From positions 2,790,001-2,854,000 of the forward strand of contig NC_000964.3 of the NCBI RefSeq assembly GCF_000009045.1: DNA of 64,000 bases, in the 5' to 3' direction. The translations under genes and the position numbers were made by a program. Position 1 is the stretch's first letter; the number at the start of each line of letters is the position of its first letter. Below the pieces are notes generated by a model. It made no database searches and was not told the origin of the DNA. It saw nothing but the letters and a program-made list of their open reading frames with translations. This DNA comes from Bacillus subtilis subsp. subtilis str. 168 (GTDB lineage: Bacteria; Bacillota; Bacilli; Bacillales; Bacillaceae). This document shows positions 1 to 64,000 of the stretch, in pieces.

Positions 1-1440
1 CGTTTCCCCTTTGAGCTTCTGATCTTTAAACGTAACGAGCGTTGTGCCGTTCTTATACTCAATTTGTTCGGCAATTTTCACCTGCCGTTTTTCTCCGCCG
101 CGGGCGATTGTCGCCATCATATTGGCTACCTCCAGCGGCGTTACCTTTACATTTTTCTGCCCGATTGCTGTTTGCGCAATGGCTTTTTTGACTGATTTGT
201 CTTTTTCATCCCCCCAAATCACGCCGCTTTTTTCGTTATACAGCTGGCGGAAATCGGTTTCGTGGTACAGTTTTCCCTCCCAGCCTGCCCGATCAGTGAG
301 AGCCAGCTTCTCGGACATATCTTCAATAACCGAGCTGTCTTTTTTCATTAATTGTTCTGCAAGACTCGTAAATGTGTAATTACAGCTTTGGGCAAAACTT
401 TCATCAAAAGACAAGGTGCCTTTGTCGTCCCCCGGTTCCCCGTACAGGTTTAAATTGCAATTAAAGGTTTGACTAGGCTTCACCATATTATTTTCGATTG
501 CAGCTGCGGCAATGACTGTTTTAAAAACTGATCCGGGATAGATTGGCGTCAGCATATAATTTTGAAGTGTGTTTTGCCGGGACACGTCTGCATCTGGTTT
601 GCTTACAATTCCCAGAACACTGCTATTTTCGATGTCCAGCAGCACAGCTCCTCCCTTTTTCAGCCCCTGTTCATCCAATACCTCCTCCATCGCTTTTTGA
701 ATGCTTTGATCGATCGTTGTTTTGATCTGGAGCGGATAAAATGTATTGGCTTCAGCTGTATATTTGACGTCCATGCCAAACAAAGGGTTTCCTTTTCCGT
801 CCACATGATATAAAAGCTTTGTGTCTTGTTCCGGAAGCAAAAACTCGTCAAATGTCCGTTCTAAACCGGTTGTTCCGATTTCTGTTGTAATCGGAAGGCT
901 CTCCTTGTCAGGATATTTCTTGCGAAGCAGCGCCGGATCTTGGTTCGTGCTCCCTATCGTATGTGAAGCAAGGCTGGGCTTGTCTTCATTCTCCATATAT
1001 ACGCCGTAAATGCCGGGATATTTCAAAGAATTGATTTTTGTGATAGATTGTTTTGAAAGTGTTTTGATTTTCTTTTGCTGCAAAATGACCGGTTTTTTTG
1101 CCTGACCTAGTGTCTGGCGCAAATCATCTTCAGACATGCCGAGGATGTCCGCAACTTTTTTGATCGGCCAATCCTGCGTCAGCAGAAAAGGGAACAAAAC
1201 AACCGCAGGCTCGCTTTGTCCTGTCAGCGCCCGCCCGTTTCGATCTAAAAAAGAGCCTCTTCCATCTGAAATGAGCACTTCCTCCGTCCGCTGTTTCACA
1301 CTTTCTTGAATCAAATTAATTTTCTTTTTAGAAAATGATTCTGTGAAAAACAGCTGGATTTCTGCAAGTCTCAGCAGAAGCAGAAAAAATACAATCAAAA
1401 AAGCGATGACTGCCAGCTTCATTCGTTTCGATATCTTCAT
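1..1440 (-). CDS. pbpI: Class B penicillin-binding protein PBP4b (5' part; continues beyond window start; missing from the ORF track)
   Basis: Manual translation from ATG 1440: [30 protein letters not shown] (TM anchor), [10 protein letters not shown], SxxK (PGSVFK), SxN (QSCN); SD GAGGTG upstream. Confidence 0.92.
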
Positions 1441-1477
1441 AAAAAAACACCTCACCCACATTGTGGACGAGGTGTTT
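1441..1477 (-). terminator. greA intrinsic terminator overlapping the pbpI SD
   Basis: Minus strand AAACACCTC-GT-CCAC-aat-GTGG-GT-GAGGTGTTT then TTTT, immediately before the pbpI ATG. Confidence 0.8.
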
Positions 1478-1493
1478 CGCTGCTAAACAGATA

Positions 1494-1967
1494 TTATGAA
1501 ATTTTCACAATTTTCACGAGCATTTCTCCGCCCGGTGTTTGTACTGTGACTTCTTCATCTACTTTTTTGCCCAAGAGGCTTTTTGCGATCGGTGAATCGT
1601 TTGAGATTTTCCCTTCAAACGGGTCAGCTTCCGCGCTTCCGACGATCGTATATGATTCTTCATCACCGTCAGGCAGTTCGACGAAAGTGACGGTTTTACC
1701 CAAACCGACAACGTTAGAGCCGCCGTCATCTTCAATGATTTTCGCATTGCGAATCATATTTTCAAGAGTCGTCACGCGGCCCTCTACAAATGCCTGCTCT
1801 TCTTTCGCTGAATCGTATTCAGAGTTCTCGGAAAGGTCTCCGAAGCTTCTCGCAATTTTGATTCGCTCTACTACTTCTTTTCGTTTAACCGTTTTCAAAT
1901 ATTCTAATTCTTGTTCAAGTTTTTGTTTTCCTTCTGCAGTCATAGGAAAAACTTTCTCTTGTGCCAT
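1494..1967 (-). CDS. greA: Transcription elongation factor GreA
   Basis: GDLSENSEY acidic tip, [13 protein letters not shown]; SD AAGGAG. Confidence 0.98.
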
Positions 1968-2090
1968 GTCCCTTCACTCCTTCTGGTTGTCCCTCAACAT
2001 CTTCGATTATGTATGAGAGCATAAACTAAAAAATACAAGAATGAGAACACAGGGCAGTCCTCGTTCTTCTCTCCCATATAGGTACTGTTT

Positions 2091-2119
2091 ATCTTAAACT
2101 GAATCGTGTCGTTCTGCAA
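2091..2119 (-). promoter_or_regulatory. SigA-type promoter for greA
   Basis: TTGCAG-17 nt-TAAGAT just downstream of the udk terminator. Confidence 0.65.
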
Positions 2120-2140
2120 ATATTTCGCGTTTATAAACAG

Positions 2141-2169
2141 GGAAAGAAGGGAATTCGCACATTCCCTTC
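2141..2169 (-). terminator. Terminator of the trmR-trhP-udk operon
   Basis: GAAGGGAAT-gtgcga-ATTCCCTTC followed by TTTCCCTGTTT. Confidence 0.65.
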
Positions 2170-2217
2170 CTGCCTATACATAATATGGTCAGAGTTATTT
2201 ATGTCTATGCTATGGTA

Positions 2218-2853
2218 TTACAAAATCGCGTTTTGTTCAAGAATGGTTTGAATTTTTGTGACCATCAGATCAATTGCGACGTGATTCTGACCGCCTTCCG
2301 GGATAATAATATCAGCGTATCGTTTCGTCGGCTCGACGAATTGGTTATGCATCGGACGGACCACTGACACATATTGTTCAATGACAGAATCAATAGAGCG
2401 TCCGCGCTCATTAATATCTCTCATAATCCGTCTGATGATACGCAAGTCAGCGTCCGTATCAACATAAAGCTTGATATCCATCAGATCACGAAGCCTTTTG
2501 TCTTCAAGAACAAGAATGCCTTCAAGGATAATAACATCCTTTGGCTCTACGTGAACCGTTTCTTCTGAACGTGTGTGAAGCTTATAGTCATAAATCGGCT
2601 TTTCAATCGGGCGGTAATTCAATAGATCTTGAATATGCTCGATTAAATAGTCATTATCAAACGCAAGCGGATGATCATAGTTTGTGTTCAGCCTTTCTTC
2701 AAACGGAAGATGGCTTTGGTCTTTATAATAAAGGTCCTGCTGGATCATTAAAATTGAGTGTCCTTTAAACTGTTCATAAATGGACCGTGTGACACTCGTT
2801 TTTCCTGAACCGGAACCTCCTGCGATTCCAATGACTACTGGATTCTTACCCAT
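2218..2853 (-). CDS. udk: Uridine kinase
   Basis: [12 protein letters not shown]-loop, [23 protein letters not shown]. Confidence 0.97.
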
Positions 2854-2859
2854 GGGCTG

Positions 2860-4128
2860 TTACTTCCCCTTTCTCATCATGTTGCTCGGATAAATCTTTT
2901 TGTCTAGTTTGAATTTGACAATTTGCAGGGGATGGCGGGCAGCATCTAGCTCATTTCCGTCTTCGTCCCAAATGGTTTCAATCGTATGTGTAAAGTTTTC
3001 GATTTCTGGACCGAAAAATTCCACTTCGTCGCCTTTTTTGAAGAAATTGCGCTGCTGAAGCGTGACCATTTGTGTATCTTCATCATAATTCAGCACTAAG
3101 CCGACAAAATCATATGTCGTTTTCTTGGCGTGTTCGCCGAACATTTGCTCTTCATAGCCTGGCGTTCCTTCAAAGAAAGCTGTCGCAGTGTCCCTGTTGG
3201 CGCACTTATCAAGCTCTTCAAGCCATTCTTTTTGAATCACAAAGTTTTCTGGATCAGCGCAATAAGCATCGATTACTTTGCGGTATACGCTGACAACAGT
3301 TGCTACATAGTGAATGGATTTCATGCGGCCTTCAATCTTTAAGCTGTCGATCCCCATTTCAATCATTTTTGGAATGGATTCAATCAGCTTCAAATCTTTC
3401 GGGCTCATCGCAAATGGTGCATCTTCTTCACCATACAAAGCAACGGCGTTGGCACCGTCTGTTTGGTAGAGATCATAATCCCAGCGGCATGACTGGCAGC
3501 AGCCTCCGCGGTTGGAATCCCGCGCTGTCATGTGATTGCTCAGCACGCAGCGGCCGGAATATGCAATACACATTGCGCCATGAATGAAGGATTCGATTTC
3601 GATATCTACCTTTTCTTTCATTTCTCTGATTTCAAGAGCGCTAGTTTCACGTGCCAGCACGACGCGGTCGAGACCTTCTTCCTTCCAGAACTGGACAGCC
3701 TTCCAGTTTGAAAGAGACTGCTGTGTGCTCAAGTGAACCTCAACATTCGGCGCCACTCTGCGGCATGTTTCAATAATAAGCGGATCTGCCACAATAATAC
3801 CGGCAACGTTGGCGTCTCCAAGCGCTTTTAAATAGTCTTCAAGCCCGTCCATGTTTTCATTATGAGCGAAAATATTCGTTGTTACGTAGATCTTCGCGCC
3901 ATATTTCTTTGCGAATTCAACGCCTTCTGCAATTTCTTCGATCGTAAAGTTATCGGCATTCGAGCGAAGCCCGTATTCCTGTCCCCCGATAAAGACCGCG
4001 TCCGCTCCGTAATGAACAGCGATTTTCAGCTTTTCAAGATTACCCGCAGGTGCGAGAAGCTCCGGCTTTTTCGTAATCACACGCTTTCCATTAACGATTG
4101 TGGATATTTTATCATTTACGGCAGTCAT
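2860..4128 (-). CDS. yrrO: U32-family tRNA U34 hydroxylation protein (YrrO/TrhP2)
   Basis: ELLAPAG, HGAMCIAYSGRC...GGCCQSCR four-Cys motif, LKIEGR. Confidence 0.92.
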   Translation of the reverse strand: MTAVNDKISTIVNGKRVITKKPELLAPAGNLEKLKIAVHYGADAVFIGGQEYGLRSNADNFTIEEIAEGVEFAKKYGAKIYVTTNIFAHNENMDGLEDYLKALGDANVAGIIVADPLIIETCRRVAPNVEVHLSTQQSLSNWKAVQFWKEEGLDRVVLARETSALEIREMKEKVDIEIESFIHGAMCIAYSGRCVLSNHMTARDSNRGGCCQSCRWDYDLYQTDGANAVALYGEEDAPFAMSPKDLKLIESIPKMIEMGIDSLKIEGRMKSIHYVATVVSVYRKVIDAYCADPENFVIQKEWLEELDKCANRDTATAFFEGTPGYEEQMFGEHAKKTTYDFVGLVLNYDEDTQMVTLQQRNFFKKGDEVEFFGPEIENFTHTIETIWDEDGNELDAARHPLQIVKFKLDKKIYPSNMMRKGK

Positions 4129-4146
4129 AGCTTAACCTCCTTTTGA

Positions 4147-5076
4147 TTAATAAACCGTTTCCTTGAAGAAGAATCCGGTATCAATTTTTCTGTTTACTGG
4201 CTGGATGCTTTCAATGCGTTCGATCCAGTCTTCTTTTTTCGCTTCGTATTCGTCACGGTTTTCCACGCACAAATCAATTGCTTCTCTGTACATTTTGGTG
4301 ACTTCTATTAGGTATTCAGGCATTTTCAAAACACCATCGATTTTGAAAGAATCAATTCCGGCATCTATCAATTCCTCGAGCTCATCAATGATGCACACAT
4401 CGTTCGGGCTCATGATGTGAGTGCCGTTTTCATCTTCGAAAATCGGATATTTATTATCGCGTTCTTTATCGTGTAAAAACATGCCTGATTCTTTTTTCTT
4501 TCTTTCAATGTCCATGACTTTGCCCTGATATTCAAAATAGTTTCCAATCAAAGAACGCTTCGATTGGAACATGCACGTCATTCCATGCACCTGGATTTCA
4601 ATTTCGACTTCAGCATTTTCTTTAATCTCAACAATGCTGTCCATGTTTAATTCTCTGGCAAGCACAGAACGCGCCGCACCCTTGCGTCCCCAGTAGTTGC
4701 ATGTATAATAGTTGGTGCCTGTCGTTTCTGTGCTCCAATGAAGCTTCAGATCAGGCGCAGATTCACGGGCAGCCATCAGCACGGCAGGATCGCCGAATAC
4801 CGCTGCATCGACACCGGCTTCTGCTAAGAAAGCCAGATATTCGCCAAGCTCACCCACTTTATCATTATGGAAAATTGCATTTACAGCAACGTATACTTTT
4901 GCCCCTTCTTTGTGAGCAATCTCTACGGCTTTTGTTACATCTTCACGAGAAAATTCTCCGGCTAATCTCAAGCCGTATCTCTGTTCCCCAACTAAAAACG
5001 CAGTTGCCCCAGCCTGTATGAGCGGCAAAATGTCCGCTGTACTCGTCGGCGTCACTAAGAGCTCTGGTTTTTTCAT
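4147..5076 (-). CDS. yrrN: U32-family partner subunit (YrrN/TrhP1)
   Basis: KPELLVTP, LARELN, VHGMTC; ATG 5076 with SD GAGGTG. Confidence 0.9.
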   Translation of the reverse strand: MKKPELLVTPTSTADILPLIQAGATAFLVGEQRYGLRLAGEFSREDVTKAVEIAHKEGAKVYVAVNAIFHNDKVGELGEYLAFLAEAGVDAAVFGDPAVLMAARESAPDLKLHWSTETTGTNYYTCNYWGRKGAARSVLARELNMDSIVEIKENAEVEIEIQVHGMTCMFQSKRSLIGNYFEYQGKVMDIERKKKESGMFLHDKERDNKYPIFEDENGTHIMSPNDVCIIDELEELIDAGIDSFKIDGVLKMPEYLIEVTKMYREAIDLCVENRDEYEAKKEDWIERIESIQPVNRKIDTGFFFKETVY

Positions 5077-5081
5077 GACGT

Positions 5082-5753
<672 letters not shown>

Positions 5754-5755
5754 CT

Positions 5756-5791
5756 AAAAAGGAGTGCCCCAGTCTTATGCGCAGGACACTC
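5756..5791 (-). promoter_or_regulatory. Terminator-like hairpin in the trmR leader (candidate attenuator)
   Basis: GAGTGTCCTG-10 nt loop-TGGGGCACTC then CTTTTT, between a candidate promoter and the trmR SD. Confidence 0.45.
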
Positions 5792-5830
5792 TCTGAATAC
5801 ATCATGATACATCGGTAAACAACCCGATAT

Positions 5831-5860
5831 ATTTTATCATAAAACCTTGCGGAAAGCGAA
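5831..5860 (-). promoter_or_regulatory. Candidate SigA promoter for the trmR operon
   Basis: TTCGCT-18 nt-TAAAAT with extended -10 TGa. Confidence 0.5.
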
Positions 5861-5861
5861 C

Positions 5862-5888
5862 AAAAGGAGAGCTTTTTGCTCTCCTTTT
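5862..5888 (-). terminator. mltG terminator
   Basis: Perfect 11-bp stem AAAAGGAGAGC/GCTCTCCTTTT overlapping the stop codon. Confidence 0.75.
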
Positions 5889-6969
5889 ATTTCTCATTTT
5901 TTGAGGAAATGTATTTTTCTTTTGCTTTATTATGCTCTTTTAGCGTTTTTGTAAATACGACCTCACCATTTGATTTGGCCAAGAAATACAGATAGTCCGT
6001 TTTATCCGGATGCAGCGCTGCTTCCCATGATGACATGCCGGCATTGGCAATCGGCCCTGGCGTCAGCCCTGTGTTTTTATACGTATTGTATGGTGAATCG
6101 ATTTCCAGATCCTTATAAAGAACCCGATCTTTATGCTTGCCTGCCGCGTACAGGACGGTCGGATCTGTTTGGAGCGGCATTTTCTTTTTCAGGCGGTTAT
6201 AAAAGACGCTCGCAATTTTATGGCGGTCGGCTTTTTCAGTCGCTTCTTCTTCTATCAAAGAAGCCATTGTCAGCAGCTTATGCACAGAAACTTTGTTTTT
6301 CTTCATTTCTGATTTATATGTTTCCACATAAGAATTTGTCTGCTTAATCATTGCCTTGATAATGTCTTCAAGTGATGTGTCCGGATCGTTAAAAGGGTAT
6401 GTAGCCGGGAATAGGTACCCTTCAAGCGGGTGCTTAATGTTTTTATTGAAAACATCATTTGTCACAGTGTCCGGGAATTCTTTCTTCAGCTGATTGATAA
6501 ATGTTTCATCGTCCAGCTTCGCTATGACTTGTTTTTTAGAGTATTTTGTTTCATCAGCAATAGCAGCCGCGATTTGGGTCAGCTGTGCTCCCTCAGTCAC
6601 TGTGATTTGAAAAGCGTAACCTGTAGCCCCGCTTGTCAGCTTCTGAATAATGGCATCTAAATCCATACCTTTATTCAGATGGTAGAATCCGGCCTGAAAC
6701 CCGGAAGCACCTTTATATTTCACATAGTACTGAAACGCCTTCTCGCTTTTTATGACATCATTTTTCTTTAATATCGATGCGATGGCTGAAACAGACGAAC
6801 CGCTCGGAATGTTAATATTAACTGTCGTTTTACTGTCTTTTTCAACAGGTTCAAGCAATGATTTCCCATATAAAAATGCCCCGCCAATGATGAGAAACAG
6901 CACAACAATGGAAGACAGTATGATTCTTTTTTTATTAAAAAACGATTTTTTTTGCTGATTGATATACAT
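5887..6969 (-). CDS. mltG: Endolytic transglycosylase MltG (YrrL)
   Basis: N-terminal TM, ASLIEEEA, LQTDPTV, SPYNTY, PGPIAN (YceG family); ATG 6969 with SD GGAGG. Confidence 0.95.
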   Translation of the reverse strand: MYINQQKKSFFNKKRIILSSIVVLFLIIGGAFLYGKSLLEPVEKDSKTTVNINIPSGSSVSAIASILKKNDVIKSEKAFQYYVKYKGASGFQAGFYHLNKGMDLDAIIQKLTSGATGYAFQITVTEGAQLTQIAAAIADETKYSKKQVIAKLDDETFINQLKKEFPDTVTNDVFNKNIKHPLEGYLFPATYPFNDPDTSLEDIIKAMIKQTNSYVETYKSEMKKNKVSVHKLLTMASLIEEEATEKADRHKIASVFYNRLKKKMPLQTDPTVLYAAGKHKDRVLYKDLEIDSPYNTYKNTGLTPGPIANAGMSSWEAALHPDKTDYLYFLAKSNGEVVFTKTLKEHNKAKEKYISSKNEK

Positions 6970-6992
6970 TAGGTCTCCTCCCATCAGCTCTT

Positions 6993-7021
6993 ATACTACA
7001 TGATTCATTGTATTTCGGCAA
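6993..7021 (-). promoter_or_regulatory. Candidate SigA promoter for mltG
   Basis: TTGCCG-17 nt-TAGTAT. Confidence 0.55.
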
Positions 7022-7052
7022 TTTATTACAAAAAGAGGCCTGCATAAAGCAG

Positions 7053-7083
7053 AAAAAAGCCGGAGCAGTATAGCTCCGGCTTT
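7053..7083 (-). terminator. Terminator after yrzB (end of alaS-reoM-yrrK-yrzB)
   Basis: AAAGCCGGAGC-tatact-GCTCCGGCTTTTTT. Confidence 0.85.
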
Positions 7084-7099
7084 GGTTTGGCGCGATGTT

Positions 7100-7381
7100 T
7101 TACTCTTCGTCTTCGTCCGCTAAGAATGTGTTTAGTGTTTCTTCGATCATATCCCATTCTTCGTCAGTTTCAATCGGGAATAGCTCACCGTTTTCACCGT
7201 CTTCGTTTGGCGTGAAGCTGGAAGCAAGAATTTCTACTTCTTCGTCATCTTTTGATTCGATTGGATAGTACAAGACATAAGATTTGCCAAACTCTTCATT
7301 TTCAAATGTAAACAGCACTTCACAAAGCTGTTCATTTCCTTGATCGTCAACAATTGTAATATTTTTTTCGCCGTGTTCCAT
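7100..7381 (-). CDS. yrzB: Acidic DUF1292-family protein
   Basis: [24 protein letters not shown]...[12 protein letters not shown]; SD GAGGTG. Confidence 0.85.
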
Positions 7382-7398
7382 TTTCTTCACCTCTGGCT

Positions 7399-7815
7399 TT
7401 AATTTAAGCTGTCAAGATATCCTTGTAAAATCATAACAGCCGCCATTTTATCAATGACTTTTTTTCGTTTTTGCCTGCTGACGTCAGCTGCAATCAGCAT
7501 TTTTTCAGCCGCCATTGTGGTAAGACGCTCGTCCCACAGCACAACAGGAACATTGTACGTTGTTTCAAGCACTTTCGCAAATGTTTGGCTGGCTTCGCCT
7601 CTCGGGCCGACTGTTCCGTTCATGTTCTTAGGAAAGCCGAGCACGATTTTATCTATAGTATAGTCCTTTATCAGTTCAGATAAACGGGATAAACCATAAT
7701 CGCCTTCTGCTTCATTTATCTTTATGGTCTCAATGCCTTGAGCAGTCCAGCCCATTTCATCGCTCAGAGCTACACCGAGTGTTTTGGTTCCTAAATCGAG
7801 TCCTAATATTCTCAT
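7399..7815 (-). CDS. yrrK: YqgF/RuvX-family nuclease (putative pre-16S rRNA nuclease)
   Basis: [31 protein letters not shown]. Confidence 0.93.
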
Positions 7816-7822
7816 TCTTTAT

Positions 7823-8089
7823 TTACGCCTCTTTATGCTGTTCTAAATAAGACTTTACCAATTCCTCGATTAATTCGTCTCTTTCAAGTTTGCGAATTAA
7901 ATTGCGAGCGTCACGATGCCTAGGAATATAAGCGGGATCACCTGACAGCAAGTATCCGACAATCTGGTTGATTGGATTGTAGCCCTTTTCCTGAAGCGCG
8001 TCATACACTGTAATCAGCACCTCATTTACGTTAGTCTCAGCAGAATCATCGGAGAAATTAAATTTCATCGTTTTATCAAACGAGCTCAC
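7823..8089 (-). CDS. reoM: IreB/ReoM-family regulator of MurA proteolysis (YrzL)
   Basis: GTG 8089: [34 protein letters not shown]; SD AGAGGTG. Confidence 0.92.
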
Positions 8090-8173
8090 CGTTTTGCACC
8101 TCTTTCCCAAATTCGCAGGCAAAGTTCAGCCTGGGGTCCTAATCTTACCATCATTCTACACTACATGGGCGAA

Positions 8174-10810
8174 TTATAAAACGGATTTCACCCAATCTTC
8201 TACAGAAGCCAAAGCTTCTTCTAATTTTTCCGGCTGTTTACCGCCTGCCTGCGCCATGTCCGGACGGCCTCCGCCGCCTCCGCCGCAAACTTCCGCAGCT
8301 TGTTTAACCAGCTTGCCGGCGTGAAGTCCTTTCTCAATGAGGTCCTTTGTGACTCCGGCAGAGATATTAACTTTATCGTTTTGTACCGCACCAAGCACGA
8401 TCACCGCAGAGCCAAGCTTTGCTTTGAGTTCATCGACCATAGTGCGGAGATGATTCATGTCTTTTGCATTTACTTTTGCCGCAAGCACGTTTACGCCGTC
8501 AACTTCTTTTACTTTCGACAGGATTGCTCCTGCTTCCACGTTGCCTAGTTTTGCAAGAAGAGATTCATTTTCTCTTTGTGCATCCTTCAGTTCAGCCTGC
8601 AGAGCCGCGACCCGTTTCGGCACTTCTTTGATATTTGTTTTCAGCTCGTCAGCGGTCTGCTTCAATACAGAAATCTGGCTGTTCATTTCGACGTAAGCGC
8701 CTTGTCCCGTTACAGCTTCAATCCGTCTTGTGCCTGCTCCGATTCCGGATTCAGAAACGATTTTAAACAAGCCGATTTCTGCTGTATTTCTGACGTGGCA
8801 GCCGCCGCACAGCTCTAAGCTGTAATCTCCAACTTGAACGACACGGACAATATCGCCATATTTTTCGCCGAACAGTGCCATCGCACCCATTTCTTTTGCT
8901 TCAGCGATCGGTTTCAAATCAATGCTGACCGGGATGCTCGCCCAGATCTTTTCGTTTACGATTCTTTCAATTTGTTCGAGCTCTTCTTTTGTCACTTGGC
9001 CAAAGTGCGAGAAGTCAAAACGAAGGCGGTTTTCCGTTACAAGAGAGCCCGCCTGATTGACATGAGTTCCAAGAACATCTTTTAGAGCCTGATGCAATAA
9101 ATGCGTTGCCGTGTGGTTTTTAATGACGCCGCTTCTCATATGGTCTTCAACTTCAGCCGTAACATGCAGGCCTTTTTGAACAGTACCGCTCTCCACAACA
9201 CCTTCATGCACATGCTGGCCGTTCGGCGCTTTTTGAACATCTTTAATTCTTACAACTGCCTGCTCGCTTCGGAGATAGCCTTTGTCGCCGATTTGGCCGC
9301 CGCTTTCTGCATAGAACGGTGTTTCATCAAGAATGATTTGAACGCTTTCTCCTTCATGAGCCTCTTCGATTAATTGGCCGTCCTGAAGAAGCACAATGAT
9401 ATTGGCATCAGCTTTGGTTTGAGAGTAGCCGACAAATGTGCTTTCAACTGTCACGTCGCGCAGTGCGCCGCCCTGCACCTGCATGCTGCCGACATCCTGG
9501 CGGGCGTTTCTTGCCCGTTCACGCTGCTGGTTCATTTCCTCCTCAAAGCCCTCATGGTCAACCGTCATGTTCTCGTCTTCTGCGTATTCTTCAGTCAATT
9601 CAACCGGGAATCCATACGTATCATACAGTTTAAACACATCAGCACCTGAGATAACGCTGCTGCCCTTGTCTTTTTCTTTTTTGATCATTTCTGACAGGAT
9701 CGCAAGCCCTTCATTAAGGGTCTCATGGAAGCGTTCTTCCTCGGTTTTAATGACTTTTGCGATGAAATCCGCTTTCTCTTTCACTTCAGGATAGAAATCA
9801 GCCATGATTTCTGCGACAACCGGCACTAAATCAAACATGAACGGACGATGGATGTTGATCGTTTTGGCATAACGCACGGCACGGCGTAATAAGCGTCTTA
9901 ATACATAGCCGCGGCCTTCATTTGACGGCAGCGCACCGTCACTGACAGCAAAGGCAACCGTTCTGATATGGTCAGCAATCACTTTAAACGCAGTGTCTTT
10001 CACATTGTCTTTGCCATATGTTTCACCAGAAATCGATTCTGTTGCTTTAATGATCGGAACAAACAAATCGGTGTCAAAGTTTGTCGGAACATTCTGGATG
10101 ACAGACACCATTCTTTCAAGACCCATGCCTGTATCAATATTTTTCTTTGGAAGCGGTGTGTACGTGCCGTCAGGGTTATGGTTGAACTCTGAGAACACAA
10201 GGTTCCATACTTCCAGGTAACGGTCGTTTTCCCCGCCTGGGTAAAGCTCCGGATCTTCTGGATCATTACCGTATGCTTCACCGCGGTCGTAAAAGATTTC
10301 CGTATTCGGTCCGCTCGGCCCTTCACCGATATCCCAGAAGTTCCCTTCCAGACGGATAATTCTTTCTTCAGGAATACCGATTTTTTTCGCCCAAAACTCA
10401 TATGCCTCTTCATCTTCAGGATGAACCGTAACAGAGAGAAGCTCTTTGTCGAAGCCAATCCACTTGTCGCTCGTTAAAAACTCCCAAGCCCATGTAATGG
10501 CTTCTTCTTTGAAATAATCGCCGATGGAAAAGTTTCCGAGCATTTCAAAGAAAGTGTGATGGCGCGCAGTTTTACCTACATTTTCTATATCGTTTGTTCT
10601 GATCGCTTTTTGAGCGTTTACGATTCTTGGATTTTCCGGCACGACACGGCCGTCAAAATATTTTTTCAGCGTCGCAACACCGCTGTTGATCCAAAGCAGT
10701 GAAGGATCCTCATGAGGCACTAATGACGCGCTTGGCTCTACCGCATGTCCTTTTTCTTTAAAGAAATCCAAAAACATTTGACGCACTTCCGCAGAAGTTA
10801 AGTGTTTCAT
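8174..10810 (-). CDS. alaS: Alanyl-tRNA synthetase
   Basis: [20 protein letters not shown] and ELCGGCH editing motifs, [15 protein letters not shown]. Confidence 0.99.
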
Positions 10811-10854
10811 TGTATTTCCTCCTCTATAAAAATCGAAATTCTCTTCAGTGACAG

Positions 10855-11100
10855 CAAAAAAGCCCTCCCCCTATGCAAACCAACGTTTACACAGGGACGA
10901 GAGCTGTCTCGCGGTACCACCCTGATTACGGGCATTCATGCGCCCGTCACCTTTAACCCTGTAACGCAGGATAAGCGGCAGTGATTAACTGCACTCAGGA
11001 TTAGCTTCCTCCGATCTTCTGATAAAGCTCCTTTCAGCTTATGGAGCTTCTCTCTTTAACAGGGCTTCGGCGTACTCAGATCCGTCACTCGAGATTCGTA
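10855..11100 (-). ncRNA. T-box riboswitch, Ala-specific (specifier GCU)
   Basis: T-box AGGGTGGTACCGCG (10910-10923); terminator with U-tract near 10855-10900; AGAGA and GCTGAAA stem-I motifs; GCU at 11003-11005 followed by A-AUCC. Confidence 0.95.
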
Positions 11101-11115
11101 TGTATTCTACGAGAA

Positions 11116-11144
11116 ATTATAGACAAGCGGCACGCCGATGTCAA
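11116..11144 (-). promoter_or_regulatory. Perfect-consensus SigA promoter for alaS
   Basis: TTGACA-17 nt-TATAAT; the -35 overlaps the yrrI TGA stop. Confidence 0.9.
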
Positions 11145-12202
11145 TGCTCCGTCCTCATCCGCAAAAAATGGATCATCATTACTTTTAAAACAGCCGTCGC
11201 AGGAACAGCCAGAATCATCCCGACGATACCCGCAAGCTCCCCTCCGGCAAGGAGTGCAAGCATGATAACGACCGGATGCATTTTAAGGCTTCTGCCGACA
11301 ATGAACGGACTGAGGATATTTCCTTCCATAAACTGCAGAATAAACACCGTAATCACCACAACAAGAACCGCCTTGACTGAGATCGTCATCGCAATTAACA
11401 ACGCAGGAACAGCTCCGATGAAAGGGCCAAAATACGGGATGACATTCGTTACCCCAGAGATAAGGCCAAGTATCAGCGGATACGGAAGCCCAAATACCCA
11501 GAACGAAATGCCTGCAATCACGCCAAGAATCAAGCAGACCAAAAGCTGGCCGCGGATATAATCGCCAAGCGAATCATCCACATCCCGCAAAAAGGCGCTG
11601 CCCCGCTTTCTCCACGACTTCGGAGTCAAGTACCATACTGTCTTTTTCATTAACTCAATGTCCTTCACCATATAAAACACGAGAAAAGGGATTGTTGCAG
11701 CAATTAAGAAGTAATCAAGCACATTGCGGATCCCGCTGATCGCACCCTCGATCGTTCCCGCAAAAAACGCCTCCGTCTGGCGGATCATTTTATCTATACG
11801 GTGATGCATACCATCAGGCCAGTCATCCGTATGGTTATGCACATGAAGAAGAAGCCCGTTATACGTTTCGGCAAACATGGGTATATTTTCTGACAAATCC
11901 GTCAGCTGCACGATTAAAACAGGCACCCCTTTATACAACGCCCAGCCAATCCCGCCAAAAAAAAGAACATAAATGACCAAGATGCTCAAAGTCCTAGGCA
12001 ATCCTTTGCCATGCAGCCATTCTGTGACCGGAAGCAATAAATAAGATATAAAAATAGAAATGATCAAGGGAATAAAGATCGTTTTTATGACGAGCCAAAA
12101 GGGTGACCATAACATATCAAGCATAAAAAAGACATAGACTGTTAACAGAACCAGCAAACAAATAGCCACCCACAACAAAAGCTGCACCGGTTTTTGGAGC
12201 AT
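11141..12202 (-). CDS. yrrI: AI-2E (PerM/UPF0118) family membrane transporter
   Basis: Multi-TM; YIRGQ, IPYFGPFIG, LQFMEGNILSP, LKMHPVV. Confidence 0.88.
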   Translation of the reverse strand: MLQKPVQLLLWVAICLLVLLTVYVFFMLDMLWSPFWLVIKTIFIPLIISIFISYLLLPVTEWLHGKGLPRTLSILVIYVLFFGGIGWALYKGVPVLIVQLTDLSENIPMFAETYNGLLLHVHNHTDDWPDGMHHRIDKMIRQTEAFFAGTIEGAISGIRNVLDYFLIAATIPFLVFYMVKDIELMKKTVWYLTPKSWRKRGSAFLRDVDDSLGDYIRGQLLVCLILGVIAGISFWVFGLPYPLILGLISGVTNVIPYFGPFIGAVPALLIAMTISVKAVLVVVITVFILQFMEGNILSPFIVGRSLKMHPVVIMLALLAGGELAGIVGMILAVPATAVLKVMMIHFLRMRTEH

Positions 12203-12357
12203 CTGCTTTCACCTCACCTATATCTTTTGAGGTTTACAAGGAATTATTCTTTATGTTTCTTTAGTCAGTCAGAAGTCATGGACATTTTTTCACTTTTAAT
12301 TTTCAGAAAAGTTTGATCATTTACTTTTTGGTCAAATTTTCTGATAGGAGGATTGCG

Positions 12358-13086
12358 ATGATCACATTTCAAAATGTAAACAAGCATTACGGAGATTTTC
12401 ACGTGTTAAAACAAATTAATCTTCAAATCGAAAAAGGTGAAGTCGTTGTTATCATCGGCCCATCCGGTTCCGGTAAAAGCACATTGCTCAGATGCATCAA
12501 CAGACTTGAGTCGATCAATGAGGGAGTGCTTACAGTAAACGGCACCGCCATTAACGACAGAAAAACTGATATCAATCAAGTGCGGCAAAATATCGGGATG
12601 GTGTTTCAGCACTTTCATTTATATCCGCATAAAACAGTGCTGCAGAACATCATGCTGGCTCCGGTAAAAGTGCTTAGACAATCACCTGAACAAGCAAAGG
12701 AAACGGCGCGGTACTATCTTGAAAAAGTCGGCATCCCAGACAAGGCTGACGCCTATCCTTCCCAGCTTTCCGGCGGGCAGCAGCAGCGTGTTGCCATCGC
12801 AAGAGGACTGGCGATGAAGCCGGAGGTCATGCTGTTTGACGAGCCGACATCAGCACTTGATCCTGAAATGATCGGTGAGGTGCTAGATGTCATGAAAACA
12901 CTCGCCAAAGAAGGCATGACAATGGTTGTCGTGACACACGAAATGGGGTTTGCCAAAGAAGTTGCCGACCGGATTGTCTTCATTGACGAAGGAAAAATTT
13001 TAGAAGAAGCAGTGCCGGCTGAATTTTACGCGAACCCGAAGGAAGAACGGGCCCGCTTATTCTTAAGCCGTATTTTAAATCATTAA
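12358..13086 (+). CDS. glnQ: Polar amino-acid ABC transporter ATPase
   Basis: [20 protein letters not shown]; ATG 12358 with SD AGGAGG. Confidence 0.95.
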
Positions 13087-13107
13087 AACAGAAATGGGGG
13101 AGCTTGT

Positions 13108-13929
13108 ATGAAAAAGATTTTTTCTTTAGCATTGATTTCTTTATTCGCTGTCATCTTGCTTGCCGCTTGCGGCAGCAAGGGATCAAACGGAGAAGCCTCA
13201 AAGGAGAGCAAAAAAGATACGCTAGCCGCCATTAAAGACAATGACAAAATTGTCTTCGGCGTAAAAACGGACACTCGACTGTTCGGTCTTAAAAATCCAA
13301 GCTCAGGTGAGATTGAGGGTTTTGATATTGATATTGCTAAACAAATCGCTAAAGACATTTTAGGTGATGAGAAAAAAGCTCAATTTAAAGAGGTCACCTC
13401 AAAAACAAGGATTCCTATGCTGCAAAACGGGGATATCGACGCCATTGTCGCCACAATGACGATCACTGAAGAACGAAAAAAGGAAGTTGACTTTTCTGAT
13501 GTCTATTTCGAGGCCGGGCAATCGCTTCTCGTGAAAAAAGGCAGCAAAATCAAGAGTGTCGAGAATCTTGGCAAAGGCTCAAAAGTTCTTGCAGTAAAAG
13601 GCTCCACCTCCTCTCAAAACATTCGTGAAAAGGCGCCTGAAGCATCTGTTTTAGAATTTGAAAACTACGCAGAAGCCTTTACAGCCCTTAAATCGGGGCA
13701 AGGCGATGCCCTCACCACAGATAATGCAATTTTATATGGAATGGCTGATGAAAATAAAAATTATCAATTAACAGGAAAGCCTTTTACAGATGAGCCTTAC
13801 GGGATCGCCGTGAAAAAAGGGCAATCTGCTCTCGCGAAAGAAATCAACGCTTCACTTAAAAAGATGAAGTCGGATGGCAGATACGATGAAATTTATAAAA
13901 AATGGATCAAAGAAGACCCAGCTGAATAA
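13108..13929 (+). CDS. glnH: Amino-acid ABC transporter binding lipoprotein
   Basis: Lipobox LAAC, GFDIDIAK, ATMTITEERKKEVDFS. Confidence 0.93.
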   Translation: MKKIFSLALISLFAVILLAACGSKGSNGEASKESKKDTLAAIKDNDKIVFGVKTDTRLFGLKNPSSGEIEGFDIDIAKQIAKDILGDEKKAQFKEVTSKTRIPMLQNGDIDAIVATMTITEERKKEVDFSDVYFEAGQSLLVKKGSKIKSVENLGKGSKVLAVKGSTSSQNIREKAPEASVLEFENYAEAFTALKSGQGDALTTDNAILYGMADENKNYQLTGKPFTDEPYGIAVKKGQSALAKEINASLKKMKSDGRYDEIYKKWIKEDPAE

Positions 13930-13939
13930 CAACCATCCC

Positions 13940-13964
13940 GGGATGAGCAGGCGATGCTCATCCC
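13940..13964 (+). other. Intercistronic stem-loop between glnH and glnM (no U-tract)
   Basis: GGGATGAGC-aggcgat-GCTCATCCC, 9-bp stem. Confidence 0.6.
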
Positions 13965-13989
13965 AATTTGATAAGGAGTGAATAGGCAG

Positions 13990-14640
13990 ATGAATGTGTC
14001 AATTCTTTTCGATAACTTCAGCATGTATATGGACGGTTTTTACCATACCTTGCTCGCAAGTGTTATCGCGCTGGCCGGCAGTTTTGTCCTCGGCGTTGCT
14101 GTAGCGGTTATGAGAATAACAGTCTTTAAGCCGCTGCAATGGCTCGGGACCGCATATGTAGAATTCATCCGCAACATCCCTCTTCTTTTAATTACCTTTG
14201 TTTTCTATTTCGGACTTCCAAACGCAGGCCTGAGGCTTGACGGTTTTCAAGCGGGAACGGTTGCTCTCACCATTTATACCTCTGCGTTTATCGCTGAAGC
14301 CATCAGAGCAGGCATCCAGTCTGTTTCAAAAGGGCAGATGGAAGCGGCACGCTCGTCAGGCTTTACCTACAGCCAAGCCATGCTCCATATCATTTTGCCG
14401 CAGGCAATCAAAATCGTCATTCCGCCTTTAGGCAATCAATTTTTAAACTTAGTCAAAAACTCTTCGATTCTTGGGGTTGTGGCCGGATTGGATCTTATGT
14501 ACCAAGCCGATTTAGTTTCGTCGAGCACACTCGTTGTATTTGATGTTTATATTTTTGTGGCGCTTTTTTACTTAGTGCTGACGATTCCGCTTAGCATCGG
14601 TGTTAACTATCTGGAAAAACGGCTGGAAAAAAGCTATTGA
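13990..14640 (+). CDS. glnM: Amino-acid ABC permease
   Basis: FIRNIPLL, AEAIRAG, EAARSSG motif. Confidence 0.93.
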   Translation: MNVSILFDNFSMYMDGFYHTLLASVIALAGSFVLGVAVAVMRITVFKPLQWLGTAYVEFIRNIPLLLITFVFYFGLPNAGLRLDGFQAGTVALTIYTSAFIAEAIRAGIQSVSKGQMEAARSSGFTYSQAMLHIILPQAIKIVIPPLGNQFLNLVKNSSILGVVAGLDLMYQADLVSSSTLVVFDVYIFVALFYLVLTIPLSIGVNYLEKRLEKSY

Positions 14641-14656
14641 TAAGGAGTGAGTTACA

Positions 14657-15313
14657 TTGGATTTCATCGGTGCTTATTCACAGGAGCATTTAGCGTTTTT
14701 ATGGGATGGCTTTCTCGTCACCTTGTACGTTGCTTTCATCTCCATCATTCTGAGCTTTTTCTTCGGTTTAATCGCAGGCACCCTGCGTTATGCGAAAGTT
14801 CCCGTTCTTTCTCAATTGATTGCAGTTCTCGTTGAAACGATCAGAAACCTCCCCTTGCTGTTAATTATTTTCTTTACGTTTTTTGCCCTTCCGGAAATTG
14901 GGATTAAGCTTGAAATTACAGCTGCTGCAATTACAGCACTAACGATTTTTGAATCCGCTATGCTATCTGAAATTATCCGAAGCGGACTGAAATCAATTGA
15001 CAAAGGACAAATTGAAGCGGCGCGCTCCTCCGGGCTGAGCTATACACAGACCCTGTTCTTTATCGTTATGCCGCAAGCGCTTCGCCGCATGGTTCCGCCC
15101 ATCGTAAGCCAGTTTATTTCTTTATTAAAAGATACATCGCTCGCTGTTGTGATCGCCCTGCCTGAACTGATTCACAACGCGCAAATTATTAACGGCCAAA
15201 GCGCTGACGGCAGTTATTTTTTCCCGATCTTTTTACTTGCGGCCCTTATGTATTTCGCAGTCAACTACAGCCTTTCACTCGCAGCAAGACGCCTCGAGGT
15301 CCGGCAAACATAG
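14657..15313 (+). CDS. glnP: Amino-acid ABC permease
   Basis: TTG start, IRNLPLL, SEIIRSG, EAARSSG. Confidence 0.93.
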   Translation: MDFIGAYSQEHLAFLWDGFLVTLYVAFISIILSFFFGLIAGTLRYAKVPVLSQLIAVLVETIRNLPLLLIIFFTFFALPEIGIKLEITAAAITALTIFESAMLSEIIRSGLKSIDKGQIEAARSSGLSYTQTLFFIVMPQALRRMVPPIVSQFISLLKDTSLAVVIALPELIHNAQIINGQSADGSYFFPIFLLAALMYFAVNYSLSLAARRLEVRQT

Positions 15314-15344
15314 AAAAGGATACTCTTTGGAGAGTATCCTTTTT
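15314..15344. terminator. Bidirectional terminator glnP/yrzQ
   Basis: AAAAGGATACTCT-ttgg-AGAGTATCCTTTT. Confidence 0.88.
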
Positions 15345-15347
15345 GCA

Positions 15348-15479
15348 TTAAAACATTTTCGTAATTCTTCTTCTCATCCGCTTCATGCTTCGATTATTCA
15401 GCATGTCAGATTGAGTCGCCATTCGGTACACGAGAGCTCCGGCTCCCATTGCCAAAAGAGAAGTCATCGTCCGATTCAT
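15348..15479 (-). CDS. yrzQ: 43-aa small protein (missing from the ORF track)
   Basis: SD AAAGGAG; MNRTMTSLLAMGAGALVYRMATQSDMLNNRSMKRMRRRITKMF. Confidence 0.75.
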   Translation of the reverse strand: MNRTMTSLLAMGAGALVYRMATQSDMLNNRSMKRMRRRITKMF

Positions 15480-15500
15480 CCTGCGCATCTCCTTTCATGA

Positions 15501-15692
15501 TTAAAAATTGATGCTGCGTTCATCCTCAGAAAACAAATCATCCAAGCTGCTTAACGTTCCGTCTTCTTCCACCTGATGAGTTGCAATCTTCCCTTTCGCC
15601 ACTGTCAGTTCAATAAAACAGCCCCAGCAATAATATTGGTTCACGCCGATTTTGCCGATATCCTTACTTTTGCAATTCGGGCATATAAGCAT
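15501..15692 (-). CDS. yrzR: 63-aa small protein with CxxC...CxxC zinc-ribbon-like motif
   Basis: CPNC...CWGC; SD GAGGTG. Confidence 0.78.
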   Translation of the reverse strand: MLICPNCKSKDIGKIGVNQYYCWGCFIELTVAKGKIATHQVEEDGTLSSLDDLFSEDERSINF

Positions 15693-15703
15693 ACCTCACA
15701 CCT

Positions 15704-16228
15704 CTATCCGTTCAGAACGATCTCGTCTTTCCGCACCTCGACAAGCGAATCCGCTCTTTGGATCTGGCGCTTGCTTCCCGCCAGGTCAGAAAAGAAACCG
15801 TCCGAGAGTTCATATGCTACGATTATGCCCCTGTCCAAACAAAAGTATACATCTTCCAGCATCCCCAATATATCCCCCTCTTGCGATTTCACAAGCTTCA
15901 TCTTCATCTGCTCGTATGTGAAGCATGATTTCGGAAGAGGCAAAAGCTGTTCTGAACTGACCGAAGCCAATATGCGGTCATCAAAAATGGAAGAGATATC
16001 ACACGCCCGTAATAGCGCATGATGATGATGCAAAAAGCGTTTTTGTGCAAGAATAAACCCAAGACAATCTCCTTTCAGAGAAAAACAAATATCGGAAATT
16101 GTCCCGAGATAACTAGAAGTTCGTTCTGAGTATACTGGGAATCCTTCTACTTCATGGCATGTTCTCAAAGTGTGATCAACCACCTTTTGTTGAACAGGCT
16201 TAGGTTTTGCTTTGCGCCTTAGACTCAT
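15704..16228 (-). CDS. yrrD: Tandem PRC-barrel protein (start may be TTG at 16168)
   Basis: Two LG-x-[IL]-x-D-[IV]-x-F repeats (YLGTISDICF, ILGMLEDVYF). Confidence 0.8.
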   Translation of the reverse strand: MSLRRKAKPKPVQQKVVDHTLRTCHEVEGFPVYSERTSSYLGTISDICFSLKGDCLGFILAQKRFLHHHHALLRACDISSIFDDRILASVSSEQLLPLPKSCFTYEQMKMKLVKSQEGDILGMLEDVYFCLDRGIIVAYELSDGFFSDLAGSKRQIQRADSLVEVRKDEIVLNG

Positions 16229-16254
16229 ACGATGAAATCAATTCCACTGCAAAT

Positions 16255-16282
16255 GAAAAAAAACTCCCGCTTGCACGGGAGC
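16255..16282 (-). terminator. recD2 terminator
   Basis: GCTCCCG-tgcaag-CGGGAGT then poly-T. Confidence 0.82.
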
Positions 16283-16285
16283 ATT

Positions 16286-18682
16286 TTATTGCTGTTCTTC
16301 TTTCATAAAATCGAATGGTGTAATGCCTTCCATGCCAATGTTGGCGTCGTGTACGCTGAACGGGAGCTCTTTTTGCAAAGCTTCAAGCTCGGCATCCATT
16401 TCCTCAACCTGTACGGACAGCCTGTTTTTCAAGGAGGTCTGTCTGACAGTTGCATCATTATTTTTCACGCCCCACTCCAGCGCCTCCTCTTCCCCGCATA
16501 AAATGAGAAATTTCTTCGCTCTTGTAATCGCGGTATAAAGAAGGTTTCTTCTGAGCATTCTATAATAGCCTTTCACAACAGGCAAAACCACAATCGGAAA
16601 TTCACTTCCCTGCGATTTATGAATAGAACAGCAATACGCATGGGTAAATTGATTAAAATCTTTTTTCGTAAATGTCATTTCATTGCCGTCAAAAGAAACG
16701 ACGGCCATGTCTTCTTTTTCTGTATTTTCCTTTGCATAAAATATCGACGTGATTTCGCCAATATCTCCGTTGAACACATTGTTTTCCGGCTGATTGACAA
16801 GCTGCAAAATTTTATCTCCGGTTCTGTAGACAACATCCCCGAACTTCAATTCTCTCCGTTTTTCTTTAGGAGGATTTAAAATGTCCTGCAGCATCACATT
16901 CAATTCATTAATGCCGGCTTTTCCTCTGTACATCGGAGCGAGGACCTGAATGTCCTTTGCTGTATAGCCTTTTTTCAATGCATTGGCGACAACCTTCTCA
17001 ACTACTTCTTTGATTTGCGACCCGCCGCAGCGAATAAAGGAACGGTCCTTTGTCGGGGCAGTCAAATTGTTCGGCAGCAATCCATTTTTCATCTGGTGGG
17101 CAAGCTCGACGATTGATGACCCTTCTGCCTGGCGATAGATGTCTGTCAGTCTCACAGTCGGAATCACCTGGGATGCCAGCAGGTCTCTGAGCACTTGTCC
17201 CGGACCGACGGAAGGCAGCTGGTCTTCGTCTCCGACAATGATGATTTGTATATGATCAGGGATCGCCTTGAACAAATGATTCGCCAGCCATATATCAAGC
17301 ATACTGGCTTCATCGATAATTAACAGCTTCCCTTCGATCGGCTGATCCTCTGTATGAGTAAAGCCTTCAGCGCCGTTCCAGCCAAGCAGCCTGTGTATCG
17401 TAACTGCAGGGAGTCCCGTTGATTCACTCATCCGTTTTGCTGCTCTCCCTGTCGGAGCGGCCAAAACAATCGGAAAAGCTTCATCCTTTTTATAAGCTGA
17501 CGGGTCTAGTGACACACCGTGAAGCTCTCCGTAGAGCTCGACAATCCCTCTGATTACCGTCGTTTTTCCTGTTCCCGGGCCGCCTGTTAAAAGAAGCATC
17601 GGCGAGGAAAGGGCTTTTTGAATCGCTTCCTTCTGGCTGGGGGCATACTGAACGTCCATCCGTTCTTCCAGTTCTCCCAACGCGAGCAAAAACTCTGATT
17701 CGGGAAACTGGTTCTCATATTCGGTTTGGCTAGCGATATGTTTCACACGCTTTGCAACGTTTTGTTCTGCGTAAAACAGCGAAGGAAAATAACAGCGGCC
17801 ATCTTCTATGACAATGTCTTTATTTTCTCCAAGGGCAATAATTGCGTTAGCGGCATCCATTTCTGTAATGCGCTGCCCTTCCCTTGCTGACTGGTTTAAC
17901 AGTGATTGAGTGTCGATGATCAGCTGTTCCGTTTCTATGTACGTGTGCCCCTCTGACAGACAAGTCGTTTCAAGCGTGTACAAAATAGCAGCTTTTACCC
18001 GCTCAGGATGATTACCCGAAAGACCCATTCTGCTGCCCAGCTCATCCGCTTTTCCAAACCCGATGCCTTCTACATCCTTCACAAGCTGATAAGGATTTTC
18101 CTGAATCTTTTCAAGCGTCTCGGATTCATAGGCTTGATAGATTTTCATAGACAGCTGCGGGCCAAAGCCAAACTGATTCAAGGAAATCATGATTTGCTCC
18201 AGTCCCTGATGCCGCTGCAATGCGCCAGCCAGCGTGTCTGCTTTCTTTTTTGAGAGTCTGGGAACATCATAAAGCACTGAAGCATCAGCCAATATTTTAT
18301 TAATGGCGCTGTCGCCCAGCTTTTTCACAATTTCTTCAGCTGTTTTTTTGCCGATCCCCTCGAATAAATCACTCGATAAATATTGAATGATGCCTTCCTT
18401 AGTCGTTGGAATCTCCTTTTTGAAATGCTCCGCCTGAAATTGGAGCCCGAATTTTGGATGGGTTACGATCTTTCCGTAAAACGTGTAGGTCTCTTCTTCT
18501 TGAAGCGCAGGGAAGTAGCCCGTCACGGATACGGCTTTATCTTCAATGGCTTCGGAGGTCTCTGTGACTTTCACTTTCAGAACCGTATATAAATTGGTGT
18601 CATTATGATAGATGACTGTGTTGACTGTCCCTTTTAAATAGGGCTCTTCCTCCAGTTTAAGCTGATCCGGATGCTGCTGCAC
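16286..18682 (-). CDS. recD2: SF1B helicase RecD2 (YrrC)
   Basis: TGGPGTGKT, DEASM, GDEDQLPSVGPG, SIHKSQGSEF, N-terminal HhH region; GTG start. Confidence 0.95.
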   Translation of the reverse strand: MQQHPDQLKLEEEPYLKGTVNTVIYHNDTNLYTVLKVKVTETSEAIEDKAVSVTGYFPALQEEETYTFYGKIVTHPKFGLQFQAEHFKKEIPTTKEGIIQYLSSDLFEGIGKKTAEEIVKKLGDSAINKILADASVLYDVPRLSKKKADTLAGALQRHQGLEQIMISLNQFGFGPQLSMKIYQAYESETLEKIQENPYQLVKDVEGIGFGKADELGSRMGLSGNHPERVKAAILYTLETTCLSEGHTYIETEQLIIDTQSLLNQSAREGQRITEMDAANAIIALGENKDIVIEDGRCYFPSLFYAEQNVAKRVKHIASQTEYENQFPESEFLLALGELEERMDVQYAPSQKEAIQKALSSPMLLLTGGPGTGKTTVIRGIVELYGELHGVSLDPSAYKKDEAFPIVLAAPTGRAAKRMSESTGLPAVTIHRLLGWNGAEGFTHTEDQPIEGKLLIIDEASMLDIWLANHLFKAIPDHIQIIIVGDEDQLPSVGPGQVLRDLLASQVIPTVRLTDIYRQAEGSSIVELAHQMKNGLLPNNLTAPTKDRSFIRCGGSQIKEVVEKVVANALKKGYTAKDIQVLAPMYRGKAGINELNVMLQDILNPPKEKRRELKFGDVVYRTGDKILQLVNQPENNVFNGDIGEITSIFYAKENTEKEDMAVVSFDGNEMTFTKKDFNQFTHAYCCSIHKSQGSEFPIVVLPVVKGYYRMLRRNLLYTAITRAKKFLILCGEEEALEWGVKNNDATVRQTSLKNRLSVQVEEMDAELEALQKELPFSVHDANIGMEGITPFDFMKEEQQ

Positions 18683-18706
18683 GAGCTGTCCCTCCTCCTG
18701 TGCCTG

Positions 18707-19357
18707 TTATGATGGATCAATCAGTTTTTTAGCATGAAGCGCAAGCATATGATCTGGCTGGATATCGATTGCCTTGTCCAGCATTTCCAGCGCTTTTTCT
18801 CGGTTTTCTTTATAAGCATAAGTGACACCGGCATTATAAAATGCATCTGCATGCCCCGGGTCTTGCTCTGTCACAGCTGCGAATTGGCTGAGCGCTTCGT
18901 CCAGCATGCCCTCGTTGGCTAAGCACATCCCGAATTGAAAACGCGCTTCCGTATCGTTTTCATTCAGTTCGACTGCTCTTTGTAAATATGGCAGTGCAAG
19001 CTTAGGCTGTTCGAGCTTGACAAGTACCGTTCCGAGCATGTAAAACAGGTCGCCGTTTTCCATCCCCGCACGTAGCGCTTTTTCAAACATGTCTTTCGCT
19101 TCTTTGTACATTTCTTTTACAACATAGACATTTCCTGCTCCATAATAAGCAGTGGCTGCGCTACTGTCTAATTCAAGCGCTTTATCATAAAACGCAAGCG
19201 CACGTTCCAGCTCGTTTACGGATGAAAGAAGGTTGGCAAAATTGATATACGGAATCGCGTCTTCTTTATTTTCTTCAATCGCTTTTGTAAATGCCTCTGC
19301 CGCTTTCTCGTAATCGCCTTCCTGCATCGCCTCTATACCGAGTTGATTATAATCCAC
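18707..19357 (-). CDS. yrrB: TPR-repeat protein
   Basis: About six TPR-like repeats; GTG 19357 has SD AAAGGAAG, whereas ATG 19327 has no well-spaced SD. Confidence 0.88.
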   Translation of the reverse strand: MDYNQLGIEAMQEGDYEKAAEAFTKAIEENKEDAIPYINFANLLSSVNELERALAFYDKALELDSSAATAYYGAGNVYVVKEMYKEAKDMFEKALRAGMENGDLFYMLGTVLVKLEQPKLALPYLQRAVELNENDTEARFQFGMCLANEGMLDEALSQFAAVTEQDPGHADAFYNAGVTYAYKENREKALEMLDKAIDIQPDHMLALHAKKLIDPS

Positions 19358-19376
19358 CGATCATCTTCCTTTCATT

Positions 19377-19407
19377 AAAAAACCCCAACTCAGTGTTGAG
19401 GTTTTTC
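19377..19407 (-). terminator. Terminator-like hairpin after mnmA
   Basis: AAAACCTCAAC-actga-GTTGGGGTTTTTT. Confidence 0.7.
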
Positions 19408-19412
19408 ATCTT

Positions 19413-20555
<1,143 letters not shown>

Positions 20556-20558
20556 TTA

Positions 20559-21698
20559 TTATGTCAGCCGTTTGACAACGTCGGCCACATGTTTGGCAGC
20601 AGTTTTCACTTGCTCAGCCGTATTGCCGAGGCCGAAGCTGATTCGAATAGAGGACGTCAGCCGGTCACTCTCTTCGCCGAACATAGCAGTCAGAACATGT
20701 GACGGCAGGACTGAACCGGCCGTGCACGCTGAACCGCTGGAGACAGCGACACCAGCCATATCAAGATTAACCAGCAGCGCTTCCACTGACACACCGGGGA
20801 AATAAAGATTCAGAACATGCGGCAGACTATGCTCTTTGTCCCCGTTGACCTCGAATGCCACACCTGCATCTCTAAGCGTGTCGGCAAAGATTGCTTTAAA
20901 CGATTGATACTTCTCGTTTTTTTCGTCACGTTCTTCACTTGACAGCTTGATCGCTTCTTTCAGCCCGACAATGCCTGGAACATTTTCCGTTCCGGCACGG
21001 CGTTTTCTTTCTTGCTCTCCTCCGAATAAAAGGGGTGAAAGCTTCACATCTTTACTAGCATATAAAAAGCCTGTCCCTTTTGGCCCGTTGAGCTTGTGCC
21101 CGGAAACAGACAGAAGGTCAATATGGCTGTTTTTCACATCAATTGGCAGCAACCCGAATGCCTGAACAGCATCGGTATGAAAATAAGCTTTGTGTTCCTT
21201 TAACAGCTCACCGATTTCTTCGATCGGCTGCACTGTTCCGACTTCATTATTTCCATACATCACTGTCACAAGGATTGTATCATCACGCAGTGCTTCTTTC
21301 ACCTGTTTTGCACTGACTCTTCCATTTTGGTCAACGTCCAGATACGTTATGTCAAATCCGTCTCCCTCAAGTTTTTCACATGTGTGAAGCACGGCGTGAT
21401 GCTCAATTTTTGTTGTGATGATATGTCTGCCAAGATCTTTTCTTGCAAGTGCGGTTCCCATGATCGCCAAGTTATCAGCTTCCGTTCCCCCGCTTGTAAA
21501 AATGATCTCCTGCTCTGCCGCTCCGATTTCTGCTGCGATCTGCGCTCTTGCTTCATCCACCCATTTTCGAGATTCTCTGCCAAATGAATGAATACTGGAG
21601 GGATTACCGAAACTGCCGGAGAAGTGCGGTATCATTTGTTCCAGCACGCGCTCATCCATCGGAGACGTTGCGGCATGATCTAAATAAATCCGTTCCAT
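20559..21698 (-). CDS. yrvO: Cysteine desulfurase YrvO (IscSA)
   Basis: YLDHAATS, SGHKLNGPKG (PLP Lys), SSGSACT (catalytic Cys). Confidence 0.95.
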   Translation of the reverse strand: MERIYLDHAATSPMDERVLEQMIPHFSGSFGNPSSIHSFGRESRKWVDEARAQIAAEIGAAEQEIIFTSGGTEADNLAIMGTALARKDLGRHIITTKIEHHAVLHTCEKLEGDGFDITYLDVDQNGRVSAKQVKEALRDDTILVTVMYGNNEVGTVQPIEEIGELLKEHKAYFHTDAVQAFGLLPIDVKNSHIDLLSVSGHKLNGPKGTGFLYASKDVKLSPLLFGGEQERKRRAGTENVPGIVGLKEAIKLSSEERDEKNEKYQSFKAIFADTLRDAGVAFEVNGDKEHSLPHVLNLYFPGVSVEALLVNLDMAGVAVSSGSACTAGSVLPSHVLTAMFGEESDRLTSSIRISFGLGNTAEQVKTAAKHVADVVKRLT

Positions 21699-21716
21699 TA
21701 TGTTTACACCTCTGAT

Positions 21717-22133
21717 CTAAATATAGAACATATAAGCTTCTTGCTCTCCGTCTGTATAGCTGGCAAGATCCTCTAATGTTGTACTGTCTAAAACCTCTTT
21801 TACAGCATCCCGGATGCGAATCCAGAGCTCACGCTTGGCAGGCTCCTCATCTTCCAGCACTTCAACAGGGCTGATCGGCCCCTCAAGCACACGGATAATA
21901 TCTCCCGCAGTAATGGCATCCGGCTCACTGCCTAATACATATCCGCCATATGCGCCTCTGATGCTTTTCACTAAACCGGCATTTCTGAGCGGCGATACCA
22001 GCTGCTCCAAATAATGCTCGGACAAATTATTCGTCTGTGCGATGCTTTTTAATGAAGTCGGGCCTTCACCGTGCTTTTTTGCAAGCTCGATCATAATGGT
22101 GAGCCCGTATCTTCCCTTAGTTGATATTTTCAA
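21717..22133 (-). CDS. cymR: Rrf2-family cysteine-metabolism repressor
   Basis: KISTKGRYG, YLEQL, RGAYGGY; no Cys residues; TTG 22133 is best spaced from SD GAGGTG. Confidence 0.95.
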   Translation of the reverse strand: MKISTKGRYGLTIMIELAKKHGEGPTSLKSIAQTNNLSEHYLEQLVSPLRNAGLVKSIRGAYGGYVLGSEPDAITAGDIIRVLEGPISPVEVLEDEEPAKRELWIRIRDAVKEVLDSTTLEDLASYTDGEQEAYMFYI

Positions 22134-22224
22134 CATGAACACCTCTGTTATTTCATGATTTTCCACATTTATAATGGTAATTTCTATATGTTTCGTCCGT
22201 TTATTATCTTATAGACCAACTGTT

Positions 22225-22253
22225 ATTATAACATACCTTCAGCGAATTTTCAT
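22225..22253 (-). promoter_or_regulatory. SigA promoter for cymR-yrvO-mnmA
   Basis: ATGAAA-17 nt-TATAAT with extended -10 TGt. Confidence 0.55.
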
Positions 22254-22335
22254 TGAGGCAGAAGGAAAGGGGCCTTTACCCTTTTCTAATGTACGGTTTT
22301 CCGTTACCCTGTAATTAAGTAAGGAGAGATGATAG

Positions 22336-23601
22336 ATGAAGCCATTGGCATATCGGATGCGTCCGACAAAAATAGAGGATATTATCGGCCAGCAGCATCT
22401 GGTGGCTGAAGATAAAATTATTGGCAGAATGGTCCAGGCAAAACATTTGTCATCCATGATTTTGTACGGGCCGCCCGGAATTGGAAAAACATCAATCGCA
22501 ACAGCAATCGCCGGTTCAACAAGTATTGCTTTTCGAAAGCTGAATGCTGTCATTAACAATAAAAAAGATATGGAAATCGTAGCTCAGGAAGCCAAGATGT
22601 CCGGCCAAGTGATTTTGATTCTGGATGAAGTCCACAGGCTGGATAAAGGAAAACAGGATTTTCTATTACCCTATTTAGAAAACGGAATGATCATTTTGAT
22701 CGGAGCAACGACGGCTAACCCGTATCATGCCATTAATCCGGCGATCAGAAGCCGGACCCAGATTTTTGAGCTTGAACCGTTAACACCTGAACTGATTAAA
22801 CAGGCACTGGAACGTGCGCTCCATGATGAGCATCGGGGCCTTGGCACCTATTCTGTATCCATTGATGATCAGGCGATGGAGCATTTTGCCCACGGATGCG
22901 GAGGAGATGTCCGCTCCGCTTTAAATGCGCTTGAGCTTGCCGTGTTGTCAACGAAGGAGTCAGCAGACGGTGAAATTCACATTACATTAGAAACCGCGGA
23001 AGAATGCTTGCAGAAAAAAAGCTTTTCTCACGATAAAGATGGTGACGCGCATTATGATGTACTGTCCGCTTTTCAAAAATCAATCCGCGGCTCTGATGCC
23101 AACGCTGCTCTTCACTATTTGGCTAGATTAATTGAAGCCGGTGATCTGGAGAGCATCGCAAGACGATTGCTTGTTATCGCCTATGAGGATATCGGTTTAG
23201 CAAGCCCGCAAGCCGGCCCTAGAGTGCTGAACGCTATTCAGACCGCTGAGCGAGTCGGGTTTCCTGAAGCGCGAATCCCGCTGGCCAACGCAGTTATTGA
23301 GCTTTGCCTCTCACCGAAATCAAACTCTGCCATTCTGGCAATCGATGAGGCCCTGGCAGATATCAGAGCCGGAAAAATTGGGGATGTCCCGAAGCATTTA
23401 AAAGACGCGCATTATAAAGGAGCTCAGGAATTAGGAAGAGGAATCGACTATAAATACCCGCACAATTACGACAACGGTTGGGTCGAACAACAATACCTCC
23501 CTGATCCTCTGAAAAATAAGCAATACTATAAGCCGAAACAGACTGGAAAGTTCGAATCTGCCTTAAAGCAGGTGTACGATAAATTAATGAAAAGAAAATA
23601 A
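22336..23601 (+). CDS. rarA: Replication-associated recombination AAA+ ATPase RarA/MgsA (YrvN)
   Basis: GPPGIGKT, DEVH, GATTANP, SAFQKSIRGSD, EDIGLA. Confidence 0.95.
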   Translation: MKPLAYRMRPTKIEDIIGQQHLVAEDKIIGRMVQAKHLSSMILYGPPGIGKTSIATAIAGSTSIAFRKLNAVINNKKDMEIVAQEAKMSGQVILILDEVHRLDKGKQDFLLPYLENGMIILIGATTANPYHAINPAIRSRTQIFELEPLTPELIKQALERALHDEHRGLGTYSVSIDDQAMEHFAHGCGGDVRSALNALELAVLSTKESADGEIHITLETAEECLQKKSFSHDKDGDAHYDVLSAFQKSIRGSDANAALHYLARLIEAGDLESIARRLLVIAYEDIGLASPQAGPRVLNAIQTAERVGFPEARIPLANAVIELCLSPKSNSAILAIDEALADIRAGKIGDVPKHLKDAHYKGAQELGRGIDYKYPHNYDNGWVEQQYLPDPLKNKQYYKPKQTGKFESALKQVYDKLMKRK

Positions 23602-23606
23602 AACAA

Positions 23607-23637
23607 AAAAACAGCCTTGATCATCAAGGCTGTTTTT
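23607..23637. terminator. Bidirectional terminator rarA/tcdA
   Basis: 14-bp stem AAAAACAGCCTTGA/TCAAGGCTGTTTTT. Confidence 0.88.
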
Positions 23638-23642
23638 ATGCA

Positions 23643-24407
23643 TTATTTATCCTTCACACGTTTGATTTCAATGTCTTTCAAAAGATCCATGACAACATGT
23701 CCGCCCATAATCAAACCTGCAACTGACGGCACAAAAGCATTAGAGGAAGGCGGCATTTTTGCTTTACGTATTTTCGCTTCGTCATTCCCCACTTCTTTTC
23801 TGACATCTTCCCGAATAACAATCGGGCTTTCATCAGAGAAAATCACTTGAACGCCTTTTTTGATACCCTCCTTGCGTAATTTCGTACGAACGACCTTCGC
23901 AATTGGATCAGTGTGCGTTTTTGAGATATCAGCGATTTGGAAGCGTGTCGGATCCGTTTTATTTGCAGCACCCATGCTGGAGATGAGCGGAATATCCCGT
24001 TTTAGACATTCTTTCATTAAATGAATTTTATAACAAATGGTGTCTGACGCATCAATGACATAGTCAAGACCATAGTCAAAAAACTGCTCATACGTTTCCT
24101 CCGTATAGAACATTTTTAACGCGATCACTTCACACTCCGGGTTAATGTCTGCGATCCGCGCCTTCATTAAATCAACTTTCGGCTGTCCGACAGTTGAAAG
24201 CAGCGCGTGAAGCTGACGATTTACATTTGTAATGTCGACATCATCTTTGTCGACAAGCAGAATGCGGCCGACGCCTGACCGCGCGAGAGCTTCCGCCGCG
24301 AACGACCCGACTCCCCCGACTCCAAGCACAGCAACTGTGCTGTTTTTCAGCGTTTCAAGGCCTTCTTTTCCGATAGCTAATTCATTGCGTGAAAACTGGT
24401 GTAACAA
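23643..24407 (-). CDS. tcdA: tRNA threonylcarbamoyladenosine dehydratase (ThiF/E1-like; YrvM)
   Basis: GVGGVGS, DVDITNVNRQ, SMGAANKTDP; TTG 24407 with SD GGAGTGAGG. Confidence 0.9.
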   Translation of the reverse strand: MLHQFSRNELAIGKEGLETLKNSTVAVLGVGGVGSFAAEALARSGVGRILLVDKDDVDITNVNRQLHALLSTVGQPKVDLMKARIADINPECEVIALKMFYTEETYEQFFDYGLDYVIDASDTICYKIHLMKECLKRDIPLISSMGAANKTDPTRFQIADISKTHTDPIAKVVRTKLRKEGIKKGVQVIFSDESPIVIREDVRKEVGNDEAKIRKAKMPPSSNAFVPSVAGLIMGGHVVMDLLKDIEIKRVKDK

Positions 24408-24490
24408 GAACCTCACTCCACATTCGTATTCTGGTTTCATCTATAAAATGGCTGATCCATGAGCAGCCGTTTTTTCTGCGCACAAAAAAT

Positions 24491-24690
24491 AAAGTCCCAA
24501 TAGTGCCGTTGCAGCTTTCCTTTGTTTTGAACCCGCTCTCAGCAGGTGGGTGCCCTCTTTTAAATCTTGTAAGTCCTCTTTACCGAATGAAAAGAGGCAT
24601 GTACGCCATTTAAAAATGCGGGCTCCCAAATCAAAAAAATGTTCGGTCAAAACTAGGTGTACAACTAACACATCAGGACTTTATTTAACT
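24491..24690 (-). ncRNA. bsrA: 6S-1 RNA
   Basis: Ends pair (AAAGTCC.../...GGGACTTT) followed by a U-rich tail; template for the pRNA GUUCGGUCAAAACU at 24641-24654; position between aspS and yrvM as known for B. subtilis 6S-1. Confidence 0.92.
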
Positions 24691-24697
24691 TGTCAAA

Positions 24698-24726
24698 ATC
24701 ATATCACAGACGATTTTGATTTTCAA
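24698..24726 (-). promoter_or_regulatory. SigA promoter of 6S-1 RNA
   Basis: TTGAAA-17 nt-TATGAT with extended -10 TGa. Confidence 0.75.
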
Positions 24727-24742
24727 GAATCGAACTGCAAAT

Positions 24743-26521
24743 TCAGTTCTTAACTTTTTTCTTGATAGAAAGATGAAGCTCGTCAAGCTGGGCGTCGCTT
24801 ACTTCGCCTGGCGCTTCTGTCATCAGGCAGCTTGCACTTGCCGTTTTCGGGAATGCAATCGTATCTCTCAGGTTCGTACGTCCAGCGAGAAGCATAACGA
24901 GACGGTCTAAGCCGAGTGCGATTCCGCCGTGCGGAGGAGCGCCGTATTCAAATGCTTCCAGCAGGAATCCGAACTGTTCAGCCGCTTCTTCTGGTGAGAA
25001 GCCGAGAAGCGCAAACATTTTTTCCTGAATATCCTTTTCGAAAATACGGATTGAACCGCCGCCAAGCTCATAGCCGTTTAAGACGAGGTCATAAGCTTGC
25101 GCTTTCATGTCTTCAGGCGCTGTTTCAATCAGCTCAAGGTCTTCTCGGACAGGCATTGTGAACGGATGGTGCGCTGCGTAAAAACGGCCTTCTTCCGGAT
25201 CATGCTCTAATAGCGGCCAGTCGATGACCCATAAGAAATTGAACAATTTTTCGTCAATCAGTCCGCGTTCTTTCCCAAGCTTTAAGCGCAGGGCGCCGAG
25301 TGATGCGGCCACAACTTCGAATTGATCCGCTCCGAACAGCAGCAAATCACCTTCAGCAGCATCAAGTGCTTCAATCAGCTTAGACTGCTTTTCTTCATCA
25401 AAGAATTTAGCGATCGGGCCTTTCACTCCGTCTGCCTCAACCTTCACCCAGGCAAGCCCTTTTGCCCCGTAGTTTGCAGCAAAAGCGCCAAGAGCGTCGA
25501 TGTCTTTTCTGGAGTAATCGCCGGCACCGCCTTTTACATTGATGGCTTTGACCACGCCGCCGTTTGCTACAGCTGATGAGAACACTTTAAATTCCGTATC
25601 CTTTACAATGTCAGACACATCCGTCAAAAGCATGTCAAAACGCGTATCCGGTTTATCAGACCCGTACTTGTTCATTGCTTCGTCATACGTCATTCGAGGA
25701 AGAGGAAGCTGAAGTTCCTCACCTTTTGTTTCACGCATAACCTTTGCCATCATCTCCTCAGCCAATGACATAATGTCTTCCTGGCTCATAAAGGACATTT
25801 CAATATCAATTTGCGTAAACTCAGGCTGACGGTCCGCACGCAAGTCTTCATCGCGGAAACAGCGGGCAATTTGATAATATCGTTCAATGCCTGATACCAT
25901 CAGAAGCTGTTTAAATAGCTGCGGAGACTGCGGCAGCGCGTAGAACTCACCTTCGTGCACACGGCTCGGCACCAAGTAGTCACGTGCGCCTTCAGGCGTG
26001 CTTCCTGTTAAAATCGGCGTTTCAATATCAAGAAACCCATTTTCATCTAAAAAGCTGCGAACAGCTTTCGTCACGTTATGGCGCAGCTGCATCGTCTGGA
26101 ACATAGCCGGTCTGCGCAAATCTAAGTAACGGTGTTTTAAACGAACGTCCTCTGACACTTCTTCAGCTTGATCAGAAATCGCAAATGGAGGTGTCTTTGC
26201 AGCATTTAATACGTTCACTCCATCAGCATGTATTTCGATCGCGCCTGTTTTCAAATTCGGATTAACTGTTCCCTCTTCACGCGCCACCACTTTTCCTTGA
26301 ATATCAAGCACGTATTCATTTCTGATGCCTTCCGCAATAGCAAGCGCTTCTTTTGACACATCAGGGTTAAAAACGACTTGAACAATGCCCGTACGGTCAC
26401 GCAAGTCAATAAAAATCAATCCGCCGAGGTCTCGTCTTTTTTGGACCCAGCCTTTCAGCGTTACAGATTCGCCAATTGCTTTTTCAGTTATATCACCGCA
26501 ATAATATGTTCTTCCAAACAA
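24743..26521 (-). CDS. aspS: Aspartyl-tRNA synthetase
   Basis: RRDLGG OB-fold, [26 protein letters not shown]; TTG start. Confidence 0.99.
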
Positions 26522-26534
26522 TGCGTTTCACTCC

Positions 26535-27809
26535 TTATCCCTTTTGGTTTGCCTTCATCACATGTATAAATTCATCAAGTGCCACTTCAATCTGTTCGCC
26601 CGTCTGTGCATCCTTTACATTGATTTTGTTTTGGGCAAGCTCATCTTCACCCAAAATCGCAATAAATCTGGCCTTTAAGCGATCAGCTGTTTTAAACTGG
26701 CCTTTCATTTTCTTATTTTCATAATCGATTTCACTGGAAATGCCTGCTTCTCTCAGTTTGTACACCAATGAAACAGAATAATCCTTTGCTTTTTCGCCGA
26801 GTGTGACGATATAGCAGTCGATTCCCTTATCAACAGGCAGCTCTCTTTTTTCAGCATCAATTGCGGCAAGCAAGCGTTCGATGCTCATCGCAAATCCGAT
26901 GCCCGGTGCTTCAGGTCCGCCGATCTGTTCGACAAGCCCGTCGTAGCGTCCGCCGCCGGCAAGTGTCGTAATCGCGCCAAAGCCCTCCGCATTGCTCATA
27001 ATTTCAAATGCGGTGTGGTTGTAATAATCCAGCCCTCTCACAAGGTTCGGATCGATTTCATACGAAATGCCAAGATCATTTAAGTATTGTTTCACTTTTT
27101 CAAAATAAGCGGCTGATTCTTCATTTAAATATGTCAAAATCGAAGGTGCCGATTTCATCAGCTCATGATCACGGTCTTTTTTGCAGTCCAAAATTCTAAG
27201 CGGGTTCGTGTGCAGCCGGGACTGGCAGTCTGAACAAAATTCTTCGATGCGAGGCTCGAAGTGTTTCACGAGCGCTTCTCTGTAGCTTTTGCGGCTATCT
27301 TGATCGCCGAGACTGTTTATGACAAGCTTAACGTTTTCTAAACCTGCTTTTTCATAAATACTCATCGCAAGCGCCATTACTTCAGCGTCGATTGCAGGGT
27401 CTTTCGAACCAATCGCTTCAATTCCAAACTGATAAAACTGGCGGTAACGGCCCGTCTGAGGACGTTCATAACGGAACATCGGCCCGACATAATAAAGCTT
27501 TGTCGGCTGTACAGGATTTGCGAACAGCTTGTTTTCATTAAAAGCGCGAACCGCAGCAGCTGTTCCCTCCGGACGAAGCGTCAGGCTTCTGCCTTTGCGG
27601 TCCTCGAAGGTATACATTTCTTTTTGTACGATATCCGTTGATTCTCCGACGCCTCTGGCAAACAGTTCTGTATGCTCAAAAATCGGTGTGCGGATTTCTT
27701 TATATTGATAAGTGCGGCAAGTGTCTCTCATAATTTGTTCAACAAACTGCCAGCGATCTGATTCTCCAGGCAGAATATCCTGTGTTCCTCTCGGAATGTT
27801 ATATCCCAT
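26535..27809 (-). CDS. hisS: Histidyl-tRNA synthetase
   Basis: LRPEGT, FRYERPQ, RGLDYY, GGGRYD. Confidence 0.99.
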
Positions 27810-27865
27810 AGGTAGACCTCCTTATGTATTCCTTATAAAATATCCAATGATCGTTAATGATGAAA

Positions 27866-28150
27866 ATGAAAAAAACTCCCGCCCCTACTATACATGATAG
27901 TAGGGACGAGAGTTATACCCGTGGTGCCACCCTAGTTGGAATACGTTCATATTCCCGCTCGATCCTTTAACGCAGGTTCACGTTCACTGCCTAATGGCGT
28001 TATTCACGCGTTCAGCAGGAAACCTCCGGAGTGTTGTTTCGAGAAAGACGCAATGGGATCCGCTTTCAGCCTGGGGCGGGTTCCTCTCTAATCATGCAAT
28101 CTGACCTACTCTTCTCCATTATTGGTTCAAATCTTTCATCATTTGCTATG
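27866..28150 (-). ncRNA. T-box riboswitch of hisS-aspS
   Basis: T-box AGGGTGGCACCACG (27920-27933); terminator CCCTACTAT/ATAGTAGGG plus U-tract; AGTA/GAA loop-E, AGAGA and GCTGAAA motifs. Confidence 0.95.
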
Positions 28151-28165
28151 TACTCAATTTCTATT

Positions 28166-28194
28166 ATAATAATGGGATTGGGGTTCTCTGTCAA
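28166..28194 (-). promoter_or_regulatory. SigA promoter for hisS-aspS
   Basis: TTGACA-17 nt-TATTAT; the -35 overlaps the yrzK TGA stop. Confidence 0.8.
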
Positions 28195-28361
28195 GCTTTA
28201 TTCCGGTTGTTTTTCCTCAGCGCTGCTTCTTTGGACATAAGACCAAATTCAGATGCTGTTTCCGTAAGATAACCAGTCGTATCGGGATCTGCGTGATCGC
28301 TGTAATGCAGATTCGCTTCACCGTCGTGAAATGCACGTCCCATTTTTGGATGATATTTCAT
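28191..28361 (-). CDS. yrzK: 56-aa hypothetical protein (missing from the ORF track)
   Basis: SD AAAGGTG; [56 protein letters not shown]. Confidence 0.6.
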
Positions 28362-28493
28362 GATTTGCACACCTTTTTGATTGTATTTACGCTTAGTATA
28401 AACAAATCATTTTATTTTTATTTAAAAATCAGAAAGGACTTTACGATATTAAACAAGAATGCTTTTTTAATGATCATCAGAAAGGAGGACACA

Positions 28494-30050
28494 ATGAACA
28501 AGAAATACTTTGTCCTTATTGTATGTATTATTTTCACCTCAGCGCTATTCCCGACCTTTTCATCCGTTACAGCTGCTCAAGGAGAAGCGGTCATCGCAAC
28601 AGATGAAATGAACGTCAGAAGCGGCCCAGGGCTTAGCTACGGCATTACAGCGGAAGTAAAAAAGGGAGAACGCTATCCAATTTTAAAGGAAGATGGAGAC
28701 TGGGTGCAGATACAGCTTGGTTCTGGAGAAAAGGGCTGGGTAGTCTCCTGGCTTATTACAAAGGAAGACCAGGCCAGCACAAGCTCCTCAGGAAGCAGTG
28801 ACACTGTGACATCAACAGACCCCGATCTGCGGATGAGAAGCGGCCCGGGCACTTCCTACGAAGTCATCGGCAAATTCCCGCAAGGCAGCCAAGCATCTGT
28901 CATTGATAAAGATTCGGGCTGGATCAAGATATCCTATCACAGTGCCACCGGATGGGTATCATCTGAATATGTCACATCAGGAGGCAGCAGTTCAGCGTCT
29001 GATGAGAGTGACCAAACCGAGGATTCCGGTGCGTCAACGACGGGCACAGTCGGTGTTTCTTCGCTAAATGTAAGAGCCTCCGCCTCACATGACGCGGCAA
29101 TTATAACAAAACTTGATCGCGGAACGAAACTGACGGTTCTCAACGAGAAAAATGGCTGGGCTCACATTGAGGTGAACGGGCTAAAAGGCTGGGTTGCAAG
29201 CCATTACCTTTTGACTAGTTCTGTTCCAGCTGATGATTCAGCAAATGCCGGCAGTTCATCCTCCGCTAAAAAAGCCTATATCATGTACGGAGGAACGAAT
29301 CTAAGAAGTGATGCGTCAACATCAGCTTCGATCGTTGAGCGCGCTGCCAAAGGAGATTCATACACCATTACCGGTTCAAAGGGAAGCTGGTATGAAATAA
29401 AGCTTGATAACGGGCAGACTGCTTATGTAGCCAATTGGGTGGTCCAAACGTCTAAAAGCGCAGAAGAAGCAGGTGAACCGCCAGTCTCTGATTCCCCGTC
29501 TGGAAACGGCTCTCTAAACAATAAAACGATTATTGTTGACCCGGGACATGGAGGAAAAGACAGCGGAACGATCGGGTATTCGGGGAAATTCGAGAAAAAC
29601 CTGACGATCAAAACGGCAAAACTGCTCGCCAGCAAACTTAGATCGGCTGGAGCGGATGTATATGTGACACGCCAGGATGATACCTTTGTCAGCCTGCAGT
29701 CACGGGTCTCTACCTCTCACTACCGTAACGCTGACGCCTTTATCAGCATTCATTATGACAGCTATGCGGATACCTCTACAAGAGGCAGTACAGCATATTA
29801 CTACAGTCCTGCCAAAGATCAGGAACTCGCATCAGATGTCCACTCAGAAGTGGTGAAGCGTTCTTCCATTCCAGACCGCGGCGTATTATTCGGAGATTAT
29901 TATGTGCTCCGGGAAAACAGACAGCCCGCTATGCTGTACGAGCTGGGATATGTAAGCCATCCGCAGGAAGAAGCCATTGTACATAGCAATTCATACCAAG
30001 AAAAAGTAACAGATGGGATCGAAAGCGGATTAGAGAAATACTTCCAATAA
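28494..30050 (+). CDS. yrvJ: N-acetylmuramoyl-L-alanine amidase: signal peptide, four SH3b domains, Amidase_3
   Basis: Four NVRSGP-like...GWV repeats; DPGHGG, EK, SIHY, YELG Zn/catalytic residues; ATG 28494 with SD AAAGGAGG. Confidence 0.92.
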   Translation: MNKKYFVLIVCIIFTSALFPTFSSVTAAQGEAVIATDEMNVRSGPGLSYGITAEVKKGERYPILKEDGDWVQIQLGSGEKGWVVSWLITKEDQASTSSSGSSDTVTSTDPDLRMRSGPGTSYEVIGKFPQGSQASVIDKDSGWIKISYHSATGWVSSEYVTSGGSSSASDESDQTEDSGASTTGTVGVSSLNVRASASHDAAIITKLDRGTKLTVLNEKNGWAHIEVNGLKGWVASHYLLTSSVPADDSANAGSSSSAKKAYIMYGGTNLRSDASTSASIVERAAKGDSYTITGSKGSWYEIKLDNGQTAYVANWVVQTSKSAEEAGEPPVSDSPSGNGSLNNKTIIVDPGHGGKDSGTIGYSGKFEKNLTIKTAKLLASKLRSAGADVYVTRQDDTFVSLQSRVSTSHYRNADAFISIHYDSYADTSTRGSTAYYYSPAKDQELASDVHSEVVKRSSIPDRGVLFGDYYVLRENRQPAMLYELGYVSHPQEEAIVHSNSYQEKVTDGIESGLEKYFQ

Positions 30051-30078
30051 AAAAAGCTGCCTTTTGGCAGCTTTTTTT
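30049..30078. terminator. Bidirectional terminator yrvJ/dtd
   Basis: AAAAAAAGCTGCC-tttt-GGCAGCTTTTTTT. Confidence 0.9.
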
Positions 30079-30517
30079 ATTTTGAATCCATAATGAGCGT
30101 GACCGGTCCGGAGTTTGTAAGCTGAACATCCATCATTGCTCCAAACGTTCCGGTCTCCACTTTGATTCCTTTTTCACGAAGCAGGTCATTCCATTTTTCA
30201 TAAAGACCTAAAGCTTTATCAGGTTTGGCCGCGTTCATGTAGTTCGGCCGGCGCCCTTTTTTCGTATCTCCATAAAGCGTAAACTGTGAGACGGATAAAA
30301 TCTCTCCTCCTATATCTACAAGAGACAGATTCATTTTCCCTTCACTGTCATCGAAAATACGGAGATTGACAACTTTATCGGCTAAATAAGCTGCATCATC
30401 TTCTGTATCATCGTGAGTGATGCCGACCAGCACCATAAGGCCTTGTCCAATTTGGCCGACGACCTCTTCGTCCACTGTAACGCTTGCTTCTGTTACTCGC
30501 TGAACAACTAATCTCTT
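30077..30517 (-). pseudogene. dtd: D-aminoacyl-tRNA deacylase with start codon mutated ATG>AAG
   Basis: SD AAAGGGG, 6 nt, then AAG-AGA-TTA-GTT-GTT-CAG-CGA-GTA (xRLVVQRV, the conserved DTD N-terminus); SQFTL and GPVT motifs intact. Confidence 0.9.
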
Positions 30518-30528
30518 TTCTAACCCCT

Positions 30529-32733
30529 TTAGTTCATGACGCGGCGCACAGAATAGATATCTCTAATCTGTTTAATACGCTCGACGACTTTATGCAAGTG
30601 ATTGATATTCTGGATAAAAATCGCCATATGGATGGTTGCCACTTTATTGCGATCCGATTTGCCAGAGACAGATGAAATATTGGTTTTCGTTTCATTCACT
30701 GCCTGGAGTACCTCGTTCAGCAATCCGCGGCGGTCATACCCAAGAATCTCTATCTCAACATTGTATTCCTTGCGCTTTTGAACTTGTGACTCATGTTCCC
30801 ACTCTACCGGGATCAGCCGCTCTTGGGCTTCATTCGTTTTGACATTCGGACAGTCTTCGCGATGGACCGAAACCCCTCTGCCTTTTGTGATAAAGCCGAC
30901 AATATCATCACCTGGCACAGGATTGCAGCATTTTGATAAACGGACAAGGAGGTTGTCAATGCCCTTGACACGAACGCCAGCTTCCCGTTTTCTTCCTTGC
31001 GGGTATGGCTTAGGTTCCCCAGTGACTTCCTGAACGATCTTTTCCTGTTCTTCCTGGTCGCGCTGCTTTCTCTCTTTTTCTGTTAGGCGGTTCGCCACCT
31101 GCAGAGCTGTGATGCCGTTGTAACCGACCGCCGCGTACATATCCTCTTCATTTGAGAAATTAAATTTGTCAGCAACCTTTTGAATATTCTCCGGCGTTAA
31201 AACATCCTTCAATTCAAAATCCAAGTTTTTAATTTCTTTTTCGACCAGCTCACGGCCTTTTTCGACATTTTCTTCACGCCGCTGTTTCTTAAAGAATTGA
31301 CGGATTTTATGCTTCGCTTGGGATGTTTGGGCAAGCTTCACCCAATCCTGGCTCGGACCGTAGGAATGCTTAGAGGTGAGAATTTCAACGATATCACCTG
31401 TCCGAAGCTTATGGTCAAGCGTAACCATTTTTCCGTTTACTTTGGCACCGATTGTTTTATTGCCGATTTCAGAGTGAATCCGGTAAGAAAAGTCAATCGG
31501 AACAGAACCGGACGGAAGCTCGATTACATCTCCTTTTGGCGTAAAGACATACACCATGTCAGAGAACAAATCAATTTTGAGCGATTCCATAAATTCTTCT
31601 GCATCTGTCGATTCATTTTGAAATTCTAAAATTTCACGGAACCAAGAAAGCTTTTTCTCAAAGGTTGCACCTTCATTGGCTGCTTTCCCTTCTTTATAAG
31701 CCCAGTGAGCCGCAACCCCGTATTCCGCTATTTCATGCATTTCAAAGGTGCGGATCTGCACTTCAAGCGGATCGCCTTTAGGCCCAATAACCGTTGTATG
31801 AAGCGATTGATACATATTCGGCTTCGGCATTGCGATATAATCTTTGAATCTGCCTGGCATCGGTTTCCAGCATGTGTGAATGATGCCAAGCACCGCGTAG
31901 CAGTCCTTTATGCTATTCACAAGAATACGGACAGCCAACAAATCGTAAATTTCATTGAATTGCTTATTTTGCAGCACCATTTTTCGATAAATGCTGTAAA
32001 TATGTTTCGGGCGTCCCGAGAAGTCAGCCTTGATATTTACTTCTTCGACACGTTTCTTCACTTCATTGACAACCTCATCGACATAAAGCTCTCGTTCTGC
32101 ACGTTTCTTCTTCATGAGGTTGACAATTCTGTAATATTGCTGAGGGTTCAAATAACGGAGCGCCGTATCTTCCAATTCCCACTTAATTTTTGAAATCCCG
32201 AGACGATGCGCCAAAGGAGCAAAAATTTCCAGCGTTTCATTGGAGATTCTCCGCTGTTTTTCCTGAGGCAGATGTTTCAGTGTCCGCATATTGTGAAGAC
32301 GATCCGCCAGCTTGATCAATATGACCCTGATATCTTGAGCCATAGCGACAAACATTTTGCGATGATTTTCCGCCTGCTGTTCCTCTTGAGATTTATATTT
32401 AATTTTGCCGAGTTTCGTTACGCCGTCTACAAGCATTGCCACTTCTTCGGAAAATGCTTCTTTCAGGTCATCGAGCGTCACATCTGTATCTTCCACGACA
32501 TCGTGCAAAAATCCGCCCGCGATTGTGGAAGGGTCCATTTCAAGATCAACGAGTATCCCCGCAACCTGAATCGGATGAATAATATATGGCTCGCCCGATT
32601 TGCGGTATTGCTCGCGATGAGCATCTTCAGCGTACAGATATGCTTTTTCGACAAATGCGATATGCTCATCAGATAGATAGCTGCGTGCTTTATCTATAAC
32701 TTGCTCGGCAGTCAATACTTGTTCGTTCGCCAT
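30529..32733 (-). CDS. relA: Bifunctional (p)ppGpp synthetase/hydrolase Rel
   Basis: HDVVED hydrolase motif, [18 protein letters not shown], zinc finger, ACT. Confidence 0.99.
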
Positions 32734-32772
32734 GGAATCACCTTTTTTAAAATGTAAACTGTATTGTAGTTT

Positions 32773-32801
32773 ATTATCAAGAAAAAAACGAAAGATGTAA
32801 A
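32773..32801 (-). promoter_or_regulatory. Candidate SigA promoter for relA-dtd
   Basis: TTTACA-17 nt-GATAAT. Confidence 0.5.
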
Positions 32802-32853
32802 GAGCAGAAGTTCAAATAGCCAAATATTATATAAAATAAATGCAAAACAATAG

Positions 32854-32884
32854 GAAAAAAGCACCCTGACATGGAGTGCTTTTT
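32854..32884 (-). terminator. apt terminator
   Basis: AAAAGCACTC-catgtca-GGGTGCTTTTTTT. Confidence 0.78.
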
Positions 32885-32900
32885 CGTTATGCGGTTATCC

Positions 32901-33413
32901 TTAGTATTTCATCAATGTTAAGATGTCGTAATCTTCGAGCTTATTTCTGCCGTCAAGGTAAGAAAGCTCGATTAAGAAAGCGATACCAGCAACAACGCCG
33001 CCAAGTTCTTCAACAAGTTTGATTGTCGCTTCAATTGTGCCGCCTGTCGCAAGCAGGTCATCTGTAATAAGCACACGCTGACCAGGCTTAATCGCATCTT
33101 TGTGGATCGTTAATACGTCTTTTCCGTATTCCAAGCCATAATCCACTTTGATTACTTCACGAGGCAACTTGCCTTCTTTGCGGACCGGCGCAAAACCTAC
33201 GCCAAGCGCGTAAGCAACGGGACAGCCGATAATAAAGCCGCGCGCTTCAGGGCCAACGACCAAATCAATTTGCTTTTCTTTCGCATATTCAACAATTTGA
33301 TCTGTGGCATAGCGGTATACATCGCCTTTATCCATCAGTGTCGTAATATCTTTAAATTGCACGCCCTCTTTCGGGTAATCCGGTACAATTGTTACGTATT
33401 GTTTTAAATCCAT
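32901..33413 (-). CDS. apt: Adenine phosphoribosyltransferase
   Basis: [23 protein letters not shown]. Confidence 0.98.
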
Positions 33414-33418
33414 CTGTT

Positions 33419-35779
33419 TTATGTCCTCCTCGTACTTTCATAAGCCTCTGAATCTTGTTTCATCAGCTTATTCAGCCATTCCTTCAGCTCTTCAGCAGAA
33501 GAATAATTCAGCTTTTGATCCAGTTCCATCAGCTGCTGTTTCGCCTGATATGTTTGTGAGTCTGTTAAGTCGCGTTTCTTTGCTCCGCTCACAACAGACA
33601 GCACACCATTCTCTATTTTAACAAAACCGAGATCAAAAAACACCTTTGTCATGAAATTGATTGTTTCAACGGACCAGCCTTTATGTTTTGCAAGCTCTGA
33701 ACCGTGTTTTTTCACGTCAAAAGCGCCTCTTTTCAGCAAGAACGCATAATACCATTTAAAGTGGTCTCTTGCGGGAAAAGTTGATAAAAAGTGGTCCTCA
33801 TGATTGAGAAAAATAAAATATATCCGCTCGGGCGCCTTTCCTTCCAGCAAACGTGCGAGCATGTCCAGCGAAGGCGGCGGATCCAGTAATACAATATATG
33901 CACCATCGAGGTCAAACGCCTTTGCTTGATCTTTAGAACTGATGACGTGCACTTCTCGGCGAAGGTCTTCAGTTTGAAGTAATGTTGTTGAGTCTTCTTT
34001 GAAAGAGACAATGGCCCGTTTAGCAGATGGAAGGGCGGAAACTGTGTCTTCCCACGTCCGTTTTCCCCTTAAATCAAACAGCTGCCATTCAGAAACAGCG
34101 GCATCCTTTATCATAAGCTGCGGCTTTTTTCGATTGTTCCATTCGTTGATTGACATCTCACCGACAATGGAAATTCTTGAACCCGGTACGATGCCTTCTT
34201 GAAGCTCGCCTTTATTAAAACCGACGCAATCAAGCTGGGACGACTCGTTTCTGATCGTCATTTTGACATGAGTTTTATTTGCCCCTATCTTGCGGACATC
34301 TTCCAGTACTGCATTTTCTACGAGAACGTGCGGTTTCGGGTTCAGCATGCCAAAAGGAGACAGCATGTTCATTTCTGCGATGCTTTCAACTGTAATGTCT
34401 TCGACGCCGCAGACAAGGTCGACTTCCTGTACGGGAATAAAATCCTCTTCCGTAAGCGTATTGTCCGCTATTTCATTCAGCCTGCTTCGCAAATCCGGCA
34501 CATCTTCGGCTTTCAGCGTCATCCCCGCAGCCATTGGATGGCCGCCGAAATGAGGAAGAATATCTCTGCATTCAGAAAGGCTCTCAAATAAATTAAATCC
34601 TCTGATGCTTCGGGCCGAACCTTTAGCGATTCCCTTTTCTTCATCAATACCAAGAACAATGGCCGGTCGGTAGAAACGGTCCACAAGCTTTGAAGCCACA
34701 ATCCCGACGACTCCCGGGTTCCATCCGGCTTTGGCCACGACAATTGCAGTTTGATCGAGCCCTTGCTGTTCAACCATTTCAATCGCTTCATCCGTCATTT
34801 TGCTGACCATTTTTTGGCGCTCTTTGTTCAGCTGGTCAATTTCTGCGGCAAGCTCTTCCGCTTCAAACGAATCCTCTGACATAAGCAAATGAACAGCGGG
34901 ATCCGCCTGTTCGATTCTTCCGACGGCATTCAGCCTTGGTGCGAGCTGAAATCCGACTGTTTCTTCGTTCGCTTCTCCGATGTCTCCGCCTGACAGCTTA
35001 ATCAGCTCTTTTAAGCCGAGCCGATTTGTCCGTCGAAGCCTTTCAAGTCCTAGTGTTGCTATTAATCTGTTTTCGTCATGCAGCGGGACTAGATCGGCAA
35101 TGGTGCCGATAGCCGCCAGGTCAAGCAGTTCATCAGGAAGTTCACCCAATAAAGCGTGGGCAAGCTTAAACGCGACTCCAACCCCGGCAAGCTCTTTAAA
35201 CGGGTAAGTGCAGCCAGGCTGCTTCGGGTGGACGATCGCACGGACATCCGGAAGCTCCGGTCCCGGTTCATGATGATCGGTAATGATGACATCCAGTCCG
35301 AGTTCCTTTGCCACCTTCGCTTCATGCACAGCGGCAATTCCTGTATCAACCGTAATGATCAAAGAGAAGCCCCGTTCTTTAATCGAACGAAACGCCTGTT
35401 CATTAGGTCCATATCCTTCTTTAAAACGGTCAGGTATATAAAAATCAACTTGAGCCGACAGTTTTTGCAGCGTGTGAAGCATCACTGACGTACTTGTAAC
35501 CCCATCGGCGTCATAATCGCCATATATCATAATCTTTTCTTGTTGTGAAATCGCCTGTTTTATTCGATCTGCCGCTTCTTTCATGCCTTTCATTTCAAAA
35601 GGATCATAAAAATCGGCATCCTTTGTATGTAAAAACAGCCTAGCGCTTTCTGCCGTATCAAAGCCTCTTTTTACAAGCAGGGACGCAACAAGAGGTGTTA
35701 TATGCAATTGTTCTGTGAGTGATTTGACCTTATCCTGATCTGGTCGCTGGATTTCCCATCGCATTTTTGACGCTAACAT
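33419..35779 (-). CDS. recJ: ssDNA exonuclease RecJ (YrvE) with C-terminal extension
   Basis: [26 protein letters not shown]. Confidence 0.97.
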
Positions 35780-35801
35780 AAATTCACCCCTCAACCACCC
35801 T

Positions 35802-35831
35802 ATTATACTAGAGCAGGCTGAGGGGTTTCAA
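35802..35831 (-). promoter_or_regulatory. SigA promoter for recJ-apt
   Basis: TTGAAA-18 nt-TATAAT. Confidence 0.6.
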
Positions 35832-35845
35832 ATAATATTCGAAAA

Positions 35846-36169
35846 CTAGTCTTTTTTCTCAATCATGGCTGATGCATCCTGTGTGTCAGTCTGATCAGCA
35901 AGATGAGTATCCTCTTGTTTATGTATTGCTGTTCTATTTTCTTTCCGCAAGGTTTTTATTTCCCGCTTCAATTTCATTACCTGAAAAATGCCGACAGAAA
36001 ATACGATCAGTGCTCCCATTAAAACTGAGCCCAAAATAACAAGAATGAGCGGCCATTCTGATCTTCCAAACAGGTAATCAACTTCTACGGATCGAACATT
36101 AATGACTGCGAAAATAGCGACAATTAAGGTGAAAATAAGTGCGAAAATAATGGTCCATTGTTTATTCAT
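35846..36169 (-). CDS. yrvD: Small two-TM LapA-domain (DUF1049-like) membrane protein
   Basis: IFAVIN...VDYLFG...WPLILVILGSVLMG; basic coil follows. Confidence 0.82.
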   Translation of the reverse strand: MNKQWTIIFALIFTLIVAIFAVINVRSVEVDYLFGRSEWPLILVILGSVLMGALIVFSVGIFQVMKLKREIKTLRKENRTAIHKQEDTHLADQTDTQDASAMIEKKD

Positions 36170-36244
36170 TCTCTTTTCCCCCAAACTTCTTATTGAGGTA
36201 ACTTTCCCAATCAAGACTGGTTTTAAACATGGCTTAACACTAGG

Positions 36245-36742
36245 TTAAGCTCCCTTTGCTGTTAATTTTTCCCGGATCAGCCTCTTCAGTCCGGTTCCCT
36301 CACCGGAAATCACAAGTGTATCGCCTTCGTCAATGACTGTTTCAGAGCTCGGATTCAGTTGTTTATCCTGATTCTTTTTAACAATTGCAATGACCGTCAC
36401 ATGATATTCCTGACCCACATTCAAATCACCAATCGTCTGATGAATGGCAGGCGCTCCCGCCTCTGCTTTACACCACTCTATAATCAAATCATCAAGGGCT
36501 GACTCGACCTGTTCTAATGCTTTCGGTTTATATGCCATTCCGCCAAGAATTGCAGACATTTGCCTTGCTTCAGCGTCATCAAACTGCACGGAGGCAACAC
36601 ATTCCTCATGGTCGTTTTCGTCAAAATAGTAAAGCTCTCTCCGTCCGTCATGATGAATGATAATTGAAATTTTATCACGGTTTCTAGTAATCATTTCAAC
36701 TTTTTGTCCTATGCCCGGCAGCTCTGATTCGCGAACCCTCAT
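36245..36742 (-). CDS. yrvC: KhtT-like RCK_C (TrkA-C) regulatory protein
   Basis: RESELPGIG, HHDGRRELY, RQMSAILGG, C-terminal TrkA-C (NPSSETVIDEGDTLVISG). Confidence 0.85.
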   Translation of the reverse strand: MRVRESELPGIGQKVEMITRNRDKISIIIHHDGRRELYYFDENDHEECVASVQFDDAEARQMSAILGGMAYKPKALEQVESALDDLIIEWCKAEAGAPAIHQTIGDLNVGQEYHVTVIAIVKKNQDKQLNPSSETVIDEGDTLVISGEGTGLKRLIREKLTAKGA

Positions 36743-36822
36743 ATATAAACCCTCCTACATATCTGAAAACCAGCCATAAACACTTTTAACACCATATATA
36801 TGTTTAAATGTAAGCGTATGTC

Positions 36823-36851
36823 ATTATAGCAAATGTCTATTTTAAGTTCAA
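36823..36851 (-). promoter_or_regulatory. SigA promoter for yrvC-yrvD
   Basis: TTGAAC-17 nt-TATAAT with extended -10 TGc. Confidence 0.7.
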
Positions 36852-36860
36852 TGAAACTTC

Positions 36861-36892
36861 AAAAAACAGGCTGCCCTGCAGAGGACAGCCTG
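36861..36892 (-). terminator. secDF terminator
   Basis: CAGGCTGTCCT-ctgc-AGGGCAGCCTG then TTTTTT. Confidence 0.85.
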
Positions 36893-36899
36893 ATATTTT

Positions 36900-39113
36900 T
36901 TATTGCGCCGAATCTTTTTTCAGTTCTCTTCCTTTCCATGCAAGCCAAATTTGTGCGGCAATGTATAGAGAAGAATAAACGCCTGTTAACAGCCCGACCA
37001 ATAAAGCAATTGAGAAGTTAGTAATAGAAGATGCTCCAAAGATCAGCAATGTCACAACAACAATCACAACGGTTAATACAGTGTTAATTGAACGTGTAAA
37101 GGTTTGCTGCAGGCTCAGGTTTACAATATGGTTCAGATCGGCAAAGGTTTTCGGCTTACGCTTTTTCATATGCTCGCGGACCCTGTCAAATGTAACGATT
37201 GTATCGTTAATGGAATACCCGATTATCGTCAAGATGGCCGCGATGAATGTAACATCTACCTCAAGCCTTGTAATACTGAAGAACGTGACGATAAAGAATG
37301 CGTCATATAGCAATGAGGCGATGGCAGCAATCGCCATTTTGTATTCGAATCGGATTGAAACGTAAATAATGATGCCAATAGAAGCTATAGCAACTGCGTA
37401 CAGCGCATTTCTCGCCAGCTCCTTACCGACTGTCGGTGAAACTGTGCTGACATTTGGATCAGATCCGTATTTGTCTTTAAAATACGTTTTTACTTTTGCA
37501 ATGGTTTCTTTATCTGGCACCCCGACAAAACGGGCAACACCGATATTGCTCTTTTCGCCTGACAGAACTACAGTATCAGGGTCCATACCCAGAGATTCAA
37601 AATCCTTCTCAACTTGCTCTGTCGTCAGCTTATGGTCGCTTTGCACTTCAATCCGTGCACCGCTTGCAAAGTCAATGCCAAGATTCAGCCTGAACACAAG
37701 CAGGATAATAATCCCGGCAACCGTGACCGCACTGGAGAAAATAAAGAAGTATTTGCGTTTGCTCGTGAAATCCCATTTTTGGAATGGCGTATGCGGCTCT
37801 GTATTTTCATCCGTATCCTGAATATCCATGATATGTTTCTTATTGACACCAAACCAGCCTTTTTTCCGATCAAGCCATCTGCTTTCCACAAGGAGAGCGA
37901 GGAGAAATCTCGATAAGAAAACGGCAGTGATAAAGCTTGTCAAAATCGATAGGATCAGCATTGTCGCAAACCCTTTAACAGAGCTTGTCCCAAAGATAAA
38001 GAGCACAACCGCTGCAATAATGGTTGTAATATTCGCGTCAAAAATCGTCGCAAATGACCGTCTGTTTCCTGAACGGAAGGCAGAGCGGACTGACTTTCCT
38101 AGCTTGAGCTCTTCTTTAATCCGCTCATAGGTAATAATGTTGGCGTCAACAGCCATCCCGACACCTAAAATGAGAGCGGCAATTCCCGGAAGCGTGAGTA
38201 CGGCATTCATCCAGTCAAAGATCTGGAGTGTAATGTAGATATAAACAGACAGCGTAATCACCGCGATTAATCCCGGCAGACGGTAATAGAAAAGCATAAA
38301 TAAGAAAATAATTGCGATACCGACAATACCGGCAAACACCGTATCATGGAGAGCCTGCTGGCCGAATTGCGCGCCTACTGATGTCGAATACTTTTCAGTC
38401 AGTTTCACAGGAAGTGCGCCTGCGTTTAAAATGCTGGCTAAATCTTTCGCTTCTTGAGCTGTGAAATGACCTTCAATTTTTACATCAGTTGTATTTAGTT
38501 CCTGACTTACATTTGGAGCGGATACAAATTTAGGATGCTCTTTTTGAACTTCTTTCTTAAAGGAATCACCTTTATCATAATCCAACCAAATGACAAGCTG
38601 GTTGTTTGGCGCCATTTTCATGACCTTCTTGGTCACTTCACCAAATTTATCAGCGTCTTTCAGCTTAATCGTGACAATTGGCTCATTTGTTGTGCTATCA
38701 TAAGTTTGTTTAGCGCCGTTTTCGACTAGATCAGCACCGTTTAACAGTTCCTTATCATTTGCATCTCTGAAAGAAAGCTGCGCTTCAGTCGCCAAAATTT
38801 CACGCGCTCTGTTTTGGTTTGTCACGCCAGCGAGCTGAACGCGAATCCGGTTATTCCCTTCAATTTGGATGTTCGGTTCGCTGACACCGAGAACATTGGC
38901 CCGGCGGTTCAGTGCCTCTACTGTGCTGACCAGAACGTCTTTTGTGATTTTGTCACCTTTTTTTACAGGCTGTACATCATACAGCACCTCAAATCCGCCT
39001 TGCAAATCCAATCCTAACGTAATATTGTTAGCGGCAGGCTTCGTAAAGTAGCCCAAGCCCGTGCCGATCAATAGAACGAAAAGGAAAAACGCAATCAAGC
39101 GTCCTTTTTTCAT
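36900..39113 (-). CDS. secDF: Fused protein translocase subunit SecDF
   Basis: LGLDLQGG, GMAVDANI, LGIDFASG, GYSINDTIVTFDR. Confidence 0.98.
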   Translation of the reverse strand: MKKGRLIAFFLFVLLIGTGLGYFTKPAANNITLGLDLQGGFEVLYDVQPVKKGDKITKDVLVSTVEALNRRANVLGVSEPNIQIEGNNRIRVQLAGVTNQNRAREILATEAQLSFRDANDKELLNGADLVENGAKQTYDSTTNEPIVTIKLKDADKFGEVTKKVMKMAPNNQLVIWLDYDKGDSFKKEVQKEHPKFVSAPNVSQELNTTDVKIEGHFTAQEAKDLASILNAGALPVKLTEKYSTSVGAQFGQQALHDTVFAGIVGIAIIFLFMLFYYRLPGLIAVITLSVYIYITLQIFDWMNAVLTLPGIAALILGVGMAVDANIITYERIKEELKLGKSVRSAFRSGNRRSFATIFDANITTIIAAVVLFIFGTSSVKGFATMLILSILTSFITAVFLSRFLLALLVESRWLDRKKGWFGVNKKHIMDIQDTDENTEPHTPFQKWDFTSKRKYFFIFSSAVTVAGIIILLVFRLNLGIDFASGARIEVQSDHKLTTEQVEKDFESLGMDPDTVVLSGEKSNIGVARFVGVPDKETIAKVKTYFKDKYGSDPNVSTVSPTVGKELARNALYAVAIASIGIIIYVSIRFEYKMAIAAIASLLYDAFFIVTFFSITRLEVDVTFIAAILTIIGYSINDTIVTFDRVREHMKKRKPKTFADLNHIVNLSLQQTFTRSINTVLTVVIVVVTLLIFGASSITNFSIALLVGLLTGVYSSLYIAAQIWLAWKGRELKKDSAQ

Positions 39114-39151
39114 TATGTATATCCTCCCTTAAACCTGTGCGAATCAACCTG

Positions 39152-39448
39152 CTATCTCAGCAGTTCTTCCAATGCTTCCTGGCCCTCTTCACTGCCCAGC
39201 CAATTAGACGTTTTAAATGACTCAACGGTTGCATAGTTCATAAATTCGCCAATTTTCACTGATAAAATATCACTCGCCAGTTCATAAATGCTCAGTTCCG
39301 TTTTCTTTTTCCACTTCTTATCTGTTAAGTATGACCACAAACTTTCGAGTTCAACATCATCATACCCGAGAATCTTAAACTCTTCCAGTTTGCTGTAAAG
39401 AAACGGCCTGACGTGGTCTTTATATAGATCGGCTGGATGCTTCTCCAC
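39152..39448 (-). CDS. comN: Post-transcriptional regulator ComN (YrzD)
   Basis: SKLEEFKILGY...LWSYL..KKWKK; GTG 39448 best spaced from SD AAGGAG. Confidence 0.85.
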   Translation of the reverse strand: MEKHPADLYKDHVRPFLYSKLEEFKILGYDDVELESLWSYLTDKKWKKKTELSIYELASDILSVKIGEFMNYATVESFKTSNWLGSEEGQEALEELLR

Positions 39449-39489
39449 GAATTCCACGCTCCTTTTTTATTGTTTTTCAAGAAGACTTG

Positions 39490-39519
39490 TCATGCTTGGA
39501 CGACATATACGCATATCTT
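39490..39519 (+). promoter_or_regulatory. SigE-like promoter for spoVB
   Basis: TCATGCT-15 nt-CATATCTT. Confidence 0.5.
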
Positions 39520-39563
39520 TATTGTATATGATTCCAGGTAGTTTGAGAAGGCAGGGGGTAAAA

Positions 39564-41120
39564 ATGGCGAAACAGACGTTTTTAAAGGGCACTCTTATCC
39601 TTATCGCAGCAGGAATGGTTACAAGAATGCTCGGGTTTGTCAACCGGGTGGTTATCGCCCGTTTTATCGGTGAAGAAGGAGTCGGGCTTTACATGATGGC
39701 AGCGCCTACTTTCTTCTTGGCCACTACATTAACTCAATTCGGTCTGCCGGTCGCGATCAGCAAGCTAGTCGCTGAAGCCAGTGCGCGCGGAGATCATCAA
39801 AAAACGAAAAATATTTTAGTCATGTCTCTGACCATTACGGGAGTGCTCAGCCTCATCTTTACACCGCTGTTTCTGTTTTTCGCCCCTGTTATGGCTGAAA
39901 CGATGCTGACAGATAAGCGAACACTGTATCCGCTCTTGGCCATTACGCCTGTTGTGCCGATTATTGCTATATCGAGTGTGCTGAGGGGATACTTTCAAGG
40001 AAAACAGAATATGAACCCGCTTGCTATGTCACAAGTCCTTGAACAGGTTGTCCGCATTTCACTCGTGGCTGTCTGCACAACGATTTTTCTCCCTTACGGA
40101 ATTGAATATGCTGCAGCGGGGGCAATGCTATCCTCAGTGGCAGGGGAGCTGGCATCACTTCTTTATTTATTCGTTTGCTTTAAGTATAAAAAGACAATTA
40201 AAATCAGAAAGCATTTTTTACAGTCAATTAAAAACGGAAAACAAACCTTTACCCAATTAATGAGCGTGTCCCTTCCAACAACCGGGAGCCGCTTTATCGG
40301 AAACCTCTCTTGGTTTTTCGAGCCAATCGTCGTCGCTCAAAGCCTTGCCATCGCCGGTGTGGCAACAGTTGCCGCAACAAAGCAATACGGGGAACTAACC
40401 GGCTTTGCCATGACGCTGCTGACTCTGCCCAGCTTTATTACATATTCTTTGTCGACCGCGCTTGTTCCTGCGATCAGTGAAGGAATGGAGCAGAAAAAAT
40501 TGCAGGTGGTGGAATACCGCTTAGAACAGGCGATGCGTCTCTGTCTGCTCAGCGGAGGCATTTCAGTTGTTATTTTATTTGTATTTGCGGATGAGCTGAT
40601 GAGAGTGATGTACGGTTCCTCAGGCGCAGCTGTATTTATAAAAGTGATGGCCCCGTTTTTTCTGCTTTATTATTTCCAAGGCCCGCTTCAAGCTGTGCTG
40701 CAGGCGCTTAATTTGGCAGGAGCTGCGATGATGAACAGCTTAATCGGAGCGCTTGTCAAAACAGGCCTTATTTTTGTCCTTGCCACAAGGCCTTCTCTTG
40801 GCATTATGGGCGCGGCATTAGCCATTGTGACAGGCATGGTGCTCGTCACGCTATTGCACGCAGCAACCGTAAGCAAAGTGCTGCCGATCAGCATCAAAAT
40901 CAAGGAGTACGCGCTCAGCTTCGCTGTTATTGTAATTTGCGGATTCATCAGCTCCGCCATCAAACAATATATAAGCTTTGGAGCATCTGAGGCTGTCAAT
41001 CTAGCCGGATGGATTGCGGCGAGCGCCGCCATTTATATGATCCTCCTGCTCGTTTTCCGTTTAATTAAAAAAGATGAGCTTCGCCGCATTCCCATTATCG
41101 GACGGTTGATCATCCGATAA
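39564..41120 (+). CDS. spoVB: MOP-family (MurJ-like) cortex precursor flippase
   Basis: MAKQTFLKGTLIL, GEEGVGLY, GLPVAISKLVA, RGYFQG; about 14 TM. Confidence 0.96.
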   Translation: MAKQTFLKGTLILIAAGMVTRMLGFVNRVVIARFIGEEGVGLYMMAAPTFFLATTLTQFGLPVAISKLVAEASARGDHQKTKNILVMSLTITGVLSLIFTPLFLFFAPVMAETMLTDKRTLYPLLAITPVVPIIAISSVLRGYFQGKQNMNPLAMSQVLEQVVRISLVAVCTTIFLPYGIEYAAAGAMLSSVAGELASLLYLFVCFKYKKTIKIRKHFLQSIKNGKQTFTQLMSVSLPTTGSRFIGNLSWFFEPIVVAQSLAIAGVATVAATKQYGELTGFAMTLLTLPSFITYSLSTALVPAISEGMEQKKLQVVEYRLEQAMRLCLLSGGISVVILFVFADELMRVMYGSSGAAVFIKVMAPFFLLYYFQGPLQAVLQALNLAGAAMMNSLIGALVKTGLIFVLATRPSLGIMGAALAIVTGMVLVTLLHAATVSKVLPISIKIKEYALSFAVIVICGFISSAIKQYISFGASEAVNLAGWIAASAAIYMILLLVFRLIKKDELRRIPIIGRLIIR

Positions 41121-41123
41121 TGG

Positions 41124-41780
41124 TCACGTGCGGTGCCCATCTTTTTCATCAATATATATTTCTCCGTCTGTAAACGAGCAAAATGAAATATCTGAAGGGT
41201 TTGTGTATCCGTGTTTTTGCAAACTTTCAAGCAGCCATTTTCTATCTTTACTGATTCTGGACAGGTTTTCTGTTTGAATGAAGCCGTCTATAATGAGCGG
41301 CATTTCGAGCTGCCGATGCTCTCCGCTGTTTTCTTTCTTAACAATAGTCAGTTTGCCCGACGGCTCTAAAATAGCAAATGATACGTCAGCTACTCTGTCG
41401 ATGCTATTTTCTCTGAGCTGAACCATTAAATCATCAAAATTATAACGCTGTGATTTCATGGCTTCTTCGTCAATTTTTCCATATTTGATAATTATGGTCG
41501 GCTTACCGTCAAGAAGCTGGCGGACTTTTCGGTTTTTTAAAGAAAAGTATGCCAAAGTCACTTGAATGATCATTAATACAAGCATTGGCAAAATGGTATG
41601 AAATAGATGATCGTCTACGTTTTCTATGGCTAAAACGGCAATTTCAGCCATCATGATAAAGACAACGAGATCTAAAATACTAAGCTCTCCGATCTCCCGT
41701 TTGCCCATGAAACGAAAAATGACCAATATCACAAAATACAATACGACTGTGCGAAACGCAATAGTGAGAAGCTCTTCCAT
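41124..41780 (-). CDS. yrbG: DUF421 (YetF-like) membrane protein
   Basis: [30 protein letters not shown]; SD GAGGTG. Confidence 0.88.
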
Positions 41781-41863
41781 TATGCACCTCCAACTCATTA
41801 TAGGTTGCAACAAAATGATCAATTTATGTAAGAAAAACCGATTGCATTTCACAAAGCTTTTAC

Positions 41864-41887
41864 GTCTAATTCATGGGATAAGGGAAT
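41864..41887 (+). promoter_or_regulatory. SigB-like promoter for yrzE
   Basis: GTCTAA-12 nt-GGGAAT. Confidence 0.5.
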
Positions 41888-41977
41888 ACATTTTTACAAA
41901 GACGAGCCATCAGCATGTCTGACGGTTTTGAACAAAAAGAACAGAAGCCTTTTAATACAGGCAGAGAGGAGACAATC

Positions 41978-42367
41978 ATGGAGGAAACGAAACAAGTTGG
42001 AAAAGGCATTCTTTACGGCTTAATCGCCATATTTTCAGCCATGCTCCTGACAAGTTTAGCGGTTTCACTTTTATTGACCGCAACCTCGCTGGAAGAATCA
42101 TCATTTAACTGGCTGATCACCGCTATCTCATTTCTCTCTTTATTTATCGGCGGGTTCATTTCAGGCGGGAAAGGCAAGGAAAGAGGCTGGATGATTGGCG
42201 CATTGACCGCCTTAAGTTTTTCTCTGATTATCTTATTGTTTCAGTATTTAGGATTCGGAAAGACATTTACAGCAGAACAGCTGATCTTCCATCTGGGATT
42301 TTTAGGGGTGTGCATGCTGGGCGGGATTTTCGGCGTGAACATGAGGGGAAACAGGTCTTCCACATAA
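41978..42367 (+). CDS. yrzE: Four-TM membrane protein (upstream in-frame ATG at 41915 lacks an SD)
   Basis: SD AGAGGAG 7 nt before ATG 41978; GGFISGGKGKERGW..G motif. Confidence 0.8.
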   Translation: MEETKQVGKGILYGLIAIFSAMLLTSLAVSLLLTATSLEESSFNWLITAISFLSLFIGGFISGGKGKERGWMIGALTALSFSLIILLFQYLGFGKTFTAEQLIFHLGFLGVCMLGGIFGVNMRGNRSST

Positions 42368-42399
42368 AAAAGAGCGGGCTCACTTGCCCGCTCTTTTTT
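42366..42399. terminator. Bidirectional terminator yrzE/yajC
   Basis: AAAAAGAGCGGGC-tcactt-GCCCGCTCTTTTT. Confidence 0.9.
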
Positions 42400-42423
42400 G
42401 TTTGCTATGTATAGCTCCTGCTG

Positions 42424-42690
42424 TTATTCAGCAGCAGAAACTTCTCTGATCGCGCGGCGGTCGAACGTAAGACGTGTGTTATCACCAGTCTTAATTACGA
42501 CTTTGCTTTCGTCGATAGAGTCAACAGTACCGTGCAATCCCCCGATTGTCACTACTGAATCGCCTTTTTTCAGTTCCTCTTGCATTTGGCGTACAGCCTT
42601 TTGCTGCTTTTGCTGAGGACGAATCAGCAAGAAGTAAAGGACCGCAAACATTAAAATAATAGGAACCAATGTACCTAAAGTGCCAGTCAT
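42424..42690 (-). CDS. yajC: Sec accessory subunit YajC (YrbF); start ATG 42690 or 42693
   Basis: YFLLIRPQQK, GDSVVTIGGLHG. Confidence 0.95.
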   Translation of the reverse strand: MTGTLGTLVPIILMFAVLYFLLIRPQQKQQKAVRQMQEELKKGDSVVTIGGLHGTVDSIDESKVVIKTGDNTRLTFDRRAIREVSAAE

Positions 42691-42726
42691 CATTTTCACC
42701 CCTTTCTGTAAGCCTGTTATGTTTAT

Positions 42727-43893
<1,167 letters not shown>

Positions 43894-43898
43894 TCAAA

Positions 43899-44927
43899 TT
43901 ATATAATCAGCATCGCGTCTCCGAAGCTGAAGAAACGGTATTCCTCTTCCACTGCATGGTTATAGGCACGCAGAATGTTTTCTCTTCCAGCAAGCGCGCT
44001 GACCAGCATAATCAATGACGATTTCGGCAAATGGAAGTTTGTAATCATTCCGTCAATGGCTTTAAATTCATAGCCCGGATAAATAAAAATAGATGTCCAG
44101 CCGCTTGATGCTTTAAATTGCCCGTCATGTTCTCCGGCAATCGTCTCAAGCGTGCGTGTCGAGGTCGTGCCGACAGAAATGATCCGACCGCCATTTTCTC
44201 TTACTTTGTTTAAGGCTGCAGCCGTTTCTTCTGACATTTGATAAAACTCTGCATGCATATTATGCTCTTCCACTTCATCGGCACTCACAGGGCGAAACGT
44301 TCCAAGGCCTACGTGCAGTGTGATGAACTCAATTTGCACGCCTTTGTCTTTCAGCTGCTGTAAGATTTCTTCCGTGAAGTGAAGGCCAGCTGTAGGCGCA
44401 GCAGCAGAGCCAATTTCTTTTGAATACACTGTCTGGTAGCGCTCTTTGTCATCAAGCTGTTCTTTGATATATGGAGGGAGCGGCATCTCTCCAAGGGATT
44501 CAAGCACCTCGTAGAAAATACCGTCATATTGAAATTCCATCTTTCTGCCGCCGTGCTCAAGCTCTTCCGTGCAGATTGCCTTCAATCTTCCGTCTCCAAA
44601 TGTGACAACAGTTCCTTTTTTCACCCGTTTCGCCGGTTTGGCAAGTGTTTCCCATTTATCACCGGTTTCCTGTTTCAACAAAAGAAGTTCCACTTTCGCG
44701 CCGGTATCCTCTTTTGTGCCGAATAACCGCGCAGGCAGTACCCGGGTATTGTTCAGGACTAGACAATCGCCTTCGTTAAAGAAGCTGATAATGTGTTTAA
44801 ACGAGCTGTCAGTAAGCTCTCCTGTATGTTTATCGAGCACCATCAGCCTTGAAGCATCACGCTGCTCCAACGGTACTTGTGCAATTAAACGTTCTGGTAG
44901 TTCAAAATCAAATAAATCGACTTTCAT
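43899..44927 (-). CDS. queA: SAM:tRNA ribosyltransferase-isomerase
   Basis: [33 protein letters not shown]. Confidence 0.99.
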
Positions 44928-44956
44928 GATGATTTCACCTTTATTCTAGTCTTTTG

Positions 44957-45157
44957 TTATTTCATTCTGCCAAAAAGATTAAGCAAAATTGATAATACCA
45001 CACTTATAATAATACAAGTGACAACCGGGAAGAAAAACGTAACATTTCCTTTTTTTACAAAAATATCTCCCGGCATCTTGCCGACAAAATGCAAAACTGC
45101 TCCGATAATAAGCAAAACAGCACCAAGAATCATAATGATCTTAGGAAATTCAGTCAT
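44957..45157 (-). CDS. yrzS: 66-aa two-TM protein (DUF2905-like)
   Basis: GKMPGDI...[12 protein letters not shown]; overlaps the ruvB stop by 8 nt. Confidence 0.8.
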
Positions 45158-46154
45158 ATCGGGGAGCCTCCATTTGGAAATGATGATAAACGGCCGGTGT
45201 CACGATCCTTCCACGCGGCGTTCTTTGTATAAATCCAATTTGCAGCAGATATGGTTCATATACGTCTTCAATCGTATGCGATTCCTCGCCGATGGTAGCT
45301 GAAATCGTATCAAGGCCTACTGGGCCGCCGTTGAATTTTTCGATCATGCCCATCAGCAGCTTATGATCAATATGATCCAAACCGAGGCGGTCAACCTGAA
45401 GCCGCTCCAGCGCATTCTGAGAAATGTCTTCCGTAATCCTGCTGTCACCCAGCACTTGGGCGAAATCGCGCACCCTTCTCAGCAGGCGGTTCGCCACGCG
45501 GGGCGTCCCTCTCGATCTTCTTGCAATTTCAAGAGCCGACGGTTTATCAATCTCAACCTCGAATACATCAGCGGTTCTTGTGACAATATCCGCCAGTTCT
45601 TCTTGTGTATAGTACTCAAGGCGAGACATTACGCCGAATCTGTCTCTTAAAGGAGCCGTCAAAAGCCCCACCCTCGTCGTGGCTCCCACCAGCGTAAAAG
45701 GCGGAAGGTCGAGGCGAACCGAGCGGGCAGATGGGCCTTTGCCAATCACAATGTCCAGGCAAAAGTCTTCCATTGCAGGATAAAGCACCTCTTCGATCGA
45801 TCTGTGCAGCCTATGTATTTCATCAATAAATAATACATCTCCCGGTTCCAGCGCCGTTAATATAGCAGCCAAATCACCAGGCCTTTCAATCGCAGGCCCT
45901 GATGTCGTCCGCAATTCCACTCCCATTTCATTAGCAACAATCGAAGCAAGCGTTGTTTTTCCGAGTCCGGGCGGCCCGTACAGAAGAACATGATCCAGCG
46001 TCTCCTGTCTCATTTTCGCCGCATCTATAAACACGCGCAAATTTTCTTTTACCTTATGCTGCCCGATATACTGTGCCAGATTTTGCGGCCTCAGGCTTTG
46101 CTCTATCACTGATTCATGGTTGTCTGCTTCACTTGAGACGAGCCGTTCATCCAT
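45150..46154 (-). CDS. ruvB: Holliday junction helicase RuvB
   Basis: [23 protein letters not shown]. Confidence 0.99.
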
Positions 46155-46164
46155 GAACATCACC

Positions 46165-46770
46165 TTACTTTAATAGTTTTTGTAATGCTTTTTTCACATA
46201 TTGGTCTGTTGTCAGCCCAATTTCTTCTTTAAGGTGAGGAAGCACCTTTTTGATTTCTTTTTCAGCATATCCGAGAACCCTGAGGGCTTCAAGTGCTTCT
46301 TCAAGAGCCGTTTCCGCTGTTTGCTTTTCAAGCCTTTCTTCATGATTAAACAGATTTTCAATCATTTCAGGCACAACATCTGCCAGCTTTCCTTTTAAAT
46401 CTAGAATAATCTGGCGTGCGGTTTTCTTTCCTACTCCAGGAAACTTGACCAAAAAAGCTTCATCTTCATTTTCAATTGCTTGGATGACCGCTCCGGGATC
46501 ACCCGAGCCCAAGATGGCAAGTGCTCCTTTCGGGCCAATTCCGGTCACGTTTAACAGCTTTGTAAAGAGCGCCTTCTCCTCTCTTGTTGAAAAACCATAA
46601 AGCGAAAAAGCATCCTCTCTGATATGATGGTATGTAAAAATCGTTTCTTGGCTTCTCTCCTTATATATAAACGGATTCGGCGTGAAAATCTGATAGCCGA
46701 TGCCGCCGTTCTCTATGACAATATATTGGGGAGATACATAATCAATCGTCCCTTTAACAAATTCAATCAC
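46165..46770 (-). CDS. ruvA: Holliday junction binding protein RuvA
   Basis: [17 protein letters not shown] and GVGKKTA HhH motifs. Confidence 0.99.
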
Positions 46771-46797
46771 GCAAATTCACCTCTTTGACTGTTCTTC

Positions 46798-46848
46798 ATT
46801 GTACCATAAAAACAGCCAAAGTCTTATAGAAAAGTTAACATATGTTCG
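46798..46848 (-). promoter_or_regulatory. ruvA promoter with LexA (SOS) box
   Basis: CGAACATATGTTAA (46835-46848) versus consensus CGAAC-N4-GTTCG; extended -10 TGgTACAAT (46798-46806). Confidence 0.75.
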
Positions 46849-46868
46849 CTTCTCTCTCATTCTTTCAC

Positions 46869-46896
46869 GAAAAAAAAGACATGAATACATGTCTTC
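46869..46896 (-). terminator. bofC terminator
   Basis: AAGACATG-tatt-CATGTCTT then poly-T. Confidence 0.75.
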
Positions 46897-46908
46897 AATC
46901 AGCGGACG

Positions 46909-47421
46909 CTACCCGCTGTATGTCTTCATATGTTCGATGACATCCTCAAACTCCGCTTTTGTCCGAAATGGAATGCCTTTCAGCAGATTTTTTTGCATAT
47001 GGCTTTCCAGCCTTTCTAAATCAATTTGAAAAAAAGACTGAATTGGTTCGGAAGCTGGCTCAGGCCGCCCATGAAAAGTGGAAATCACTCCATTATCCGA
47101 TACACCGATATACCCGTTGACCTTGCTGAGCGGAGAAATATCGTCCATTTGCTTCCGGAAGAGCACATATCCCTTTTTTTGTTCCACTAGCGTCCATCCG
47201 GCATAAGCTGCCCAAAAATCATCCATAGAAAACACTTTTTCATGCTTATGCTCAATGCTGACATCGCCGTCCAAATACACCTTTTCAAGCTGCACATGCA
47301 CCTGCAGCGGCTCATAGTGCTCCACTTCCGCGCCAAGTGCGCGGGAAGGAGCTCCTATTAAAAATACTGCCGCTGAGCAAAGAATGCCCAGCAAAAGATA
47401 CGCCGTGCTGAATCGTTTCAC
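46909..47421 (-). CDS. bofC: Forespore regulator BofC (secreted SpoIVB inhibitor)
   Basis: Signal peptide, LEKVYLDG, DISPLSKVNGYIG; GTG start. Confidence 0.93.
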   Translation of the reverse strand: MKRFSTAYLLLGILCSAAVFLIGAPSRALGAEVEHYEPLQVHVQLEKVYLDGDVSIEHKHEKVFSMDDFWAAYAGWTLVEQKKGYVLFRKQMDDISPLSKVNGYIGVSDNGVISTFHGRPEPASEPIQSFFQIDLERLESHMQKNLLKGIPFRTKAEFEDVIEHMKTYSG

Positions 47422-47468
47422 CCTCTACACCTCTTTGCACACGTTTATGATTAGTTTGACCAAAGAGG

Positions 47469-48776
47469 CTACTGCTTAACCGTTTTATCAAAATTTGTCT
47501 GCACATTTTCCCTGACAAACCGTTCCTCCGTATACACATCTGTGCTTTGCTCAGAAATTGTCAAGAATCGCGTCAGAAAGGCACTGAAAAAATACAATGC
47601 CGCAAAGATCCAAATCACGCCACCTGCACCGAGCGGCCCAATGAAAAGACTCACGATGCCCGGCGCGATAAACGCACATAAACCAGATCCCAAATTCAAC
47701 ACTGACATGGCAGCACCTTTATTATCAGGTGCAAGCGTCGGCAAAAGCGCGCTTAATGGGACGTACCCTGCTAAAGCCGCGCCGTAGCAGCAGGCGATAA
47801 TCATGAGCACCCAATACTGATGCCCGATCAGCTGAGGCGTGTAATACAGCGCCAGCGTAAAAATACCGCATCCGACACCGCCAAACCACATGACCGTATT
47901 GCGCCAGCCTAGTTTATCTCCGACTGCACCGAAAATGATATTAAACACAATATTCACAAAAAACAGCGTCCCCCATATTTGCAGCCATTCCGAAACCGAA
48001 TACCCGTATCGTGCTAAATAAGTAGGAAGAAAGATGGCAAATCCAAATTGTCCTATCGCATTAATCGTCTTGACCACTCCGCCGATGCCTACCTTAGGGT
48101 TTTCAAACATAATCGTAAATGCCTTCGACAGTTCTTTCCATTTCGGCTGATCTTGTTTTTGTATCGGAGTAAATTTATCTTTGTTAAAAAATAAGGCAAG
48201 AATTCCGCCTGCCGCCACAAACAGTAAAGCGCTCCAAAGCGTATTGATTTCTCCAAAGGCCGGAACTGCATAGCTGGAATAGAACGGACCGAGCACGTTA
48301 AGGCCGCACGTAAACATAAACCAAAACCAGCCGACGGCTTTTCCAAGAATATTTTGAGAGGTGCTGTATGACACCCATACGAGAAAAGAGTATGCAAACA
48401 GCGGATATCCCAAGCCTCTAAGAGCATAGCTGCCCAAGAGAGCCGGATAATACATATGAGGAATCGCCCAGCCGATAAAAGCGGCCGAACCGAGGATAAA
48501 TGCAAGCAATCCGACAGTCATCGTTTTTCTCGGCCCCCAAGTTTGGACAAACGTTCCTGAAAGCCAAGCTGAGATGGTGACAGCAATGCCGTACATGGTA
48601 AATAACGATGCGGATTGCTGCATACTGAGACCATGATCAACGAGAAAAGGAGACAGCCAGCCTTGTTCGAGGCCGTCTCCAACCATAAAGATGACAACGC
48701 CAATATAACCCCAAACCATGTGAGAAGGAATTCCGATTTTGTTCAAAACATTTCCTTTAGCATGTACTGTATTCAT
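47469..48776 (-). CDS. csbX: MFS transporter, polyol-permease (RbtT/DalT-like) family
   Basis: WGYIGVVIFMVGDG, ALRGLGYPLFAY; about 12 TM. Confidence 0.9.
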   Translation of the reverse strand: MNTVHAKGNVLNKIGIPSHMVWGYIGVVIFMVGDGLEQGWLSPFLVDHGLSMQQSASLFTMYGIAVTISAWLSGTFVQTWGPRKTMTVGLLAFILGSAAFIGWAIPHMYYPALLGSYALRGLGYPLFAYSFLVWVSYSTSQNILGKAVGWFWFMFTCGLNVLGPFYSSYAVPAFGEINTLWSALLFVAAGGILALFFNKDKFTPIQKQDQPKWKELSKAFTIMFENPKVGIGGVVKTINAIGQFGFAIFLPTYLARYGYSVSEWLQIWGTLFFVNIVFNIIFGAVGDKLGWRNTVMWFGGVGCGIFTLALYYTPQLIGHQYWVLMIIACCYGAALAGYVPLSALLPTLAPDNKGAAMSVLNLGSGLCAFIAPGIVSLFIGPLGAGGVIWIFAALYFFSAFLTRFLTISEQSTDVYTEERFVRENVQTNFDKTVKQ

Positions 48777-48812
48777 TTTCTCCACCGCCTACTTAAAGTA
48801 TCAATGGAGTAT

Positions 48813-48838
48813 ATACCCAAGCTTGCTGAATTGTAATC
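48813..48838 (-). promoter_or_regulatory. SigB promoter for csbX(-bofC)
   Basis: GATTAC-14 nt-GGGTAT (perfect SigB -10). Confidence 0.75.
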
Positions 48839-48846
48839 CTGTTAGA

Positions 48847-49872
48847 TTAAAAAGCGATTTTTTCAGTGTGCTCAATGCTAACAGGCATGCCAAAAGCAAG
48901 CGATTGCTGTGCTGCTCTGGCGATCCTCCCGGCCTGTAAACCGTCATTGCCGGTGCAGGGAGTCTCCTGGTTTGTGCCGATCGCTTCTGCAAAACGGAGA
49001 ATCTCCTCCTCATATGAATCCTTATAGCGTTCAAGGAAAAAGAAATGCGGTTTATCCTTCATCACAAAATCAGCTGTTGACACCTCAACCGTTGTCGGCC
49101 TGCTATTGTCAGCCGCTGCAGAGCCTTTCGTCCCGAAAACCTCAACCCGCTGGTCATATCCGTACACAGCTTGGCGGCTGTTATCAATCACAGCCATGGC
49201 ACCGTTTTCAAAAGTCAGTGTAATAACAGCTGTATCAATATCACCCAGCTCCGCAAAAGAAGGATTCACCAAAGCCGCCCCTTTGGCATACACTTCCGTC
49301 ACTTCGCTTCCCATAATATATCTGGCCATATCAAAATCATGGATCGACATATCCATAAACAATCCGCCTGACGTACGGACATAATCTATATTCGGGGGTT
49401 CTGGGTCCCGGGACGTGATTTTTAATAAATGAGGTGTACCGATTTCACCATTTTCAACAATCGTTTTGATTTTCTTAAAATGAGGATCAAAGCGGCGGTT
49501 AAATCCGACTTGAAGTGTTACCCCGTGTTTCCGGACAGCCGCAAGCGCTTCACTCGTTTCGTCCAGAGAGAAACTAACGGGCTTCTCACAAAATATATGC
49601 TTTTTCGCCTCGGCTGCTTCTTTGATCATCTGTGCATGTACGGCTGTAGGAGAGCAAATAAAAATAGCATCAATATCAGGATCATGTAATAAATCACGAT
49701 AATCAGAGGTTATGTATTCAATCTGATGACTGTCGGCCCAGCTTTTTATACGGCTCGCCTGAATGTCAGAGATTGCTTTTATTTTCATGTGAGGAATCCG
49801 GCTTATATTTTGAACATGAAGTTTGCCGATGCGGCCTGCACCGATAATCCCTGTCACAATCTGTTTTGTCAT
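48847..49872 (-). CDS. yrbE: Gfo/Idh/MocA NAD-dependent oxidoreductase, inositol-2-dehydrogenase-like
   Basis: GAGRIG, CEKP, GFNRRFD, SRDP, DMSIHDFD, YGYDQR. Confidence 0.9.
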   Translation of the reverse strand: MTKQIVTGIIGAGRIGKLHVQNISRIPHMKIKAISDIQASRIKSWADSHQIEYITSDYRDLLHDPDIDAIFICSPTAVHAQMIKEAAEAKKHIFCEKPVSFSLDETSEALAAVRKHGVTLQVGFNRRFDPHFKKIKTIVENGEIGTPHLLKITSRDPEPPNIDYVRTSGGLFMDMSIHDFDMARYIMGSEVTEVYAKGAALVNPSFAELGDIDTAVITLTFENGAMAVIDNSRQAVYGYDQRVEVFGTKGSAAADNSRPTTVEVSTADFVMKDKPHFFFLERYKDSYEEEILRFAEAIGTNQETPCTGNDGLQAGRIARAAQQSLAFGMPVSIEHTEKIAF

Positions 49873-49898
49873 GGCTTCTTCCCCCTTGATCATTCACG

Positions 49899-49948
49899 AA
49901 AGCGCTTTATTTAAAATTAATACTATCCCATTTGTAAGCGCTTTTCAA
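49899..49948 (-). promoter_or_regulatory. yrbE SigA promoter with two cre/LacI-like operators
   Basis: TTGAAA-17 nt-TAGTAT (49920-49948); TGAAAAGCGCTTACA (49933-49947) overlapping the -35; AAAGCGCTTT palindrome (49899-49908). Confidence 0.65.
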
Positions 49949-50109
49949 GAATGGAAATTAAACGTTCTATGTCTCTTTTATCACAATTCATGCTTATAAG
50001 TAGCCTTCTTCTTCAAGACCAGATACACTAGAATTAGGCTCTTTTTCCTGAACAGTTTATGATTTTCCTATAAACAGCTGCATAAAATAGAGCAAAGAAG
50101 GTGAATGAA

Positions 50110-50757
50110 ATGCTGACAAAAGCAGAGGCACTGGCCCATACCGTCATATACCGCAAGAACAGCAGATTTGATAAAGTCAAAGAGAAATCCGAGGAATTAA
50201 CACTAATCGGCAAGGGAAGAAGCGCCTATGTGTTTGCCTTAACAGAAGGCGGTCGAAAAATGGCGCTGAAAGTATTTTTTCCGGAATATCAAGCGACAGC
50301 AGTCAAAGAAGCAGCGATCTATGAAAAATTAGCCGGGTCCGCATTCTATCCTGACATTTACGAAACTGGCGATTCATTTATTCTCATGGAATATATTAAA
50401 GGTGAAACCTTTTATAACTGTCTGAAGAAAGGCATTGCAATCAGTGATGACATGATTCAGCAGGTTGAAGAAGCGCTTTCTGACGCCCGGGCAGCCGGAC
50501 TGAACCCGTCAGATATTCATTTGCGGAATCTGATATTGACAGAAACCGGGGCGGTGCGGGTGATTGATGTTGCGAGATTTGAGCAGACAAAAACATGCAC
50601 GCAGTGGGACGACTTAAAATCCGCATATCATGCACTCTACAAAAAACCGATATTCCCCAAAAAGATTCCGGGTTTTTGGCTGGAGATCATCGCATTTTTA
50701 TATAAGAAAGATTGGTTTCAAAAGCATTTCGCACAGCGGAAAAGAAAATATTCTTAA
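50110..50757 (+). CDS. yrzF: Minimal Ser/Thr protein-kinase-like protein
   Basis: IGKGRSAYVF, ALKVF, KEAAIY, LMEYI, SDIHLRN, VIDVA; SD AAGGTG. Confidence 0.85.
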   Translation: MLTKAEALAHTVIYRKNSRFDKVKEKSEELTLIGKGRSAYVFALTEGGRKMALKVFFPEYQATAVKEAAIYEKLAGSAFYPDIYETGDSFILMEYIKGETFYNCLKKGIAISDDMIQQVEEALSDARAAGLNPSDIHLRNLILTETGAVRVIDVARFEQTKTCTQWDDLKSAYHALYKKPIFPKKIPGFWLEIIAFLYKKDWFQKHFAQRKRKYS

Positions 50758-50762
50758 ATCAA

Positions 50763-50790
50763 AAAGGCAGCCGCACAAGCGGCTGCCTTT
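50763..50790. terminator. Bidirectional terminator after yrzF
   Basis: AAAGGCAGCCGC-acaa-GCGGCTGCCTTT. Confidence 0.85.
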
Positions 50791-50802
50791 ATCATGTATT
50801 TT

Positions 50803-50925
50803 TTACTTTCTGACGGCAGAAATCAGTTTCATTTGTTCAGGCGACAGCTTAATTCGATAGCCTCTCACAGTTAAGTAGACCGCTTCTGGGTCCTTCTCGC
50901 CGGAATGACAATACGTTTTTTCCAT
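50803..50925 (-). CDS. Candidate 40-aa small protein (missing from the ORF track)
   Basis: SD GGGTGAGGGGAG; MEKTYCHSGEKDPEAVYLTVRGYRIKLSPEQMKLISAVRK; stop 12 nt before the shared terminator. Confidence 0.6.
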   Translation of the reverse strand: MEKTYCHSGEKDPEAVYLTVRGYRIKLSPEQMKLISAVRK

Positions 50926-51004
50926 TTCTGTCTCCCCTCACCCTTTATTGGCTTTATTTCATCTTATCATTGCTTTATTGAGGTAATTTTAAAGAAATGT
51001 AAAG

Positions 51005-51034
51005 ATTATATGAATCCGATATATAGTAAAATGA
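51005..51034 (-). promoter_or_regulatory. SigE-like promoter upstream of the 40-aa ORF
   Basis: TCATTTT-15 nt-CATATAAT. Confidence 0.5.
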
Positions 51035-51300
51035 GAGAAAAAAAGGGAGAGAGTCACATTAAGACCGAAAACACCTTGAGCTTAGATGCAGCCAGAGGTG
51101 AACTTGTAAATGAAAAAACACTTGTCAAGAGAACAATCTACTGGAATTACCCGGACAGCCGCCCAGCAGTGACGTGGATCAATCACAATACAGTGAAAAT
51201 CGGCAATCAGACTTTACATCTTGATACTGATGAAACGTATGATTGGCGAAAAGATGATCATTGGATCCGTGAAGAACCGCCGCAGGCGTCAGTGAGGTGA
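51010..51300 (+). CDS. yrzH: Hypothetical protein, apparently a DUF5412-like C-terminal domain; start uncertain, possibly a gene remnant
   Basis: ARGELV...TIYWNY...VTWINHNTVKI...YDWR; the ATGs lack an SD, while an SD precedes in-frame ATT at 51058. Confidence 0.55.
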   Translation: MNPIYSKMREKKGESHIKTENTLSLDAARGELVNEKTLVKRTIYWNYPDSRPAVTWINHNTVKIGNQTLHLDTDETYDWRKDDHWIREEPPQASVR

Positions 51301-51306
51301 TGAAAC

Positions 51307-51447
51307 ATGAATAAGATGAACGGAACAAATGATGAAAAGCATTTCAATCATTTTGTGATTGCTTTATCCTTTATATACGGTTTGACTGAACTAGGCTATT
51401 TGTTGCTGAAGGATTTTATAACAATTGCCATAAGTTTGCCTCTGTAG
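51307..51447 (+). CDS. yrzT: 46-aa hydrophobic small protein (missing from the ORF track)
   Basis: SD GAGGTG; MNKMNGTNDEKHFNHFVIALSFIYGLTELGYLLLKDFITIAISLPL. Confidence 0.6.
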   Translation: MNKMNGTNDEKHFNHFVIALSFIYGLTELGYLLLKDFITIAISLPL

Positions 51448-51485
51448 AAAAACGCAGCGTAGTCGATACGCCGCGTTTTTTCTTT
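51448..51485 (+). terminator. Terminator after yrzT
   Basis: AAAAACGC-A-GCGTA-gtcga-TACGC-C-GCGTTTTTT. Confidence 0.8.
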
Positions 51486-51610
51486 TTCCCTTCCTCTTCT
51501 TATTGATAATTACAGGTCATATAATGTGACAAATCGATTGTAGAAATAGTTCGATTAGACCAAAATCCTTTTTATACATGTATTCGAATTTGAAGTGAGG
51601 GGGAAGCTTG

Positions 51611-53065
51611 ATGGCAGATTTTGTTGCTAGTTTGAATGCGGTCTTATGGAGTACGCCCGTCATTTATATTTTATTGGGAATTGGATTCGCCTTTTCAATT
51701 ATGACCCGTTTTTTACAAGTCCGACATTTAAAAGAAATGATTGTTCAGATGTTCAAAGGCAAGAGCTCTGAAGCCGGCGTTTCATCTTTCCAAGCGTTAT
51801 CGATTGCGCTGTCCGGCCGTGTGGGCACAGGAAACATCGCGGGAGTGGCGACAGCAATTGCATTCGGCGGACCCGGTGCAGTGTTCTGGATGTGGGCGAT
51901 TGCCTTTATCGGGGCGGCGAGTGCCTTTGTAGAATCAACGCTTGCTCAAATTTACAAAGTGAAACAAGACGGTCAATATCGGGGCGGCCCTGCTTATTAT
52001 ATAGAAAAAGGCTTAGGCATTAAGTGGTTTGCCGTCTTATTTGCCGCTGCTGCCCTTATTGCAATGGCCTTTCTAATGCCGGGCGTACAGTCCAACTCCA
52101 TTGCGGCTGGGATCCAAAATGCATTCGGCATCTCTCCTTTCGTCACAGGGTGCGGTCTGGTTTTATTATTAGGGTTCATTATTTTTGGCGGCGTCAAACG
52201 AATTGCCAATGCGGCGCAAATGATTGTTCCATTTATGGCCATTGGATATATCCTGCTGTCTTTGATTATTATTGTCATGAATGTGTCTGAATTGCCTGCT
52301 GTGATCTCATTAATATTCAAAAGCGCCTTCGCATTGGATTCCGCTTTTGGCGGCTTGATCGGTATGGCGATTTCCTGGGGCGTTAAACGTGGCATTTACT
52401 CAAACGAAGCCGGCCAGGGAACAGGCCCGCATCCGGCAGCTGCTGCAGAGGTTTCTCATCCGGTCAAGCAGGGACTGGTTCAGGCATTTTCTGTTTATAT
52501 TGACACCTTGTTTGTATGTTCCGCTACAGCTTTCATGATCTTGTTTACCGGCATGTACAATACCCAGGCTGCAGATGGTTCCTTTATCGTTCACCAGCTT
52601 AAAGGCGTAGAAGCAGGACCTGGTTTCACACAAGCGGCAATTGACAGTGTTCTTCCCGGATTCGGTGCAGGCTTTGTTGCCATCGCTTTATTCTTCTTCG
52701 CTTTTACAACAATTATGGCGTATTACTACATCGCAGAAACAAATATCGCCTATTTAGCACGAGGCAGAGAAAGCAAATGGGCGATGCTTGGCTTAAAACT
52801 GATTATTTTAGCCGCCACGTTCTATGGTACTGTGAAAACAGCTTCACTTGCTTGGGCATTAGGGGATGCAGGGCTTGGCATTATGGTATGGCTGAACGTC
52901 ATTGCCATTGTGCTGCTTGCCAAGCCGGCGCTCCTTGCTTTAAAGGATTATGAGCGCCAAAAGAAGCAGGGCTTAGACCCGATCTTTGATCCAAAAGCGC
53001 TGGGTATCAAAAACGCTGATTTCTGGGAGAAAGAATACACTCATGAAAGTGAACGTGTCTCCTGA
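51611..53065 (+). CDS. yrbD: Alanine/glycine:cation symporter (AGCS) family, alanine permease AlaP
   Basis: RVGTGNIAGVA, GGPGAVFWMW, GGPAYY, YSNEAGQG. Confidence 0.93.
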   Translation: MADFVASLNAVLWSTPVIYILLGIGFAFSIMTRFLQVRHLKEMIVQMFKGKSSEAGVSSFQALSIALSGRVGTGNIAGVATAIAFGGPGAVFWMWAIAFIGAASAFVESTLAQIYKVKQDGQYRGGPAYYIEKGLGIKWFAVLFAAAALIAMAFLMPGVQSNSIAAGIQNAFGISPFVTGCGLVLLLGFIIFGGVKRIANAAQMIVPFMAIGYILLSLIIIVMNVSELPAVISLIFKSAFALDSAFGGLIGMAISWGVKRGIYSNEAGQGTGPHPAAAAEVSHPVKQGLVQAFSVYIDTLFVCSATAFMILFTGMYNTQAADGSFIVHQLKGVEAGPGFTQAAIDSVLPGFGAGFVAIALFFFAFTTIMAYYYIAETNIAYLARGRESKWAMLGLKLIILAATFYGTVKTASLAWALGDAGLGIMVWLNVIAIVLLAKPALLALKDYERQKKQGLDPIFDPKALGIKNADFWEKEYTHESERVS

Positions 53066-53072
53066 ACATACT

Positions 53073-53107
53073 AAAACCGGCCCGATATGACCTCGTGCCG
53101 GTTTTTT
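53073..53107. terminator. Bidirectional terminator yrbD/yrbC
   Basis: AAAACCGGC...GCCGGTTTTTT. Confidence 0.78.
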
Positions 53108-53828
53108 ATGAACGATAGTTTGTATACACTTCTTGAACATCATCGTCATCTTCAAGGACGTCTATTAATGTTTCCAGCTTCTCAACAGCCTGATCATCGG
53201 CTTCTGCATAGGTATTGGGAAGCATGGTCACCTCCGCCGAAGAAATTAGATATTTCGATTCGAGGGCTGTTTTCACCTCTTCAAAATGCTCAGGCTCTGT
53301 GAAAACCTCATATAGGTCTTCTTCAATTCGCAGCTCTTCTCCTCCTGCTTCAAGCACATCAAGCATGAGCTCATCTTCTTCTATTTGCCGTTCAGTACGG
53401 TCTATCGTAATGAACCCCTTTCGTTCAAATAAAAAGGCTACACATCCGCTTTCTCCCAGACTTCCGCCATTTTTATTAAAGGCTGTCCGCACATTTGACG
53501 CCGTTCGGTTTTTATTATCTGTTACGCATTCAACCATGACGGCAATCCCTGAAGGGCCGTAGCCTTCATAGGTGATTTCTTCATAGCTGCTTCCGTCTTG
53601 GCCTCCCGCAGCTTTTTTAATGGCCCGATCTATATTTTCATTCGGCATATTGGCGCCTTTTGCTTTTTCGATGACAAGACGCAATGCTGAATTTGCTTCT
53701 GGATCCGCTCCGCCTTCTTTCGCTGCCACATAGATTTCTTTTGCCAGCTTCATAAATATTTTCCCGCGCTTTGCATCCTGTGCATTTTTTCTTTTTTGAA
53801 TGTTTTTCCACTTGGAATGGCCTGCCAT
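53106..53828 (-). CDS. yrbC: YebC/PmpR-family protein
   Basis: MAGHSKW, YEGYGPSG, TDNKNRT, DDDDVQEVY. Confidence 0.95.
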   Translation of the reverse strand: MAGHSKWKNIQKRKNAQDAKRGKIFMKLAKEIYVAAKEGGADPEANSALRLVIEKAKGANMPNENIDRAIKKAAGGQDGSSYEEITYEGYGPSGIAVMVECVTDNKNRTASNVRTAFNKNGGSLGESGCVAFLFERKGFITIDRTERQIEEDELMLDVLEAGGEELRIEEDLYEVFTEPEHFEEVKTALESKYLISSAEVTMLPNTYAEADDQAVEKLETLIDVLEDDDDVQEVYTNYRS

Positions 53829-53887
53829 GTTTTCACCTTCTTTTACATTTTCTATGTACACTTTAATGGGAAATGTTCGCTGATGCA

Positions 53888-53924
53888 AAGAAAAAGGCTG
53901 CCGAATATCACTTCCGGCAGCCCT
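53888..53924 (-). terminator. coxA terminator
   Basis: GGCTGCCG...CGGCAGCC then TTTTTCTTT. Confidence 0.8.
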
Positions 53925-53930
53925 TCCTTC

Positions 53931-54527
53931 CTAGCGGTTGTTCATTTTATGAAGTTTTCTGAACAGCCCTTTATCTGTTGATACTTGGACGTCACGGCCA
54001 TTTGCATAGTTGCGCGCTGCTTTTACAACATTATCTCTGTCAGACTTTGTGAACTCTCTGTGGCTTTTGACTGCGATAACTACTCGGTCATCCGATACCA
54101 TAACTTGTGTGTCATTGACGTTTTTCACTTGTTTCACACGGTTGGCAATTTTTGCAGCCAGTCTTCTGTTTTCTTGGTTGTCATACCCGTTGTTCGCTGC
54201 ATTCCGATTCATGTTTCGGTTATTCGTGTTGTTATATGTTCCGTCAGTTGCCAAAGGAACACGATCGTCAGCAGTAACACGGTCACGGTTATTTACATTC
54301 GTGGTGTTTCGGTTACCGTCGTTCTGATCCTCCATTAATTCAGAAACAGGACCATCGTGGTCGATTCCGTCTCCCTGTCTATCGGCGTCATTTTCATTTG
54401 TATAATATCCGATTGGACGGGTATTGCCGTTATTGCGCGTATCATTCATAGCATTATCGTTTGCTCCGCATGCTGTTAAGCCGGCTGTCATTAGAATCAG
54501 GCTAGCGATCGTCATTTTTTTACCCAA
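53931..54527 (-). CDS. coxA: YhcN/YlaJ-family spore lipoprotein CoxA
   Basis: TTG start, lipobox LTAC, Asn-rich linker, IANRVKQVKNV...V.VSDD domain. Confidence 0.9.
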   Translation of the reverse strand: MGKKMTIASLILMTAGLTACGANDNAMNDTRNNGNTRPIGYYTNENDADRQGDGIDHDGPVSELMEDQNDGNRNTTNVNNRDRVTADDRVPLATDGTYNNTNNRNMNRNAANNGYDNQENRRLAAKIANRVKQVKNVNDTQVMVSDDRVVIAVKSHREFTKSDRDNVVKAARNYANGRDVQVSTDKGLFRKLHKMNNR

Positions 54528-54641
54528 TGGAAAAACCCCCCGTGGACGAATTGAGCATGTTTGCTCGCTTTTATCATGTGCGTATGGGGGGCATGTTAAG
54601 CGTGTCAGTTCTCTCCATTTGGCAGTGATCTGCTTGAAAAC

Positions 54642-54668
54642 AAAAAAAGGAACGATTTACATCGTTCC
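54642..54668 (-). terminator. safA terminator
   Basis: GGAACGAT-gtaa-ATCGTTCC then TTTTTTT. Confidence 0.8.
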
Positions 54669-54674
54669 GAACGA

Positions 54675-55838
54675 TCACTCATTTTCTTCTTCCGGACGGC
54701 CAAACATTTGGTTTACAGAAGGCTGGTTCGTCATTGGCATAGAAACTCCTGCCGAATATGGGTTTGGATTTGGGTTAGCTGTGCCATATGGCATATTAGG
54801 GCTTCCATAAGCTCCCATTCCCGAATGGCCAGGTGCAGAGAAATATGGCTGATGATCACCGTCACAGCCGCAGTCGTCATGATCTTTGTATGGCATGTAA
54901 CCATGAGCCGCAGCAGGCTGGTATGCTCCCATTACTTGGGGAGTGCCGTAATAAGGGCCATACGGCATATGTCCATACGGAGATCCATAAGCCGGAGATG
55001 CGTATTGCGGCGCACCGTATGAACCGTAATGTCCGTGATGGCTGTTTTCATGATGCTGGTTTTCATAACCCGGGTCATACTGAGGCGATACAAAGCCTGG
55101 CTGGTATCCATGCATCGGATGCATTGGATAAGCTTGTGCCGGATAGTACGGATAGCATAATCCTGATCCTGGAAGAATTGGCGAAACAGGCACCGGACAC
55201 GGTACGAAATGAGCCGGATAATGATAATAAGGCTGAACAGCCGGCATCGGCATATTCGGAACTGTGTGATGAACGTTTTCCTCTTCTATACCGCCTACCT
55301 CTGGCGCCTTTGGCATATTAGGCATATTCGGATAATTTGCATTTTCCATATTACTCATAGCCTCCTGTTGTGGAAATTGGTCTTGCATATGATACATATG
55401 ATCCATATTTCCGTCATGATGTTTTTTCGGCTCCTCCGGTTTAGGAGGCGACCAAGGCTGGAAAAGCTGTTTCATATCATAATAATCGTTCACATCAGCT
55501 TCAGGGTACACATTTTCCTGCAAATTAGGCATCGGCGGGACATACGGCATGGACTTCTTTTCTTTCGGCTTTGTGTCTTCTACATCGACAACGGATTTAG
55601 GCTTCTCTTTCGCATATGGATGTTCTTGCTTCACACTCCCGGCCGCAGGACTTTTGCCCGCTTTTGGCTCTTTTCTGACCGGGACTCCTTCTGACGGCAC
55701 TTTTATTTTCATTCCAGGCATGATTAAGTCTGGATTGCTAAGCTGTGTATTGAGTTTTTTCACTTCCTCAACATCGACTCCGTACTTTTCAGCTATTTTC
55801 CAGAGCGAATCGCCTTTTTGAACGATATGGATTTTCAA
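54675..55838 (-). CDS. safA: Spore inner-coat morphogenetic protein SafA
   Basis: TTG start, LysM (HIVQKGDSLWKIA), PYYH motif, Pro/Tyr/Gly/His-rich C-terminus. Confidence 0.97.
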   Translation of the reverse strand: MKIHIVQKGDSLWKIAEKYGVDVEEVKKLNTQLSNPDLIMPGMKIKVPSEGVPVRKEPKAGKSPAAGSVKQEHPYAKEKPKSVVDVEDTKPKEKKSMPYVPPMPNLQENVYPEADVNDYYDMKQLFQPWSPPKPEEPKKHHDGNMDHMYHMQDQFPQQEAMSNMENANYPNMPNMPKAPEVGGIEEENVHHTVPNMPMPAVQPYYHYPAHFVPCPVPVSPILPGSGLCYPYYPAQAYPMHPMHGYQPGFVSPQYDPGYENQHHENSHHGHYGSYGAPQYASPAYGSPYGHMPYGPYYGTPQVMGAYQPAAAHGYMPYKDHDDCGCDGDHQPYFSAPGHSGMGAYGSPNMPYGTANPNPNPYSAGVSMPMTNQPSVNQMFGRPEEENE

Positions 55839-55899
55839 CGTTTTCCCCTCCTATGCAAAACGTGAACAGTTCAGCTGTGATTACAATATGTTTCTTCAC

Positions 55900-55928
55900 A
55901 ACATATGCCTGAACAAAAGAAGTTATGA
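55900..55928 (-). promoter_or_regulatory. SigE promoter for safA
   Basis: TCATAAC-14 nt-CATATGTT. Confidence 0.7.
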
Positions 55929-55954
55929 GTAAAGGAAGGGAAAATATTTCTGAT

Positions 55955-57061
55955 CTACGTGATCGAAAGCATTCGATTCAGGGCAAGGAGTGCATCTTCC
56001 TGAATGGCTTTTGGCACCTTGATGACGCCTGAAGGTTCTCCTTTTTCAATTTGTTCCAGCGACCACAACAAATGCGGCAAATCAATTCGGTTCATTGTCA
56101 GGCAAGGGCACATGTCAGGGTTGAGTGATTCGATTTGTTTATCTGGATGCTCGTGAATGATCCGCTGAACAAGATTCATTTCTGTCCCGATTGCCCACTT
56201 GCTTCCCGCCGGAGCCTGGTTGATTGTGTCGATAATATATTTCGTTGATCCGTTATCATCGCTTAGTGTCACGACTTCGTGTGAACATTCCGGGTGCACA
56301 ATGATCTGAATGTCGGGGTCTCGCTCTCTCATATCATGGATATTTTTAGTGGTGAATTTCTCGTGAACAGAGCAATGCCCTTTCCACAAAATCACTTTCA
56401 CATTCGTATGCCCGGATTCAGCTACTAATTCATCTTTCATCGGATCCCACACAGCCATATCTTCAAGCGCAATGCCCAGATCATAAGCCGTATTTCTCCC
56501 TAAATGCTGATCAGGCAAAAATAAAATTCTTTTTTTCTGTGTAAACGCCCATTCAAGCACTTTTTTCGCATTCGAAGAAGTTACAGTTGCTCCGCCATGC
56601 TTTCCGACGAATGCCTTGATCTCCGCAGTGGAGTTCACATAAGTTAAAGGTATGATCGTATCTCCAAATATATGCTGAAGCTTCTTCCATGCCCTATTGG
56701 TCTGCTGCATGTCAGCCATGTCAGCCATAGAACATCCAGCTCTCATATCTGGCAGGACGACCGTTTGCTGCTCGCTTGTCAGCATATCGGCGGTTTCTGC
56801 CATAAAGTGAACGCCGCAAAATACGATATAATCCGCTTCTTTGTTTTTTTCCGCTACTTGGGCCAATTGCAGGGAGTCGCCTGTTTGGTCAGCAAATTGT
56901 ATCACTTCATCCTTTTGATAATGATGGCCTGGTATAAAGAGCCTGCTGCCGAACTTTTTCTTAATGGCGGCAACGCGCGTTTCCATATCCTTTCTCGATA
57001 GTTCTTTATAACTTTCGGGCATCATATCATTCGATTGTTTGATCACATCAAGAATTGACAT
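55955..57061 (-). CDS. nadA: Quinolinate synthase
   Basis: GHHYQ, FCGVHF, GHCSVH, HPEC, CPCLTMN. Confidence 0.97.
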
Positions 57062-57917
57062 AACAGCATTCCTCCACAGATTCATTTGATAACGTAACAT
57101 CCATGCTGATATCTAAACTTTTGACGGAATGAGTCAGAAATCCTAATGAAATATAATTCACACCCGTCCCTTTAAAAGCAGGCAAAGATTCTAACGTAAT
57201 CCCGCCAGAGGCTTCAGTTTTTATATTAGCCGGTGTGAGCTTTGCAAAATGACGGACCGTATCAGGCGGACAGTTGTCAAACATAATAACATCCGCTCCA
57301 GCTGCAATTGCTTCCCGCAGCTGTTCCTCCGTTTCAATTTCCACCTCGATATTTACCATGTGCCCTGCGGCCTGACGGGCTTTTTTGCACGCCTCTAAAA
57401 TAGAGCCGCATGCTGCGATATGATTATCTTTAATCATGATGCCGTCATACAAACCGAATCGATGATTATACCCGCCGCCGGCTCTGACAGCATATTTCTC
57501 CAGCATTCTGAGCCCCGGTGTTGTTTTTCTCGTGTCACAAATTTTAATCTGTTCATCATCCAGACACCGAACAGCCTCTCTTGTCATTGTCGCAATTCCT
57601 GACAGCCTCTGAATAAGATTTAATACGACCCGCTCTCCTGAAAGGAGCGCAGCTGCGGGACCGTGTAACTCGGCAATCACTTCACCTTTATGCAACATGT
57701 CCCCATCTTTTTTGTGTAAAATGCTTTGAACATTTTCGTCCAATAACGAAAAGCCTTCTTTTATGATCGCTGCTCCTGCAAAAATACCCTCTGACTTTGC
57801 AACAATCTCCGCTTCACAGCTCTGTTCTCCAAAAATAGACTGCGATGTAAGATCCCCTGTCCCAATATCCTCAAGAAAAAAGTGATTCAGTAATTTTTTC
57901 AGCTGTAAATGATTCAT
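57048..57917 (-). CDS. nadC: Quinolinate phosphoribosyltransferase
   Basis: [26 protein letters not shown]. Confidence 0.97.
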
Positions 57918-59466
57918 TGTTCCAAATCCCCTCGTTTTTTCTGATCTTCGTTCCTTTTTTTGTATGGACAATTTGTCTTCCTTGCCAGCTCACCTCAGCA
58001 TGAGGAAAATCGGTGCGGAAGTGAGCCCCTCTGCTTTCCTCCCGCAAAAGCGCAGAAAACGTCATCAGCTTTGCAGTTTGCCATAGATGAGAAAGTTCCA
58101 TCTGCCGAATTGTGATATCCTTCACATTTACTTCCTGAAAAGGCAGCGTATGAAGCCAGATGCTAAGCTCAATCAAACTGCTTTGTTCCCGCAGAATAGA
58201 CATGTGGCTTGTCATTTTGCTTTGCAGTTCATGCCCCTCTATATCCGGCACCTCGTAGAAGACACTGGTTTCTAGCCCTGATTGATATTGCCTGTTATAA
58301 ACCGGTTTTTGGATAATATGCTCTGCTGCCCTTTTTCCAAATACCAGCGCTTCCAATAAAGAATTGCTTGCAAGCCGGTTTGCTCCATGTAAACCGGAGC
58401 ATGCTGTCTCGCCAATCGCATAAAGCCCCGGCACTGTCGTTTCTCCCCAGCGATTAACTGAAACACCTCCCATTAAGAAATGCATTCCCGGAGCAACAGG
58501 AATTTTTCCGCTGTGGATATCAATCCCTGCTTTTTCACAAATAGCGGTGATGGTAGGGAAACGCGTTTCAAAATCAGAAATCGCACTGAAGTCTATATAA
58601 ACGCGATTTCCTTTTGCCATTTCTTCGTGAATAACCCGTGAGACAATATCTCTTGGAGCCAGGTCACCTAAAGGATGCCGTTCAGCCATAATCCTGCGGC
58701 CGTTTTCGTCTACTAAACATCCGCCTTCCCCTCTGACAGCTTCTGAAACAAGCCCGTAGGAAACACCATTTTTCACAAGCAGTGTCGGGTGAAACTGAGT
58801 AAACTCCAAATCCGTTAATTCCGCCCCGGCCCGGTAAGCCAGAGAAAGACCGTCACCTGTGACAGTGAGATCATTCGTATGGTGAAGAAACAGGTTTCCA
58901 CAGCCGCCGGCAGCCAGCACAACTTCGTCTGCGTGCCTTACCTTGAGCCGCCCTTTGCTGTCTTTTGTCATGACGCCGATACATCGTCCGTCCTCTATAA
59001 GCAAATCTGCTGCCGTTTCATTCTCGATTAACTTGATTTTGCTGTTGATCCGTTTGAGCAAATAATCGATAAGCAGCCTGCCTGTTGCGTCTCCGCCTGC
59101 ATGAAATATGCGGTTGTATGAGTGGGCCCCTTCTCTTCCAAGACAAACACCGCCTCGTTCATTGCGGTCGAATGGAAATCCACGCTCCAATAGGCTTTGA
59201 ACCATCATTTTTCCATCATGTAATACGTCTGCTACAATAGCTAGATTATTATGGCCGCACCCTGCGTATAACGTATCCTCCAGATGGGCTTCAATCGAGT
59301 CATCTTTTGCATAGGCCGCAGCAATCCCGCCTTGTGCATAGACAGAATTGCTGTTTTTGACGCTTTTTTTTGTGATAACAGTCACTTCGTATGAGGGCGG
59401 GAAAGCTGCAGCTAAGGAAAGTGCCGCCGCCCCTGAACCGATGACTGCAATCGTCTTTTTAGACAT
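57871..59466 (-). CDS. nadB: L-aspartate oxidase
   Basis: GSGAAAL, AQGGIA, QFHPT, HGANRLASNSLLE. Confidence 0.97.
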   Translation of the reverse strand: MSKKTIAVIGSGAAALSLAAAFPPSYEVTVITKKSVKNSNSVYAQGGIAAAYAKDDSIEAHLEDTLYAGCGHNNLAIVADVLHDGKMMVQSLLERGFPFDRNERGGVCLGREGAHSYNRIFHAGGDATGRLLIDYLLKRINSKIKLIENETAADLLIEDGRCIGVMTKDSKGRLKVRHADEVVLAAGGCGNLFLHHTNDLTVTGDGLSLAYRAGAELTDLEFTQFHPTLLVKNGVSYGLVSEAVRGEGGCLVDENGRRIMAERHPLGDLAPRDIVSRVIHEEMAKGNRVYIDFSAISDFETRFPTITAICEKAGIDIHSGKIPVAPGMHFLMGGVSVNRWGETTVPGLYAIGETACSGLHGANRLASNSLLEALVFGKRAAEHIIQKPVYNRQYQSGLETSVFYEVPDIEGHELQSKMTSHMSILREQSSLIELSIWLHTLPFQEVNVKDITIRQMELSHLWQTAKLMTFSALLREESRGAHFRTDFPHAEVSWQGRQIVHTKKGTKIRKNEGIWNNESFTAEKITESLFS

Positions 59467-59484
59467 ATGCCATCCTCCTGTTGT

Positions 59485-59525
59485 TTACACCTGTCTTGAC
59501 ACCTATATTTACACAAGGATAAAAT
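59485..59525. promoter_or_regulatory. NiaR operator overlapping the divergent nadB/nifS promoters
   Basis: Palindrome TGTC-tt-GACA (59492-59501) containing a TTGACA -35, with TAAAAT 18 nt downstream. Confidence 0.7.
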
Positions 59526-59568
59526 AAACTCAAGAGTTTTTTATGGAGAACGGATGGAGGAAGACCGG

Positions 59569-60756
59569 ATGATTTATTTAGATTATGCAGCGACAACGCC
59601 TATTTGTGAGGAAGCCCTTACTGTATATCAGAAGCTTAGTATGGATATGTACGGAAATGCCAGCAGCCTGCATGATGCAGGAGGAAAAGCAAAGCACATA
59701 CTGGAGTACTGCCGTGAAAAAATCGCCAACATCATTGGCGGAGAAGCAAGCGGCATCTATTTTACAAGCGGCGGCACTGAATCCAATTTTCTGGCCATTC
59801 AATCATTGTTAAACGGCCTGCCAAAAACGAAAAGACATTTTATTACGACTGCCATGGAGCATCAGTCCATTCATAATTGCGCTGCTTTTTTGGAACAGCA
59901 GGGATATGATGTAACAGTCATTGAACCGAATGAATACGGGCTTATTACCGAGGAAATATTACTAACCCATATCCGGCCGGAAACAGGCCTTGTATCTATT
60001 CAGCATGCAAATTCTGAAACCGGGATCATTCAGCCCATTCAACACCTGTCTTCATACCTGCACAATAAGGGGATTCTTCTTCATTGCGACGCTGTTCAAA
60101 CGTTTGGAAAGATCCCGATCAATACAAAAAATCTGGGAGTAGATGCACTCTCAATGTCCAGCCATAAAATCCACGGTCCTAAAGGAGTAGGGGCGGTCTA
60201 TATCCGGCCGGATGTCCCTTGGAAACCCGTTTATCCTCTGACTACTCACGAATACGGATTCAGAGCCGGCACCGTAAATGTTCCCGGGATCGGTGCCTTC
60301 ACTGCCGCTGCAGAATTGATCGTAAGCGAAATGGAAAAACAGATATCCCGCAATGAGGCATTAAGAACATACTTTCTAGACCAAATCCGTATTCGGTCTC
60401 TCCCTGTAACCCTTGCAGCAGACACTTCGAAAGCAGAATGTCTTCCGCATATTATAGGGTGTTTTTTTCACTCATTTGAAGGACAATATGTTATGTTAGA
60501 ATGTAATCGGAGTAATATTTGCATTTCAACCGGCAGCGCTTGTTCTGCAGGTTACCACGGTCCGTCTGAAACAATGAAAGCATTAAGAAAAACCGAACAA
60601 GAAGCTCTGCAATTTATCCGCATCTCTTTTGGCAGGCATACAACAGCTGAACAGCTGGAACAGTTATTACATACGTTTACAGTGCTTTGGGAACAAAAGA
60701 AAGGAGAATTTGATATTGACCGAAGAATTAAAGCTAATGGGCGCCAACAGGCGTGA
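59569..60756 (+). CDS. nifS: Cysteine desulfurase NifS (serving NadA)
   Basis: YLDYAAT, SSHKIHGPKG, STGSACS; SD GGAGG. Confidence 0.95.
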   Translation: MIYLDYAATTPICEEALTVYQKLSMDMYGNASSLHDAGGKAKHILEYCREKIANIIGGEASGIYFTSGGTESNFLAIQSLLNGLPKTKRHFITTAMEHQSIHNCAAFLEQQGYDVTVIEPNEYGLITEEILLTHIRPETGLVSIQHANSETGIIQPIQHLSSYLHNKGILLHCDAVQTFGKIPINTKNLGVDALSMSSHKIHGPKGVGAVYIRPDVPWKPVYPLTTHEYGFRAGTVNVPGIGAFTAAAELIVSEMEKQISRNEALRTYFLDQIRIRSLPVTLAADTSKAECLPHIIGCFFHSFEGQYVMLECNRSNICISTGSACSAGYHGPSETMKALRKTEQEALQFIRISFGRHTTAEQLEQLLHTFTVLWEQKKGEFDIDRRIKANGRQQA

Positions 60757-61258
60757 CCAGCTTCTTCTGTGGCTGAAGGAATCTAAATCACCGCTGACAG
60801 GAGGAGAACTCGCAAAAAAAGCGAACGTCTCAAGACAGGTTATTGTACAGGATATATCGCTCTTGAAAGCGAAAAATGTACCGATTATCGCCACAAGCCA
60901 AGGATATGTATACATGGATGCAGCCGCTCAGCAGCACCAGCAGGCAGAAAGAATCATAGCATGTCTGCACGGTCCTGAACGGACAGAAGAGGAACTGCAG
61001 CTCATCGTCGACGAAGGCGTTACAGTAAAAGACGTAAAAATCGAGCATCCCGTATACGGAGATTTAACTGCAGCCATCCAAGTAGGCACCCGGAAAGAAG
61101 TTAGCCATTTCATCAAAAAAATCAATTCTACGAATGCTGCCTACTTATCACAGCTGACCGACGGCGTGCACCTGCATACACTGACAGCACCTGATGAACA
61201 TCGCATCGATCAAGCCTGCCAAGCCCTCGAAGAAGCCGGCATTTTAATTAAAGACTAA
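60716..61258 (+). CDS. niaR: Niacin-responsive repressor NiaR (YrxA/NadR), HTH plus 3H domain
   Basis: TTG 60716 with SD AAAGGAG; VSRQVIVQDI, CLH, EHPVYG, HLH. Confidence 0.93.
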   Translation: MTEELKLMGANRRDQLLLWLKESKSPLTGGELAKKANVSRQVIVQDISLLKAKNVPIIATSQGYVYMDAAAQQHQQAERIIACLHGPERTEEELQLIVDEGVTVKDVKIEHPVYGDLTAAIQVGTRKEVSHFIKKINSTNAAYLSQLTDGVHLHTLTAPDEHRIDQACQALEEAGILIKD

Positions 61259-61284
61259 AAAAAGCCCTCTAGTGGGCTTTTTTT
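61258..61284. terminator. Bidirectional terminator niaR/pheA
   Basis: AAAAAAGCCC-tctagt-GGGCTTTTTT. Confidence 0.85.
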
Positions 61285-62140
61285 ATAATTGGTAAGACTG
61301 GTATGCACCCAGAAGCCTCACTTTGCAGCCGAGTGCTTCAAGCTCCTGCATGGCCCCTGGAATCAATACATCATCAAACGCTTTCTCAATATCAATAATA
61401 AAGAAATAATGGCCTAATCCGGTTTTAGTCGGACGTGACTCAATTTTTGACAGGTTTAAATTTCTCCAAGAAAATGCAGACAGCACTCTATGCAGCGCCC
61501 CGGACTGATCATCCTGCGGCAGCATGACCATTAAGGTCGTTTTGGGCCTAGAGCTCAATTTTGAATTCACTTCAAAAGATATGTTTTCATCGGGAGACAG
61601 GATAACAAATCTTGTATGATTGTCCCTATAATCCTGTATATCCCGTTTCACGATTTTTAATTCGTATGTAGAAGCTGCCATATCATTGGCAATGACCCCG
61701 ATATTCAGCTCGGGATGGTCACTGACAAACTTTGCTGCCGCCCCGGTAGAATTGGCGTATTCATATGGAACGGAAGGAAAATGTCGATGAAGAAATTTAT
61801 GGCATTGCGCAATCGCGTGTGAATGTGAGTAAATTTTGTCGAGCTCTTTCCATGCATTCTCTCTTGAGGGATGGACGAGCAAGTGCTGGTGAATCGGCAA
61901 CGTCATTTCACCCACGATTGGCAAAGGCTGTTCATGTATTAAATAGTCTATTGTTAGATTAACAGATCCTTCTAAAGCATTTTCCAAAGGAACAAAAGCA
62001 AAATCAACTTCGCCTGCAACGGCTGCATCTATACACTCCGGAATGGTGCGGTAAGCAACATGTTCGGCGCCGTTTTGAAAACAAGAACTGACTGCTAGAT
62101 GTGTAAATGTAGCTGCTGGACCTAAATAACCGACTTTCAT
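61283..62140 (-). CDS. pheA: Prephenate dehydratase
   Basis: YLGPAATF, PLENALEG, NHTRF, NLSKIESRP. Confidence 0.97.
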   Translation of the reverse strand: MKVGYLGPAATFTHLAVSSCFQNGAEHVAYRTIPECIDAAVAGEVDFAFVPLENALEGSVNLTIDYLIHEQPLPIVGEMTLPIHQHLLVHPSRENAWKELDKIYSHSHAIAQCHKFLHRHFPSVPYEYANSTGAAAKFVSDHPELNIGVIANDMAASTYELKIVKRDIQDYRDNHTRFVILSPDENISFEVNSKLSSRPKTTLMVMLPQDDQSGALHRVLSAFSWRNLNLSKIESRPTKTGLGHYFFIIDIEKAFDDVLIPGAMQELEALGCKVRLLGAYQSYQL

Positions 62141-62156
62141 GACGATTTTCTCTCCC

Positions 62157-62600
62157 TTATGCACCTGAACCTAATATTTCAACCTTTTCTACAAAATCAA
62201 ACTTCCTGAGCTTATTCATTAATGTATGAATGTCTTCTTCCATTGCCGACGTACTGATAGACAGTGTCACATTTGCTCTGCCTTGAAGCGGAATGGTCTG
62301 GTGAATGGAAAGAACGTTGCTTCCAGAATCAGCTACCGCCTGAAGAAGCTGAGATAACGCACCTGACCTATCCTCCAAATGAAAGAAAAGTGTGATAATT
62401 TGTTCTTTTACCATGGTGTAGAATGGAAAAACAGCATCCCTGTATTTATAAAACGCACTTCTACTTAAATCGACCTTTTGAACGGCATCTGCTACTGAAT
62501 CTGCTTTTTTTCGATCAAGCAGCTTTTTGACTTCTAATGTTTTTCTCATTGCATCGGGCAATACATCTTCACGGACAAGATAAAATGTCTCCTCTTTCAT
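62157..62600 (-). CDS. thrR: ACT-domain transcription factor ThrR (formerly PheB)
   Basis: [19 protein letters not shown]-terminal ACT domain. Confidence 0.92.
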
Positions 62601-62614
62601 TTGCATCCCCCCTT

Positions 62615-62648
62615 TAAAATAGAGAGCCTGGCACCAGGCTCTCTTTTC
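62615..62648 (-). terminator. Hairpin between obg and thrR (weak U-tract)
   Basis: AGAGAGCCTG-gtgc-CAGGCTCTCT then ATTTT. Confidence 0.55.
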
Positions 62649-62660
62649 AGCCAACATTGA

Positions 62661-63968
<1,308 letters not shown>

Positions 63969-63980
63969 TTAAAAACTCCG

Positions 63981-64000
63981 CTAGTCCAACCCAATTTCAA
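63981..64000 (-). CDS. spo0B: Last codons of sporulation phosphotransferase Spo0B (partial)
   Basis: ...EIGLD-TAG immediately upstream of obg, matching the known spo0B-obg order. Confidence 0.7.

Follow-up and report, generated by a model that had tools for sequence, protein, structure and literature searches.

A predicted asparagine specifier in the T-box leader of the Bacillus subtilis hisS-aspS operon and its exchange among related Bacillaceae

The hisS-aspS operon and its leader RNA

The window analyzed here is a stretch of 64,000 nucleotides from the chromosome of Bacillus subtilis subsp. subtilis strain 168, in which two aminoacyl-tRNA synthetase genes lie in tandem on the minus strand. 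The first, hisS (26535..27809), encodes a histidine--tRNA ligase of 424 aa (TIGR00442, 531.6 bits against a cutoff of 286.75) that matches HisS of B. stercoris at 100% identity and its B. tequilensis counterpart at 99%. The second, aspS (24743..26521), starts with a TTG at 26521, 14 nt past the hisS stop codon, and encodes a bacterial-type aspartate--tRNA ligase of 592 aa (TIGR00459, 920.7 bits); the score of AspS against TIGR00458, the model of the archaeal-type non-discriminating enzyme, is under the cutoff of that model. The pair is flanked by relA, dtd and a cell-wall amidase gene on one side and by tcdA, rarA and 6S RNA on the other, and aspS lies directly 3' of hisS in all 80 related loci. 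The 6S RNA (RF00013, 106 bits) maps immediately downstream of aspS, at 24490..24682 on the minus strand, and likewise follows aspS in nine of the ten related loci scanned; the tenth, from Psychrobacillus (L056), has a Bacillaceae-1 RNA in its place (RF01690, 75.6 bits, L056 5684..5750). In a B. stercoris locus (L013, 3789..5018) the aspS gene matches residues 1-410 only and has a stop at residue 421, indicating either a broken gene or a draft assembly error. Elsewhere in the window, a weak match to ctRNA_p42d (53885..53927, minus strand, 30.8 bits, under the gathering score) looks like a GC-rich hairpin with a U-run behind it and is probably a mere terminator.

Upstream of hisS, a sigma-A-type promoter-like site occupies 28166..28194 on the minus strand, with TTGACA at 28194..28189, a 17-nt spacer and TATTAT at 28171..28166. 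The site, a call made purely by consensus match, agrees with the consensus at 11 of 12 positions and stands ∼35 nt 5' of the start of the T-box model. A 56-codon ORF (28191..28361, minus strand), for which there was no NCBIfam match, has its 3' end inside the -35 hexamer and also covers the first listed start (GTG 28293) of the amidase ORF (28293..30050), which is divergent and lies on the other strand.

Between this site and hisS, the covariance model RF00230 identifies a complete T-box leader RNA at 27899..28131 on the minus strand, comprising Stem I, Stem II, IIA/B, Stem III and the antiterminator. With 109.7 bits (gathering score 93, E 2.5e-23) over model positions 1-219 of 219, the leader is confirmed as a canonical, well-formed T-box that scores far above chance. 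The 5' side of the specifier domain (28107..28117) consists of the helix strand GGAG (28117..28114) and the loop strand AAGAGUA (28113..28107), and its 3' side (28028..28040) of GAA (28040..28038), the spacer AC (28037..28036), the triplet AAC (28035..28033), the purine A (28032) and the helix strand CUCC (28031..28028), all read on the minus strand. Both halves of the S-turn are therefore present in the Stem I loop, AGUA on the 5' side and GAA on the 3' side, followed by codon, purine and closing helix, and the UGGAG/CUCCG helix is retained in the minimum-energy and centroid folds of Stem I.

The conserved T-box sequence AACUAGGGUGGCACCACGGG lies at 27918..27937 (minus strand), with AGGGUGGCACCACGG at 27933..27919 and the UGGN bulge of the antiterminator as UGGC at 27929..27926; the variable base is C27926, and the predicted partner is a tRNA 3' end of G73-C-C-A. 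An intrinsic terminator follows at 27867..27914 (minus strand), made up of an 18-bp stem (27914..27874) and a U-tract, with a folding energy of -40.3 kcal/mol (z = -6.5 against shuffles). It is the sole terminator-like site of the region, and hisS starts 57 nt past its U-tract. The antiterminator columns of the RF00230 alignment end at 27902, and CUCGUCCCU serves as both the 5' arm of the terminator and the 3' arm of the antiterminator, so that the two structures are mutually exclusive.

The specifier codon in B. subtilis and related leaders

When the leader is aligned to RF00230, AAC comes to stand in the codon columns of the model ('uuc' in GAAa.uucaCC), A28032 in its conserved purine column and CUCC in its four paired columns. 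The model is blind to the downstream gene, and AAC is placed by alignment alone. The overlapping histidine codon CAC (28033..28031) is set two bases further 3' than the codon columns and ends in C28031, which is paired to G28114. The leader thus has the arrangement specific to asparagine, with AAC in the codon columns and a purine behind it, and not the one specific to histidine, which would have CAC in those columns; nor does it present two overlapping codons that are both unpaired in a stacking context, since C28031 and G28114 are paired in the fold and in the model alike. A preliminary description of this DNA, made from the letters and their open reading frames, had placed GGAG, CUCC, GAA-AC-AAC-A, AAC, CAC and UGGC at positions that are all correct on the minus-strand read, and had remarked that the specifier loop is without GAC and that the third base of the overlapping CAC is paired; both remarks hold, and the C28031-G28114 pair is kept in relatives. 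Calling the specifier with the T-box covariance model, as it had suggested, gives the placement on AAC stated above.

The same description had used the alaS leader as an internal control. This leader (10890..11097, minus strand) scores 86.4 bits, under the gathering score of 93, and has GCU on the same codon columns and a UGGU bulge, as A73 of tRNA-Ala requires; the control works as intended. The alaS T-box is missed by a default Rfam scan, and its alignment is without most of the Stem II hairpin (∼14 model columns deleted).

We compared the leader with those of relatives in a one-genome-per-species scan of the Bacillaceae and their neighbors, which gave 80 hisS loci. The set of 80 leaders consists of 79 loci with a parsed specifier domain plus the window, L074 being left out as it is cut at a contig end; 78 leaders were tabulated for the purine, the +2 triplet and the bulge base, and 31 distinct specifier domains were used for pair covariation. 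The layout is shared: behind a 5' helix strand and a loop of 6-7 nt ending in AGUA come GAA and, after 0-2 nt of spacer, a triplet, a purine and the strand that completes the helix. What precedes purine and helix is AAC in 55 leaders, GAC in 21, CAC in 4 and UAC in none (n = 80), and the purine after it is A in 76 of 78 and G in the remaining 2. The gap between GAA and the triplet differs in length among leaders, that between triplet and helix is constant, and the codon is therefore anchored to the helix. Stacking of the specifier on the purine, and of the purine on the helix, requires a fixed codon-helix distance. In eight representatives the Rfam codon columns themselves fall on AAC (Heyndrickxia and Psychrobacillus), on CAC (Lederbergia citri) or on GAC (Geobacillus, Domibacillus, Halobacillus, a Planococcaceae genome and Lederbergia graminis). 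The comparison of specifiers across Bacillus that the preliminary description had called for gives AAC throughout the Bacillus sensu stricto clade.

The pair that closes the specifier loop is G-C in 23 and A-U in 8 of the 31 distinct domains and broken in none, and the other three pairs of the helix change on both sides too. With a closing pair that covaries and stays intact throughout, the last letter of the overlapping CAC is a paired base under selection to remain so. The +2 triplet reads CAC in 55 of the 78 leaders, CAU in 21 and CGU in 2, both from Halobacillus, and the Rfam consensus over all T-boxes is c-a-C at these columns. What looks like a histidine codon in the +2 register is thus composed of the C that ends the specifier codon, the A of the purine position and the pyrimidine with which the helix strand begins, and is uninformative on histidine. 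According to the published description, T-boxes prefer C at the third specifier position.

Two further registers were considered and rejected. The triplet of the -1 frame (CAA, GAA, AGA or GCA) is not conserved in relatives, and that of the +1 frame (ACA/ACG, Thr) is conserved merely as 'AC + purine' and fits neither the bulge base nor the genes.

Several individual leaders deserve mention in their own right. Those of the B. pumilus group (L016, L017 and L018-L027) are clear T-boxes with AAC and UGGC, the one at L017 2188..2427 scoring 99.8 bits, and those of Lederbergia and a relative (L042, L047, L050 and L064) have CAC in the canonical columns together with a UGGC bulge. The distance from the T-box sequence to hisS is ∼394 nt in Alkalihalobacillus macyae (L059) and 337 nt in Fictibacillus phosphorivorans (L080), compared with ∼110-120 nt in the window, which suggests that something has been inserted between leader and gene in these two species.

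The three specifier states were mapped on a tree of concatenated HisS and AspS. AAC, GAC and CAC require at least 5 changes on this tree, against a mean of 22 for shuffled labels. A well-supported clade of 34 species, with the Bacillus subtilis, licheniformis and pumilus groups, Metabacillus and Aeribacillus among its members, has AAC throughout, and CAC has a single origin, nested inside a GAC clade (Lederbergia). It would seem that changes at a single base, the first position of the specifier, have repeatedly given this operon a new target, and that the target has always been a tRNA on which one or other of the encoded synthetases acts, provided that AspRS accepts tRNA-Asn. The missing UAC is weak evidence, given only about five switch events.

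The asparagine annotation of the hisS-aspS leader is already known, and has been part of comparative genomics since at least 2013. Sun et al. (2013, BMC Genomics 14:597; RegPrecise) reported specifier codons for 1134 T-boxes and tabulated the regulons by specificity. Their Additional file 2 lists hisS-aspS under Asn for B. subtilis 168, B. amyloliquefaciens, B. licheniformis, Anoxybacillus flavithermus, B. halodurans, B. clausii, five staphylococci and Macrococcus, and under Asp for Geobacillus kaustophilus, B. cereus, Oceanobacillus, Paenibacillus, C. cellulolyticum, lactococci and lactobacilli; aspS2-gatCAB of C. acetobutylicum and some streptococci is also placed under Asn. The element and the call of this Asn regulog are the same as ours, with AAC in the subtilis, licheniformis and amyloliquefaciens groups and GAC in Geobacillus. 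The table differs from the present analysis in that it is a classification without mechanism or experiment, lists B. pumilus SAFR-032 under neither Asn nor Asp, whereas the B. pumilus leader reaches 99.8 bits with AAC here, and has no CAC (His) members among its hisS-aspS entries, whereas we find them in Lederbergia. The Rfam columns, the covariation of the closing helix, conservation within the clade and the published table together bear out the preliminary choice of AAC over CAC, and we regard AAC (Asn), not CAC (His), as the supported canonical specifier of the hisS-aspS leader.

The antiterminator bulge, the discriminator base and AspRS

The variable base of the bulge is C in 62 of the 78 leaders, A in 14, U in 2 and G in none, and the leaders of L059 (A) and L080 (C) agree with this distribution. 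Bacterial tRNA-His carries a C73 that is paired to G-1, bacterial asparagine identity consists of the anticodon plus G73, and tRNA-Asp and tRNA-Asn have the same determinants except for C36 versus U36 (Giege and Eriani 2023, PMC9976931). A bulge C, or a U by wobble, pairs with G73 and by these general bacterial identity rules fits tRNA-Asn or tRNA-Asp and not tRNA-His, in line with what had been argued for the window in the preliminary description. Neither the window nor any of 54 related loci contains a tRNA gene from which the discriminator could be read directly. The argument is weakened by the practice of the TBDB authors, who deliberately ignore the variable bulge base for His leaders, as the discriminator of tRNA-His can pair within the tRNA.

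It is weakened further by the four Lederbergia leaders with CAC (His), which retain UGGC and indicate that the bulge base partly reflects ancestry. UGGA is found in 13 AAC leaders of the 78, from Psychrobacillus, Paenisporosarcina, Lysinibacillus and Metabacillus (L030), and in addition in L059. Since UGGA pairs with neither G73 nor C73, bulge complementarity is not strictly kept in hisS-aspS leaders. The AAC loci with UGGA are L053, L056, L060, L063, L065, L067, L068, L070, L073, L075, L078, L079, L030 and L059; the GAC leaders of Domibacillus (L034 and L035) have a UGGU bulge.

We also examined AspRS for residues that might accompany the asparagine specifier. The preliminary description had named Leu32 as discriminating-like and Gly84 as typical of non-discriminating enzymes. 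Both residues are present, counted from the TTG at 26521, but Gly84 gains no support as a non-discriminating marker: position 84 is G, A, N, S and others in AAC operons and E, G, Q, N and others in GAC operons. Leu32 is invariant in all 80 AspRS sequences aligned, whatever the specifier. A screen of residues 1-200 in these 80 proteins for a column that separates AAC from GAC operons found none; as no column tracks the specifier class, the protein sequence adds nothing to the asparagine case.

The statement in the same description that B. subtilis AspRS has been reported to charge tRNA-Asn agrees with the literature: the title of Nair et al. 2016 (J Mol Biol 428:618) states that the B. subtilis and B. 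halodurans enzymes keep tRNA-Asn recognition. A 2025 preprint, in the part that cites this paper, describes asnS as non-essential in B. subtilis owing to alternative routes to charged tRNA. Both species of the Nair et al. title stand in the Asn column of the Sun et al. table, a listing that fits the idea that AspRS acts on tRNA-Asn.

The candidate effector and alternative readings

Based on the codon and the bulge, we consider tRNA-Asn to be the probable main effector of the hisS-aspS leader. Transcription would start near 28160 from the sigma-A-type promoter, and the specifier loop of Stem I would present AAC stacked on the conserved A above a helix of 4-5 bp. The tRNA that is read would most likely be tRNA-Asn with anticodon GUU. 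If uncharged, its G73-CCA end could pair with UGGC in the antiterminator bulge and stabilize the antiterminator; with the antiterminator held, the 18-bp terminator (27914..27874) would be blocked and RNA polymerase would read into hisS and aspS. Charged tRNA would not make the second contact, and transcription would end at the U-tract. The regulatory logic would be coherent if the Bacillus AspRS takes tRNA-Asn as well, as Nair et al. 2016 state in their title: the second enzyme encoded in the operon would then act on tRNA-Asn, with hisS as a passenger. The preliminary description had proposed that uncharged tRNA-Asn induces the operon so as to strengthen the AspRS/GatCAB route; for the living cell, both this effector and this purpose are inferred.

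A broader proposal is made more tentatively, as we judge its chance to be not quite even. It holds that in the subtilis clade the sole T-box before hisS reads tRNA-Asn, so that HisRS would be blind to the charging of tRNA-His and tied instead to a back-up substrate of AspRS, and that across the Bacillaceae at least five single-base resets have moved the operon among Asn, Asp and His, never to Tyr. The switching pattern is observed; the uncoupling of hisS from histidine is predicted.

The repeated switching among AAC, GAC and CAC, at least five times in one orthologous operon, could also mean that the first codon base is read in a relaxed manner, in which case the leader would answer both AspRS substrates, tRNA-Asp and tRNA-Asn. 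GAC could bind tRNA-Asn via a G-U pair, AAC would bind tRNA-Asn well and tRNA-Asp weakly via an A-C mismatch, and an A/G toggle would merely shift the balance between the two tRNAs. It speaks for such relaxed reading that tRNA-Asp and tRNA-Asn both have G73 and differ at position 36 only (C36 versus U36), and that partial induction by a near-cognate tRNA has a precedent in the B. cereus lysK leader, which is reported to respond to reduced tRNA-Asn charging (PMC2916919). Related leaders provide a further parallel: Gutierrez-Preciado et al. (2009, MMBR 73:36), as PMC5313534 and PMC4342826 quote them, described a GACAC motif in hisS-aspS leaders and assigned it mainly to tRNA-Asp. The operon, the leader architecture and the position of the pentamer, as far as those quotations describe them, are the same in the window, the difference being that the window has A and not G as the first base and hence a canonical codon for Asn and not for Asp. 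However, an A-C mismatch at the first codon position is a non-standard pair, and the strict conservation of AAC over a deep clade suggests selection for A, not drift, and we therefore think it unlikely that the leader serves both substrates of AspRS in this way.

The quotations of Gutierrez-Preciado et al. (2009) also include the suggestion that alternative structures might sense both tRNA-His and tRNA-Asp. A similar dual specificity, for Asn and His through the overlapping AAC and CAC, had been offered as a fallback in the preliminary description; AACAC does hold a His codon, the first gene is hisS, a His codon (CAC or CAU) occupies the +2 register in 76 of the 78 leaders, and a two-codon T-box is known in Clostridium acetobutylicum. 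However, the loop-closing pair, which covaries from G-C to A-U, always has the third base of CAC as its 3' member, and CAC is followed by a pyrimidine at the place that T-boxes reserve for a purine. Two Halobacillus leaders have CGU in the +2 register, CAU would go against the preference for a third-position C, and the c-a-C of the all-T-box Rfam consensus makes the His codon a by-product of the architecture. A bulge G, moreover, occurs in 0 of 78 leaders, and the real His version, in Lederbergia, has CAC in the canonical columns. We give dual reading of Asn and His only a slim chance, and the fallback is disfavored by the covarying helix, the Halobacillus triplets and the Rfam consensus. The same points hold against a pure tRNA-His sensor that works in a shifted register, as the label 'histidine T-box' implies; hisS as the first gene of the operon speaks for it, but UGGC does not match C73 and hisS-aspS never appears in the His column of Sun et al. 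2013, and we consider a sensor of tRNA-His alone highly improbable.

The preferred reading, with tRNA-Asn as the main effector, bears on how the leader is named and used. Two papers that label it a histidine, or a histidine-and-aspartate, T-box stand against this reading, and the name histidine T-box is routine in work on the model organism and on staphylococci, drug-targeting work included, whereas the sequence points to asparagine. A literature search for an experiment on the tRNA that induces the hisS-aspS leader, with the older T-box literature partly covered, found none, and a full-text search on hisS, T-box and asparagine returned nothing relevant. If tRNA-Asn is the inducer, a shortage of histidine would fail to raise HisRS in these bacteria, the operon would be part of the economy of asparagine and transamidation, and the interpretation of T-box-directed inhibitors, starvation transcriptomes and synthetase-titration experiments would be affected.

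Two known systems resemble the proposed one. The aspS2-gatCAB T-box of C. acetobutylicum, the 'two-codon T-box' (Saad et al. 2012 JBC; 2013 PNAS), likewise is reported to have an AspRS gene under an Asn-reading T-box and to tie the charging of tRNA-Asn to the AspRS route. In contrast to it, the window has the sole housekeeping aspS after hisS, with gatCAB elsewhere, and the second codon is half buried in a helix. In the B. cereus lysK T-box (Foy et al. 2010, PMC2916919), output is also affected by tRNA-Asn charging and the regulated synthetase is not AsnRS; tRNA-Asn is there a near-cognate partial inducer of a Lys leader, whereas the AAC of the window is its exact codon.
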